Shown: piece by piece, positions 1 through 64,000 of the stretch
How the letters are laid out: the number at the start of each line of letters is the position of its first letter
Position numbering within the stretch: the stretch's first letter is position 1
DNA from: Octopus vulgaris
Taxonomy: Eukaryota
Assembly (NCBI GenBank): GCA_951406725.2
Contig: OX597840.1
Location: 19,096,001-19,160,000, forward strand
DNA: 64,000 bases
Direction: 5' to 3'
Notes under the pieces: model-generated
What the model was told of the DNA's origin: nothing
What the model saw: the letters and a program-made list of their open reading frames with translations, nothing else
The model's database searches: none
Program-made: the position numbers and the translations under genes

Positions 1-10
1 ATCACTGTTG

Positions 11-53
<43 letters not shown>

Positions 54-199
54 GGAGTGGTAGTTTGCTTACAAACCACATGGTTCCGGGTTCAGTCCTA
101 CTGCGTGGCACCTTGGGCAAGTGTCTTCTACTATAGCCTCGGGCCGACCAAACCTTTGTGAGTGGATTTGATAGACGGAAACTGAAAGAAGCCCGTCGT

Positions 200-271
<72 letters not shown>

Positions 272-480
272 ATTTGTATGTCTGTATTTGTCTCCTCTAC
301 ATCGCTTGACAACTGATGATGGTGTGTTTACGTCCCTGTAACTTAGCGGTTCGGCAAAAGAGACCGATAGAATAAGTACCAGGCATACAAAGAATAAGTC
401 CTGGGGTCGATTTGATCGACTGAAGGCGGTGCTCCAGCATGGCCGCAGTCAAATGACTGAAACAAGTAAAAGAGTAAAGG
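54..480 (+). mobile_element. SINE family A, near full length (tRNA-like head, CORE-like segment, internal (TA)n(TG)n, AAAAGAGT tail)
   Basis: B-box-like GGTTCAGTCC, GGCACCTTGGGCAAGTGTCTT segment and 3' GCTCCAGCATGGCCGCAGTCAAATGACTGAAACAAGTAAAAGAG, all recurring many times in the window. Confidence 0.85.
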
Positions 481-504
481 GAATAAAGAGTATTATTATT
501 TTAT

Positions 505-810
505 GCTTGACTTCTGCTTTTATATAATGTAAATTAAATAAAACAAAGAAATATGTAAATATAGTGAAAGTGTTACACTTCAGGTTCACATTTATATTTT
601 TTATTCTTATTTTTATTTTTAAGGATTGTGTAGGGATCAAGTGGTCAAGTTTGTATATTAAGGTGTGTCTGTACTTTTGTACGAAAAAGTTTTCCTTGTT
701 TAGCCGTTCTTGTAAGGAGATTGAATCATTGCATTGATATAATGGAAAAATATGGTGTTTTACTTCTTGCGCATCTGTCAATACGTTCGCTCAGAACCAT
801 TTGCCTGTTC
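505..810 (-). repeat. Inverted copy of the PLE 3' region (inverted pseudo-LTR segment)
   Basis: Reverse complement aligns to ~2645-2945; ORF 449..781(-) and ORF 2775..2978(+) share QKYRHTLIYKLDHLIPT. Confidence 0.85.
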
Positions 811-829
811 ACACTTTCTATAAACCAAA

Positions 830-3470
830 CATTGTACCAAACTTCAATAATCTACAATGGTAACACCTACTTCGACTAAAAAACGACGAAGACCTGATAA
901 TCAAAGAAGCAGAGAAAGGTAGTGCTGTGTTCCTGATGGACACAGAATAATAAAAAAACCTAGCATTATCCATATTATAAAATGACTCCTTTTATGAAAA
1001 AGTTGCAAATTATAGGCAGCAAAAAACATTAAAAGGTCTTGCATCTTTAATACTCAAACATGAAAAAGGTCTCATAGAAAAAGAAAAGTTTATATCACAA
1101 AGTTTAAAAGCAAACCAAGCCTTTTCTATGGCCTCCCCCGAATCCGGAAGAGTAAGATTATTGCCAATGCCTGTAAATCAAATCGAGGTTTATACATAAA
1201 TATCTCAACACCAGAAAACTTAAAATTAAGGCCGATTATAGCGTCCCCAGCCTGTGAAAAACACCACCTAAGCAATTTTCTGCACTTTTCCTCAGATACA
1301 TTAAAAGTTTCATTAGAGACGATCTGGATATACAAGAACATCTACCAAAAACCAACAACGAAGAAACACTATTAGTTTCCTTCGATGTCATCAACCTCTA
1401 CCCCAACATTCTATATGACTACGGAATAGAGGCAATAAAATTCTGGTTAGAAAAATACCCCGAAGGTCTCCCGGACCGCATAGACCAGACTTTTGTCTTT
1501 GAATCTCTGAAGTTCATCCTACAAAACAATTAATTCCTGTTTGATGAAACATACTACCGCCAAAAATGCGGTATTGCGATGGGAACAAAAGCCGCGCCTG
1601 TCCTTGAGAACCTAATAATGGATTTCTTTGAATCTATGAATTTTCGCTCCAAAGATTTGGATCCCCATTCCACCAGTATATAAGAGAAAATTGGAAAAGG
1701 TACCTAGACGACTGTTTTATCATCAGGAATGAAACATATGATAAAATTCTGGATTTCAAATTTACAATAAACAACATAACCTCCAATATTTAATTTATAA
1801 TGGAATGAAAAGCTCCCAATTCAGGACATTTTGATTTTAAAAAATCCAACAACCAAATTGCAACCGACATCTGCCACAAACCAACAGACTCAAAACAGTA
1901 ACTCTTTTTCAGTTCATGCCATCCTAAACTCACAAAAATAAATATCCCATTCAATCTAGCAAAAGGATCTAGCAAAAATGGGTATATCAGATACAATTGC
2001 AGATTTAATCTATCAAAAAATGTTGTATCAGATACAATTGTTCAATTGTATCTGATACAACCACTCGGGAACTTCGCCTACAAGACCTCAAAAAACACTC
2101 ACTGAACATTAATACCCAACCGCACTTATAGACCATGGAATTAAACATGCCAAAAAACTGGACACAAATACACTAAGGACAACAAAATAAAACACCATAC
2201 CTCATTTTAAATCACCCCCATACATATCAACCCATAACCCCAGAAACAATGAAGCATACAACACATGTGTACAAAATATCCCTTTTCTCACTCAAGACCT
2301 GAAAATGAACAACATTCGGAATACACATAAACCCTTCAAGTGCAAAAGACAACGCAAATCGCTTAAGAGATTCCTAACAAATGCAAAACTGTACTCAACA
2401 CATACCATACCAACAGTTAAAAAATGCGGACGACCTAATTGTGGTACATGCCCAAATATAAGTGAAGGCTCGCAATTCACATTCCAGTAAGGAAAATGTT
2501 TTTCAATTAAAACCAACTTCACGCTTCTCAGAACCTAATTTATATCCTAAACTGTTCAGGTTGTGGCCTCAATTATGTGGGCCCAACGAGCCTTACTTTA
2601 AGACGCAGAGTTACGTTGCATAAAGAACAGATTCGTTTTCTTCAGTACAAGTAGATAGCTCTGAGCGAACATATTGACAGATGCGCAAGAAATAAAACAC
2701 CGAATTTCCAGATTTTCCCATTATACCAATGCAAATATTCAATCTCCTTACAAGGATGCCTAAACAAAGAAAACATGTTTATACAAAAGTACAGACACAC
2801 CTTAATATACAAACTTGACCACCTGATTCCTACACATTCATTAAAAATAAAAATAAAGATAAAAAATAAAAATGTGAACCTGAAATGTAACACTTTCACT
2901 CAATTTACATATTTCTTCGCCCTATTTAATTTATATTATATTATATTAACCAAGGATTTTTTCTTTTGTCTACAATAATTCAATGTTGACAAAATGTGGA
3001 ACTTGTATTATAAATTACACACAAATGTACAGTTGAATATATTGTCAAGTGAAATGGACTTTTTGTACATTTCAATTACAATTTAAATTTTCTATTTCAC
3101 AATTATTCAAATTTGCAATTATTACTTTTTCACATTTCCTGTGGAAATTGCCTCTCATATTATACTTGACTTACTAAAATATGAATTCTAGATCTAACAT
3201 TTTATACTAATTGTATTAATACAAAAATCGCGATTTCAATATCAAATTTATTTACCACTATTCAATAATGCTGAGGAGGTAGTTGTCCTCCTTGCTACCT
3301 GTTGCCTCCCTTTATCCACTCTCTCTATTCATTTTTATTTCTCAAAAAATCCCGAATGGTGTGATTCTTTGTTTCAAGGAATTATTACTTCACAATGTCC
3401 CTTGGAACGCTAATTTAAGTAGCGAAAACCGGTTGGATATCACTACATTTTATGAGACTTTTACCATAAT
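830..3470 (+). mobile_element. Decayed Penelope-like retroelement (RT + GIY-YIG endonuclease + 3' UTR)
   Basis: Motifs across frameshifts and stops: IIKEAEKGSAV, FYGLPRI, LRPII, LVSFDVINLYPNI, QKCGIAMGTKAAP, WKRYLDDCF, KPTD, SSCHP, CGRPNCGTC, NLIYILNCSGCGLNYVG. Confidence 0.92.
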
Positions 3471-3630
3471 ATAAATATATATATATATTATAAAAAGATT
3501 TTAAAACAATGTGAAGGGAAGGCATTTTTCTCCCCCTTTTCTTATATGTGTTTTCAACATATTTTCACTTCGTAATTTTGCCATGTGGTGTATACTGATT
3601 CTCCAGCGCTTTTGCCTCTTCTATTTATAT

Positions 3631-3703
<73 letters not shown>

Positions 3704-4783
3704 TCAACTAAGGATTACATGAAGGGATAGTAAAATTCAATGAAGATACTGGTTTATTGCCTATTATTAATATTGAATATTATATCTAATATTAAAAAAA
3801 TAAGATAATTAGATAAACCGAGGTTTATCATATTTAGTTATGAAAAATAAGAAAATAGAGATAAATCAATTAATAATTATTGATGAATTACAAAAATAGA
3901 CATAATCTCTGACAGCTTTAGAAATCAATTTAAAGAATTAAAACATTATAAAGTTGAATCTCGTGGGAAGTAGGAAATAGATAAACCATTACATTTTTGT
4001 ATTTTTGTGTAAACTTACTGAGCGTATCAGCTGAGTATGGTTTTATAGAAAGAACATGGTATAAACTTTATAAAGGGGGGAAAGGTAGTATGTTTAGGGA
4101 AGATAGTATAAAAAGAATAGAATCATAGTAATAAACCGTATATTTAAGTATCAAATAAATGTAAGGGTAAATGTAATTATAAGAATTTAAGTAATATTAT
4201 ATAATCTGGGTAGTTATTAAAAAGTATAAAAATAAACAATATTTTAATTAACCTTTTAAACTATAATTAATTATAAAGTAATTATTAAGGTAAATATATT
4301 TATAATAATTTATAAAAATTTAAGTAATAAGGGTATATAAATATGTAAATATAATAAGTATTAAAAAAGTGTAATGTAATATGCAAAAATATATTTTTTA
4401 ATGCATGTATGCTATAAATACGATGCAGTCTTCATATGTATAGAGAAACAAATAAATATATAAAATAATAGAGAGTAGAAAGATAAATGGGCATATTGGA
4501 AATCCCCTATTGCGCGAAAATCCACAAGTATTTATCATGCTAAATGTTTGCATTGTTGAATTAAATGGAGTCGCATGAAACGATCGTACTGCATTAACTC
4601 TGGATATCCTTGTTGCTTATTTTGATGTAATATATATATTGTTATCATTCTTCCGGAGTACGCCACTGAAATCGTGATTGGAAATCAAAAATAATCTGTC
4701 CGTGACTCTACAATAACTTTTCCTCGAACATTTTTTCTCGTACTTTTTTATTCTTCTACCTTACTACTTCCGTCTTTCAATAT

Positions 4784-4983
4784 GTGACCTCGTGAGTACC
4801 ACTGGCGATTTTTTCCTCTGTCTTCCCTTCTCTGGATGGATCTTTCCTTCTCCTATGTTTCTGACGAAGAGCTCCGCTCGAAACGTTAAACCCTCCTTCT
4901 TCCCTTCTTTCCTGAGCGTCCAATAATACTTAATTTGTTCCACGTCCTTGCGTTGTTGTGTTTTTTTGTTTTCTTGTTTGGAT

Positions 4984-4989
<6 letters not shown>
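4784..4989 (+). mobile_element. Short HHR-bearing element, family HA copy 1
   Basis: Matches copies at 6540, 11963 and 26643; 3' end runs into (TA)n. Confidence 0.8.
4857..4891 (+). ncRNA. Minimal type I hammerhead ribozyme motif
   Basis: GTTT-CTGACGA-A-GAGC(TCC)GCTC-GAAA-CGT-T-AAAC: stem I GTTT/AAAC, stem II GAGC/GCTC, palindromic ACGT in place of stem III. Confidence 0.75.
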
Positions 4990-5036
<47 letters not shown>

Positions 5037-5764
5037 TAATGCAAAAATATATTGTTTCTTATATTCAAACTTTAAAGTTTACTTAAGTTCAAATAAGGTT
5101 CAATGAAGATGAAATACAAAAATAAATCCGGTAGTGAATAAATAAATAGATAAAAATATATTTAATATACATGCATGTTTGTAATAGAAAAGAGACTAAC
5201 ACCCCTAAAATTAATATTGTGCTGATCAAATAAATAAAGGAATAAAGGAGAGTCCATTGATCAAATTCAGAAATTAATAGCGTTCAATCATACTGGTTTC
5301 ATTAACGATAATTAATATTTAGTATGGGGAGAAAACAGAGGGAATGAAGAACAGGAAAATATAAATAACAGAAGTAAAAACTATATTCGTGCGGTAGAAC
5401 AAAATATCTTATATCAAAGAAAAACATTTTAATTGTTATATTACGGTTGAAGGATAAAATTACATATGTACTATTAAAATATATGCAAGTGAAAAACAGA
5501 GGAAGGATAAATCGCTTATATCCATGAGTAAATTACTATGATTATTATTATAATAGAGGGGGCATTCTATAATGTCGAGATATAGCTGTCAAGGGCATTA
5601 AGTATAGATGGTTGTATTGTCAAAGCATTAAGTGAATATTTTTATTAAGAATATAAACGATATAATAGGTTTAGAATTAAATAAATAAATATATATATAG
5701 AGGGACAAACTCAGATACACAAACATGTACATACATACATACATACATACATACATACATACAT

Positions 5765-6081
<317 letters not shown>

Positions 6082-6220
6082 GTATATATGTGTATATATA
6101 TTCATAAGTTCTCAGCATTTGGGATAGTTAGAAAGAACGATGCCGTTAGGAAAGAGAAAGCAATATGTGTATGTGTGAGGGTTCGGCACGTGCGTGTATG
6201 TGTGTGTGAGAGTGTGTGCA

Positions 6221-6298
<78 letters not shown>

Positions 6299-6453
6299 GG
6301 TGTACGTTTGTGTGTTTGCATGTACACTTACGAACAGAATCAAATAGAAATATGGAAAGGAAAAAAACGAAAAAGTTAAAGGGAATGTGTCTGTGTAGAT
6401 ATATACTTGTGCTCACACACACACACATATATATATAGAGAGAGAGACATGTG

Positions 6454-6539
<86 letters not shown>

Positions 6540-6540
<1 letters not shown>

Positions 6541-6747
6541 GTGACCGCGTGTGTACCGTTGGCGATTTTTTTTCCTGTCTTCACTTCTCTGGATCTTTCC
6601 TTTTCCTATGATTCTGACGAAGAGCTCCGCTCGAAACGTTAAACCTTCCTTCTTTCCTTCTTTCCTGAGCATCCAATAATACTATATTTGTTCCACGTCC
6701 TCGCGTTGTTGTGTTTTCTCTTGGTGTTTTCATGTTTGGATTAACTT
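6540..6747 (+). mobile_element. Short HHR-bearing element, family HA copy 2
   Basis: CTGACGAAGAGCTCCGCTCGAAACGTTAAAC starting at 6614; flanked by (TA)n on both sides. Confidence 0.8.
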
Positions 6748-6757
6748 TATATATACA

Positions 6758-6811
<54 letters not shown>

Positions 6812-6827
6812 ATAATACATATATAAC

Positions 6828-6952
<125 letters not shown>

Positions 6953-6955
6953 ATC

Positions 6956-6986
<31 letters not shown>

Positions 6987-7488
6987 GTATATATATAAAT
7001 ACATGTGTAGATAGATAGATAGGTAGAAGGAAAAGTGGAGAGACAAGCAGACAAGGAGAGTAATGGGCACAACGCACGACAAACGTGCACATATATTACA
7101 GAATCAGTAAGAATTATTTCCAAAGTAACAATAAACAACACCAGTATTAGTAACAACAACAACAACAACAACAGCAACCACAAAAACAATAATGATAATA
7201 ATATCGGAAACATCAATATCAAGAACACAACTGTTCATTAACGCCATGTTATTGATATTGAATAACGTGTATCGTCTTAGCATATGGCTTTTGCTAAATA
7301 TTCTCCATTTGAAAACTGACTTTGCATACATTTGTACAAATATATAAATAGACTATCGATAGTACATGTTTGTATTTGTGTCAGTATATATACGTATGTA
7401 CGTACATATATACTTATGAACATGTATGCTTATATAGATGTTCATACCTATATACATAAATATATATATATATCAACCAATGTGTGCA

Positions 7489-7591
<103 letters not shown>

Positions 7592-7592
7592 A

Positions 7593-7634
<42 letters not shown>

Positions 7635-7637
7635 ATA

Positions 7638-7669
<32 letters not shown>

Positions 7670-7750
7670 GATATATACATATATATATATATACATATAT
7701 ATATAGATATATACATATATATATACATATACACACACATATATATAAAT

Positions 7751-7785
<35 letters not shown>

Positions 7786-8370
7786 CATATTTATATATAT
7801 ATATACATATATATGCACACACTCATAATATATGTGTCTGTATGCATACATATACATATATATGTAATAATGCACACATACAGTATATATATACAGAAAT
7901 GGAAACAGTGATAGAGAGAGAGAGAGAGAGAGAGAAGGAAGGAGAAAGAAAGACAGACAGACAGAAAGAAAGAGACAAGCAAACAGAGAGACACAAAGAA
8001 AGTGAGAGAGAGAACGAATGAAACAGAGAGAGAGGTGCACTGTCTGTAATGGCTGATAACACCTACGTCTGCTCCTTCGCCCAGCCTCACTATATTCCAT
8101 TTAGACTTGAAATAAAAGAATATTTCAGAGGAATATCAGAAAGAGTCTTTGTTCATCAATAAGTTTAACGGTAGTAATCGATATTGTTGCGGTACAGGAT
8201 AGAGAGTGTATCGAACGTCACAAAAATGCGTGTATATATCCCTCTATATCGCAGACTCAAACATCGGATTGCTTCCTTTTGCTTGTAGGAAATATAATAG
8301 ACTATACTATCTTACGTACATATAAACACATGCACACATGCACGCACACACACACATACACACACACGTG

Positions 8371-8491
<121 letters not shown>

Positions 8492-8829
8492 ATGTATATA
8501 TATATGATAGCATTGGGATGTTATAGCTTTACGTATATATATATATATATATGCATATATATATTTTATTTTATTTTATTTATTTATTTATTAAATTGTT
8601 AATTTGCAAATATTATACTAATGTTACTAATGTTACTAATGTTTTTTCGTGGAGAATTACATTTCATCCCAAAAATTCCCCCCAAAATTGATTGTTTGAA
8701 ATGAGAGACAGGAGATTTTGTATTCTAAATATAACTCAAAGTCGAGAAAAAGAAAGAGAGGAAAAAGAAGCAGAGGGGAAAAGAGAAAGAAAGCAAAGTG
8801 ACTTTTAGTGATGACGAAACTGCACCTTT

Positions 8830-9148
8830 TTTGTCTTTTTTAAGTGGTCACCATCCTTAAACCAATTCCAATACAATCGTAAAGGGCTAAATAATTAATA
8901 TATAAATAAATGGTGAATAGGAAGGGGGATAATCCCTCTCTTCCATGTACCTAGCTATCTACCGAGGTTACCGTGGTCTTTTCCGTAGGCTTTTCTTTCC
9001 ACGGGTAAACCTCACCTGTCCTCCCCTTTACACTTCATATTGACATTTCTGTGATAACGATCCCTATTGATCAAATTCCACCCCCCTTTTTTTTTAATTT
9101 TATTTTATCCCCCCCTTTTTTTGTCCTCTTTCTTTCCATTTACGATCC

Positions 9149-9199
<51 letters not shown>

Positions 9200-9348
9200 C
9201 GGCAAAAGAGACCGATAGAATAAGTACTAGGCTTACAAAAAGAATAAGTCCCGGGGTCGAGTTGCTCGACTAAAGGCGGTGCTCCAGCATGGCCACAGTC
9301 AAATGACTGAAACAAGTAAAAGAGTAAAAGAGTAAAGAGTATATGTAT

Positions 9349-9398
<50 letters not shown>

Positions 9399-9460
9399 CT
9401 CTACCTTGTAATTTTGTCCTGTCTGTGTGCAGCCCTGTGTGGCTAATAAAGAAACATATC
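8830..9460 (+). mobile_element. Dispersed repeat, probable LINE 3' end, interrupted by a family A SINE 3' fragment (9197-9341)
   Basis: Segments match 55410-55580 (+) and 62455-62570 (-); ends CAGCCCTGTGTGGCTAATAAAGAAA. Confidence 0.55.
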
Positions 9461-9526
9461 TATCTATCTATATATCTATCTATCTATCTATCTATCGATC
9501 TATCTATCTATCTATCTATCTATCTA

Positions 9527-9788
9527 ATTCAACCTCGGCGGAATTTGAACTCAGAACGTAAAAGACGGACGAAATAACTATTTCTTTACTACCCACAAGG
9601 GGCTAAACACAGATAGGACAAACAAGAACAGACAAACGGATTAAGTTGATTATATCGACCCCAGTGCGTAACTGGTACGCTATTTAATCGATCCTGAAAG
9701 GATGAAAGGCAAAGTCGACCTCGGCGGAATTTGAACTCAGAACGTAGTAGCGGCAGACGAAATAACGTTAACCATTTCGCCCGGCGTA
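9527..9788 (-). mobile_element. SINE family M, partial tandem
   Basis: Reverse complement of the GGTCGACTTTGCCTTTCATCCTTTC...AAGTACCAG central domain. Confidence 0.85.
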
Positions 9789-9935
9789 TATATTCTCTTC
9801 TAAACAAAACCCCTAAAAAGATGTTTTACTTTCACAAAATTTTATTTGACAAGTTCGAGAAAGAAACGAAAGTGCTAATAATTAAGAAATAATAATATCT
9901 TTTCCAAAATTCTGACTTTTTCTTAATATGTATAC

Positions 9936-9978
<43 letters not shown>

Positions 9979-9997
9979 TATATACACATATGTATAC

Positions 9998-10038
<41 letters not shown>

Positions 10039-10041
10039 TAC

Positions 10042-10085
<44 letters not shown>

Positions 10086-10370
10086 CCTAGTGGTTAGGGC
10101 AGCGGACTCGCGGTCGCAGGATCGCGGTTTCGATTCCCAGACCGGGCGTTGTGAGTGTTTATTGAGCGAAAACACCTAAAAGCTCCACGAGGCTCCGGCA
10201 GGGGGTGGTGATCCCTGCTGTACTCTTTCACCAGTCTTTCTCCCACTCTTTCTTCTGTTGGCCTGCTCGCTTAGCCAGCGGGGTGGCGTCATTCGAAGGC
10301 TAAAACAATGCGAAGCACATTGTGACCAGCGATGTGTAACAACATCTGATGGTCTGGTCGGTCACGTGAT
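10086..10370 (+). mobile_element. tRNA-derived SINE family R, tail type 1
   Basis: AGTGGTTAGGGCAGCGGACTCG...GGTTTCGATTCCC head and body shared with 38108-38290. Confidence 0.8.
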
Positions 10371-10394
10371 ATATATATATATACATGTGTGTGA

Positions 10395-10603
<209 letters not shown>

Positions 10604-11029
10604 GTATCCTTATGTATGCATATACATTTGATATACGTATGTATGCGCTTGCGATTCCTTTTTAGAATCTGGAACTTGCACAAATCGTTGCTCGCCGTTC
10701 CTCGTTTCCGATCTTCGAACAAGTTTGATCAATAGAAATGGGAATGTGTCTGTATGAAAGTGAACATGTAAAGGATATTTTAATAACGTTGGATCGATTT
10801 CCATTACAATAAAGACACCAATGTTTGGGAAAACTCTTAGAAAAGTGATAAGAGAAGACAAAAATAAATATGGAATGATAAAAATGTGTAAATAAATAAC
10901 AGCAATATACGTGTATATGCGCGTCGAAATTATCTATAAAGAAGAATTCGACATGGATAGAGTGTATATATAGAAAAATTGCAATTATATTTTGACGTTG
11001 ATGCAAACAATATATCAATATAACCATAT

Positions 11030-11044
11030 TTGTATGTATGTATG

Positions 11045-11078
<34 letters not shown>

Positions 11079-11268
11079 TGTATGTATGTATGTATGTATG
11101 TATGTGTGTATGTATGTATGTATCTATATATGTATGTATGTCTGTCTGTATGTATGTATGTATGTGTGTATGTATGTGTGTATGTATGTATGTATGTATG
11201 TATGTGTGTATGTATGTATGTGTGAATGTATGTATGTATGTATGTGTGTATGTATGTATGTATGTATC

Positions 11269-11302
<34 letters not shown>

Positions 11303-11308
11303 TGTATG

Positions 11309-11341
<33 letters not shown>

Positions 11342-11348
11342 GTGTATG

Positions 11349-11382
<34 letters not shown>
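11030..11382. repeat. (ATGT)n/(GT)n compound microsatellite
   Basis: Direct reading. Confidence 0.95.
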
Positions 11383-11383
11383 A

Positions 11384-11698
11384 AAGCGCGTGGCTTAGTG
11401 GTTAGAGCATTCTAACCACTAAGATCGTGAGTTCAATTCCTGGCGACGTGTTGTGTCCTTGAGCAAGACACTTTATTTCACGTTGCTCCAGTCCGCTCAG
11501 CTGGCAAAAATGAGTAGTGATTGTATTTCAAAGGGCCAGCTTTGTTACACTCCGTGTCACGTTGAATCGCCCTGAGAACTATGATACAGGTACTCGTGTC
11601 TGTGGAGTGCTCAGCCACTTGCACGTGATTTCACGAGCAGGCTGTTCTGTTGATTGTATCAGCTGAAACGATCATCGCCGTAACCGACGGAGTGCTCC
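11384..11698 (+). mobile_element. CORE-like SINE family C, tail type 1
   Basis: TGGCTTAGTGGTTAG head, GTGTCCTTGAGCAAGACACTTTATTTCAC domain; same tail at 36240-36540(-) and 51520-51822(-). Confidence 0.8.
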
Positions 11699-11820
11699 TG
11701 CATATATATATATATATATATAGATCGCTGAGGAGATTCGACAACATATTTGAAAGATTTATTTCTAGAAACAAAACAGTCATTTACAGAAGAGATAAAA
11801 CGGACACTTCCTACTGCCTC

Positions 11821-11855
<35 letters not shown>

Positions 11856-11962
11856 ACACACACAAACGTACACACATACATACACACATCTATATGTGTA
11901 TACGTTTGTGTACACGTGGGTGCGCCGACAATTATACATCATGTATATGTATGTATATATTT

Positions 11963-12098
11963 ATGACCGCGTGTGTACCGTTGGCGATTTTTTTTCCTCC
12001 GTCTTCCCTTCTCTGGATCTTTCCTTTTCCTATGTTTCTGACGAAGAGCTCCGCTCGAAACGTAAAACCCTCCTTATTCCCTTCCTTCCTGAGTGTCC
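11963..12098 (+). mobile_element. Short HHR-bearing element, family HA copy 3 (3' truncated)
   Basis: HHR 12034-12068 GTTT-CTGACGA-A-GAGCTCCGCTC-GAAA-CGT-A-AAAC, with a GUA cleavage triplet. Confidence 0.8.
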
Positions 12099-12529
12099 AT
12101 ATATATATATATATATATATTGGTTTCACTTCTTGGCGCAAAGACAGGAATTTTGCGTGAGGGGTAGATTGATTATATCAACCACAGCGATCTTATTTTA
12201 TCGACCCCGAAAGAATTAAAGACAAAAGCGGCCTCAGCGGAAGATGAATTCAAAACGCACAGACGAAAAAATACCGCTAAGCATTCTGCTCGGCGTGCTA
12301 ACGTTTCGGCCAGCTCGTCGCCTTCATCCATGTGTATATATATATATATATATACATTGGAACTGGCTGTGTAGTAAGAAATTTGCTTCCTAACCACAGC
12401 GTGGCACAATGGGCGAGTGTCTTCTATCAAAGCCTGTGGCCGAAAGGCTGACCAAAAGGTGGTGAGTGGATTTCGCAGTAGGAGACTGAATGAAGCCTGC
12501 CGTATGTGTATATATATGTATAGGTTTTT

Positions 12530-12730
12530 ATTCTTTTATTTGTTTCAGTCATTTGACTGCGGCCATGCTGGAGCCTTGCATTTAGTCGAACTTATCGACT
12601 CCAGGAATTATTCTTTTTAAGCCTACTGATTGTATCGGTTTCTTTTGCCGAACCGCTACGTTATGGGGACGTAAATACACCAATATCGGTTGTGAAGCGA
12701 TTGTTGGGGACAAACACAAACACACACACA

Positions 12731-12818
<88 letters not shown>

Positions 12819-12965
12819 ACGGGCTTCTTTCAGTTTCCGTCTTCCAAATCCACTCACAAGGCTTTGGTTGGCCTGAGGCTATAGTAGAATACACTCGCCT
12901 AGTTGGACTGAACTCGGAACCATGTAGCTGGTAAGCAAGCTACTTACTACACAGCCACTCCTCCG
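12530..12965 (-). mobile_element. SINE family A, full length
   Basis: Both halves plus internal (CA)n(TA)n. Confidence 0.85.
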
Positions 12966-13189
12966 TCTCTCTCTCTATATATATACGCATATACATGCAA
13001 ATATCTATGTGCTTTTGTGTTGGTGTTTGTCCTCCACCACTACTTGATAACTGGGATGGTTTTTTTCACGTCTCCAGAACTTTGTGGTTCGACAAAGCGA
13101 CCGATAGGATAAACACCAGGCTTAAAAAAGCAAGCACCTACTATGTCTCAGCATGGCTTCAGCCTAATGAGAGAAACAATTAAAAAATA

Positions 13190-13243
<54 letters not shown>

Positions 13244-13248
<5 letters not shown>

Positions 13249-13420
13249 GAGTTTACGAAACAAACAAAAGACGAAGACAGGTGGGGTACAAAACAAACAG
13301 ATGTATTAGTATAACTCTCAGGAACTGAAAAAGTCTTTTACGTTTCGAGCCTATGCTCTTCTACAGAAAGGGACTCAGTAAACAAGGAGAGAAAAATGTG
13401 TGTAGTGGCTAACGATGTTC
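13244..13420 (-). mobile_element. Short HHR-like element, family HB copy 1
   Basis: Minus strand of 13335-13370: CTTT-CTGTAGA-A-GAGC(ATAG)GCTC-GAAA-CGT-A-AAAG; abuts (TA)n. Confidence 0.78.
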
Positions 13421-14203
13421 ATTAAAACACATTAAGAGGCTTCCAAATAGGAAAGCCTTGTGCTAGAAAGAGCAGTAGAAAACTCAATCCATTAATTAGG
13501 GATAAATTCTTGAAAAGAATGAAAATTAAAAACGTTTGCCATCTAATTTAGTTCCTAGACCATGGTTTCTGACTAATTCCAGGAAAAGAAATATTTACTG
13601 AGGCTAGTCTTCGTCAGTAGGGAGCCTTTAGATTTCAAATATACACACAACTAGAAATAATAATTTCTATAATTCTTATTACCCTAATATTATTTATTAT
13701 GTTTAAATATTTTTTGATAAATTTCTTCGAAATTTGACACGTACAACGTGGTCATTAACCTCCTCTCCATAACTGACCACTTCCAAGACAGTATTTGAAT
13801 AATCGACTATCAAATGATTTCCGAACCAATTTACTTTTGTTTTTGGTTCGTTTGATATTTAGTGACTTAATTATCTTAATTAATATTAATCAATGACTAA
13901 CACTGAATTAGTGGATATGTTGCAGATCGGATTACATTAACGATATGAGAAACATTAACAAACAGCTGTCAGCAATATTTCTTTAGCTGTTGAGACGGCA
14001 GGACTTTTCATTTGCAAATATCCTTTTCATATTTTGGCATTAAAATGAGACATATAATCGATTTGTTTTGTTTTTGTTTTTTGAGTTCTTCAACTATAAT
14101 TAAAAGAAATCTTAGGATGGGGCATTAGGGTACTAAATAATATGCCGGAGGGTGGAAAGTACCCTATTTTTAGTGACTTGATAATGAATAATTAATGATT
14201 ATT

Positions 14204-14435
14204 TGTCTCTTTATTACCCATAAGGGGCTAAACACAGAGAGTACAAACAAGGACAGACAAACGGAGTAAGTCGATTACATCGACCCAAGTGCGTAACTGG
14301 TAGTTAATTTATCGACCTGAAAGGATGAAAGGCAAAGTCGACCTCGGCGAAATTTGAATTCAGAACGTAACGGCAGACGAAATACGGCTACACATTTCGC
14401 CCGGCGTGCTAACGATTCTGCCAGCTCGCCACCTT
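14204..14435 (-). mobile_element. SINE family M with 19-bp target-site duplication
   Basis: TGAATAATTAATGATTATT at 14185-14203 and 14436-14454. Confidence 0.9.
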
Positions 14436-14729
14436 TGAATAATTAATGATTATTATTAATATTAATAGTGTTATTAAGACGGTGAGCTGGCAGAATCGTT
14501 AGCACGCCGGGCAAAATGCTTAGCGGCATTTCGTTCGTCTTTGCATTGAGTTCAAATTCAGCCGAGATTTATCGTTATCTTTTCGGTGTCGATAGAATTT
14601 ATACCAGTTGAGTACTCACCTGCTCCTAAATTGCAGGCCTTGTGCTAAAACTTGAAGCCAACATTAATGTTGTTATTAAATTCATATTTATGAATACGCA
14701 CACACACGTATGTATATGTGTATGTGTGT

Positions 14730-14804
<75 letters not shown>

Positions 14805-15290
14805 CGTGTGTGTGTATGTGTGTGTGTATAAGCGTAGCGTTGCCAGTGGTTATTTGCTACTGACAAAATCCAGCTACTCAGAAACGTACAACAAGCATTC
14901 CAAATACCGCTGCTGGAAGATTTTCGTATGCTACTGATATATTTTTGTATTGTTTGACATTGCATGTCCACAAGTCATATCTCAGGACGAAACCCGCACT
15001 TAACTTGGCTTTCCGTGGTGTACTTTACATTAAGTTTGATAAAATATTTATTCATTCTTTTACGTGTTTCAGTCCATTGAGTGTGGCCATGCTGGGGCAC
15101 CGCCTTGAAAGGTTTTAGTCGAACATATCGACACCAGGACTTGTCTTTTAATGCGTGGCTCTTATCCTATCGCTCCGTTTTGCCGAACCGCTACGTTACG
15201 GGGGCGTAAACACACCAGCGCCAGTTGTCAAGCGATGACGGGGCGAACAAACGCAGAAACAAGGCCACACACACATAGATACATACATAC

Positions 15291-15343
<53 letters not shown>

Positions 15344-15392
15344 TGCATATATATATATACATATATATATATACACATGTATACATATATAT

Positions 15393-15442
<50 letters not shown>

Positions 15443-15456
15443 ATATACATATACAT

Positions 15457-15510
<54 letters not shown>

Positions 15511-15511
<1 letters not shown>

Positions 15512-16280
15512 CTAGCTTAAGGTGACCTGCTCTACGCGCGGGTAAGAGTGTGGTTGTTACTTTCTGTTGCTTCCTTTCTGTTTTTTTATTACCACATTCT
15601 CCCTCTTTGTTTCTCTCTCCTTTCTCTCTCACTTTCCCACTTTCTTACTCTTCATTTCTCTTGGACTCTCCTTCGCTTTCTCCTACTCTCTATCTTTCTC
15701 TCTCTCCCCCATTTATAAACAACAAAAGATCTTGAGTAAGTTGAGAAAGAATATATTTTGAAAAATCAATCATAAATATCAGGCAGTGACAACGGAAAGG
15801 TCTGCTTCAAGGCAGACAGCAAAACACTAACATTTAAAAGGGACAGACGAACTTGCGAGCTGAATAAAAATAAAAAAGATATTGGAAACAAAAGTTTGAA
15901 GGGATAGAATCTGAGGATAGTAGAGTCACCATGGCTGGCATTTCTTAACGACGGACAGCGCTGGTGAATGCGGCGGGGGAAAGATAGTAGACGCTGTCAA
16001 GCGACGTTATAGAGAGAATGTGATGGGAAGGGAGGAAACAGAGAGAGATGGAGGAAGACAAGCAGATAAGAGAATGGGAGCAGACTTGTCAAAGTGTGCG
16101 TTTTTTCCCCCAGTAACCACACCTTTTAAGATAGGAATTTCTCTAGCCCACTCTCATCCTCACCTCATTTTACATGTCCTTATAAATTTTGGAGTCAATC
16201 CGACGGGATCTAGTGTCCTTTAACCCGTTCCAATGCCAAAAATAGACAAACAAACTTTTCGCATTTCAGATTTATAGATA
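15511..16280 (+). mobile_element. Non-autonomous Helitron/HINE-like element
   Basis: Starts ACTAG followed by subterminal hairpin ACCTGC-TCTACGC-GCGGGT; ends AAATTTT...AATCCG...AGACAAACAAACTTTTCGCATTT...TTATAGAT; follows a (TA)n tract. Confidence 0.55.
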
Positions 16281-16281
16281 T

Positions 16282-16599
16282 TGATGCAAACCATCTTCTG
16301 CAAGTTCTTTCATTCAAACATTCTTTCCCATAAACTGAGTGTAGATTTCGAGTTGCTTTGGCTGCAGAGTGTCCTTTTTGTGCTCATAAAGCGTTATGTG
16401 CCTTAAATGCTATTCAGATACTTCCATGTTAGAAAGAAATTTTAATTCTATTATTCTACAAAATAATATTTAATTAGTTTAAACGTACACAAATGCATCA
16501 AAATAATTTTCAATTCCATTCGACATTCTAAAATACTATTAAATTTCATTCAATTTTAAAAAAGGTAAAATCGGACAGAACTTATGGGATGACCTGACA
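16282..16599 (-). mobile_element. Mariner 5' fragment (TIR + transposase N-terminus)
   Basis: Minus-strand MEVSE*HLRHITLYEHKKGHSAAKATRNLHSVYGKECLNERTCRRWFA; TIR-like TCAGGTCATCCCATAAGTTCTGTCCGATTTT. Confidence 0.8.
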
Positions 16600-16923
16600 C
16601 AAAGCAGTTTCCACTCCGCAGAACAAGTGTATTAAGGTGTTGTCGTGGGATTGAACCTCAGTTGTCTCCCTTACGCACAAAATTGATTCCAGTAATATGT
16701 CATTGAGTTGAAGGAATCCTAAACTCAATGAAAAATTGTTTCTATTTTAATATTTAATGCGTAAAATATTAAAAATTTCAACATTAAATTAAATATTGGT
16801 TTTCATCTGGATGTCGATTCAGTGTAATTAAATTCACGAATTTATTTTCATGTGTATGTATATGCGCGTATGTGTCAGTGGGTGAAGGTACGAGCGCGTG
16901 TATAAGTATATTTATTTGTTTAC

Positions 16924-16989
<66 letters not shown>

Positions 16990-17272
16990 AGTTACGTATG
17001 TATTGTCGTTTTGTGATTGGATGAACAAAAATTACACAAAAATATAAATATTTATGTTTAATTTTCTTTAGATTTTCATTCTCTTAAGAAGTATTAACGA
17101 CACCATAAAAGCTCAGATTTAATAATCTGAATGTAGACAGGATGTATACACAGACGTAGACACACATTTCCCCCCCTCCACCACCATGTATAAATTGCTA
17201 TGTATATACATATATATATATATGTATATATATGCATACATATATATATGTATATATATGTATATATATATG

Positions 17273-17304
<32 letters not shown>

Positions 17305-17381
17305 CCTGTATATATATATATATATGTATGTATATATGTGTGTGTGTGTGTATACATATATATGCACATATCTATGTATCC

Positions 17382-17431
<50 letters not shown>

Positions 17432-17833
17432 ATATCATATATCATATATATCATGTATAATATATATATATACATATATACTTACATATGTATATATACA
17501 CGCTTATATATGTCTACATATATAAATATATATTTACACACATACGCACACATACACATACACAAACACATGTATAAGTATTTATATAAATCTATGTATT
17601 ACATTTTCATTTCCCCAGGACTTTAATTACACAATTCAACATCTTCAAAATATTGCTTAACAAACATCAGTGATGCCAAACTTCAAACAAAGCACGACCG
17701 TCGTATAGAAGTCTTATACCCGTACGCTCATCTGTATCACATATATGCTACCATATACATCATAAGCTAAAATACAAGATGCAGGAATATGGAAACATTA
17801 ATGTACGTCAAATCTGAGACATTTGCACAATTG

Positions 17834-18235
17834 AAGGCGGCGAGCTGGCAGAATCGTTAGCACGCCGGGCGAAATGCGTAGCCGTATTTTGTCTGCTGTT
17901 ACGTTCTGAGTTCAAATTCCGCCGAGGTCGACTTTGCCTTTCATCCTTTCAGGGTCGATAAATTAAGTACCAGTTACGCACTGGATTCGATGTAATCGAC
18001 TTAATCCGTTTGTCCTCTCTGTGTTTAACCCCTTGTGGGTAGTAAAGAAATAGGTATTTCGTCTGCCGCTACGTTCTGAGTTCAAATTCCGCCGAGGTTG
18101 ACTTTACCTTTCATCCTTTCGGGGTCAATAAATAAAGTACCAGTTTCGCACTGGGGTTGATGTAATCGACTTAATCTCTTTGTCTGTCCTTGTTTGTCCC
18201 TTCTATGTGTAGCCCCTTGTGGGCAGTAAAGAAAT
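17834..18235 (+). mobile_element. SINE family M, ~1.7-mer tandem
   Basis: Full unit followed by a second unit lacking the head. Confidence 0.88.
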
Positions 18236-18440
18236 ATATACACACACATAGAAGCGCGAATTCCGCATTCGTATACGGAGACAGGCCTTGTGAATGCGCA
18301 TACGTATATTCGTATAGCAAATGCGTATATTCGTATAGCAAATGTTATGCAAATGCGGTTAGACTAATTTAGTTCTGACTGGTTTGCGCGTAATACAAAT
18401 AGTTATAGGCTACATTACATTCTCTATATAAGGAATGAGG

Positions 18441-18672
18441 AAGGCGGCGAGCTGGCAGAAACGGTAGCACGCCGGGCGAAATGCGTAGCCGTATTTCGTC
18501 TGCCGTTACGTTCTGGGTTCAAATTCCGCCGAGGTTGACTTTGCCTTTCATCCTTTCGGGGTCGATAAATTAAGTACTAGTTACGCACTGAGGCCGATGG
18601 AATCGACTTAATCGCTTTGTCTGTCCTTGTTTGTCCCCTCTGTGTTTAGCCCCTTGTGGGTAGTAAAGAAAT
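18441..18672 (+). mobile_element. SINE family M with target-site duplication
   Basis: TATATAAGGAATGAG on both sides. Confidence 0.9.
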
Positions 18673-18731
18673 ATATATAAGGAATGAGTAACAAATGTTG
18701 CAATATCTTTTGTCCTACTGTTGAGTATTGT

Positions 18732-19320
18732 GAAGGCGCCTGGCTCAGTGGTTAGAACGTCGGGGTCATAATCATGAGGTAGTGAGTTCGATTCCATGAC
18801 CAGGCTGTGTGTTGCGTTCTTGAGCAAGAAACTTTATTTCACGTCGTTCCACTTCACTCAGTTGTAGAAATGAGTTGCGACGTCACTGGTGCCAAGCTGT
18901 ATCAGCCCCTTTGACTTTCCCTTGGACAACATTATTGGCATGGAGAGAGGAGGCTGGTATGCATGATGATGATGATGATGATGATATATATATATATATA
19001 TACACACATTATTCACACATTCATGAGGTTGTGAGTTCGAGACCCAGACCGGGCTGCGTGTTGTGTTCTTGACCAAGACACTTTACTTTACGTTGCTCCA
19101 GTTCACTCAGTTGTAGAAATGAGTTGCGACGTCAGTGGTGCCAAGCTGTATCGGCCCCTTTGCCTTTTTCCTTGAATGACATGGGTGGCGTGGGATGGGG
19201 AAACTGGTATGCATGGGCGACTGCTGGTCTTCCATTAATAGCCCAGCTCGGATTTGTGCCGCGGAGGAGACCTTTCCAGGTGCAATCCCCCGGTCACTCA
19301 TGACAGAAGTGGGTCTTTAC
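18732..19320 (+). mobile_element. Two CORE-like family C SINEs, tail type 2
   Basis: Same head and core as 11384, then GTTGCGACGTCACTGGTGCCAAGCTGTATC tail in both copies. Confidence 0.78.
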
Positions 19321-19502
19321 CGGGTTTTTTTACAGCTGCGCATGGCATCTATTAATTCAGATGGGTACTTCAATGTGGTGTGTGTGTGTGTGTGTGCATA
19401 ACAGAGAGAATATACGTGTATAGCTTTTATCTTTCATCATCAAACTGCGGCCATGCTGCAGCACCAACTTGAAAGGTTTATATATAATATATATATATAT
19501 AT

Positions 19503-19880
19503 ACTCTTTACTCTTTTACTCTTTTTCTTGTTTCAGTCATTTGACTGCGGCTATGCTGGAGCACCGCCTTTAGTCGAGCAACTCGACCCCGGGACTTATT
19601 CTTTGTCAGCCTAGTACTTATTCTATCGGGATCTTATGCCGAACCGCTAAGTGACAGGGACATAAACACACCAGCATCGGTTGTCAAGCGCACACACATA
19701 TATATATATACATATATATGACGGGCTTCTTTCAGTTTCCGTCTACCAAATCCACTCACAAGGCTTTGGTCGGCCCGAGGCTATAGTAGAAGACACTTGC
19801 CCAAGGTGCCACGCAGTGGGATTGAACCCGAACCACATGGTTGGTAAACAAGCTAATATACATATATATATACATATATA

Positions 19881-19941
<61 letters not shown>

Positions 19942-20405
19942 TTACTTGTTTCAGTCATTTGACTACGTTCGCGCTGGAGCACGGCCTTAAGTCGAATAGA
20001 TCGACCCCAGGATCTATTCTATCGGTCTCTTTTGCCGAACCGCTAAGTTACGATCACATAAACGCAACAGCATCGATTGGGAAGCGTTGGTGGGCGGACA
20101 AACACAGACGCGCACAGATACACAGACACACAGACACACAGACACACACACACACACACACACAAACACACGCACAATTATACGCACAAACACACATACA
20201 CACAAATATGCACACAAATACGCATACAAATATATATATATATATATGCATTGCATGTAGGCGTAGGAGTGGCTGTGTGGTAAGTAGCTTGCTTACCAGC
20301 CACATGGTTCCGGGTTCAGTCCCACTGCGTGGCACCTTGGGTAAGTGTCTTCTACTATAGCTATGGGCCGACCAAAGCCTTGTGAGTGGATTTGAGAAGC
20401 CTGTC

Positions 20406-20449
<44 letters not shown>

Positions 20450-20636
20450 GTCTGTATACGTGTTTGTGTGTCTGTGTTTGTTCACCTAACATCGCTTCAC
20501 AACAGATACTGGTGTGTTTACGTCCCCGTAACTTAGCGGTTCGTCAAATGAGACCGATAGAATAAGTCCTGGGGTCCATTTGCTCGACGGTACTCCAGCA
20601 TGGCCGCAGTCAAATGACTGAAACAAGTAAAAGAGT
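19503..20636. mobile_element. Cluster of family A SINEs (19503-19855 -, 19940-20110 -, 20258-20636 +)
   Basis: Matches to 54-480 on both strands. Confidence 0.85.
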
Positions 20637-21373
20637 ATATATATATATATATATATTACATATATGTATGTATGTATGTATATACGTACATACATATATA
20701 TGTGCGTATATATATATATAAATATGTGTATGTGTATATATATATGGACATATATATATATATATATATATATATCTTTACATATATGCAAGCTATGTAT
20801 ATAAGCTCATAGACATACATGCATACATTTGCCCACCAGCTGACACAGACCATAAAAACCACAGCACCACATGAAAACACAGTCGAAGTCGACGACGACG
20901 ATTTCGCTGTAAAACATTTTGACTCATGGCGCCAAACAATCTTCAAGACATGTTTTTTTTTTTCTCGTCATTTTCCTTCCATTGTATTAAGTCTTTGAGT
21001 TCAGAAAATATTGATGACACGGAAGAATTTTAATTATTGTTATTATTCTAAGATAATGGAGTTGCAAATGAAATCTGTTTAGGTTTTATTACAGAGGCAT
21101 TGTGCAGGAGAAAGCAATAAGATTTCTTAACATGGCTCCGAGTGATGGCGAGAAACGCTGTGCTGTTTTGCTATTGATGTATTTGTGCATGTATATATTC
21201 ACCACGCAAACGTAGACACAAATATATAGATTCCTGTTTGTCTGTATGTGTGTGTAAGTGTGTCTGTGTATACATACATATATTTATATATACACATACA
21301 TATATATACATATACATATATGTGTATGTTTATTCATCTATATATCTCGCTATACTATACTATATATATATAT

Positions 21374-21424
<51 letters not shown>

Positions 21425-21655
21425 GTATATATGTACATTATATATATGGGTATATTTGCACGTAAAGATGCATAAACACGCAAACACACATATCAATGTA
21501 TATATACAAATATATGAAATATATATATATATATATCCAAACAAATATATGTACAGATATTTATGTACATACATACATAAATATACTCGTACATACACAC
21601 ATAGTACTCACGCATACATATAAGCATATATATATGCGCGTGTGTGTGTGTGTGT

Positions 21656-21697
<42 letters not shown>

Positions 21698-22043
21698 ATG
21701 TATGTATGTATATGCATATATATATGTTTCTATATCTATAAAAGAGCGTTTGAATGTCTATGTGTGTGCACGTATGTTCGTTATGCATTCCAAAACCGAG
21801 TTGCCGATTCAATAGTCTTTTGGTTACCAATTAAACTATATTTTCTTTCACATATTTGCATTACAAAAATTCACCATTGTCATTTTTCTTTTAGCAGTTT
21901 TGTTTGAGTTTATAAGTGATGAGATGCCGGAGCAGGCTTCTGCCCCGACATCCGAAACTCAGACTAATTGTCACATATTCTTTTTATAGGTAAATTCCTC
22001 TATTTTACATAAAATCGAGGTTTTATTCATTCTTTTGTTGTCA

Positions 22044-22079
<36 letters not shown>

Positions 22080-22201
22080 CCTCCTCCTCCTCCTCCTCCT
22101 CCTCCTCATTATTATTATTATTATTATTATTATCCTCCTCCTCCTCCTCATTATTATTATTATTATTATCCTCCTCCTCCTCATTATTATTATTATTATT
22201 A

Positions 22202-22257
<56 letters not shown>

Positions 22258-22373
22258 ATATATGTATTTATATATACATATATAATAAATATACACCCCC
22301 AAACCGAAGAACAAACAAAATAAAAAACAACGCGAGGATGTGGTACATGCAAAGTATTAGCAGACGATCAGGG

Positions 22374-22412
<39 letters not shown>

Positions 22413-22454
22413 CTGTTTGTTTATGAGTGTATGTATGTGTGCGTATGTCTGTCC

Positions 22455-22486
<32 letters not shown>

Positions 22487-23017
22487 CTCTCTCTCTCTCT
22501 ATCTATATATATATATATATATATATATGTCGATAGATAGATATTAAGTTTTTGGGTCATAATAATAAAGTCTTCACATGTATCTGAAGTTACCAATGAA
22601 AACTCTCATCCCCTCAAGGGATGTTTTGTCTGTTTTGCCTTTTGTCTGTTTTCGATACTTTAACACAAGCGATCCATTCTGCACTCAACTGGAAAAGAAG
22701 CCAACGGTATCTTCTAAAATATACCAGAGCTACAAACATATACATTCCCCCCCCTCTCTCTCTCTTACCTTCTCTCATTCTCTTTCATATACACATATAC
22801 ACATACACTCAGAAGTTCTTGACTGCTTATTTTTCTCAAAAGAGAAAACCCGTATCCACATTTCAAGGCTTGTTTTGCATATATGCAAATCTAGTCTCAT
22901 GCAAATTTTACTACATACATACATACATACATACATACATACATACATACATACATACATACATACATACATACATACATTTATACATACATACATACAT
23001 ATGCATACATGCATACA

Positions 23018-23051
<34 letters not shown>

Positions 23052-23381
23052 CATACGTACATACATAGCTACATACATATATACATACATATATATATTT
23101 ATATATATGTAAATATATACATAGACCTGCATATAAAAACATATATTCCTCTCTCTATATATATATATACACGCACGCACGCGCACACACACACACACGA
23201 ACACACACACATATATATATACATACATACATACATACATACATACATACATACATACATACATACATACATGCATGCATTCTGATAATCTCTCTGACTG
23301 TCTATATTTTTATTTATCTATACATCTCCACACACACACATACATTTATATGTATATGATATGAACCGTTACACACACACG

Positions 23382-23418
<37 letters not shown>

Positions 23419-23475
23419 GTAGATAGATAGGCAGATAAATAGATGATAGATAGATAGGTAGATAGATAAATAGAC

Positions 23476-23521
<46 letters not shown>

Positions 23522-23593
23522 AGTTATGTATATATGTTTATAGGTGGATTGATAGGTAGGTAGGTAGGAAGATAGATCGATAAATAGACAGAC

Positions 23594-23688
<95 letters not shown>

Positions 23689-23939
23689 CATAATTGTATA
23701 CCGAGTCAGACAATTAACTCTTCTCGGTCAGTTGAGAATTTGGCAAAATGTATACTGACGGAAGTGACATATTTTAAAGCAAATACAATCACCGTCTCAT
23801 TGCACATTCTGTACTTCGCCTAAATCTAGATTTTTTCATACACACAAATAACAAATATATTCATATATTCGTAGGTATATTCATACATATATGTATGTAT
23901 ATATATATATATATATATACATACATATATTTACTAATT

Positions 23940-24025
<86 letters not shown>

Positions 24026-24391
24026 CAGTTAATCCAAACAAGAAAACAAGAAACAACAACGCAAGGATGTGGAACAAATCAACAAACACACGCACACACA
24101 CATATAGATATAGATATACTGTGATAAACTATGACATATATATACGTAGACTGGTACGCATGCGCATGTAATTGTACGGAGAGAAAAATAACAGTGTATG
24201 CGTATTTCCGTCTTGGCTTGATACGACTTTCAAACTTCCCAACATATTGAATTCTGTGTGAGATAGTGTTTGCACTAAATAACGGTGGTGCTCCAGCATA
24301 GCCACAGTCAAATGATTAAAACAAGTAAAAGAATAAAAGAACACACACACACACACATACACACACGCACACACACATACACACACACATA

Positions 24392-24431
<40 letters not shown>

Positions 24432-24490
24432 ATATATATTAAAACAGTATGACGTACTTACGTGTACACATACACGCTCACGCTCGCGCG

Positions 24491-24531
<41 letters not shown>

Positions 24532-24721
24532 AAACACACGAATCCTCACTTAGAGTGAATAAATTCCCATGAAGAATGAGAAGTTTTCAAAAATACGATA
24601 TCGTTTTAACGCTTTAATGAGAAGAGAAAGCACAACGTTTCGCACTTTAGCTCTTTGTTGGAAGGAAGAGTGAAACACAGGGGTAAGAGAAACGTATAAT
24701 CCGTGTGAGCAAAGTGCACAG

Positions 24722-24754
<33 letters not shown>

Positions 24755-25612
24755 CATACATACATATACATACATACATACATACATACATACATACATA
24801 CATACATAAACACACACACATATATATATATACATACACATACATATATGTATATATGTATGTATTTATGTATATATATATATTCATAAGATACATATAT
24901 AGGGTAGCGAATATTCATTTATAAATATCACCACTAGTGGCCTAGCATGTATAAATAGTCAATAGACAACATATTCATATTTTAAGGTAGTGTACATTTA
25001 AACACAAAAGAAAATTACCCTTTAACAGGTAATTTTTACATGCAAGAAGAAGCAGCCAAAACACAGCCAAAACCACAATTTAATAGCAATTTTCGAAGGA
25101 AATGAAAAATTAAAACTTTTAGCTAGTTATTTTTATTTGCGGTTATACCATGGTTTCAAATTTCTTTAGCAAATAAGATTATATATATACATGCATATAT
25201 ACATACATACATATATACACACATGTCTGTATGTACGTATCAGAATTATTAGCGACGATAGCGGTTTAAGTACCTAAAAGTAATCAATGCTACGTATCTG
25301 TAGTATGTTTCTGCAGAGTATCTGATAAATTCATTAACAGTAACAACGCCATAATGTTGTATATTTAATTCACCAAATTTACGCTGCTCCATAAAATATA
25401 GAATTGAGTTAAGCAACATCATGTACGTCTACATGAAACAATGTCGTTTTACAATGGGTGCAAACCAAACTAATACTATTCCACAATGTCAACCCGCCCT
25501 TTCCGTTGATCGATCTCGTCACTTGCTTCGTCAGCAGGCTTCGGCAGACGAGATAATTCATTTGAATGAATCAACCTACGAACGCAACGAAACGAAAAAC
25601 GAACGAAAATAC

Positions 25613-25668
25613 CTTTTGTTCTTTCAAATTTCTTGTTTTAAGTAAATCTGCCTCCAGGTTTTTCAACT
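25613..25668 (-). CDS. Candidate 56-nt internal exon of a host gene (coiled-coil-like peptide)
   Basis: TTTATTCATTTCTTCAG acceptor, AAG/GTATTT donor, single open frame (E)LKNLEADLLKTRNLKEQK. Confidence 0.3.
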
Positions 25669-25764
25669 CTGAAGAAATGAATAAAGAAGACCGATGCAGG
25701 TGGAAATGAATATTGGATTTCATGTAAACTATATAGAGTGGTTCACATTTTGATCGACTGTATT

Positions 25765-26193
<429 letters not shown>

Positions 26194-26356
26194 CCTGAAA
26201 GAGACGTGCTTCTATTTGAGGCCTGCGAAACTTTATGTCGCATAGAACCAAATGAACTATACTGATTTAAATAAGACATAACACATACCTCGTACTAAAT
26301 GAATGTGTTGATAGCCATTTTCTTTCGCTTGTCCATGCATTCGTGTGTGTGTGTGT

Positions 26357-26418
<62 letters not shown>

Positions 26419-26582
26419 ACTGAACGCACCAGATGTCTGTACACCTTTTTGCCATAAGAGAGATATATTTTTCACGGTTATTGCATTGTATTTGCCTTTT
26501 AGCTGTTGAAATATGCCACAAACCTATTTGAACTAACCTATATTTTGCTTACGTCTAAACACTGCTCAGCGCAAAAATTTCG

Positions 26583-26642
<60 letters not shown>

Positions 26643-26645
<3 letters not shown>

Positions 26646-26824
26646 ATCCAAACATGAAAACACATCAACGCGAGGACGTGGAACAAATATAGTGTTATTG
26701 GACGCACAGAAAAGAAAAGAATGAGGATTTAACGCGGAGCTCTTCGTCAGAAACATAGAAAAAGGAAAGATCCAAGGAAGGGAAGACGGAGGAAAAAAAT
26801 CGCCAACGATACACACATGGTCAC
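26643..26824 (-). mobile_element. Family HA copy 4, HHR inactivated by deletion
   Basis: Minus strand reads GTTTCTGACGAAGAGCTCCGC then GTTAAA; TCGAAAC is missing. Confidence 0.8.
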
Positions 26825-26862
26825 ACACACACACACACATATATATATAATATATAATATAT

Positions 26863-26910
<48 letters not shown>

Positions 26911-27565
26911 ATGTGATGGGCAGTTGGTTTTAAAATGTCATATTTGGTTAGCCCTAAATGAGGTTTGCAAGATGATCTCCACATCGCATAGAATCAAATG
27001 GAGAGTGGTCAAAACCACGCCATATGTTAATGCATTTCAGAAATGCAACCGATGCGTAGCAGAAAGATCGCACATTCTCTTTAGATCCAAGAATTCTCCT
27101 TCACATGAACAGATGAATAGGCAAACATATGATTAGGTCTCTATAGACGAGCTGGAAGATACCATCCGCTCCGGATTGAGTTGCAATCTCACAGACTTTG
27201 GTCTCCCTTCTGTTATATTATTCTGCACCAGATACATTATTTATGGTTTCTATAGACAAAGAGGATGAAGATCTTGGCTTTCTTACTTTTCTTTTCTTAC
27301 TTCTCGCTCCACGTTTGCATCAATTTGTTTTTTTGCACTTTTCATCTCGTTTTTTTTTCTTTTTGGCATTTTTTTTACACTCTTGCGTTCTGACCTGAAG
27401 GATTGCTTGAGACACACATGGCGTGTTTTATAAATCTGCCAATTTCAAGTGTCATTAAGCATGAACCTATTAGCAGCACTTTAGTAATTTTCTATTAAGT
27501 TCAAATACACACATACGTACATACATACATACATACATACATACATACATACATACATACATACA

Positions 27566-27632
<67 letters not shown>

Positions 27633-27639
<7 letters not shown>

Positions 27640-29036
27640 TAAATGAAAGAATGGAGTCGAACGAAGATGTTAACAAAATTCCTTTACTCTCGACACATGT
27701 TTCGAAGACAGCATGTTCTCATTCCAACCCATCATACAATTATAATAATAGGAATAGTATTAATAGTAGCAGCATTAGTAGCAGCGAAGGTGTTAACAAT
27801 GATAATATTAATGATAGTATTAGTCGTGATAATAACAATGGTAGTGTTGATGGTAACAACAATAACGGTATTATTGTCGGTGGTATTACTGGTTGTAATA
27901 CCATTAATAATACTAATAATAATAGAAATAGTGTAGTTGTTAGCGCTAATAATAATAGTAACAACAGTAATAACAATAAAAACTTCGTCTCGATCTCGGA
28001 GGACAACCCCAACAGAATTAAATTTTTGTCTAGTAATTCTAAGATTAAGAATGCTATTTACCAGTGTAGAATTTCTTCCGGTACCGATGTCTTCTTCTAT
28101 ATAGAAGCTTCCACTTCCCAGTTATCCAAGAGAATTTCATACCACTACTCAACATTCAGAGATAGTAAAAAACGTCATAGCACAGGGCTAAGTAAATTAG
28201 TTTGGCGTCTTAAAGACAACAATATAATTTTCAAGTTAGATTGGCTCATACTGTCTGTATCCTTTCCTTTTGATAAGGGCAGGAGATTCTGTAACTCTGT
28301 AACATTTGTAACTCTGAACTCTTCCATATTCTTTTCGCTAAGGTTCCCCTAGTAAACACACTCATAGAAAAATCGTACAAATGTAAACACTGGCAGAAAC
28401 ACACTTTCTACTCATATAAATGATAACGATAGTCACTGTGGTTTGAACAATTAGCTTTACGCCCACCACACTGCTATAGAGAAATTCTTTCCTAAGCCTT
28501 CGAACATTCTTTCAATCAACGTACCCTTCCCTCTTCACTTGTTCCCTAACTATTATTCCTTTATACCTTCCCTTCCTACTATCTATCTTTGACATCTGTC
28601 TCTCTCTCTCTCTCACACACACAATCACACACACAGACACAAATGCAGTTATACACACACACATACACACACACAAACGCACGCACTCATTAACACAAGC
28701 ACACACTCACACATTTCCATACATACAGCAAACATACTATTCCCTACCTCTTATTACTTTATCCCTTCTCTTCCTACTATCTATTTTTAACATCAATTCT
28801 TCTAACGGTTTTTTTAAAGAAACACTCATTATCGCTTTGTTTACCATGTAGGCAATCATCGAAATTTTTGCTTGTCTTGTTGCCGAGAGAGGCTCCCTTT
28901 CTTTCCTGATGAGAAGATTGCATAATGCACCCTTTATTCCTTTGGAATGAGAACATGCTGTCTTCGAAACATGTGTCGAGAGTAAAGGAATTTTGTTGAC
29001 ACCTTCGTTCGACTCCATTCTTTCATTTATTCATAT
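27633..29036 (+). mobile_element. 5'-truncated Neptune-type PLE with inverted terminal segment
   Basis: GIY-YIG remnant NAIYQC...FFYIEAST...KRISYHYSTF...STGLSKLVWRLK...LDWLIL...FCN and KCKH; 27633-27727 is an inverted copy of 28942-29036. Confidence 0.85.
28895..28989 (+). ncRNA. Type I hammerhead ribozyme
   Basis: CTTTC-CTGATGA(28906)-GAAGA...TCTTC-GAAA(28966)-CATGTG-TC-GAGAG; extended stem I, long stem II, GUC site. Confidence 0.85.
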
Positions 29037-29214
29037 ACAACACACACATTTCTACACATGAACCCGGAGTTTCTACCCTTGTCAGGTCGCTTCAACCGTG
29101 TTTTCTGACGTGAAGTTGCTACCCAGGTTTCGGTTAAACGAATTTTCCATGCTGACGATAAACATAGAATAATTCATTCACCTACTTAAATATATATATA
29201 TATATATTTCTCTT

Positions 29215-29410
29215 TCTCTTTTTACTTGTTTCAGTCATTTGACTGCGGCCATGCTGGAGCACCACCTTTAGTCGAGCAAATCGACCTCCAAGACTTGTTC
29301 TTTGTAAACCCAGTACTTATTCTATCGGTCTCTTTTGCCGAACCGCTAAGTGACGGGGACCTAAACACACCAGCATCGGTTGTCAAGCGATTTTGGGGAG
29401 ACAAACACAG

Positions 29411-29444
<34 letters not shown>

Positions 29445-29770
29445 ATATATACGACAGGCTTCTTTCAGTTTCCGTCTACCAAATCCACCCACAAGGCATT
29501 GGTCGGCCCGAGGCTATAGTAGAAGATACTTGCCCAAGGTGCCACGCAGTGGGACTGAACCCGGCACTATGTGGTTGGTAAGCAAGCTACGTACCACGCA
29601 GCCACTCCTGCGCCTATACAACGGGATTCTTTCATTTTCCGTCTACAAATTCACTCACAAGACTTTGGTTGACCGGAGGTTATAGTAGACGACAAGAGGT
29701 GCCACGTAGTGGGACTGAAGCCGGAACCATATGGCTGGTAACCAACCTACTCAACACATATCCATACATG
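29215..29770 (-). mobile_element. SINE family A, full length plus a second decayed 5' half
   Basis: Matches 54-480. Confidence 0.87.
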
Positions 29771-29779
29771 CGCACGCAT

Positions 29780-29836
<57 letters not shown>

Positions 29837-30687
29837 AAAGAGAGGGAAAGGAATATAGAGCAAAATGGTTTGCGTAGTTGTTTATAGAAAATATAACAAT
29901 ATAGACGTGTGTGTGTGTGCGGGCGAGTGTGTATATATATGCATGCACGTCTGTGTGCAGTTTGTGCAGATAACATCACCAATATCTTTAGAAAGAGAAA
30001 AATAAGCAGAGCAGTAGCAAAAATATAAAAAATCAAACGAAAAGAAAAGTAAAATAACAGTAAATAAACCCCCTCGAAGTCATGAAAGAAATTTTGTCAT
30101 GGAAGAAGCGAATAACAAAGTATGATTCTATCGTCAGGTCCGTTGTTTGAGTAATTTATCATTTCGCCCTGCCAGATTGAAGGAATTATTTTGGTCGAAG
30201 AATTAAAGACTAGATACAGTGACAGCAGCAACACATTAGAGTGAAATTTAATAAATTGTCCAAAGGAGGAACATTTTCATGCAGTTCTTTGATAAACCCT
30301 ACAAATATTGTTGCTCGGAAACGATTCTTCTTGTTTAAGAGGAAAACTAAACGGACATTTTGTTTTTTTATATTTTTATATATATTTTTTCTTGTCTTTT
30401 TTCTCTCTTTTCCGTGTTAAGTCTGTGGGTGTTGTGAGGGGATGGTGGGTATTGTGGGATCTTGTGGATGGTGTGGGCGTGAGGGTGGTGTTGACGGTTG
30501 TGGTGGTGGTTCTGTTGAAAGATTCATGCCTCATCTATAAAGGCTGATTGTTATCATTTAGGAATCAAAGAACCATTTTCTTTTCTTTTATCAAAGATAA
30601 GTCGAAGATATTCGATACCTTGCGTTCGTCGTCATCACTGCCATTCCTTATCATCGTATTAGAAATAATGATGATGATAATGACGTC

Positions 30688-30794
<107 letters not shown>

Positions 30795-30822
30795 CAATAA
30801 TAATAATAGTAGTAGTAGTAGT

Positions 30823-31100
30823 AAGCCTTGATGCAGTACCAGGCAGTGGCTCTCGTGGCTTCTGATTGGAAGTGTTATCATGTACATTGTTTTGTCTTCG
30901 TATAAAATGATGGGCTACAGCAAATATTCTGCTCAATACCACAGATTTGCTTGTCAGTTGTTTGACCTTAACAGCCTTAATGACTGACAATATGTGCATT
31001 TCTGATCACGATCGCAAGTAGTGGGGGAGAATCATAGCCATGTGTCGAGAGGGATTCTTTGGAGTTTAAATAATTCACCTCTGGAAACATGGGTGTTTGG
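30823..31100. mobile_element. Dispersed repeat family D
   Basis: Reverse complement of 35450-35725; a further piece at ~46020-46100; next to (TAA)n. Confidence 0.75.
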
Positions 31101-31330
31101 TACAATATAATGATAATAATAATATAAAGACGACTGAAATATACGTTTCTCAAGTTCGATCCGATGATCAGCGGAGATGGAGGTCGATGCAAATATGACG
31201 ACGATATTACTTAATATTCGATAGATATTTCACTATAATGATGTCAATTTATTTATATATATATATGTATTTCCCTTCTTTATGTTTTCATGTTTGGATT
31301 AACTTTATACACACACACACACACACACAT

Positions 31331-31382
<52 letters not shown>

Positions 31383-31873
31383 GTATATATAAATGATAGA
31401 CAATATCAAAACAATGCATAAAACATACACAAAAATAAATGAACGCAAAGAATATAAATTTTTTCAAGAATGAAAAGCAATTCATTTAATATTGATCTTT
31501 TGGTGATCAGAAAATTTTATTTAAGTTTAAAATAATTCTTAAGTTTGGAACCAGAAGAAAACAAAAAAAAATGAATAAATGAAAATAACATAAAAATAGA
31601 ACATTTTAAGTAAATACACAGATTTTAAGTAATTACATAAACAATCAAACAGACAAATAAATAAATAAATAAATAGATACTGAAGAAGGAATGAAAAAAA
31701 AATGAAAGAGTTGAATAAGGTGAAAAAAATAGGATTGAAAAAATATATCGGAGATACTGAAAATTGCATCGCGATATATAGTAAATAAAAGGGAAATTTA
31801 GAAAATACACACACACACACACACACGCACACACGCACGCACACAAACACACACGCACGCACACACACACACA

Positions 31874-32220
31874 CACACACACTCACACACATATATAAGG
31901 ATATACACACATATATACAATCATACATATATACAGATATACGTATATGCAAACAATTAAAAATATATAGTTATATATAGTTATACATACAAACGTACAT
32001 ACGTATCTTCGTATTTACACATACATATAAATATATACTCATACGTACACACACACTCACACACATATATAAGGATATACACACATATATACAATCATAC
32101 ATATATACAGATATACGTATATGCAAACAATTAAAAATATATAGTTATATATAGTTATACATACAAACGTACATACGTATCTTCGTATTTACACATACAT
32201 ATAAATATATACTCATACGT

Positions 32221-32221
<1 letters not shown>
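31874..32221. repeat. Tandem duplication of a 174-bp low-complexity unit
   Basis: 31874-32047 repeated at 32048-32221. Confidence 0.85.
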
Positions 32222-32251
<30 letters not shown>

Positions 32252-32385
32252 AATGCTTACGTATAAATATATATATCTACATACATACAAGTATATATTC
32301 ATACATAAGTACAAACGTACAACTATAAATACATATATACGTGTAAACATACGAATATATGAACATCTATTAATAGAATACATAC

Positions 32386-32446
<61 letters not shown>

Positions 32447-32798
32447 AACGTACACATGTATATTTATGTATATAGATAGAGTCACATAATCGTATTACAT
32501 ACATTCATACATTTCCATACGCACATACTTTCATGTGTAGTTAGAAAGTATGATTCGTAATCATGAGATTTCGGGTTCGATCCCCAAGAGAATGAGCGCC
32601 TTTAACGGCGGTGCCCCAGCATGGTCGCAATTCTCGAGCTTGAACTAGTAAAAGTAAAAGTACACACACACATTCATATATATATATATATATATATATA
32701 TACTTAAAAGAGAGATCTCAGTAAAACCACAGCACTTAAACGGCAAACAACACAGGCAAAAGAGAAAGAAGTGACGACAATCATTCTATATTAAGTCA

Positions 32799-32889
32799 CC
32801 TACGGACGTACGCTTCGAAATTAAGTCATAGGAAAGCATAAAAATTAAATAATTATGTCTTACCCGACTACTTTTCTCCTCAGCGTAGG
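32799..32889 (-). ncRNA. Inverted copy of the same hammerhead with GAAA changed to GAAG
   Basis: Minus strand reads TTTC-GAAG-CGTACGTC-CGTAGG. Confidence 0.8.
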
Positions 32890-33380
32890 ACTCTACAATT
32901 ATGAATAATTGTGTATTAAATTTGGAGTCACTAGAAGACATCACCTCAACTCATGGTATCAGAGTGAGCGTAAGCCGTGACCTTTTAAGTAGAAAAATAG
33001 CCATAACTATTTGACTGCTATTTCTAAATTCGGTGTGTGGTGAGGCAAATCGTTGCTAAACCCTTAATTACGTAGTATTACTTAAACTTTCCTCGAATGG
33101 GGCTTTTAAATGCCGAAATCTACTTGGTGAAATTAATGATTACTCCAAATTAATTGATTTCACCCTATATTATTATTGATAACCATATTTCATCCCAGCA
33201 AATGACCGCAACATCTTATTCTGGCAGCACGCTGGTGGGAGGAGGATGGTGACATACTTTCATTCACCCTTTGAATTTGGTGGTACTGGTAATGGCTTTA
33301 GCTCGCTCTGATACCATGAGTTGAGGTGATGTCTTCTAGTGACTCCAAATTTAATACACAATTATTCATAATTGTAGAGT

Positions 33381-33471
33381 CCTACGCTGAGGAGAAAAGT
33401 AGTCGGGTAAGACATAATTATTTAATGTTTATGCTTTCCTATGACTTAATTTCGAAACGTACGTCCGTAGG
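33381..33471 (+). ncRNA. Canonical type I hammerhead ribozyme
   Basis: CCTACG-CTGAGGA-GAAA...(long stem II)...TTTC-GAAA-CGTACG-TC-CGTAGG; perfect 6-bp stem I, palindromic ACGTACGT, GUC site. Confidence 0.9.
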
Positions 33472-33652
33472 TGACTTAATATAGAATGATTGTCGTCACT
33501 TCTTTCTCTTTTGCCTGCGTTGTTTGCCGTTTAAGTGCTGTGATTTTACTGAGATCTCTCTTTTAAGTAGAAAAATAGCCATAACTATTTGACTGCTATT
33601 TCTAAATTCGGTGTGTGGTGAGGCAAATCGTTGCTAAACCCTTAATTACTTA

Positions 33653-33724
<72 letters not shown>

Positions 33725-33790
33725 ACACGTTGTAATGTAAGGAGAAATTAAGAAGTAAAATAAGTTAAAATGCACATTGGAAATTTAAAG

Positions 33791-33982
33791 ACGCCATGAT
33801 AGATCGTTAGCCACTACACACATTTTTTCTCTCGTTGTTTTTTTCTGTGTCCCTTTCTGTAGAAGAGCGTAGACTCGAAATGTAAAATACTTTTTCTATT
33901 CCTGAGCGTTATACTAATACATCTGTTTGTTTTGTACACCACCTGTGTTCGTCTTTTTTTTTTCGTTTTTTTCGTAAACTCT

Positions 33983-33987
<5 letters not shown>
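33791..33987 (+). mobile_element. Family HB copy 2
   Basis: CTTT-CTGTAGA-A-GAGCGTAGACTC-GAAA-TGT-A-AAAT at 33853-33888; 3' end runs into (TA)n. Confidence 0.78.
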
Positions 33988-34026
<39 letters not shown>

Positions 34027-34049
34027 TAAAGTATATTTGCCATCAAAAC

Positions 34050-34210
34050 GTGGCTGACCCGTAAGAGATGATGCTACTCTAGTTTTTAGCCCAAAGAGGA
34101 CATCTTCTCCAGCTGGCTATTGACACATTGTTTGTGCCCAATCAGTATTTGCAAAGGGAAATCATCCTTCCCATCTCCAACCTGACTCGATACACACGGA
34201 CCGGAGTATG
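34050..34210 (+). repeat. Dispersed repeat family E
   Basis: Matches the reverse complement of ~40305-40460. Confidence 0.65.
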
Positions 34211-35011
34211 CTTGTATGTTCGCATATATATTTATGTATGTTTATATTGCTTATATGCACATAAGTTTGTATGCCTACTTGATATACGGTTGTGTGTATG
34301 TTTGATGTGTGTATTTGTCCGCATTTTTGCTTGTATGCGCATAAATCCATACGTATGCGCATTCGTGTACTTACGTAAACACGAACTCTTACGCAAATAT
34401 CAATCGCTTATACATGCGACCAATCGTAAGTTATCAGGCGACGGCGGAAGTAAGAAGACAAGAATAAACAGAAAGAAAAGAGCCCAAAAGATAAAACAAA
34501 ATCAATATATATCACGCACAATTCCTTGCTCTAATCAATTCCAAATATTTGGTTCACACGATTAACTAAAATGACATCTCGACATATAACCACGGTTTAC
34601 GAATGCTGAATCTTTTGGTCTTCCGTATTATTTTGTTTAAACTATCAATCTGTATCTGTTGTTACTGTTTGTCATTGTTTCAGATGGAGGTGGCGAGTGG
34701 ATGGAAACTTTTGCGCGTCAGAACAAAACGCGTAGAGATATTTCTTTGGTTTTTTTTTTTTACGTTCGGTGTGCAAATACAATCGAAGTTATTTTTTAAA
34801 TCCTTTTCGAATTGGCAATTTACATTACCAAGTCCTAGGGTCGACGGTACTGATCAACTGGTAGACTCGCGAGCGCGTCGGACAGAAGGCTTTGAACTAT
34901 TTGTGCTGGGCTTTTTCGTTCTGGGTTCAAATTCTGCCATGGCCAATTTTGCTTTCATCCTTTCGACTCAAAAGTTTAGACCTTGTGCCTATAGAAGAGA
35001 GGACTCTTCTT

Positions 35012-35097
<86 letters not shown>

Positions 35098-35227
35098 AGG
35101 AACAGTTCTCACTTTAAGATGCCGCATCTTTTGTATTTCAATTTCCAGGCCCTTATATTTACTTAATTTGTCAAATTATTTTACAGATATATTTTTATCA
35201 GTGGGAACACTTACATTATTATTATTG

Positions 35228-35726
35228 GGTGAGAGAGCATTACATGCCATCAAAGTGACACCGGGGTAAAATATACGAAGCCCAGTATACCCATGATGAC
35301 TACCCATATAATAATGGTACACCAGGCACATGCATCACAACCATATGTGCGCGACATGGTGATGTGGGGCCCAGTTAGAATTTTTTTCAGGTCGAGTACC
35401 CCATCCTGCTCAAAAGGTCCCTGAATGAGGGTTGTTTAAGAATGTTGAACGAAACACCAATGTTTCCAAAGGTGAATTATCCAAACCTCAAAGAATTCCT
35501 CTCAACATATGGCTATGTTGCTCCCCCACTACCATTGCTCATGATCAGAGATGCACATATCGTCAGCCACATGGTCAACTGATTAAGGTCAAACAACTGA
35601 CAAGCAAATCTGTGGTATTGAGCAGAATATTTGCTGTAGCCCATCTTTTATACCAAGACAAAACAATATACATGATAACACTTCCAATCAATTAAGATCA
35701 GAAGCCACGAGAGCCACTGTCTGGTA
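35228..35726. mobile_element. Dispersed repeat family D, longer copy
   Basis: Shared with 30823-31100; bounded by (TTA)n. Confidence 0.75.
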
Positions 35727-35838
35727 TATTATTATTATCATTATAATCATTATCATTATTATCCTTATTATTATTATTATTATTATTTATAATTATTATT
35801 ATTATTATTATTATCATTATAATCATTATCATTATCAC

Positions 35839-35899
<61 letters not shown>

Positions 35900-35904
35900 A
35901 TTTT

Positions 35905-37590
35905 GGCAGCGGGCTAGCAGAATCGTTAGCACGCTGAATGAAATGCTTGACGACATTTCGTCCGTCAATAAGTTCTGAGTTCAAATTCCGCCGAGGTCGA
36001 CTTTGCCTTTCGGGATCGCCAAATTAAGTACTAGTGAAACACTGGGGTGGATGTAATCGATTAGTCCCCTCTCCGAAAATTTCAGGCCTCGTGCTTATAG
36101 TAGAAAGGATTTTTATTTGATAAAATAAGTATCAGCTGAATCATGGGGTTGAAGTAATCAACTTAGCCCCTTCTTCGATACCGCTGGCCTTGTGCCAACA
36201 TTTGAAACCAGTATACCTGGCTGCTACTTCTAGTAATTTCTCGTCTTTTATGACGACGAGGGTTCCAGTTGATCCGATGATCAACGGAACAGCCCGGTCA
36301 TGGAATTAACATGCAGGTGGCTGAGCACTCCACAGACATGCGTACCCTTCACGTAGTTCTCAGGGAGATTCAGCATGACACAGAGTGTGACAAGGCTGGC
36401 CCTTAGGATTACAGGTACAACTCATTTTTGCCAGCTGGGTGAACTGGAGCAACGTGAAATAAAGTGTCTTGCTCAAGGATACAACGCACCGTTGGGAATC
36501 GAACTCGCGACCTTACGATCGTCAGCCGATTACCCTGACCTGTTGTAGTTGTAACTAATGTGGAAAACAATGGCTGTCAAAAATGTTGACTACACGCTTC
36601 ACTAGAAATCTAAAAGTAAAATTCCTGACGCATTTCATAAGAACAGTTAAAATAATAACAAACTATGATGTTTGAATCAAACATTTAGAAATAAAAAAAA
36701 TATTTTTAAAAAGACGATATTGAGATTTATCTCTCTGTTTTATTTGTGATTTGATAAAATTATGAATAACAAAATCTTTGATCTGAAGTAAATTCTCGCC
36801 GCCGTCGCTAATAATGACAAAAATAAACATTTCTTATTTTGGCACAGGGTCAATAAATTTGTGAGGAGAGCTAAGTCGATTACATTGACCCCGGTACCCG
36901 ACTGCTACTTATTTCATTGAACACGAAAGGATGAAAAACAAAGTCGACCTCGGCAGAATTTCAACCCAGAACGTAAAGATGGGCGAAATACCTATTTCTA
37001 TTTCTATTTCACAAGGGACTAAACACAGAGAGGACAAACAAAGACAGACAAACGGATTAAGTCGACTACATCGACTCCAGTGCGGAACTGGTACTTATTT
37101 AATCGACCCCGAAAGGATGAAAGGTAAAGTCGACCTGGGCGGAATTTGAACTCAGAACGTAGCGGCAGACGAAATACGGCTAAGCATTTCGCCCGGCGTA
37201 ATAACTATTTACCAGCCTGCCATCTTAATAATAATAATAATAATAATCCTTTTCCTATAGGCACAAGGCTTGAAATTTTGGGGGAGGGAGCTAGTCGTTT
37301 ACATCGACCCCCCCCTCCCACCAAGTATTTAACTGGTACTTATTTCATCGATCCCGAAAGGATGAAAGGGCAAAGTCAACTTCGGCCGAATTTATAATAA
37401 TAGTAATAATGATTTCAGATTTTGGCGCAAGACTAGCAATCTCGGACGAGGGATAAGTCGATTAATTGACGCGCGGATGAAAGGCAATATCGAACACGGT
37501 AGAATTTGTACACAGAAAGTAAAGATGGATGAAATACCGCTAAACATTTTGTCCGGCATGCAACCAGTTCTGGCAGTTTGCCATCTTTAG
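35905..37590. mobile_element. Dense cluster of family M and family C SINEs
   Basis: M copies at ~35905(+), 36830-37215(-), 37245-37395(-), 37415-37590(-); C copy at 36240-36540(-). Confidence 0.8.
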
Positions 37591-38107
37591 CAGTCAAGTA
37601 TATTCCGAATCCTGCCTTTCCGTCTTAAAAATGAATAAGTGGGAAAACTGAATTGGAGGATGACATTTTATCTGTCTCTTTCTATCTGTCTCTTTCCCCC
37701 TCTTTCTCCTTTTCTCTCTCTCGCTGCTGACACGTGACAATCGTTCATCTTTCTTTTCCTCACGTCACCATCTCCCTTTTCCTACGCGATGTTCCAAGGA
37801 CTGGGCGTCTTCTATCCCTCTCTTCTATATTTTCTCTTTTCAAGGAAAATGGTAGACTTAACCGGAATTGATAAATAGCACGGCTGAAATGCTTTAAATC
37901 ATAGTGTCGACTTGAGGCGAGTTTGGCGGGGTGGACTCAGGGCTAGATATGGGGAGGACTTGAGGCGGACAAGAGCAACAAAAATAACCATCACTTCCAA
38001 CATAACAACAACAACAGCAGCAGCAGAAGCAACAATGGCAAATAACATCAATAACAGCAACAACAACAGCAGCAATACCAATAACAAAAACATCAGTAAC
38101 AACAGTG

Positions 38108-38510
38108 GAGGCGCAATGGCCCAGTGGTTAGGGCAGCGGACTCGAGGTCAGAGGATCGCGGTTTTGATTCCCAGACCGGGTGTTGTGTGTGTTTATTGAG
38201 CGAAAACACCTAAAGCTCCACGAGGCTCCGGCAGGGGGGGGTGGCCCCTGTTGTACTCTTTCGCTCCAACTTTCTCTCACTCTTTCTTCCTGTTTCTTGT
38301 CCCCGACTTCCTACGCAACCGCTGAGCCTGGATGCGCATTCATCCATCCGTCGATGCTCTCAGTGTCGGGGGTTGACCTGCTTTCTCTTCTGCGGGTCTT
38401 ACGAATAGCAAAGGACCACGTTTCAGACTTCTCCCACAACAGACAATCCTGAGGCGCGATCTTGCGAGCTCTGGGACGAAGACCGCTTCGCTCAACAAAC
38501 AAACAAACAA
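38108..38510 (+). mobile_element. SINE family R, tail type 2, (AAAC)n end
   Basis: GGAGGCGCAATGGCCCAGTGGTTAGGGCAGCGGACTCG tRNA-like head; body as at 10086 but unrelated 3' half. Confidence 0.82.
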
Positions 38511-38847
38511 GCAACAACAGCAACGATATCAGAAACAGCAGCAGCAGCAGCAGCAGCACTAATAACAGTGTCAATAGCACAACGACGTCATCATCATCAT
38601 CCCCATCATCCCCACCAAGAACAGCAACAACAATTCCAGCAACAATCATATTTTATGAACGTTGGAGACTAATTCTTCTCAAACTTCGTTTCTTAATTTT
38701 TTGCTTTCGTTTTTGTTCTTTTCTCTTTTGCTTAATCGTGAAATCAGAATCTCAAGAATATTCGTCAAGAGGCTTTGAACGGCGGAGCTGGTTTTTTCTG
38801 CTTTATGTTTCTATAAAATCTGTAGATGACATATTCATCATCGTTGT

Positions 38848-39118
38848 CTTCTTCTTCTTCTTCTTCTTCTTCTTCTTCTTCTTCTTCTTCTTCTTCTTCT
38901 TCTTCTTCTTCTTCTTCTTCTTCTTCTTCTTCTTCTTCTTCTTCTTCTTCTTCTTCTTCTTCTTCTTCTCCTCCTCCTGCTCCTGCTCCTCTTCTTCTTC
39001 TTCTTCTTCTTCTTCTTCTTCTTCTTCTTCTTCTTCTTCTTCTTCTTCTTCTTCTTCTCCTCCTCCTCCTCCTCCTCCTTCTTCTTCTTCTTCTTCTTCT
39101 TCTTCGTCTTCTTCCTCT
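38848..39118. repeat. (CTT)n/(CCT)n polypyrimidine tract
   Basis: Direct reading. Confidence 0.95.
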
Positions 39119-41027
39119 TATTGCTCCCATAACTTCCAAAATATATTTTGAATTTTATGGAGGGTCAAAGTTGGGAACAAAAATAGGACAGTAAAGACAT
39201 GCAAGGAAACCGAATGAAAACAAACATGGAGGGTCATTAGCCGAGAACGAGGGGGGGAAATGTGAACGCTGGTAGAAATATTTTCTTTAAAAAGAGAAAA
39301 TATAGAAGAGAGGGAGAGAAGACGCCCAGTCTTTAGAACATCGCGTAGGAAAAGAAAGATGGTCCCGTGACGAAAAGAAAGATGGACGATGGTCGCGTGT
39401 GAGCAGCGAGAGAGAGAAAAGGAGAAAGGGGGGAGAGAGACGGTGAAGGGGAGAAAAGAGAAGGATGTGTGAGAAAACAGTGTAGAGTAGAGTCGCATCA
39501 AAAAAGTTAAGATAAACTTACTTGGAAATGGATGCGTGGCGTTCAATTAAGTAATAATATAAAAAATATATATGCATATCTATCTATCTATCTTGGCAAC
39601 CGGTGTTGTTGTATTTACGTCTCTGTAACTTAGCAGTTCGGCAGAAGTATTGATAGAATAAGTACCAGGCTTTAAAAAAAATTAGTATTGATGTTGATAT
39701 TCATCAAGATAAATGATACATACGTAGATCCATCCATCCATCCATCCATCCATTTTCCATCCATCCATATATACACACACACACACATACATGCATACAT
39801 ACATACACACACACATACATACATACACACATCCATCCATCCATACATACATACATACATAAATACATACATACATACATACATACATACATACATACAT
39901 ACATACATACATACATACATACATACATACCCTATTGATGTTCTTGAAATTCCAATGAAGGACCTTTGGAACTAGGTTAGAAACTGACTCTTTCTCTATT
40001 GGCAAGAAATCTTGAAATAAAACTGAATAATGACATACACAGTGAGAAATTAGGCTTCTCAAAGCCAGAAAGGAGAAAGCTGATTCGAAGACAACAGATT
40101 CAATCCATCACTTGAAATGTAAATATCTATAAAACTTTGCAAATGTTTATCATTTAAGTATTTATGCACAAGTCTAGACATGCAACTATACGCATGAGAA
40201 TACATACATACATAAAACAAAAACATAGAAATCTGAACATGCAGGGACATACGTGCACCATCGACAACTGTGATTGTCACACGCCGATGACGGGTCAATA
40301 CCCAGAAACTCGAGTCCGTGTGTATCATAAGTTGAAGACGGGATGGATGGCTTCCCTTTGCAAATACTGATAGGGAACAGAAAGTGTGTCTAAAGCCAGC
40401 TGGATGAGGTGTCCTCCTGGGGCTACAAACTACAGTAGCATCCACCCTTAGGGGTTAGCCATATTTAAATGGCAAATATACGTCACGATGTGTTGCAGCT
40501 ACTGTTTATAATATCCTGTTGATGTTGCTGAAATTCCAATGAGGCAGCCTTGGATCTCGATTAGAAACCGTCTCTGACTATTGGCAAGAAAACTTGAAAT
40601 AAACTGCATAATGACATATGTACATACAGACATACACCTGTGTCTAAAACAGTAACTTTCAATTATCTCAACAGTTTATATTTAACAAGTCATCTTTTCA
40701 TTGTCCTGTTCCAAACTCAGTTCGTTATTTTCTTCATAACTCGAAACGTGGAAAATATTATATTGTGATTGGTTCCTGTTTTTGTTCTGGCGTTATTCTA
40801 CATATTTTTTTATAGATGTTTCTCGTTTTTCTGCAAATACAGTCGAACTTCTTTGGCCTCTGCCAATTACGAAGCACTTTCTGTGCCATGTTCCCAACAG
40901 AGATTCTTCAAACATTTATCTCTCACGTCTTCATATACATACTTCTTTCAATTGTCGTTAAATTATTGTCGTTTTATATATATATATATTTATGTATACA
41001 CATATATATATATATATACATATATAA

Positions 41028-41075
<48 letters not shown>

Positions 41076-41430
41076 GTATATAAATACGGTGGTTGTCTGA
41101 GCACCTACATATATACATGTGTGTGTGCAATTCTTTTTGTTTCAGCACACGATCTCAGATCAGGTCACTTGCTATGCAAGTACAAGTACATCGTAATATA
41201 TATATCTTTATTATTGTCACACTGCCTTCTGCGCATGTATATATATATATATATACAGATATTATATATATATATGTGTGTGTGTGTGTATGCATATATA
41301 TATATACACACATATATGTATATATATATACATATATATATATACACACATATATGCATATATACATACATACATGCATGCATAGATACATACATACATA
41401 TATACATACATACATACATACATACATACA

Positions 41431-41462
<32 letters not shown>

Positions 41463-41909
41463 CACATACATGCAGATATTATATATACGGAAAGATAGAT
41501 ATACGGGGAGAGAAAGGAGGAAAGAAAAAGAGAAAGCGTTATACAGGTGGCCGCTATTCGCTTTACGGCTGAGTAGACCGAGCAATATAAAATGAAGTCC
41601 CTTGCTCAAGAACACGATGAACTGCTTGGCTCAGGCATTGAAACTAGGATTTTGTGATCATGAGCCGAACACTGTTATCATTTGGCCGCGGGTCTTCACA
41701 ATGAACGGTAGCTGGGAGAGGTCTGAGGGAGATATAGCTGCTATTTCTAGCAAAGTGACCTAGACACGGTGATGGGCACCCTGTACATGTATATGATATG
41801 CTAAAGAGTCCGGCAACAGATGTCGCCATCTGCTATGACTTTTCCTTTAATTGGTGTTTATTCAATGAAGAAAACTAGAACACGCAATACTCATTATATG
41901 CTAATTAAT

Positions 41910-42830
41910 AAAGTGGCGAGCTGGCAGAGTTGTTAGCACGCTGGATATAACTGCATCATTTCTTCTGGCTCATTACGTTCTAAGTTCAAATACTGACAAG
42001 TTCGACTTTACCTTTCATCGTTTCGGGGTCGATAAAATAAGTACCAGTTGAATACTGGGTCCGTGTAATCGATTAGGCCCCTCCTCCAAAATTGCTGGCC
42101 TTGTATCAGAATTTGAAACCAGTTAGTAAAATGGCGAACTGCCGAATCGTTAGCGCGCTTGCGTTATTTTCCCCGGCTCTTTACGTTGTAAGTTCAAATA
42201 CCACCTAGGTTACTATTGTTTTTCGTCCTCCTGGTGTCGAGAAAATGAAGTAACTCTAATAATAGGGTCGATGGGAGCATTTAACACAATACGACTAAAA
42301 ATTCTGGCCTTGAACCATAATTTGGAACTTCCAAGATGGGGAACCAACAGAATAATTAACGTATGGCGTTAATAAAGGCGACGAGCTGGCAGAATCGTTA
42401 GCACACCGGGCGAAATGCTTAGCGGTGTTTCATCTGTCTTTATGTTCTGAGTTCAAATTCCGCCGAGGTCGACTTTGCCTTTTATCCTTTCGGAGTCGAT
42501 AAATTAAGTACCAGTTACGCACTGGGGTCGATGTAATTGACTTAATCCCTTTGTCTCTCCTTGTTTGTCCCCTCTATGTTTAGCCCCTTGTGGGTAGTAG
42601 AGAAATAAGAATAATTAACGTATGGAGCAAAATGATTGGTGGTATTACTTCCAGCACTTTCCGCCATGGTTATTTTAGCGTTTCATCTTTGCAGGGTCGA
42701 TAAACTAAAGTACAAGTACCAGTCAAATATTGGGGTTGATGATATCCAATAACCTCTACTCTTGAAATTGCTGGCCATATACAGAAACACAAAAAGGCGG
42801 CAAGCTGGTGATAATCGTTAGCAGAATTGG
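41910..42830 (+). mobile_element. Nested family M SINE cluster; young copy 42375-42607 with 18-bp TSD
   Basis: AGAATAATTAACGTATGG at 42349-42366 and 42608-42625. Confidence 0.82.
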
Positions 42831-43382
42831 ACAAGTAGTAGTCATAGCAAGCCTGGTCGCCTGATTTAAGACTGCCAGCGGAAAAAATAGGAAGAAAATA
42901 AAGCAAAAACAAACAAACAAAAAAATGCAAATCAAAACCAGTCGCCATATTTGCAGAGCATTAGTAAAATGATAAACAGACGAAGAAAAACTCGATCATT
43001 TTCAGTTGATAGTTTCACCCTGTCGAGGTTAGAGAAATAACGCAGCCATTACTGTTTTATCGAGTTACTGATATAACCTCTCCAAACAGCATTATTACTG
43101 ATATTCCGACCAGAATATATCTCACACTGAATTTGTGTAGTTTCTTTAGGCATTTGACTCAAGTTAGTTTTTATTTTCTCTTCTCACTCTCGCTTTTTTC
43201 CCCCTTCTGTCTCTATTCTCTCACTCAGCAGTCTTTTCCCAGACTAATTCCAAATTCCTTGTATCGATCGTATCTATCGAATTACTGTCATCTCCATCAT
43301 CGTTTATAATCGCCATCGTCATCATCTGCACCGTCCTTACAGCCACCACATCATCATCATCATCATCATCGTCATCTTCATC

Positions 43383-43420
<38 letters not shown>

Positions 43421-44054
43421 ACATCATCATCATCAACATCATCATCATCAACATCATCTTCATCAACATCATCATCGTCGTCAGTATGATCATCTTTGTC
43501 ATTATCGCCAACTCCGCTCCATTACCATCACCTTCTTCTTCTTCTTCTTTTTCTTTTTCTCCTCCTCCTCCTCCTCCTCCTCATATATATATATATATAT
43601 ATATATATGGTCATCTTTGTCATTATCGCCAACTCCGCTCCATTACCACCTTCTTCTTTCTTCTTCTTCTTTTCTCCTCCTCCTCCTACTACTACTAATA
43701 CTACTACTACTACTTCTCCTAGTGAGCATGGTACATTAAAATTCAATTCCCTTGAAGCCGGGCCGTTAACCCACATCCTCTTTCACACCTAGTCAGTGGG
43801 CATCTTTATCTTTACCAATTTGTCTAAATCATTTGGAACAAGTCTTAGATTCAAGGATAATTCCCTTCCATCCTACTTTCCGTCCCATCCATCTCGGGGC
43901 GCTTCTTAAAATGGATCATGAACGCTGTTGCTCTTCTTATTCCAAATAAGCAATTAGCTACATGTCCTTCATTACACTGTGTAACAAAATTTTAATTTTT
44001 ATTTATTTTTTTTGTTTTTGATTTTTTCGCCTTTGTTCAGTAAGTGTTATTTTC

Positions 44055-45193
44055 TATAAATAATGCGATTTTTTCAATTGCATGAACTAAAAGTCAGAGG
44101 GGACGGGATAAACTACCTGCATCAACTTGCTATAAAAGCAGGTATTAATTTTACCTTGCGCTTATTCTTAGTGCAAATTTTGAAGAGTGCAGTTCGATAG
44201 TAACATTTATTTTTTCAAAGTTATAATGGAAACGGCAAAGGAGTATATTTGGCATATTTTGCTTTATGAGTTCAATAAAGGCCACAAGGCAACGGAAAGC
44301 CAGTATCAACGGTGGTTCCAGAAATTCCGAGCTGGAAACTACAACCTAGAAGACGAACTTCGACCTGGAAGATCTGTAGTGTTCGACGAGGGCGTCCTGC
44401 AAATCCTGGTGGAATGAAACCCCATGGTAACTGTTGACGAACTTGCAGAGAGGTTTAGATTTAGTCATTCAATCATTCATCAACACATGTGTGCCATTGG
44501 AAAAGTCAGCAAATTGGGTTCCTCACAAACTTACCAAGTCTAATCGCGCGCAGGGAGTGAGTGTGTGCTTTTCTTTGCTGTCAAGTCTCATGAATGAGCC
44601 TTTTTGGGACTGAATAGTGACTGGTGACAAGAAATGGGTTCTCTATAAAAATGTCAAGCGCCGAAGACAGTGGGTTGGGAAAAAAGAAAGGGGCAAAATA
44701 AGGTCTTTATTCACGTAAGGTGTTTGTGGAATATGAAACGTTTAGTCTACTTTAATCTTTTAAACTCAAACCAAACAATAACAAAGGAGATCTGCTGTGA
44801 ACAGATTGGGCGGCTTTAAGTCAGCGCTAGAAGAAAAACGACCATTTTTGGTTTCAAGATCAAAAGTGTTTTTCCATCAGGATAATGCTCGGCCGCATGC
44901 AGCGAGGATGACATTCATCGGACATTTCCCCATCTGATTATCATTTATTCCACAGTCTTCAAAATCAATCGGTCTGAAAAAATATGAATTCTGTAGACGA
45001 GGTCAGAACAGTACTGGAAGAGTATTTCTCATCACGGACAAGTGGAGCTTTGCAAGTCTACTAGATAGAAGGAAGAGCATTGTAGAAAATGAAGGAGAGT
45101 ATATTTTAGATTAAAAAAGAACTTTGTTCATCTTAATTTTGAAAACTAAAAGAAGTATTTAAAAAACTGCATTATTTACGGGATGACCCAATA
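44055..45193 (+). mobile_element. Decayed mariner transposon
   Basis: HILLYEFNKG, QRWFQKFRAGNYNLEDE, VPHKL, IVTGDKKWVLY, FHQDNARPH, DISPSDYHLF, IVENEGEY; 3' TIR ...GCATTATTTACGGGATGACCCAATA. Confidence 0.92.
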
Positions 45194-45327
45194 TTTGCTT
45201 TTATCTAGAAATCAAAGGAAATCCCTACTGGTCCCTTCATACTTTTCTTTGCTCCCCTGGACATCAATATTTTGAAACTGAGCTATTTTCCATTATATTT
45301 CATACATATTCAGCATTGAGTTACCGA

Positions 45328-45827
45328 AGTTTGTGAGGAACCCGATTTGCTGACTTTTTCAATGGCCCGCAGGTGTCGATGAATGGTTGAATGACTAAAT
45401 CTAAACCTCTCTGCAAGTTCGGCAACAGTTACCATGGGGTTTCATTCCACCAGGATTTGCAGGACGCCCTCGTCGAATTCTACAGATCTTCCAGGTCGAA
45501 GTTTGTCCTCTAGGTTGTAGTTTCCAGCTCGGAATTTCTAGAACCACCGTTGATACTGGCTTTCCATTGCCTTGTGGCCTTTATTGAATTTGTAAAGCAA
45601 AACATACCAAATATACTCCTTTGCCGTTTCCATTATAACTTTGAAAAAATAAATGTTACTATCGAACTGCACTCTTCAAAATTTGCACTAAGAATAAGCG
45701 CAAGGTAAAATTAATACCTGCTTTTATAGCAAGTTGATGCAGGTAGTTTATCCCGTCCCCTCTGACTTTTAGTTCATGCAATTGAAAAAATCGCATTATT
45801 TATAGAAAATAACACTTACTGAACAAA
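45328..45827 (-). mobile_element. Inverted duplicate of the mariner 5' part including its flank
   Basis: Reverse complement of 44032-44532 with shared deletions. Confidence 0.9.
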
Positions 45828-46699
45828 CATCCTGTTCAATGCCACATATTTGCTTGTTGTCTTTGGTCAGTAACAGTTATTTCTTATTTGCTTCTGTCTA
45901 GAAATCAAAAGAAATCACTACTGGTCCCTTCAAACATTGCTTTTCTCATTTGGACATCAATGTCTTAAAACTGACCTATTTTCCTTACAATTCAGCACTG
46001 AATTTCCAAAGCAGAAATATTCCTTAGTGGCTGACAATATGTGTATCTCTTATCACGAGCAGGTGTAGTTGATGTGAGAGGGATTCAGTGGGGTTTGAAT
46101 AAATCTTAGACAAATAAAGTTTGAAATAAATATTAGCCATTGTTCATAGTTTCCAGGAGTAAGTAAATAGGAAATAACAGTTGCTACTCCAGGACAAAAT
46201 TCGTTTTACACAGCAATGTTTCCTAAAATAATTTACGCTGTGTAACAGGATTTAGTGTGTGTATGTGGTTGAGATTGAGTGTGCATGTATATGTATGTGT
46301 GCGTGCGTGCGTGTGTGCGTGCGCGCGCGCGTATGTGTGTGTGTGTGTGTGAGTGTGTGTGTGCGTGTGTGTGTGCGTAATAGGTTGCGATGTCCTATAA
46401 CTAGGTTGTCCCGACTGTGGACAATGAGTGACAGAGACAGTCACAGAATCGGTCGAGCGTCTGTAAAAATGAATTGTGGCATCTAATCCGATTGATTACT
46501 TGTATGTATGCATATGTATGTATTTCTCCTTCCTTCTCCCCTTCCCCCTCCTCTTCTCTCCTTTCCTTCTCCCCCCTCACCCTCTCTCCCTCCTCATCTC
46601 TCCTATCTCCCCCCTTACCTTCCCCCTCTTCCCCTCTCCCCTCATCTCCTCTCTCTACACTACACCATACGACTTTACACATCACATCATATATACATA

Positions 46700-47159
<460 letters not shown>

Positions 47160-47362
47160 GGCACGTGGTTTAGTAGTTAGGATATTCGGATCAGGATCGT
47201 AAGGTCGTGAGTTCAATTCCCGACGACGCATTGTGTCCTTGAGCAAGACACTTTATTTCACGGGCAGGCTGTTCCGTTGATCGAATCACCTTGGACCCTC
47301 GTCGTCGTAACCGAGGGAGTGCTCTCTCTCTTTCTCTACATACATACATACACATATACATG

Positions 47363-47406
<44 letters not shown>

Positions 47407-47530
47407 TATGTATATTGTCACAGTGGGAACGTGTATGTCTGTTTAAGATACTAGTCAAGTACCAAGGACGACTTACTCAAGTAAATCCTTCCGCTCTAAG
47501 TAGTAGTGGTGGTGGTTATGGCGGTTGTAA

Positions 47531-47581
<51 letters not shown>

Positions 47582-47687
47582 AAAACGATGCGGTTGTCGG
47601 CATCAAGTATGGCGTTTCCCGTTGGCAAAATGTGTTTTATTCCAATGTTAACAACGATGGCAGCATAATTAACAGCACCGTCTCAAC

Positions 47688-47740
<53 letters not shown>

Positions 47741-47888
47741 CCATCGTCGTCATCATCATCATAATCATAATCGTCGTTATCTTTGCTGCCGCTTCCCTAC
47801 ACTTAACTTCTGGCATTTAAACGATTTTCAAAAATTGTCAATAGGGTAAGTGCGTGTGTGTGTACTTATATATACATATATATGTATG

Positions 47889-47920
<32 letters not shown>

Positions 47921-48064
47921 TGTATGTATGTATGTATATCTATCTATATATATATATATATCTGTGTGTGTGAGTGTGTATGTGTGTATATATATGTATG
48001 TACGTATGTTTATCTATATATAAACACATATACCATGCATACATATGTGTATGTATATATATGC

Positions 48065-48097
<33 letters not shown>

Positions 48098-48589
48098 TAT
48101 GCATATATATATGTGTATATATATATGTATATATATATGTGTATGTATATATATGTGTATATATATATATGTGTGTGTATGTATATATATATGTATATAT
48201 ATATATATGTATATATATAAGTGCATATATATATATACACATATATATACAGAGAGAGAGAGAAAAAAAAGAAAGAAAGAGAGTGAAAGAGAGCAAGAGA
48301 GATGCTCTCCTCCTGCCAAGCTCCTCCCTGATTGCTCGCCAACAGCCACTGCAAGCAATCAAATTTTAACTCCATTATATATTATGGAGAAAATTAAGAC
48401 AATGATGCTGATGATGATGGTGATGATGATAATAGTCATGATTTAAATAACAAAAATAACAAATATAGCAATAACAACAATAATAATAGAAACAATAATA
48501 ACAATAATAAAAATAATAATGATAAAAATAATGATAAAGGAAAACATCATTAGCGTAAAACCTAAATCATTTTATACATTTGCTTAAAG

Positions 48590-49110
48590 TGTATGTATAT
48601 CTGTATGTATGTATGTATGTATGTGTGTACGTGTATATATATGTGTGTGTATGTGTGTATGTATGTATGCATGTGTGTACGTGTATGTATGTGTGTGTAT
48701 GTGAGTATGTATGTGTGTATGTATGTGTATGTATGTATGTACGTATGTGTGTACGTATACGTATGTGTCTGTATGTGTGTATGTATGTATGTATGCATGT
48801 GTGTACGTGTATGTATGTGTGTATGTGTATGTATGTATGCATGTATGCATGTATGTACGTGTGTGTATGTGTGTGTATGTATGTCTGTATGTATGCATGT
48901 GTGTGTACGTGTATGTATGTATGTATGTATGTATGTATGTATATATGTATGTGTGTGTATGTGTGTGTATGTATGTATGTATGTATGTATGTATGTGTGT
49001 ATATATGTATATATGTATGTGTATGTATGTATGTATGTATGTGTGTATGTATGTATGTGTGTATGTATGTATATATGTATGTGTGTATGTGTGTATGTAT
49101 GTATGTACGT
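48590..49110. repeat. Degenerate (ATGT)n/(GT)n tract
   Basis: Direct reading. Confidence 0.92.
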
Positions 49111-49235
49111 GTCCATGTCTGTAGATGTACTTATATGTAAATATATGTTTACATATGTGAAATATCTATTCACATAAATGTATGTACATGTTTGTGTGTG
49201 TATAGATATATGCCTCTCTCTCTATATATATATAT

Positions 49236-49267
<32 letters not shown>

Positions 49268-49300
49268 GAGAGATATAAAGGGAACGCGGTAGATAAACAA

Positions 49301-49402
<102 letters not shown>

Positions 49403-50904
49403 TGATTGATTGATAAAAACGGTGTCTGAGTATTCACATATATGTATTTTCATATAATGACATAAAATATTCACAAAATATTTATACATACATATATAGA
49501 TACATCCAAACATATACCTACACACATGGACACAGACATTCACACATACATATGCATTACATGCAAACATTTTTACTCGTACACTCATGCATACATACGT
49601 ACTTATATACACACACATACATACATAATTGAGATGAAGTATAATAGTGTACGTGCCCAGCAAGTATTTACATATGTGTAGGCAAGGAGAGAAAAGCAGC
49701 AGACTCTGTCTTGTATTTATGAACTGACTAGAAATATAGAAAAGTCACTTCATGATTGAAAATGATACAGGGTAAAAAATCACACATCCCAAACAAACAC
49801 ACGTAAGGTGCAGGCTCACACGCGCTCACACACAAACACACACACACAGGGGACAGCACAAGGTGGGCCAAAAAAATTTTTTAAAAACGCTTTAGATTTC
49901 ATTATAATAATCATTTCTACTGAAGGCACAAGGCCCGAACTTTAGGGGTAGGGGACTAGTCCATTGAAGCATCCCCAGTACTCAACTGGTACTTTATCGA
50001 CCCCGAAAGGATGACAGGCAAAATCGACCTCAGCGAAATTTGAACGCAGGACGTAAAGATGGACGAAATGCCGCTAAACATTTTGCCCGGCATGCTAACG
50101 ATTCTGCCATCTCGCCGCCTTAAATTTCATTTTAATAATAAGAGCAATAATAATTATCAGAATGTTTACTAGAATAGAATGTCCTCACTGGTGACAGAAC
50201 ATTCGTTTTCCATGTTTAGCTGCTGATGGCTATTTCTTCATATTGTTTTGTATTTTTCTGTCTCTTTTTTTTTTTTTTAGTGGGGACACTTTTTTTTTTG
50301 TAATTTTGAAGTAACTCCCGGCTGTGACAACAATGAAGTCATAATTATTATTTAATAGAAATATTTTCGAGAGTTTTGGAATTTTTTCTGAAAAACATAT
50401 GCTTTTTTTTCTTTTCATAAAAAAATTACTAAAAAAATGAACACGTTTTTCAATTTGAATTCTTCTCTAAAACTTTCAAAACTACCCCTGGGCAACATGA
50501 AAATACAAAACACTTCTGATTTAAATGGCCGAGACTCTAGGGGGATAAAGATGAAGGATAATTGGAACTGATTTAACTCTAAAGAAATCGTCAATACCCC
50601 TTGTATATTTATAACAAAGACATGGAGTGTTCTCGTGATAAATGGGACACATCTTAAGCGCGAGGAACTATGACTGTTACAAGCACGGATAACCACAACA
50701 TGTATTCTATAATTTTACGACACCGTCTCTATGCTGGTAAATGTGTATGTATATATATATATATATATATATTGTTATATATATATAGTTATATTTCGGA
50801 ATGGTCATATTGCCAGTTTAGCCAATAAAAACACACGCACTATATATTTGGTGTTATTTTGCTTCAGTGTTATTTATTTTTTACATTAATCTTAATCTTA
50901 TTTC

Positions 50905-50948
50905 GGCCAGAGTTCTTTCGTCACACTCCTGTGACCGCATCAGTGGTC
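50905..50948 (-). ncRNA. Hammerhead-like motif with variant core
   Basis: Minus strand GACCA-CTGATGC-G-GTCAC(AGGAGT)GTGAC-GAAA-GAAC-TC-TGGCC. Confidence 0.6.
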
Positions 50949-51268
50949 CTTTGTTTTCTTCTTTCTTATTTGTGTCTCTCCTTACTAACCGTCAGCCATT
51001 TTGTATTTCTATTGTATGTCTTCATTTGCGCATGCTTACATCTTTAATTGCGTCTATGTTTATTTAGTGTGTGTATGTGGGGGGATGTCTGTAATATTTG
51101 TATCTTCTGTTTATATATGTTCATGTAATTTGTATTTTGTTTTTGCTGTTTTTGTTTATTCTTATTTTGTTCATGTGTTTACATCCACTTATTATTATCA
51201 TTACATATGCTTGTATGTATGTATGTATGTATAACAACAATACTAGTAATAATAATAATAAATCGAAT

Positions 51269-51306
<38 letters not shown>

Positions 51307-52444
51307 TTTATTTCTATATGACGATAGAGGATCCCGAAAACATAATAAATACACAGATAAATAAACAAATAGAAATAAATAACTATATATATATTTTTTT
51401 TCGATTCGATTTATTATTATTATTACTAGTATTGTTGTTATACATGCATACATACATATGTATGTCAATTATAATTATACATACATACATACATACATAT
51501 GTATGTCAATTATAATCACGATGGTTCCAGTTGATCCCGTCAACCGAACAATCTGCTTATTAAATTAATGTGCAAGTGCCTGAGCACTCCGTAGATATGT
51601 GTGCCTTTAACGTAGTTCTCAGGGATATTCCGCGTGACACAGAGTGTGACAAGGCTGGCCCTTTGAAATACAGGTACAACTCATTTTTGGCAGCTGAGTG
51701 AACTTGGGCAACGAGAAGTCAAGTCTCTTGCTCAAGGTATCAACGCGTCTCTGAGAATCGAATTGATGACTTTACGATGATCGTTAGCCGAATCTTCCAA
51801 CCACTCAGCCATGCGCCTTCACATAACGTGATAGAAATTTAGCTAATTGCAAAGATCGGTGGACGGCTGGATTTCATTTGAAACGGATTGTGGCAGGAAC
51901 CGGGTAAACAGTACGTGTGACAATAAAGGGAAAAGAATTATTATTCAGTCCTCGTCTAATAAGTTCCAATCTATATACCATCCTACTTTCTTGTTAATGC
52001 CGTTGAATACGAATTAACTTGAAGTCAGGTCAGTACTGAAGTCACTACTAGCATTTTATATTTCGAACAAAATCATAACGAACAGTTTTACTTTTATTTT
52101 TTGTTTTATAGATCGTTAAGAATAGTTTTTAAAGTTGCTGACATAGACACAATAAAATATATTGATTTATCAAATGAGTGGATATTAGTTTCAAAACCCG
52201 TTGGCTGGCTGGCTTGTTGGTTATTATATTGGGTTGGTTCATGGTATATGTTTCAATTTGTAAAGTTTGCAAATGTCTGTAAGGGGAATTTTGAAAACAC
52301 AGGAGCTATTAATTCTGTCAAAGTGACAAAGGAACTGATTTGGGAGAGAGCAGCGGTTTGGCTTTGTACTTTAATAGCGTTTCTACTTCTTGGGATGGGT
52401 GGTTGTATAAGTATGCGTGTGTGTGTATGTATGTGTGTGTGTGT

Positions 52445-52695
52445 GGAGGCGCGTGGCTTAGTGGTTAGGGTGTCAGCATCATGATTGTAAAATTGTGGTT
52501 TCGATTCCTGGACCGGGCGACGCGTTGTGTTCTTGAGCAAAACACTTCATTTCACGTTGCTCCAGTCCACTCAGCTGGCAAAAATGAATAAGGCTGCGAT
52601 GGACTGGCGTCTCGTCCAGCTGGGTAACATATACGCCATTGAAACCGGGAAACCGGGCCCATGAGCCTGGCTAGCCTTTAAAAGGGCGCAAAAAA
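52445..52695 (+). mobile_element. CORE-like family C SINE, tail type 3
   Basis: Same head and core, then CTGCGATGGACTGGCGTCTCGTCCAG...GAAACCGGG tail. Confidence 0.8.
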
Positions 52696-53078
52696 TGTAT
52701 GTATGTATATATGTATGTAAGTATGTATGTATGTATATATGTATGTAAGTATGTATGTATGTATGAATACACATACACACACACACACGCACATATATAA
52801 TCTATGTATATAATAAATTATGTGTTTATAGATACATTCAGACATATAATAAAATAATAATGATGGACTGTCCCGTCGGAGACGACGTATTGACGTTCAG
52901 CCTTTGCCGAACGCCCCGAACGAATGAATTGTTTACAGAGATCAAATGTATGTGCCTCACAAACACATATATATATTTGTGTGTGTGTATTTGTGTCTGT
53001 GTATTTGTGTCTGTGTTTGTCCCTACCATCATTTGACAACCGATGTGGGTGTGCTTATGTCCCCGTAACTTAGTGGTT

Positions 53079-53132
<54 letters not shown>

Positions 53133-53249
53133 ATCTACATTTATACATGCACACATCCAGCGATCCTTTCCTACGTATACATATATCTATCTATCCATAT
53201 ATGTATATATATATTTATATATATAACATATAATATACATATATATGTG

Positions 53250-53302
<53 letters not shown>

Positions 53303-53312
53303 GTATATATAT

Positions 53313-54755
53313 ATATAAGAATGAATGTTTTTATATATAATGAACGTGAAATACAGGAAGGGACGAACACGGAACACAGACAAATCATTCGAAGCCTTCA
53401 ATCTTCAGTCAGACACCGAATCATCATAGCAAATTTCGGCTGTTCAATTCTGATATTTGCTCCAACTCGGCCAGCCCCAAGAAAAAAAAACTAAGCTGTA
53501 AGCATTAGATTTCTTGGTAGAAGACAGGAATGTGAACGCACAAGACGGATGTAAATACAAGAGACGAAAACGAAATTGAAAACAGTAATGAATAAACAAA
53601 ATATATATAACGGTGGTTGTCATACGACTTTAGACCAAATGAGACAAAAACAACAACAACATAGCTGGCGTAGAAATAATTACCGTTTCGGTAGCGGGGA
53701 CACATGTTGGTCGAGATACGATGGCCAACAGAATGGTTTAAGAAGCAGCAGGTTGCAGGAGAGAGAGAGAAAGAGAGACAGAGAGAGAGGGAATCAAAGA
53801 GGGTGGAAGGCAGGGGACAGAATCAGTGACCAAGAGAAAAGGAGAAAGAAGGGATTAAGGAGGATGGGAGGAAGAGGGGAGGAGGATGGGAGGAAGAGAG
53901 GGGAAGAATCGGAGGGCGCCAAAAAGTTTGGTGAAGAAGCAATGGCGGGTAGGAAAGACAGTGTGTATAGAAGTCGTGCAGGGTTTAAAATTAGACAAAC
54001 AAACGGGGGGGGGGGGGGTGCACGTGACGCCGCAATAATATAAGAATGAATGTTTTTATATATAATGAACGTGAAATACAGGAAGGGACGAACACGGAAC
54101 ACAGACAAATCATTCGAAGCCTTCAATCTTCAGTCAGACACCGAATCATCATAGCAAATTTCGGCTGTTCAATTCTGATATTTGCTCCAACTCGGCCAGC
54201 CCCAAGAAAAAAAAACTAAGCTGTAAGCATTAGATTTCTTGGTAGAAGACAGGAATGTGAACGCACAAGACGGATGTAAATACAAGAGACGAAAACGAAA
54301 TTGAAAACAGTAATGAATAAACAAAATATATATAACGGTGGTTGTCATACGACTTTAGACCAAATGAGACAAAAACAACAACAACATAGCTGGCGTAGAA
54401 ATAATTACCGTTTCGGTAGCGGGGACACATGTTGGTCGAGATACGATGGCCAACAGAATGGTTTAAGAAGCAGCAGGTTGCAGGAGAGAGAGAGAAAGAG
54501 AGACAGAGAGAGAGGGAATCAAAGAGGGTGGAAGGCAGGGGACAGAATCAGTGACCAAGAGAAAAGGAGAAAGAAGGGATTAAGGAGGATGGGAGGAAGA
54601 GGGGAGGAGGATGGGAGGAAGAGAGGGGAAGAATCGGAGGGCGCCAAAAAGTTTGGTGAAGAAGCAATGGCGGGTAGGAAAGACAGTGTGTATAGAAGTC
54701 GTGCAGGGTTTCAAATTGGACAAACAAACGGGGAGGTGCACGTAACGCCGCAATA
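53313..54755. repeat. Near-perfect tandem dimer of a 725-bp unit between (TA)n tracts
   Basis: 53316 and 54041 begin identical sequence; duplicated ORFs 53505/54230 and 53576/54301. Confidence 0.92.
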
Positions 54756-54989
54756 TATATATATGTGTGTGTGTGTGTGTATACATATATACATATGTAT
54801 GTGTATGTGCGTGTATATGTGTGTGTGGGGGGGGGGGTGCGCGCGCGCGCGTGGAAAGTGGCCAGAATCATATTTCTGTCGTCCATACATAAACAAGCCA
54901 GACTGGCAACTTTCCACTGTATCGCTTTGTATACACAAACAGAGAATGAATATCTTTAAAACTTAATTACCAGCTATCGGATCGCCTCG

Positions 54990-55039
54990 TTTGCATAATA
55001 CCGCTCGAATTGACCGACCGAAGGACGTCATGACGTCAT
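54990..55039. promoter_or_regulatory. Candidate enhancer: octamer-like site plus tandem CRE
   Basis: TTTGCATAAT at 54990; GACGTCA-TGACGTCA at 55024-55038 in non-repetitive CpG-containing sequence. Confidence 0.35.
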
Positions 55040-55620
55040 AGAATAACACTTCTGTATTACGTTGTACTCGGATCTCTGTCCACAGCCGTCGTCGTCGTCA
55101 TCGTGGAGTTCATTGTTGTTGCTGTTGTTATTTAATCCCCACCGGTTCTCAAGCTGATAGAAACGAAGCCCTTTCCACCCCATAAAATATTATCGTTTTT
55201 CTCCTACTTATTTCAGTCATTGGACTGTGGCTCTGCTGGAGTACTTACTTTGAAGGATTTTAGTCGATTAAATCGGGGCCAGGACGTATTTTGTTATTCT
55301 GTTATTTTTTTTAAACCTTGCTACTTATTCTATCGATCACTTTTGTTGCACCGCTAATGTTACAGGGATGCAAGCAAAGATCTCTCTTTCTCTCTCTCTC
55401 TCTCTATCTATCTTGTGATACACGATCCCTATTGATCGTTTTTTTCTTTTTTCTTTCCCTTTTACGATCCCTTTTGATCGAAAACCTAACCCCCTTTTTT
55501 TTCTCTCCCCAAAAAGAAAAGCTCTACTTTGTAATCTGTCCCGTCTGTGTGCAGCCCTGTGTGGCTAATAAAGAAACATATATATCTATCTACTTATCTC
55601 TCTCCGTCTCTCTCTGTCTG

Positions 55621-55682
<62 letters not shown>

Positions 55683-55691
55683 CATCCATCC

Positions 55692-55722
<31 letters not shown>

Positions 55723-55820
55723 CATTCATACACCCATCCATCCATCCATCTATCTATCTATCTATCCATTCATCCACCCATCCATCCATCTATCTATCTA
55801 TCTGTCTGTATATCTCTCTT

Positions 55821-55941
<121 letters not shown>

Positions 55942-56226
55942 ATATATATATATATGCACATACATATATGTATATGTGTATGTGTGTGTGTGTATGTATG
56001 AATGTATAGCCTAGTCTTGCCATGTCAATCTGATTCTGTTTGATTGAGAACTGAGGAGGAGGGGATCACGTTCAGAGTACAAATGACGACCACAATTGCA
56101 CGCTCTATATTTCACTGCGCCGCTACGTTCCTTTCAATTGGCAATTGCAATACCCATTGTTATTCATTGTCGGACCGTTTTCCAAAGAATTCATTGAACA
56201 ATTCTTCCTCATTCAACGGAACTTAC

Positions 56227-56253
56227 TTTGATCTCCGGCAGGGAAACAATCTC
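56227..56253 (-). CDS. Candidate 27-nt microexon (EIVSLPEIK)
   Basis: TTTCTGCTGTCAACAG acceptor, GTAAGT donor, length divisible by 3. Confidence 0.3.
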
Positions 56254-56364
56254 CTGTTGACAGCAGAAACCCTAAGCCGGTCGCCACTGGACTGGTAGGT
56301 TTCAGGAATCGATTCGATAGATGGAAGTCACGTTTGAACAGATTGACAACTTGTTCGATTCTTG

Positions 56365-56800
56365 TTACTTACTCTTTACTCTTTTTACTCATTTATTTCT
56401 TTCAGTCCATTTGACAGCGGCCATGCTGGAGCACCGCCTTTAGTCGAGCAAATCGACCCCGGGTCTTATTCTTTGTAAGCCCAGTACTTATTCTATCGGT
56501 TTCTTTTGCAGAACCGCTAAGTGACGGGGACGTAAACACACCAGCATCGGTTGTCAAGCAATGCTAGAGGGACAAACACAGACACACAAACATATAGACA
56601 CACATACATATAAATATATATATACACACATATATAAAACAGGCTTCTTTCAGTTTCCGTCTACCAAATCCACTCACAAGGCTTTGGTCGGCCCGAGGCT
56701 ACAGCAGAAGACACTGCCCAAGATGCCACGAAGTGGGACTGAACCCGGAACCATGTGGTTGGTTAGCAAGCTACATACCACACAGCCACTCCTGCGCCTA
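56365..56800 (-). mobile_element. SINE family A, full length
   Basis: Matches 54-480. Confidence 0.87.
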
Positions 56801-57684
56801 AGATTTTTTTCTTTCCAAGCTAGGAAAAAAACCAAGAAAAAATATAAGAAAGAAACCGAAAAATCAACCGTACTAATTTCAAGTGTGTCTATTGAAAACC
56901 AAGGAAGGGGTCTTTTATTTCTGCTGATTATATTTTACATTCTGTGATACTCTGCATCATGCACATCGATTCAAATATCATATCAGATTATTCTATATTC
57001 TTCTGTCTGTGAAGATTAAGTATTTTAAACCTTTGATTAATATTTTGGCACTGAATTGGCAAATTCAATAAAGCGCCAGACGACGTAATACCAAATTATT
57101 TTAATGTTTTTATCTGTGAAGAGAAATTTAAGCCTTTGAGTAACGCTTCGGCATCCAATCGGTAAAGTCATTAGAGGGCCAGACGGTGATTTCAAATCTC
57201 AACGAAGCCAACTTTCTTCTCCATTTCTCTGGTGGAGTCAATAAAATAATTGTCCCAGTGTAGGATACTGGTATGGCCATCGGGAAGAATGTCTTATGTC
57301 ATATGTTCCGGTATTTTTGGCGTCCCAAGTTCAAATCCTGCCGACGCCCCAAAGGGTAGCAGATTTAATTCGCCATTCTGATGAACACCAGTGCCTGTAA
57401 CTTGGGTGTTCTGCGATGAAAGATAAATTTGGTCTGGGAAGGGTTTAACAAATCGACCCCGGAGGGATGAAAAGCAAATCTAAAGCTGGTAGGATTTGAA
57501 TTGGTCGACCCAGGAGGGATGAAAGACAAATTCAATTTCGGCGGGATTTGAACAAATCGATCTAGGATGGATGGCGGGCAACTCTAATCTCGTGGGATTT
57601 GAACTCAGAAATGTAAAGAGACGGAATAAGTGCTAGCTTGTTTGCGTCATGCTCTTGCTTGTTGGGGCTGAAGTCATCGCAGGT

Positions 57685-58020
57685 TAGTAGTCCCAGAGGC
57701 GTCACCGTAGGTAGTTCCGCAGACCACGTCCACCAGTGCTCTCCATCGCTGGTAAACCTGTGATAGCTCCTCTGCATCCTCCAAGATGAAGTCAAGCCTC
57801 TAGAGACCTTCCTTTAATCACATTTAGCCATCAGGTGCGGTGCCTGCCACGGGGCGTCTCCCAGCCCGCAGCTACTGCGAGTAAGGCCCTGGTAAAATGA
57901 TGTGGCGTGAGGTAGAGGATATGTCCGTACCAGTGCCTGCGACAGATAGCTATGAGGTGGGAGGCTGCGGGCTGATACGTGCACAAAAAGTAATTTTTTA
58001 ACACTGCCATTATGTCAAGA
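57685..58020 (-). mobile_element. RTE-type LINE 3' coding remnant
   Basis: RRHWYGHIL...AGWETPRGRHRT*WLNVIK resembles the WFGHV...RPRGRP..RW.D C-terminal motif. Confidence 0.7.
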
Positions 58021-58089
58021 TTTGGGTACAGCAAAGCGTCGGGATGGCGAACTCAAGAATATGTCCTATTCTAAAAGTCAGTCTAGGAA

Positions 58090-58841
58090 CGTGATTTCCA
58101 ACGTGGGGCGCGTGTCCCACCAATGGGGCATGGTGATATTTTGGTGGGGCATGCGTAGAGATATGCAGAATTTTAATAACTTTTGTACACAATGTACAGG
58201 GGACAATTTGAGAATGAGTTCTTAAATTAACAAAAAATCTTTAAATCCCTTCTGTGGACAATTTTATCAAATTTTGGACACTTCAGAGACAACTGGTCGT
58301 TTTCATTTTATTCGTAAGATCTGATGTCACTAAAGAGGAAATAGATTAGTTCCTTCGATTCAGTAGTGTGTGAAAGCATGTAAGGTAATTACAAATGCGT
58401 ATGTGTGTGTGGTGTTTGTGTGTGTGTGTGTATGTATGCGTGTGTGAGCGTGTGTGAGCGTGTGTGAGCGTGTGTGAGCGTGCGTGTGTGTTGTATTTTC
58501 CTACAAATTTCTTTATAATCACAATCTATGCCGGTTGAAAGGTATTTATATAAAATTTCATTTAAAAAAAGACATTTTCTTAAAAGTTATGAGGGAAAAA
58601 ATCGGATCTTGTGAATTTTCCAAAGTCCTCACCAACCCCATTGCTTTCCCCTTTTCGTTTTCATACTCGTTTCCTACATATTTTTTCACATCCGTTACAC
58701 TATATTTTTTATTTTGTTTCCGGGTAATATGGTAAGCATTAAGCAAATTTTGAATAACAAAAAATTAAATATTACAAGGGGGCATCAGGATTTTAGAAGT
58801 GATTCGATGGGGCATGGCCGAAAATCGGTTGGGAACCACTG
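58090..58841 (+). mobile_element. Non-autonomous hAT/Charlie-type element
   Basis: 3' end GTTGGGAACCACTG, decayed 5' end C-GTGATTTCCAAC, subterminal GGGGCAT repeats, imperfect 8-bp TSD TCTAGGAA/TCTCGGAT. Confidence 0.65.
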
Positions 58842-59126
58842 TCTCGGATGATCAGAGCTGACCTAAACAACAGCAGCGACAACAATAACAAGACAGAAGG
58901 AAAATGATAAGTGAGAAAGAGAGAGAGATAGAGAGATAGAGAGAGAGAGAGAAGAATAGGAGAGACGGGAGCAGATCCAACTCTCAGTCGAGAATTCACC
59001 ATACTAAATCACTCACTTGAATCTCAAATATTACAAATAGCAACTTGAAAATCTAGAATTATTTTTGTTTGGATACTGTGTTGACATCCTCCTTCTATCC
59101 CAACTCTTTCCGGTTGCTCCTCCACC

Positions 59127-59377
59127 TCTTCTTCTTCTTCTTCTTCTTCTTCTTCTTCTTCTTCTTCTTCTTCTTCTTCTTCTTCTTCTTCTTCTTCTTC
59201 TTCTTCTTCTTCTTCTTTTTCTTCTTCTTCTTTTTCTTCTTCTTCTTCCTATTCTTCTTAATCTTCTTCTTCTTCCTATTCTTCTTCTTCTTCTTCTTCT
59301 TCTTCTTCTTCTTCTTCTTCTTTTCTTCATCTTCTTCTTCTTCCTCCTCTTTTTCTTCTTCTTCTTCCTCTTTTTCT

Positions 59378-59409
<32 letters not shown>

Positions 59410-59433
59410 TTCTTCTTCTTCTTCTTCTTCTTC
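59127..59433. repeat. (CTT)n tract
   Basis: Direct reading. Confidence 0.95.
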
Positions 59434-59604
59434 CGCTGTAATGTTGTTGTTGTTCTTTTTGTTGTAGCTGTTGGTCATGTCGACTTTGGCAGAATCGAAG
59501 CCATCTGTTGTATTTTCTATTGATTTTATTCTTTGGTGAGTGAGGTTTTGTACAAACTCACGATAGAATGATAACGAAACGTGCCTGTACCCCGTCTGGT
59601 GGTG

Positions 59605-59663
<59 letters not shown>

Positions 59664-59891
59664 GGGAAATAGAGAGTAAGAGAGAGAGAGAGAGAGAGAG
59701 GCTGAGAGACAGACAGACAAATAGTCAGACAGATAGTGAGTGAGTGAGAAAGAGAGACAGACAGAATATATGAATCTCTGGCATCAAATAGCCCACCTAT
59801 CTATATAACCATGTATGTATGTATGTATATATATATATAAGCAGGAATATATACACATATATTGTACATATAATTATATATGTTTACATAA

Positions 59892-59926
<35 letters not shown>

Positions 59927-60115
59927 CAAAATAAGCAACAAGGATATCCAAGGTAGTGTAGTACAATCGTTTCATGCTACTTCATTTTATTAAACACTGT
60001 AAGTTGCTTATTTTGATTATAATCACCCCCATTTGATTTATATGGATAATACCATACCAAATTCTGGTGCCTTTAACTTAAGTACCATATTCATCTGAAT
60101 CTAAATTTTGCTGAA

Positions 60116-60160
<45 letters not shown>

Positions 60161-60249
60161 TTACATATAAATATATATATACATACATACCTACATATAT
60201 ATATACATATATACATGCATATATACATGCATATATATACATATATACA

Positions 60250-60347
<98 letters not shown>

Positions 60348-60686
60348 TACATGCATATAAGTATAAATTTAAAATAATAAGGGTGAAAAATAGAATATTA
60401 ATTTGATTAATATCAATTTAAAACCAGTGGTCTAGCATACTTAAAAATCTGAAGAATCAGAAAAGATTATATTACATACATATAAGAGGGATGACCTGTA
60501 AGTGCACATCCATTATGCTAGAAGTAAATCTGCTATGGTCTTACCACTAAGAAAGGAATGTTCTCAAGAAAAATTTAGCAAACGCCAAAACATAAGCGAG
60601 CAAGACAAATGAAAGATACAAAATATAGATTAAGCACAACGAAACCTGGTTTGTGATTAATCAATTATTATTATTATTATTATTAC

Positions 60687-60754
<68 letters not shown>

Positions 60755-60940
60755 GGTGTATTATATTATTCTTATTAGATAAAGTATAATCAGAGGCAGG
60801 AGAAAGTTATTAAAAGAGAAATAACAGTGTGATTAAAAAAATCAATGTATCTTAAGATTATTGTAGTTATGTAGGAATGAAAATTTATATACATGAACAA
60901 TATATATATATATGTATATGCACATCTACATACACACACA

Positions 60941-61004
<64 letters not shown>

Positions 61005-61229
61005 TTGTTTGCATATACATATACATATGCATATACATACCCCAACTCTACCCTAAACTTCAGCCTAACCCACACCCCACCCGTACTTGCCTCAATCTCG
61101 CCTCCCCCACCTCCCAACAACATCACACTACACCATACCACACAACACATCACAACAAACCACCACCCACACACCAGCACTGACCAATTCCCATCCCCAC
61201 ATTTTCGCACCTACACATACACACACACG

Positions 61230-61546
61230 ATCACAAGCCCTGTTTCACACGCACATACATACTCTCATACACACACGCGCACCTTCGTTTTGGGATCACT
61301 ACTACTACTTTGTTATCTCCCCTACAACTGAGCTCTCCTGTGTGACCCTTCTGTCCGGCATTCGCCATGTTAGATCGGTAGCCACTACAAACATTTTCTC
61401 TCCTTGTTTCTTTTTGTGTTCCTTTCTGTAGAACAGCGTAGGCTCGAAACGTTACAGACATTTTCAATTCCCGAGCGTTATACTAATACATCTGTTTGTT
61501 TTCTATACCACCTGTCTTCGTCTTTTGTTTTTTTCGCGAATTATCT

Positions 61547-61550
<4 letters not shown>
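61230..61550 (+). mobile_element. Family HB copy 4 with 5' extension
   Basis: CTTT-CTGTAGA-A-CAGCGTAGGCTC-GAAA-CGT-T-ACAG at ~61422-61457. Confidence 0.75.
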
Positions 61551-61621
<71 letters not shown>

Positions 61622-62363
61622 TATTTTTACGTACAAACACACCCATAGGTACATACGCATTACGTGTGTTGAGAATGGAGGATTATTGCAGCAGTTCCTA
61701 TTATTCTTTTTATCTAATTATAATAATTATACACAAACATTTATATAGTCATAGAAATATGTTATATGTTTTTTATTGAGGGTTTTAGACAAAAGTCCAC
61801 ACTAAGTGGGTTAGAGTTTTTATTAATAAATGATATTAGTTGGTACTACAAGTTATAAATTTCCGGGTATTAATCAATACACTTTATTATTTTCCGTTAT
61901 TTTTTGTTTATCGAGTAGCTGAAATCCTGCGGGAAGTGGGGAGGGGTTTTTGGTCATTCCCGTAATCTAATTGGTCATCTATTGTTTTAAAAGACCATGA
62001 CTTTGTTATGGTTAGTTAATGGATAACCGACAACATAAATCAAATTAGGCAAAAAAAAATATATAAATATATATATAAGAATGTTTCCCGAACTTGTGAA
62101 ATAGAATTTTATGAATGTACAAACAACTTGTTTATTTATATAAAACATTGCTTTTGTTTTTTAGGTTGAGGCTCCATGACAATGGTGATAGATAGAAATA
62201 TAGGTAGGGAGATAGTCTGACAGATAGATAGATAGTCAGACAAATAGCTAAATAGATAGATAGGTAGATAGATAGGTAGGTAGACAGAAGGTAGATAGAT
62301 AGATAGACAGTCAGACAAATAGCTAAATAGATAGATAGGTAGATTGATAGTCATATAGATAGG

Positions 62364-62442
<79 letters not shown>

Positions 62443-62600
62443 GGAGAGAGAGGGAAAGAGAAAGAAGGAAGATCCCCCTTCCTATTAACCATTTATTTAT
62501 TTATTTAGTCATTTACCATTGTATTGGAATGGATTTAAGGATGGTGACCTTTTAAAAAAAGATTTCATCCAACAAATACCTCCCGCTGTCACAGGAGGTA

Positions 62601-64000
62601 CTATACTTATATAACCCATACTTTAGGCCTAGAAGCAATCATACACTGGGTAGAGAAACATAGAAGACGGATAAATGAACGCTTCAAGGCTGACTTCATC
62701 ACCAAGGCCACACTCCTAGCACTAGAAGAAAATAACTTTAGTTTCGACAATAAGACATATCGACAGATAAAAAGGCACGGCTACGGGGATGCGGTTTGCG
62801 CTCCCTCATACGCAAAGTTAGTTGTGGGATACTTGGAAGAAACACTTTATGAGGAAGTAGAAAAACTTTTGATCAGGAGCACAAAAAATACATCATTAGA
62901 AAATGGAAACACTTCCTTGATGATTGTCTCATGTTCTGGGACAGATCGCATGAAGATCTAACTATATTTAACAATATGCTGAACACATTTCACCCATCCA
63001 TCAAATTCACGACAGAATCCAGTTGCAATGAATTACCATTCCTGGAGATCCACTTAAAAATACAGAACTCCACAGTCACAACAGACATATTTTACAAAAC
63101 AACTGACACACACCGATATTTAAATTTCTATTCTTGCCTTCCATCATACATCAAAAGAAACACCCCATATAGCATGGTAAAACGCATCTGTGCTATAGCG
63201 ACTGACCTCAAAATACGTGAAATCCAACTCAACGAACTCAAAAGCTTCCTCACCATTCAGAAATACCCCTTAGGATTAATTAATGAGGGAATTAAAAAGA
63301 CGATGAAACTGACCATCACCCAACTACGGACACTTAAGGAAAAAGTTAATGAAAACACGATTCCGTTCGTTAACACACACAGTCCTGGAATAACCAACAT
63401 CTTTCACACCATAAAATCGAACCAGTCTATACCCCTACAAAGCCCCAAAATGAAAAATCTGATTGAAAAAATACCTTACGGAATAGTAGATACCAACCAA
63501 AAAAATCTTAAAATACACCTCACAAGGGCAGAATTCAAATCAGAGAACGAATCGGAATTCTTAGTAAAAGAATGAAGAAATAGGAGACTTGGAACATGCG
63601 ACAACAACATCTTTAAATACTTAGAAAGTGGTTCCCACATAAAATTCAAGAGCGGACCCCTTTTCAAAATAAATGCAGATATCAACTGCAAAAACGCAAA
63701 ACCTCATATACTGCATTAACTGCCTAAACTGCAAAGAAAATTACATTGGTGAAACAAATAATTTCCTCTGCCAACGTGCAAGAATCCACAGGCAACATAT
63801 CCGACAAGAGGAATTACGCAAGATTCCATTAAGTAAGCACCTGGAGATATTCAGCAATGGAAGATTCAAAAATTTTCCTTTTACAAGTGTGTTCGGGACT
63901 ATCCGCAAAACCGAAAAGCAATGGAACTACATTTCATCAAAAAATTCTCTCCAGAACTGAATGTTTGAAAGAAAAGGGAGGTGAAAAAAGGAAGAAAAGG
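62601..64000 (+). mobile_element. Second decayed Penelope-like element (RT C-terminal half + GIY-YIG), running off the window
   Basis: LGLEAI, NNFSFDNKTYRQ, APSYA, WKHFLDDC, HPSIKFT, LPFLEI, TDIFYKTTDTHRYL, NLIYCINCLNCKENYIGET. Confidence 0.93.

Follow-up and report, generated by a model that had tools for sequence, protein, structure and literature searches.

Introduction

Minimal hammerhead ribozymes (min-HHRs) were described in Penelope-like elements (PLEs) of metazoans by Cervera and de la Pena (2014, PMC4209133); most of them are reported as single dispersed motifs, probably left by truncated PLEs. A single min-HHR showed no cleavage there and dimers showed weak cleavage, and among the dimer elements of Xenopus one of nine is reported to be active (bioRxiv 10.64898/2026.07.22.740005). 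The hammerhead of an Anolis PLE was found to cleave only with protein and to be dispensable for insertion in vitro (PMC11167929).

The terminal repeats of PLEs (pLTRs) are 193-218 bp long in a rotifer (PMC3846280), and transcription is known to start inside the pLTR (PMC2377424, PMC8557442). In the Anolis PLE reverse transcription begins internally, near the end of the pLTR, and an RNA with a shorter 5′-end gives a shorter product; these data on internal initiation concern a Poseidon element in vitro and no Neptune element (PMC11167929). A bias towards microsatellites has been reported for Neptune and Naiad PLEs (PMC8557442). PLEs make up 6.83% of the Octopus vulgaris assembly, with 190 families (PMC13282606), thus such repeats are expected there.

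Here we consider a repeat family, HA, in a window of 64,000 nucleotides of the O. vulgaris genome (contig OX597840.1). The window is AT-rich (26-44% GC), tandem repeats occupy about 27% of it (masking covered 17,173 of 64,000 bases), and it holds several interspersed families. The original prediction, made from the letters of the window, described a family of ~205-nt elements carrying a dimer-type minimal hammerhead. It missed the PLE connection, which makes the HA ribozyme a known type; this type, as well as its association with the ends of PLEs, is already published. A search of the open literature returned no paper on cephalopod PLE hammerheads or on the HA sequence. The remaining value of HA is in the pile-up of its 5′-ends.

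Copies and ends of the HA family

Searches of the 64-kb window with the sequence 6540-6747 (blastn and nhmmer) recovered three further long copies, with blastn E-values from 1e-71 to 5e-51, and three 3′ stubs; the predicted family is therefore real, with seven pieces in 64 kb (Table 1). Pairwise identity among the four long copies is 84-92%, and they carry 6, 4, 4 and 15 private substitutions over 127 shared columns. The copy predicted at 26643 on the reverse strand exists, with the correction that 26643 is its 3′-end and 26825 its start.

Table 1. Coordinates of HA and HB pieces, hammerhead motifs and Penelope-like elements in the window
Feature	Position	Strand	Remarks
PLE-1, decayed RT, linker zinc finger and GIY-YIG	1220..2729	+	tblastn with P0001, E 3e-41 and 8e-26; translation
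Hammerhead relic in PLE-1 3′ UTR	3395..3442	+	stems I and II of 6 and 4 bp, GAAA, palindrome CCGG; 3 mismatches in first box
Probable 5′ extension of 4784 copy	4640..4782	+	from short (TA) run ending another repeat to TGACC start; inference
HA copy	4783..4988	+	min-HHR intact at 4857-4891 (GUU site); then (TA)n
HA focal copy	6540..6747	+	208 nt; (TATC)n(TA)n on one side, (TA)/(TC) tract on the other
Minimal type I hammerhead of focal copy	6610..6644	+	stem I 6610-6613/6641-6644, A-A mismatch 6611/6643; CUGACGA 6614-6620; extra A 6621; stem II 6622-6625/6629-6632, 3-nt loop; GAAA 6633-6636; CG 6637-6638; U16.1 6639; N17=U 6640
HA copy	11962..~12130 (blastn from 11964)	+	min-HHR intact at 12034-12068 (GUA site); 3′-end lost
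HB short copy	13243..13416	-	min-HHR fold, CUGUAGA box at 13366
HA-related 3′ stub	22299..22372	-	74 nt; more divergent
HA 3′ stub	24027..24082	-	56 nt; 3′ variants in common with 4784 copy
HA copy	26640..26825	-	deletion removes GAAAC, dead core; splits (TA)n/(TG)n tract
HA 3′ stub	31277..31305	+	29 nt; 3′ variants in common with 6540 copy
HB copy	33792..33986	+	stems damaged
HB long copy	46657..47052	+	CUGUUGA box at 46920
HB long copy	61125..61550	+	internal TGTGACC at 61341
PLE-2, decayed RT-GIY-YIG	62602..63962	+	tblastn with P0001, E 9e-91; 3′ UTR past window end

The 3′-end of HA, GGATTAA followed by a TA tract, is fixed within a few nucleotides in five of the seven pieces; the 22372 stub, which is divergent, has a similar end, and from the 11963 copy the 3′-end is missing. 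Variants near this end sort the pieces into two groups, the 4784 copy with the 24082 stub, and the 6540 and 26825 copies with the 31277 stub. Measured from the 3′-end, the pieces extend over 29, 56, 74, 186, 206 and 208 nt, i.e. their 5′-ends vary. A common (G)TGACC start had been proposed. We did find TGACC at one alignment column in all four long copies, a coincidence not due to chance, but three pieces of seven (29, 56 and 74 nt) are 5′-truncated and the 4784 copy is probably longer. The start adjoins microsatellite, as predicted, in the 6540, 11963 and 26825 copies, with the 4783 junction as an exception. As for the ~205-nt copy claimed at 11963, its start is kept, but it breaks into (TA)n and the 3′-end is missing; another repeat family begins at 12169.

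Tracts of alternating purine and pyrimidine make up six of seven HA 5′ flanks and five of six 3′ flanks (11 of 13 together) versus 17% of all 20-mers, 4783 being the sole 5′ junction outside such a tract. Since the flanks are microsatellite, target-site duplications are unreadable. Among the seven pieces in the window we saw neither a tandem or inverted pair of HA nor a copy of the optional 30-40 bp tail, and there were no tandem copies that could form a dimer in cis; the nearest hammerhead motifs on one strand are 1753 nt apart.

The 4784 copy bears on the question of where the element begins. Upstream of its TGACC, the 67 nt at 4716-4782 are 78% pyrimidine, like the element body, a composition rarer than 0.6% of unmasked windows. 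The short TA run at 4640 closes another repeat, which has a twin at 59912-60002 with a long terminal (TA)n. The simplest reading is probably that of a 349-nt insertion (4640-4988) into the TA tail of that repeat, reaching ~143 nt past TGACC; TGACC would then lie inside a longer form. The stretch 4640-4782 has no second copy in the window, and we infer its membership in HA from its flanks and composition only.

Three other ideas about the element were considered and set aside. A longer 5′ region hidden behind a microsatellite internal to the element was not supported, as the three flanks have no unique sequence in common upstream. A Penelope-style intron ending at stem I does not fit either: GTGAGT occurs only in the 4784 copy, and all four long copies read TATG, not AG, before stem I. 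Hammerhead cleavage was rejected as the cause of the 5′ start, the cut site lying ~100 nt downstream.

The HA hammerhead

At 4861, 6614 and 12038 we find the predicted hammerhead boxes together with the ACGU palindrome; 30 dinucleotide shuffles contained no match. At these three sites the motif reads CUGACGA, A, GAGC-UCC-GCUC, GAAA, CG, U and then U, U or A. Both boxes, CUGANGA and GAAANNUH, thus occur in three of the four long copies; in the 26825 copy the second box is deleted, and without GAAAC this copy has no ribozyme core. The extra A and the GAGC/GCUC stem (G10.1-C11.1) are kept in all three copies with a core, and so is the self-complementary ACGU, which is the only stem III, with no loop 3. 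Cleavage of the 6540 copy is predicted after 6640.

The focal copy itself is a poorer example than had been thought. Its boxes and ACGU are in place, but position 6611 is A versus T in the other three long copies, which leaves two contiguous pairs in stem I. Because A6611 breaks stem I, the 6614 motif does not satisfy the published descriptor of min-HHRs (3-7 bp in stem I), used here as our re-implementation of that of Cervera and de la Pena (PMC4209133); only the 4861 and 12038 motifs, i.e. two of four long copies, pass it (0 of 100 shuffles).

The proposed dimer-type hammerhead is supported by the folding model, in which the A15.1-U16.1 pair of a monomer would close a forbidden 2-nt loop, and by agreement of the motif, in every item, with the published PLE min-HHR consensus. 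According to the model, an HA monomer cannot close stem III and two copies can pair ACGU with ACGU. The computed active dimers have energies of -7.3, -0.1 and -8.3 kcal/mol, tertiary contacts omitted, versus -24.7, -20.1 and -28.3 kcal/mol for alternative duplexes; a 4861+6614 heterodimer, computed in the same way, is at -3.7 kcal/mol, far above competing duplexes (-20 to -28). These model energies agree with the low activity published for min-HHRs.

Resemblance to the min-HHRs of metazoan PLEs, as presented in PMC4209133, extends to many details: the CUGANGAH box, the extra nucleotide before stem II, G10.1-C11.1, GAAA-CG-U-H without loop 3, a stem I of 3-5 bp, the U-rich 5′ flank and a mostly solo, dispersed occurrence. 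U17 is common in the alignment of that paper, as it is in HA. HA differs in its stem II, whose 4 bp and 3-nt loop are near the lower limit of the range, and the portion of the alignment examined holds no cephalopod row (PMC4209133).

Rfam gave no match at gathering score in the whole window and has no matching hammerhead model. At E ≤ 10, two HA copies searched separately had no hammerhead or tRNA match and gave chance matches only; in a run by E-value on the window, nearly all of the 150 matches listed out of 420 were microsatellite-driven miRNA matches. An exact search for the HA core in bacterial and archaeal genomes had no hit.

We also saw that an ATG just 5′ of the hammerhead opens a frame of 23 codons, which runs through the motif and ends in a stop (4855-4926 and the equivalents in other HA copies). 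In the Anolis PLE the ORF also begins at the hammerhead (PMC11167929).

Penelope-like elements in the window

Two decayed PLEs lie near the ends of the window (Table 1). Their identity as PLEs rests on proteins P0001 and P0002, of which P0001 carries RVT_1 and GIY-YIG; Pfam gave no match for any of five decayed ORF pieces from the window. In PLE-1 the endonuclease is preceded by a CX4CxxC linker. As this linker has been described for Neptune and Nematis (PMC8557442), we provisionally call the PLE of the window Neptune-like, a label that follows from the motif.

The 3′ UTR of PLE-1 contains a hammerhead relic, and (TA)n starts at 3622, ~180 nt after it. With the first box left free, the descriptor has four matches in the window: two in HA, one in the related family HB (see below) and the relic, at 3401. 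None of 2000 shuffles of the PLE-1 3′ UTR had a match to this descriptor. The order of ORF, hammerhead, fixed end and (TA)n is thus visible in the window. There is no similarity between HA and the PLE-1 end (score 21 versus a shuffle mean of 25), and tblastn over the 64-kb window placed no RT or endonuclease fragment next to any HA copy.

The endonuclease end of PLE-1 recurs in inverted orientation on the 5′ side of the element (533-808 versus 2647-2930, 83% identity), an inverted arrangement typical of PLE insertions. Elsewhere in the window, the last ~110 codons of an open frame at 27639-28352(+) presumably resemble the GIY-YIG end of a PLE of another clade; the frame had no Pfam match and no tblastn match with P0001 or P0002. 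A repeat of ~90 nt at 27636-27727 recurs at 28942-29033.

HA as a probable terminal repeat and the competing explanations

We consider it probable that HA is the pLTR of an endonuclease-bearing PLE, likely a Neptune-like one, and that its solo copies arose by run-off. The parts of this reading differ in strength: descent from a PLE is very likely, while for run-off at the transcription start as the cause of the common TGACC start the chances are about even, and ribozyme activity is putative in every HA copy. The pLTRs of PLEs with a C-terminal endonuclease (Neptune, Penelope/Poseidon) are, like HA, ~200 nt long, with an internal hammerhead, a fixed 3′-end, 5′ truncation and AT-rich or microsatellite targets, as far as described (PMC8557442, PMC3846280, PMC11167929). 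HA is unlike them in that neither an ORF linked to it nor a tandem or inverted arrangement nor a tail is visible in the window, arrangement and tail being optional in known PLEs, and in that an unusually large share of its copies begins at one point.

The events would be as follows. The PLE protein would nick (TA)n/(TG)n tracts, and reverse transcription would start at a fixed internal site, which would set the HA 3′-end; the short stubs would be ordinary 5′ truncations. A transcript of the form pLTR-ORF-pLTR would have two such start sites. Copying from the first pLTR would run off the RNA at its 5′-end and leave a solo HA of ~205 nt, with TGACC as the transcription start, and longer copies, e.g. 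4640-4988, would come from the downstream pLTR. Run-off could in this way give a discrete ~205-nt product without a separate master. The size of pLTRs, the transcription start inside them and the internal initiation of reverse transcription make such solo copies plausible. The hammerhead would be inherited pLTR cargo; its stem III would need a second copy, in tandem or in trans and probably with assistance of a protein, and it is probably silent in solo copies.

The start common to three copies lends slight support to the originally proposed discrete non-autonomous unit; the stubs, the longer 4784 copy and the ragged HB starts fit a PLE 3′ terminal repeat at least as well. With a PLE named as its partner, that proposal becomes a reading which we find unlikely, namely that HA is a SINE-like non-autonomous family, i.e. 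solo units of ~205 nt with their own internal promoter and reverse transcription start, themselves transcribed and copied in trans by a PLE. The TGACC column, seen in four of seven pieces, would also result from a SINE-like master. Three, possibly four, of the seven pieces start at one point, the family is dense locally (seven pieces in 64 kb) with no matching ORF, and the two sets of common 3′ variants suggest subfamilies. Non-autonomous PLE derivatives such as MRC1 of Chlamys are known (PMC8557442), as is trans-mobilization by pLTRs (PMC3846280). Under the SINE-like reading HA would be comparable to MRC1 and its kin in being non-coding, dependent on a PLE and furnished with the 3′-end of autonomous families, but the Chlamys PLEs belong to a green-algal clade with an N-terminal endonuclease, are mostly devoid of hammerheads and often form head-to-tail arrays (PMC8557442). 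Against a SINE-like HA are the 4784 copy, which appears ~143 nt longer at its 5′ side, and the ragged starts of HB. Besides, the RNA in the Poseidon assay had to reach ~55 nt past the reverse transcription start (PMC11167929) and, by extrapolation, this part would be missing from a solo copy with (TA)n at its end. As regards a tRNA-derived SINE with a tRNA-like 5′ head, Rfam gave no tRNA match at E ≤ 10 in two HA copies.

Alternatively, HA could be of PLE origin and its start a hot spot of truncation, where the ATATGTG seed of the element, just upstream of GACC, anneals to a (TA)n/(TG)n target that has been nicked. In the 4784 copy the sequence is ...AATATGTGACC, and the other three long copies join (TA)n or (TG)n flanks at the same point; also, a further short TA seed is where the 24082 stub starts and where the 11963 copy breaks. 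Microhomology-mediated 5′ junctions have been described for PLEs (PMC3846280). Still, no copy breaks at the 11-nt alternating run at +8 to +18, and a strong bias would be required for three independent breaks within ~2 nt; we regard a hot spot as doubtful.

Animal non-LTR retrozymes (PMC7229834; bioRxiv 10.64898/2026.07.22.740005) are, like HA, short non-coding hammerhead repeats related to pLTRs. One could suppose that HA pieces are dispersed monomers of a tandem retrozyme that spreads by hammerhead-excised circular RNA. The size of HA is within the reported retrozyme range (PMC7229834); the monomers of retrozymes are dispersed, and retrozymes are said to derive from pLTRs (bioRxiv 10.64898/2026.07.22.740005). 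This origin is nevertheless very improbable: there is no tandem HA array in the window; the cleavage site is ~100 nt from each HA end and no copy starts or ends there; the ends are fixed, with no permuted copies; and the ribozyme is minimal, not canonical type I.

Returning to HA as a pLTR, we found no HA motif in the supplement of PMC8557442, a weak negative given that the long sequences there are incomplete. Junctions of HA sought through spurious translated ORFs were found for neither of two candidates; there were two marginal matches, P0003 and P0004, of which P0003 is an unrelated repeat protein.

What the pile-up means depends on its cause. If it marks a transcription start, the solo pLTRs would be genomic evidence of internal initiation of reverse transcription (as reported in PMC11167929) on the first pLTR, and PLE start sites would be mappable from DNA alone. 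Should a self-propagating unit be the cause, HA would be a hammerhead-bearing, PLE-dependent SINE. A solo pLTR of this SINE-like, self-propagating kind, with its own start at TGACC and moved into microsatellites by a Neptune-like PLE, seems to us a long shot. Were it true, there would be perhaps 10^5 copies if the window is typical; half-hammerheads would cut RNA by pairing in trans or, where neighbouring copies (4861 and 6614) lie on the same host transcript, with each other; and HA, with the A6U variant of HB described below, would offer a large natural test bed for the retention by PLEs of ribozymes that work only as dimers.

Sister family HB

Four copies of a second family, HB, align with HA over ~150 nt (scores of 85 and 61 versus shuffle maxima of 45 and 50) and have the same layout. 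Their extents are 174, 195, at least 396 and at least 426 nt, with ragged 5′-ends; two copies have in common two 14-15-mers, absent elsewhere in the window, at 160-300 nt upstream of the ribozyme. With such ragged extents HB therefore behaves as a 5′-truncated PLE end.

Stem II of HB is that of HA; in stem I a C-G pair is swapped for the G-C of HA. The covariation between the families is a single compensatory event and is not significant (57 of 500 shuffles reach its score). Hammerhead position 6 is U in all four copies of HB (CUGUAGA or CUGUUGA versus CUGACGA), with the stems otherwise those of a min-HHR. Judged by these motifs, A6U is a natural variant of the core in a putative ribozyme. The HA family or the A6U variant may already be listed by Lunse et al. 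2017.

The HA start motif, TGTGACC, is also seen at 61341, ~85-90 nt upstream of the ribozyme in a long HB copy; it may be a conserved landmark or chance.

Other repeats in the window

The two-copy repeat at 4548-4640(+) and 60002-59912(-) ends in (TA)n and contains a 6-nt palindrome (CGATCG at 4548-4640) preceded by GAAA. Possibly this is the hammerhead of a third PLE end in a decayed or half-core state.

A direct duplication of 513 nt with 100% identity (53345-53857 and 54070-54582) is either very recent or an assembly artefact. Two inverted repeats, 44032-44532/45327-45827 (501 nt, 96%) and 32682-32982/33288-33588 (301 nt, 94%), are possibly non-autonomous DNA transposons. Finally, we observed four clusters of SINE-like repeats, with 17, 13, 9 and 7 intervals, mostly adjoining microsatellites; the short repeats of the window, one of which had no literature match for two of its motifs, are, we assume, similar to octopus SINEs.

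Follow-up and report, generated by a model that had tools for sequence, protein, structure and literature searches.

The question raised by this locus is whether the short repeated element with a hammerhead ribozyme at 32701-33656 of the analyzed 64,000-nt stretch of octopus DNA (the window; G000:C27:19096001-19160000 in a microsatellite-rich assembly of 2.8 Gb) is a mobile unit in its own right, or merely the pseudo-LTR (pLTR) of a full-length Penelope-like element (PLE). The results speak with good confidence for a copy of a protein-less hammerhead tandem repeat family, i.e. a non-LTR retrozyme, which was likely put into a (TA)n tract by a PLE endonuclease and reverse transcriptase (RT). Elements of this kind have already been described, and the octopus family is a further member of the metazoan non-LTR retrozymes.

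An inverted arm of 282 nt and, behind it, 1.17 head-to-tail units of a repeat of 578 nt make up the element, which lies inside a (TA)n tract of which remnants are found at 32676-32702 on the left and 33654-33722 on the right. Positions in the unit are numbered U1-U578, with U1 at window position 33079. One full unit (33079-33656, plus strand) is preceded by a partial upstream unit (32982-33078, plus strand, U482-U578), which is the 97-nt redundancy: 32982-33078 and 33560-33656 form a direct repeat of 97 nt with a spacing of 578 and one difference, as the first-pass annotation had stated for period and overlap. The unit was rightly described as ORF-less, since its longest open frame is 54 codons even when it is read as a circle. 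It codes for no protein, has no LTR, PBS or PPT, and its GC content is below 50 %. In silico, the fold of the unit is more stable than those of 100 of 100 shuffled sequences (z -4.85), which corresponds to a highly self-paired monomer. The inverted arm (32701-32982, minus strand), previously estimated at about 270 nt, is the reverse complement of 33288-33569 and thus a 5'-truncated copy of U210-U491, positioned head-to-head with the direct copy. The earlier statement that the arms differ at only a few positions understates the divergence a little, as 9 of the 282 nt differ, and 5 of these changes are clustered within 15 nt at the inner end. The subfamily variants of the arm are not those of the direct copy, which indicates that the insertion drew on two templates or on a hetero-multimer. 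Twin priming on one RNA is possible, though the layout lends it no support: the end of the arm lies 10 nt past where the direct copy starts, and an equally close contact was seen in 7 of 86 tests (43 pairs), which is about chance level. Further upstream, at 31863-32245, the window contains a 174-nt tandem duplication of microsatellite-rich DNA with 98 % identity.

The hammerhead motif (33381-33471, plus strand; predicted cut 33465/33466) was read directly from the sequence. Stem I (33381-33386/33466-33471) has 6 bp and a bulged extension, the core comprises CUGAGGA (33387-33393), GAAA (33454-33457) and GUC (33463-33465), stem II spans 60 nt (33394-33453), and stem III has 2 bp with a palindromic GUAC loop. 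By its sequence, it is a canonical type I hammerhead, in agreement with the initial description of a single such ribozyme with an unusually long stem II and a palindromic stem III. A search with Rfam returned no hammerhead match in the window or the element; a descriptor scan does detect the missed hammerhead. The motif is present per unit throughout the family, including 9 of 9 full units of a long array described below. Its core is conserved across the family as far as the aligned copies tell: in the core and stems I and III, 90 of 7,141 bases (1.3 %) deviate from the majority, compared to 7,500 of 126,126 (5.9 %) elsewhere, and a stricter test, which considered shared variants of the ribozyme position by position, yielded p = 0.063 for 87 loci. 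The free N7 position varies between subfamilies (T148/G42/A33). In the predicted structures, the active fold is less stable than the local minimum by 2.6 kcal/mol, stem III has a pair probability of 0.01 in the monomer circle, and the fold of the ribozyme region taken by itself is no better than those of shuffled sequences (z -0.53). A stem III that is barely populated in the monomer is likewise reported for metazoan hammerheads working as dimers (PMC4209133). For comparison, the text of a recent preprint gives one of nine predicted Xenopus dimers as self-cleaving in vitro (Li et al. 2026, bioRxiv 10.64898/2026.07.22.740005). Another type I hammerhead motif, at 28900-28985 of the window, is unrelated; it also occurs at a further locus (L078) and likely belongs to another retrozyme or PLE family.

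To describe the dispersed copies, seven DNA queries were used, which yielded 1,501-2,535 first-look candidates each, and the best 40 were scored per query. For the element itself, 40 of 40 scored places match at 88-100 % over most of 675 nt, so the repeat family is no chance finding. Once duplicates had been dropped, along with eight loci that overlap within one array, the sample comprised 168 loci with 271 same-strand runs; as top-scoring matches, these are biased towards long young copies. They are scattered over many chromosomes. The 3' ends, taken as BLAST ends, fall into two clusters holding 241 of the 271 runs: 151 end at U555-U578, where U578 is also the end of the reference and a few copies extend 3-6 nt further, 90 end at U88-U112, and 30 elsewhere. 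In the window copy, these clusters correspond to 33633-33656 and 33166-33190 (both plus strand), which are putative internal priming sites of the RT; the first of them is the one that this copy would have used. (TA)4 was found within 30 nt of 241 of the 271 ends, and a head-to-head arm in 80 of the 168 loci. More than one unit is covered by 105 of the 271 runs, more than two by four and more than three by one; the cut site is spanned by 193 of 271 runs, and at least two full ribozymes are present in 33. The 5' ends are scattered along the unit. With 6 of 271 at U383-U393 against 5.2 expected, there is no spike at the ribozyme cut site, which argues that reverse transcription did not commonly halt there. 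The search for tandem copies proposed in the first-pass annotation thus met with success, with up to 9.8 units in one array.

Taken together, the end clusters, their abutment on (TA)n and the head-to-head arms are a signature of PLE integration, comprising fixed internal 3' ends, 5' truncation, partial tandems, an inverted 5' arm and a microsatellite target; the attribution of the arm to this process is supported. Mobilization by a LINE of the RTE, CR1 or R4 type, or spreading as satellite DNA, is highly improbable. LINE fragments do occur in some flanks, and the long array has a local higher-order structure, but the family copies have neither a poly(A) nor a shared LINE tail, they are dispersed over many chromosomes, and the two internal 3' end clusters, the tandems of more than one unit and the head-to-head arms are PLE features. 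The features of plant LTR retrozymes, namely a type III hammerhead in LTRs and a 4-bp TSD, are absent as well, as the unit has type I topology and no LTRs. A TSD could not be discerned within (TA)n.

The opposing case named at the outset, in which an autonomous PLE outside the sample has the unit as its pseudo-LTR and the copies are 5'-truncated insertions of this PLE, did not hold up and is quite improbable. None of the 168 loci has a PLE ORF 5' of the unit, nor the RT and GIY-YIG ORF between pLTRs that characterizes autonomous EN+ PLEs, so the unit is not just a pseudo-LTR, and 105 of the 271 runs cross the unit boundary into the unit itself. What keeps this explanation in play is that the PLE families were sampled from the best-scored candidates only (150 of 13,619, 150 of 6,136 and 88 of 26,936), and that published retrozymes resemble pLTRs: homology to the pLTR of a co-resident PLE was found for part of the Xenopus retrozyme families, according to the preprint (bioRxiv 10.64898/2026.07.22.740005). 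An ancestral pLTR origin of the unit is possible.

The family has relatives in the same genome. A sister family (L069:435-1140, L195-L224) with a unit of about 544-564 nt gave 1,791 candidates, of which 30 loci were examined. It aligns along the whole unit, its ribozyme occupies the corresponding position although stem I is entirely different and yet complementary, and its 3' ends are located at the two homologous sites. The sister family and a further relative with 80 % identity (L313) are part of a larger superfamily with a common conserved segment of about 165 nt; the more distant relatives have the segment U510-U96 in common.

The nature of the RNA template is less settled than the assignment to the family. 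Neighboring units of one insertion differ at 309 of 21,696 nt (1.4 %, 108 pairs) compared to 5.7 % between insertions. At one locus (L176), neighboring units show 0 differences in 561 nt, and the nearest relative among 87 loci is 2.9 % away. This similarity within insertions indicates that tandems are regenerated from one sequence per lineage, as a circle would do. A competing explanation shares the same family assignment, a non-autonomous PLE parasite, and differs only in the intermediate: the template would be an uncleaved linear multimer from source arrays, the ribozyme would only release or regulate the RNA, and no circle would be involved. It is tenable and deserves attention, but we give it less than even credence. 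In its favor, an array of 9.8 units with alternating variants and a 2- and 4-unit higher-order repeat exists (L191, G000:C8:3133797-3139511), which is bounded by TA tracts and ends at the usual 3' site. The lack of run-off at the cut site fits uncleaved RNA equally well, the arm and direct copy in the window differ at subfamily sites, and uncleaved RNA is the main in vitro substrate reported for an Anolis PLE (PMC11167929). However, there are many subfamilies 4-9 % apart, each with near-identical tandem units, and a multimer template would need many homogeneous source arrays, of which one long array was found among the best 40 places scored. The unit is also predicted to fold like a retrozyme circle. 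The array itself was considered as a rolling copy of one monomer circle, which is ruled out by its 2- and 4-unit periodicity.

For the circular intermediate, towards which we lean modestly, the following sequence of steps can be proposed. Copies with at least two ribozymes would be transcribed and cut to 578-nt monomers, probably via a dimeric hammerhead fold permitted by the palindromic stem III, and the monomers would then be ligated into predicted circles. A PLE protein may nick (TA)n and prime at either of the two internal sites of the RNA, and the RT may read through the unit junction, giving copies of more than one unit. A second priming at the other nick would produce the inverted arm. 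Such an internal initiation at two sites offers a way for an RNA without a 3' end to serve as template.

The window copy cannot release a monomer by itself. It has one sense hammerhead only and thus fewer than two complete ribozymes, and the hammerhead copy in the arm (32799-32889, minus strand) is likely impaired, as the conserved A15.1 is changed to G. Together with the 280-bp self-complementary arm, this makes the copy a likely dead end, and a circle would need to come from other copies. The proposal of a candidate for a PLE-mobilized circular RNA therefore stands with respect to the PLE-type integration and falls with respect to this locus as the source of the circle. In a comparison with other individuals that skipped repeats, no joint across the insertion was found that would mark an empty target site. 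Of the public sequences that carry the element, none is recorded as RNA; the carriers are contigs of runs guessed to be RNA, and the depth of run X2 over the element and the neighboring repeat is similar to that of runs of unknown kind.

Candidate helpers are available in the same genome, which has several intact or young PLE families with RT and GIY-YIG (A, B, C, D and E), all of which end in (TA)n. Family E has 26,936 candidates and copies that are 99.5-99.9 % alike in the ORF. Identifying the helper by 3' homology failed, as none of the five families tested shares 3' sequence with the unit (best z 2.7 among 15 comparisons), and no homology to a pLTR of these five co-resident families was found either. 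At one locus (L102/L225), a TA tract is followed by an inverted unit and then by a unit copy U552-U89, which passes without a gap into the last 2.6 kb of family E at its 3' side, and a second TA tract closes the locus. This copy of family E is 99.8 % intact, and the unit and E parts are similar in age. The join coincides with the second 3' end cluster, which is where it would be expected if the E enzyme had switched templates. It may also represent two neighboring insertions fused by deletion, since it was found at 1 of 168 loci and other arms adjoin unrelated LINE or mariner-like flanks; enlarging the sample from 87 to 168 loci gave no second junction of this type. At another locus (L289), U87 is joined to an AT-rich, loosely aligned sequence resembling the 3' end of family D. 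As evidence for a helper, the seamless E junction carries little weight. A young EN+ PLE family from the same genome is the likely helper, and family E is the best guess.

Compared to metazoan non-LTR retrozymes, as characterized in the accessible text of Cervera and de la Pena 2020 (PMC7229834) and Li et al. 2026 (bioRxiv 10.64898/2026.07.22.740005), the octopus family shares the ORF-less units with a GC content below 50 %, the tandem arrangement with one canonical type I hammerhead and a short palindromic helix III per unit, the occurrence as monomers, dimers and rare multimers, and the co-occurrence with PLEs. The unit length is within the range of 51-972 bp given in the preprint. Unlike these retrozymes, the octopus unit has a 60-nt stem II, no homology found to a pLTR of the five PLE families compared and no discernible TSD. 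Retrozyme circles have been demonstrated in mussel, coral and axolotl (PMC7229834); the octopus unit, known here from DNA, is longer than the invertebrate circles shown so far (170-400 nt). Priming sites, inverted arms and (TA)n targets are features of the octopus family that are not described for retrozymes in the accessible parts of these two sources. No octopus or cephalopod retrozyme was found in the open literature, and the supplements of both sources may list one; outside subscription journals, nothing was found on retrozyme priming sites. The main text of a recent octopus repeat annotation mentions PLEs and not ribozymes (PMC13282606).

Similarities also exist with PLEs themselves. Non-autonomous Chlamys PLEs such as MRC1 are described as non-coding, multicopy head-to-tail elements with microsatellite targets that are mobilized by PLEs (Craig et al. 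2021, PMC8557442). These share 3' sequence with their helpers and are mostly without hammerheads, whereas the octopus unit has a hammerhead and no 3' end in common with the five families. PLE insertions are reported to be tandem or inverted with a bias towards (TA)n (PMC8557442), and a (TA)n or AT-rich target, 5' truncation, partial tandems and an inverted 5' copy are known from the EN+ PLEs Neptune and Naiad and from Anolis Poseidon PAc (PMC8557442, PMC11167929). For the Anolis PLE, priming at two internal sites downstream of the hammerhead and AT-rich nicking of both strands are described (PMC11167929), which resembles the octopus family. Unlike EN+ PLEs, the octopus unit has no RT-EN ORF, and its end clusters are about 110 nt apart compared to a 30-40 nt tail.

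Mobilization of animal retrozymes by PLEs via circular RNA has been proposed since 2014-2020, based on co-occurrence and pLTR similarity. In the octopus family, the putative priming sites are mapped, the (TA)n target is simple, and young, intact PLEs that may act as helpers reside in the same genome, which makes the model of circle and PLE directly testable in the published in vitro PLE assay. A more speculative and rather doubtful reading is that a superfamily of ribozyme circles of about 580 nt without helper homology is recognized by Neptune-like PLE RTs via two internal priming structures, and that the genome preserves a record of the helper's switch from the helper RNA to the circle. If true, a retrozyme and its helper would be directly identified as a pair for the first time, along with the way in which an RNA without a free end is retrotransposed.

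Several observations on PLEs were made alongside. In families A, B and C, three divergent young families, an upstream ORF of about 450-560 codons overlaps the RT-EN frame of 775-781 codons in the -1 frame (L065:1915-5822, L061:2127-5722, L365:2406-6087, L366:1581-5281). A conserved T-run heptamer is located at the start of the overlap in all three, with a substitution in one copy of family C. Judging from the sequence, this overlap looks like a programmed -1 ribosomal frameshift; no strong hairpin was found 3' of the heptamer in A or B. Athena elements have a similar frameshift. No paper was found on such a frameshift in EN+ PLEs, which are described as single-ORF elements in the text of PMC8557442, and the putative frameshift is possibly more novel than the retrozyme finding. 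Between two ORF2 copies at L061, the pseudo-LTR of family B contains a hammerhead-like motif, identified by eye, with CCGA in place of CUGA. Within the window, 33790-33985 contains a minimal hammerhead-like motif and represents an older 3' end of the family E type (77 % to E); this very high-copy repeat is separate from the element at 32701-33656. Lastly, 62548-63970 contains a decayed, frameshifted fragment of a Neptune-like PLE RT-EN with 63 % identity to family A over the queried part.
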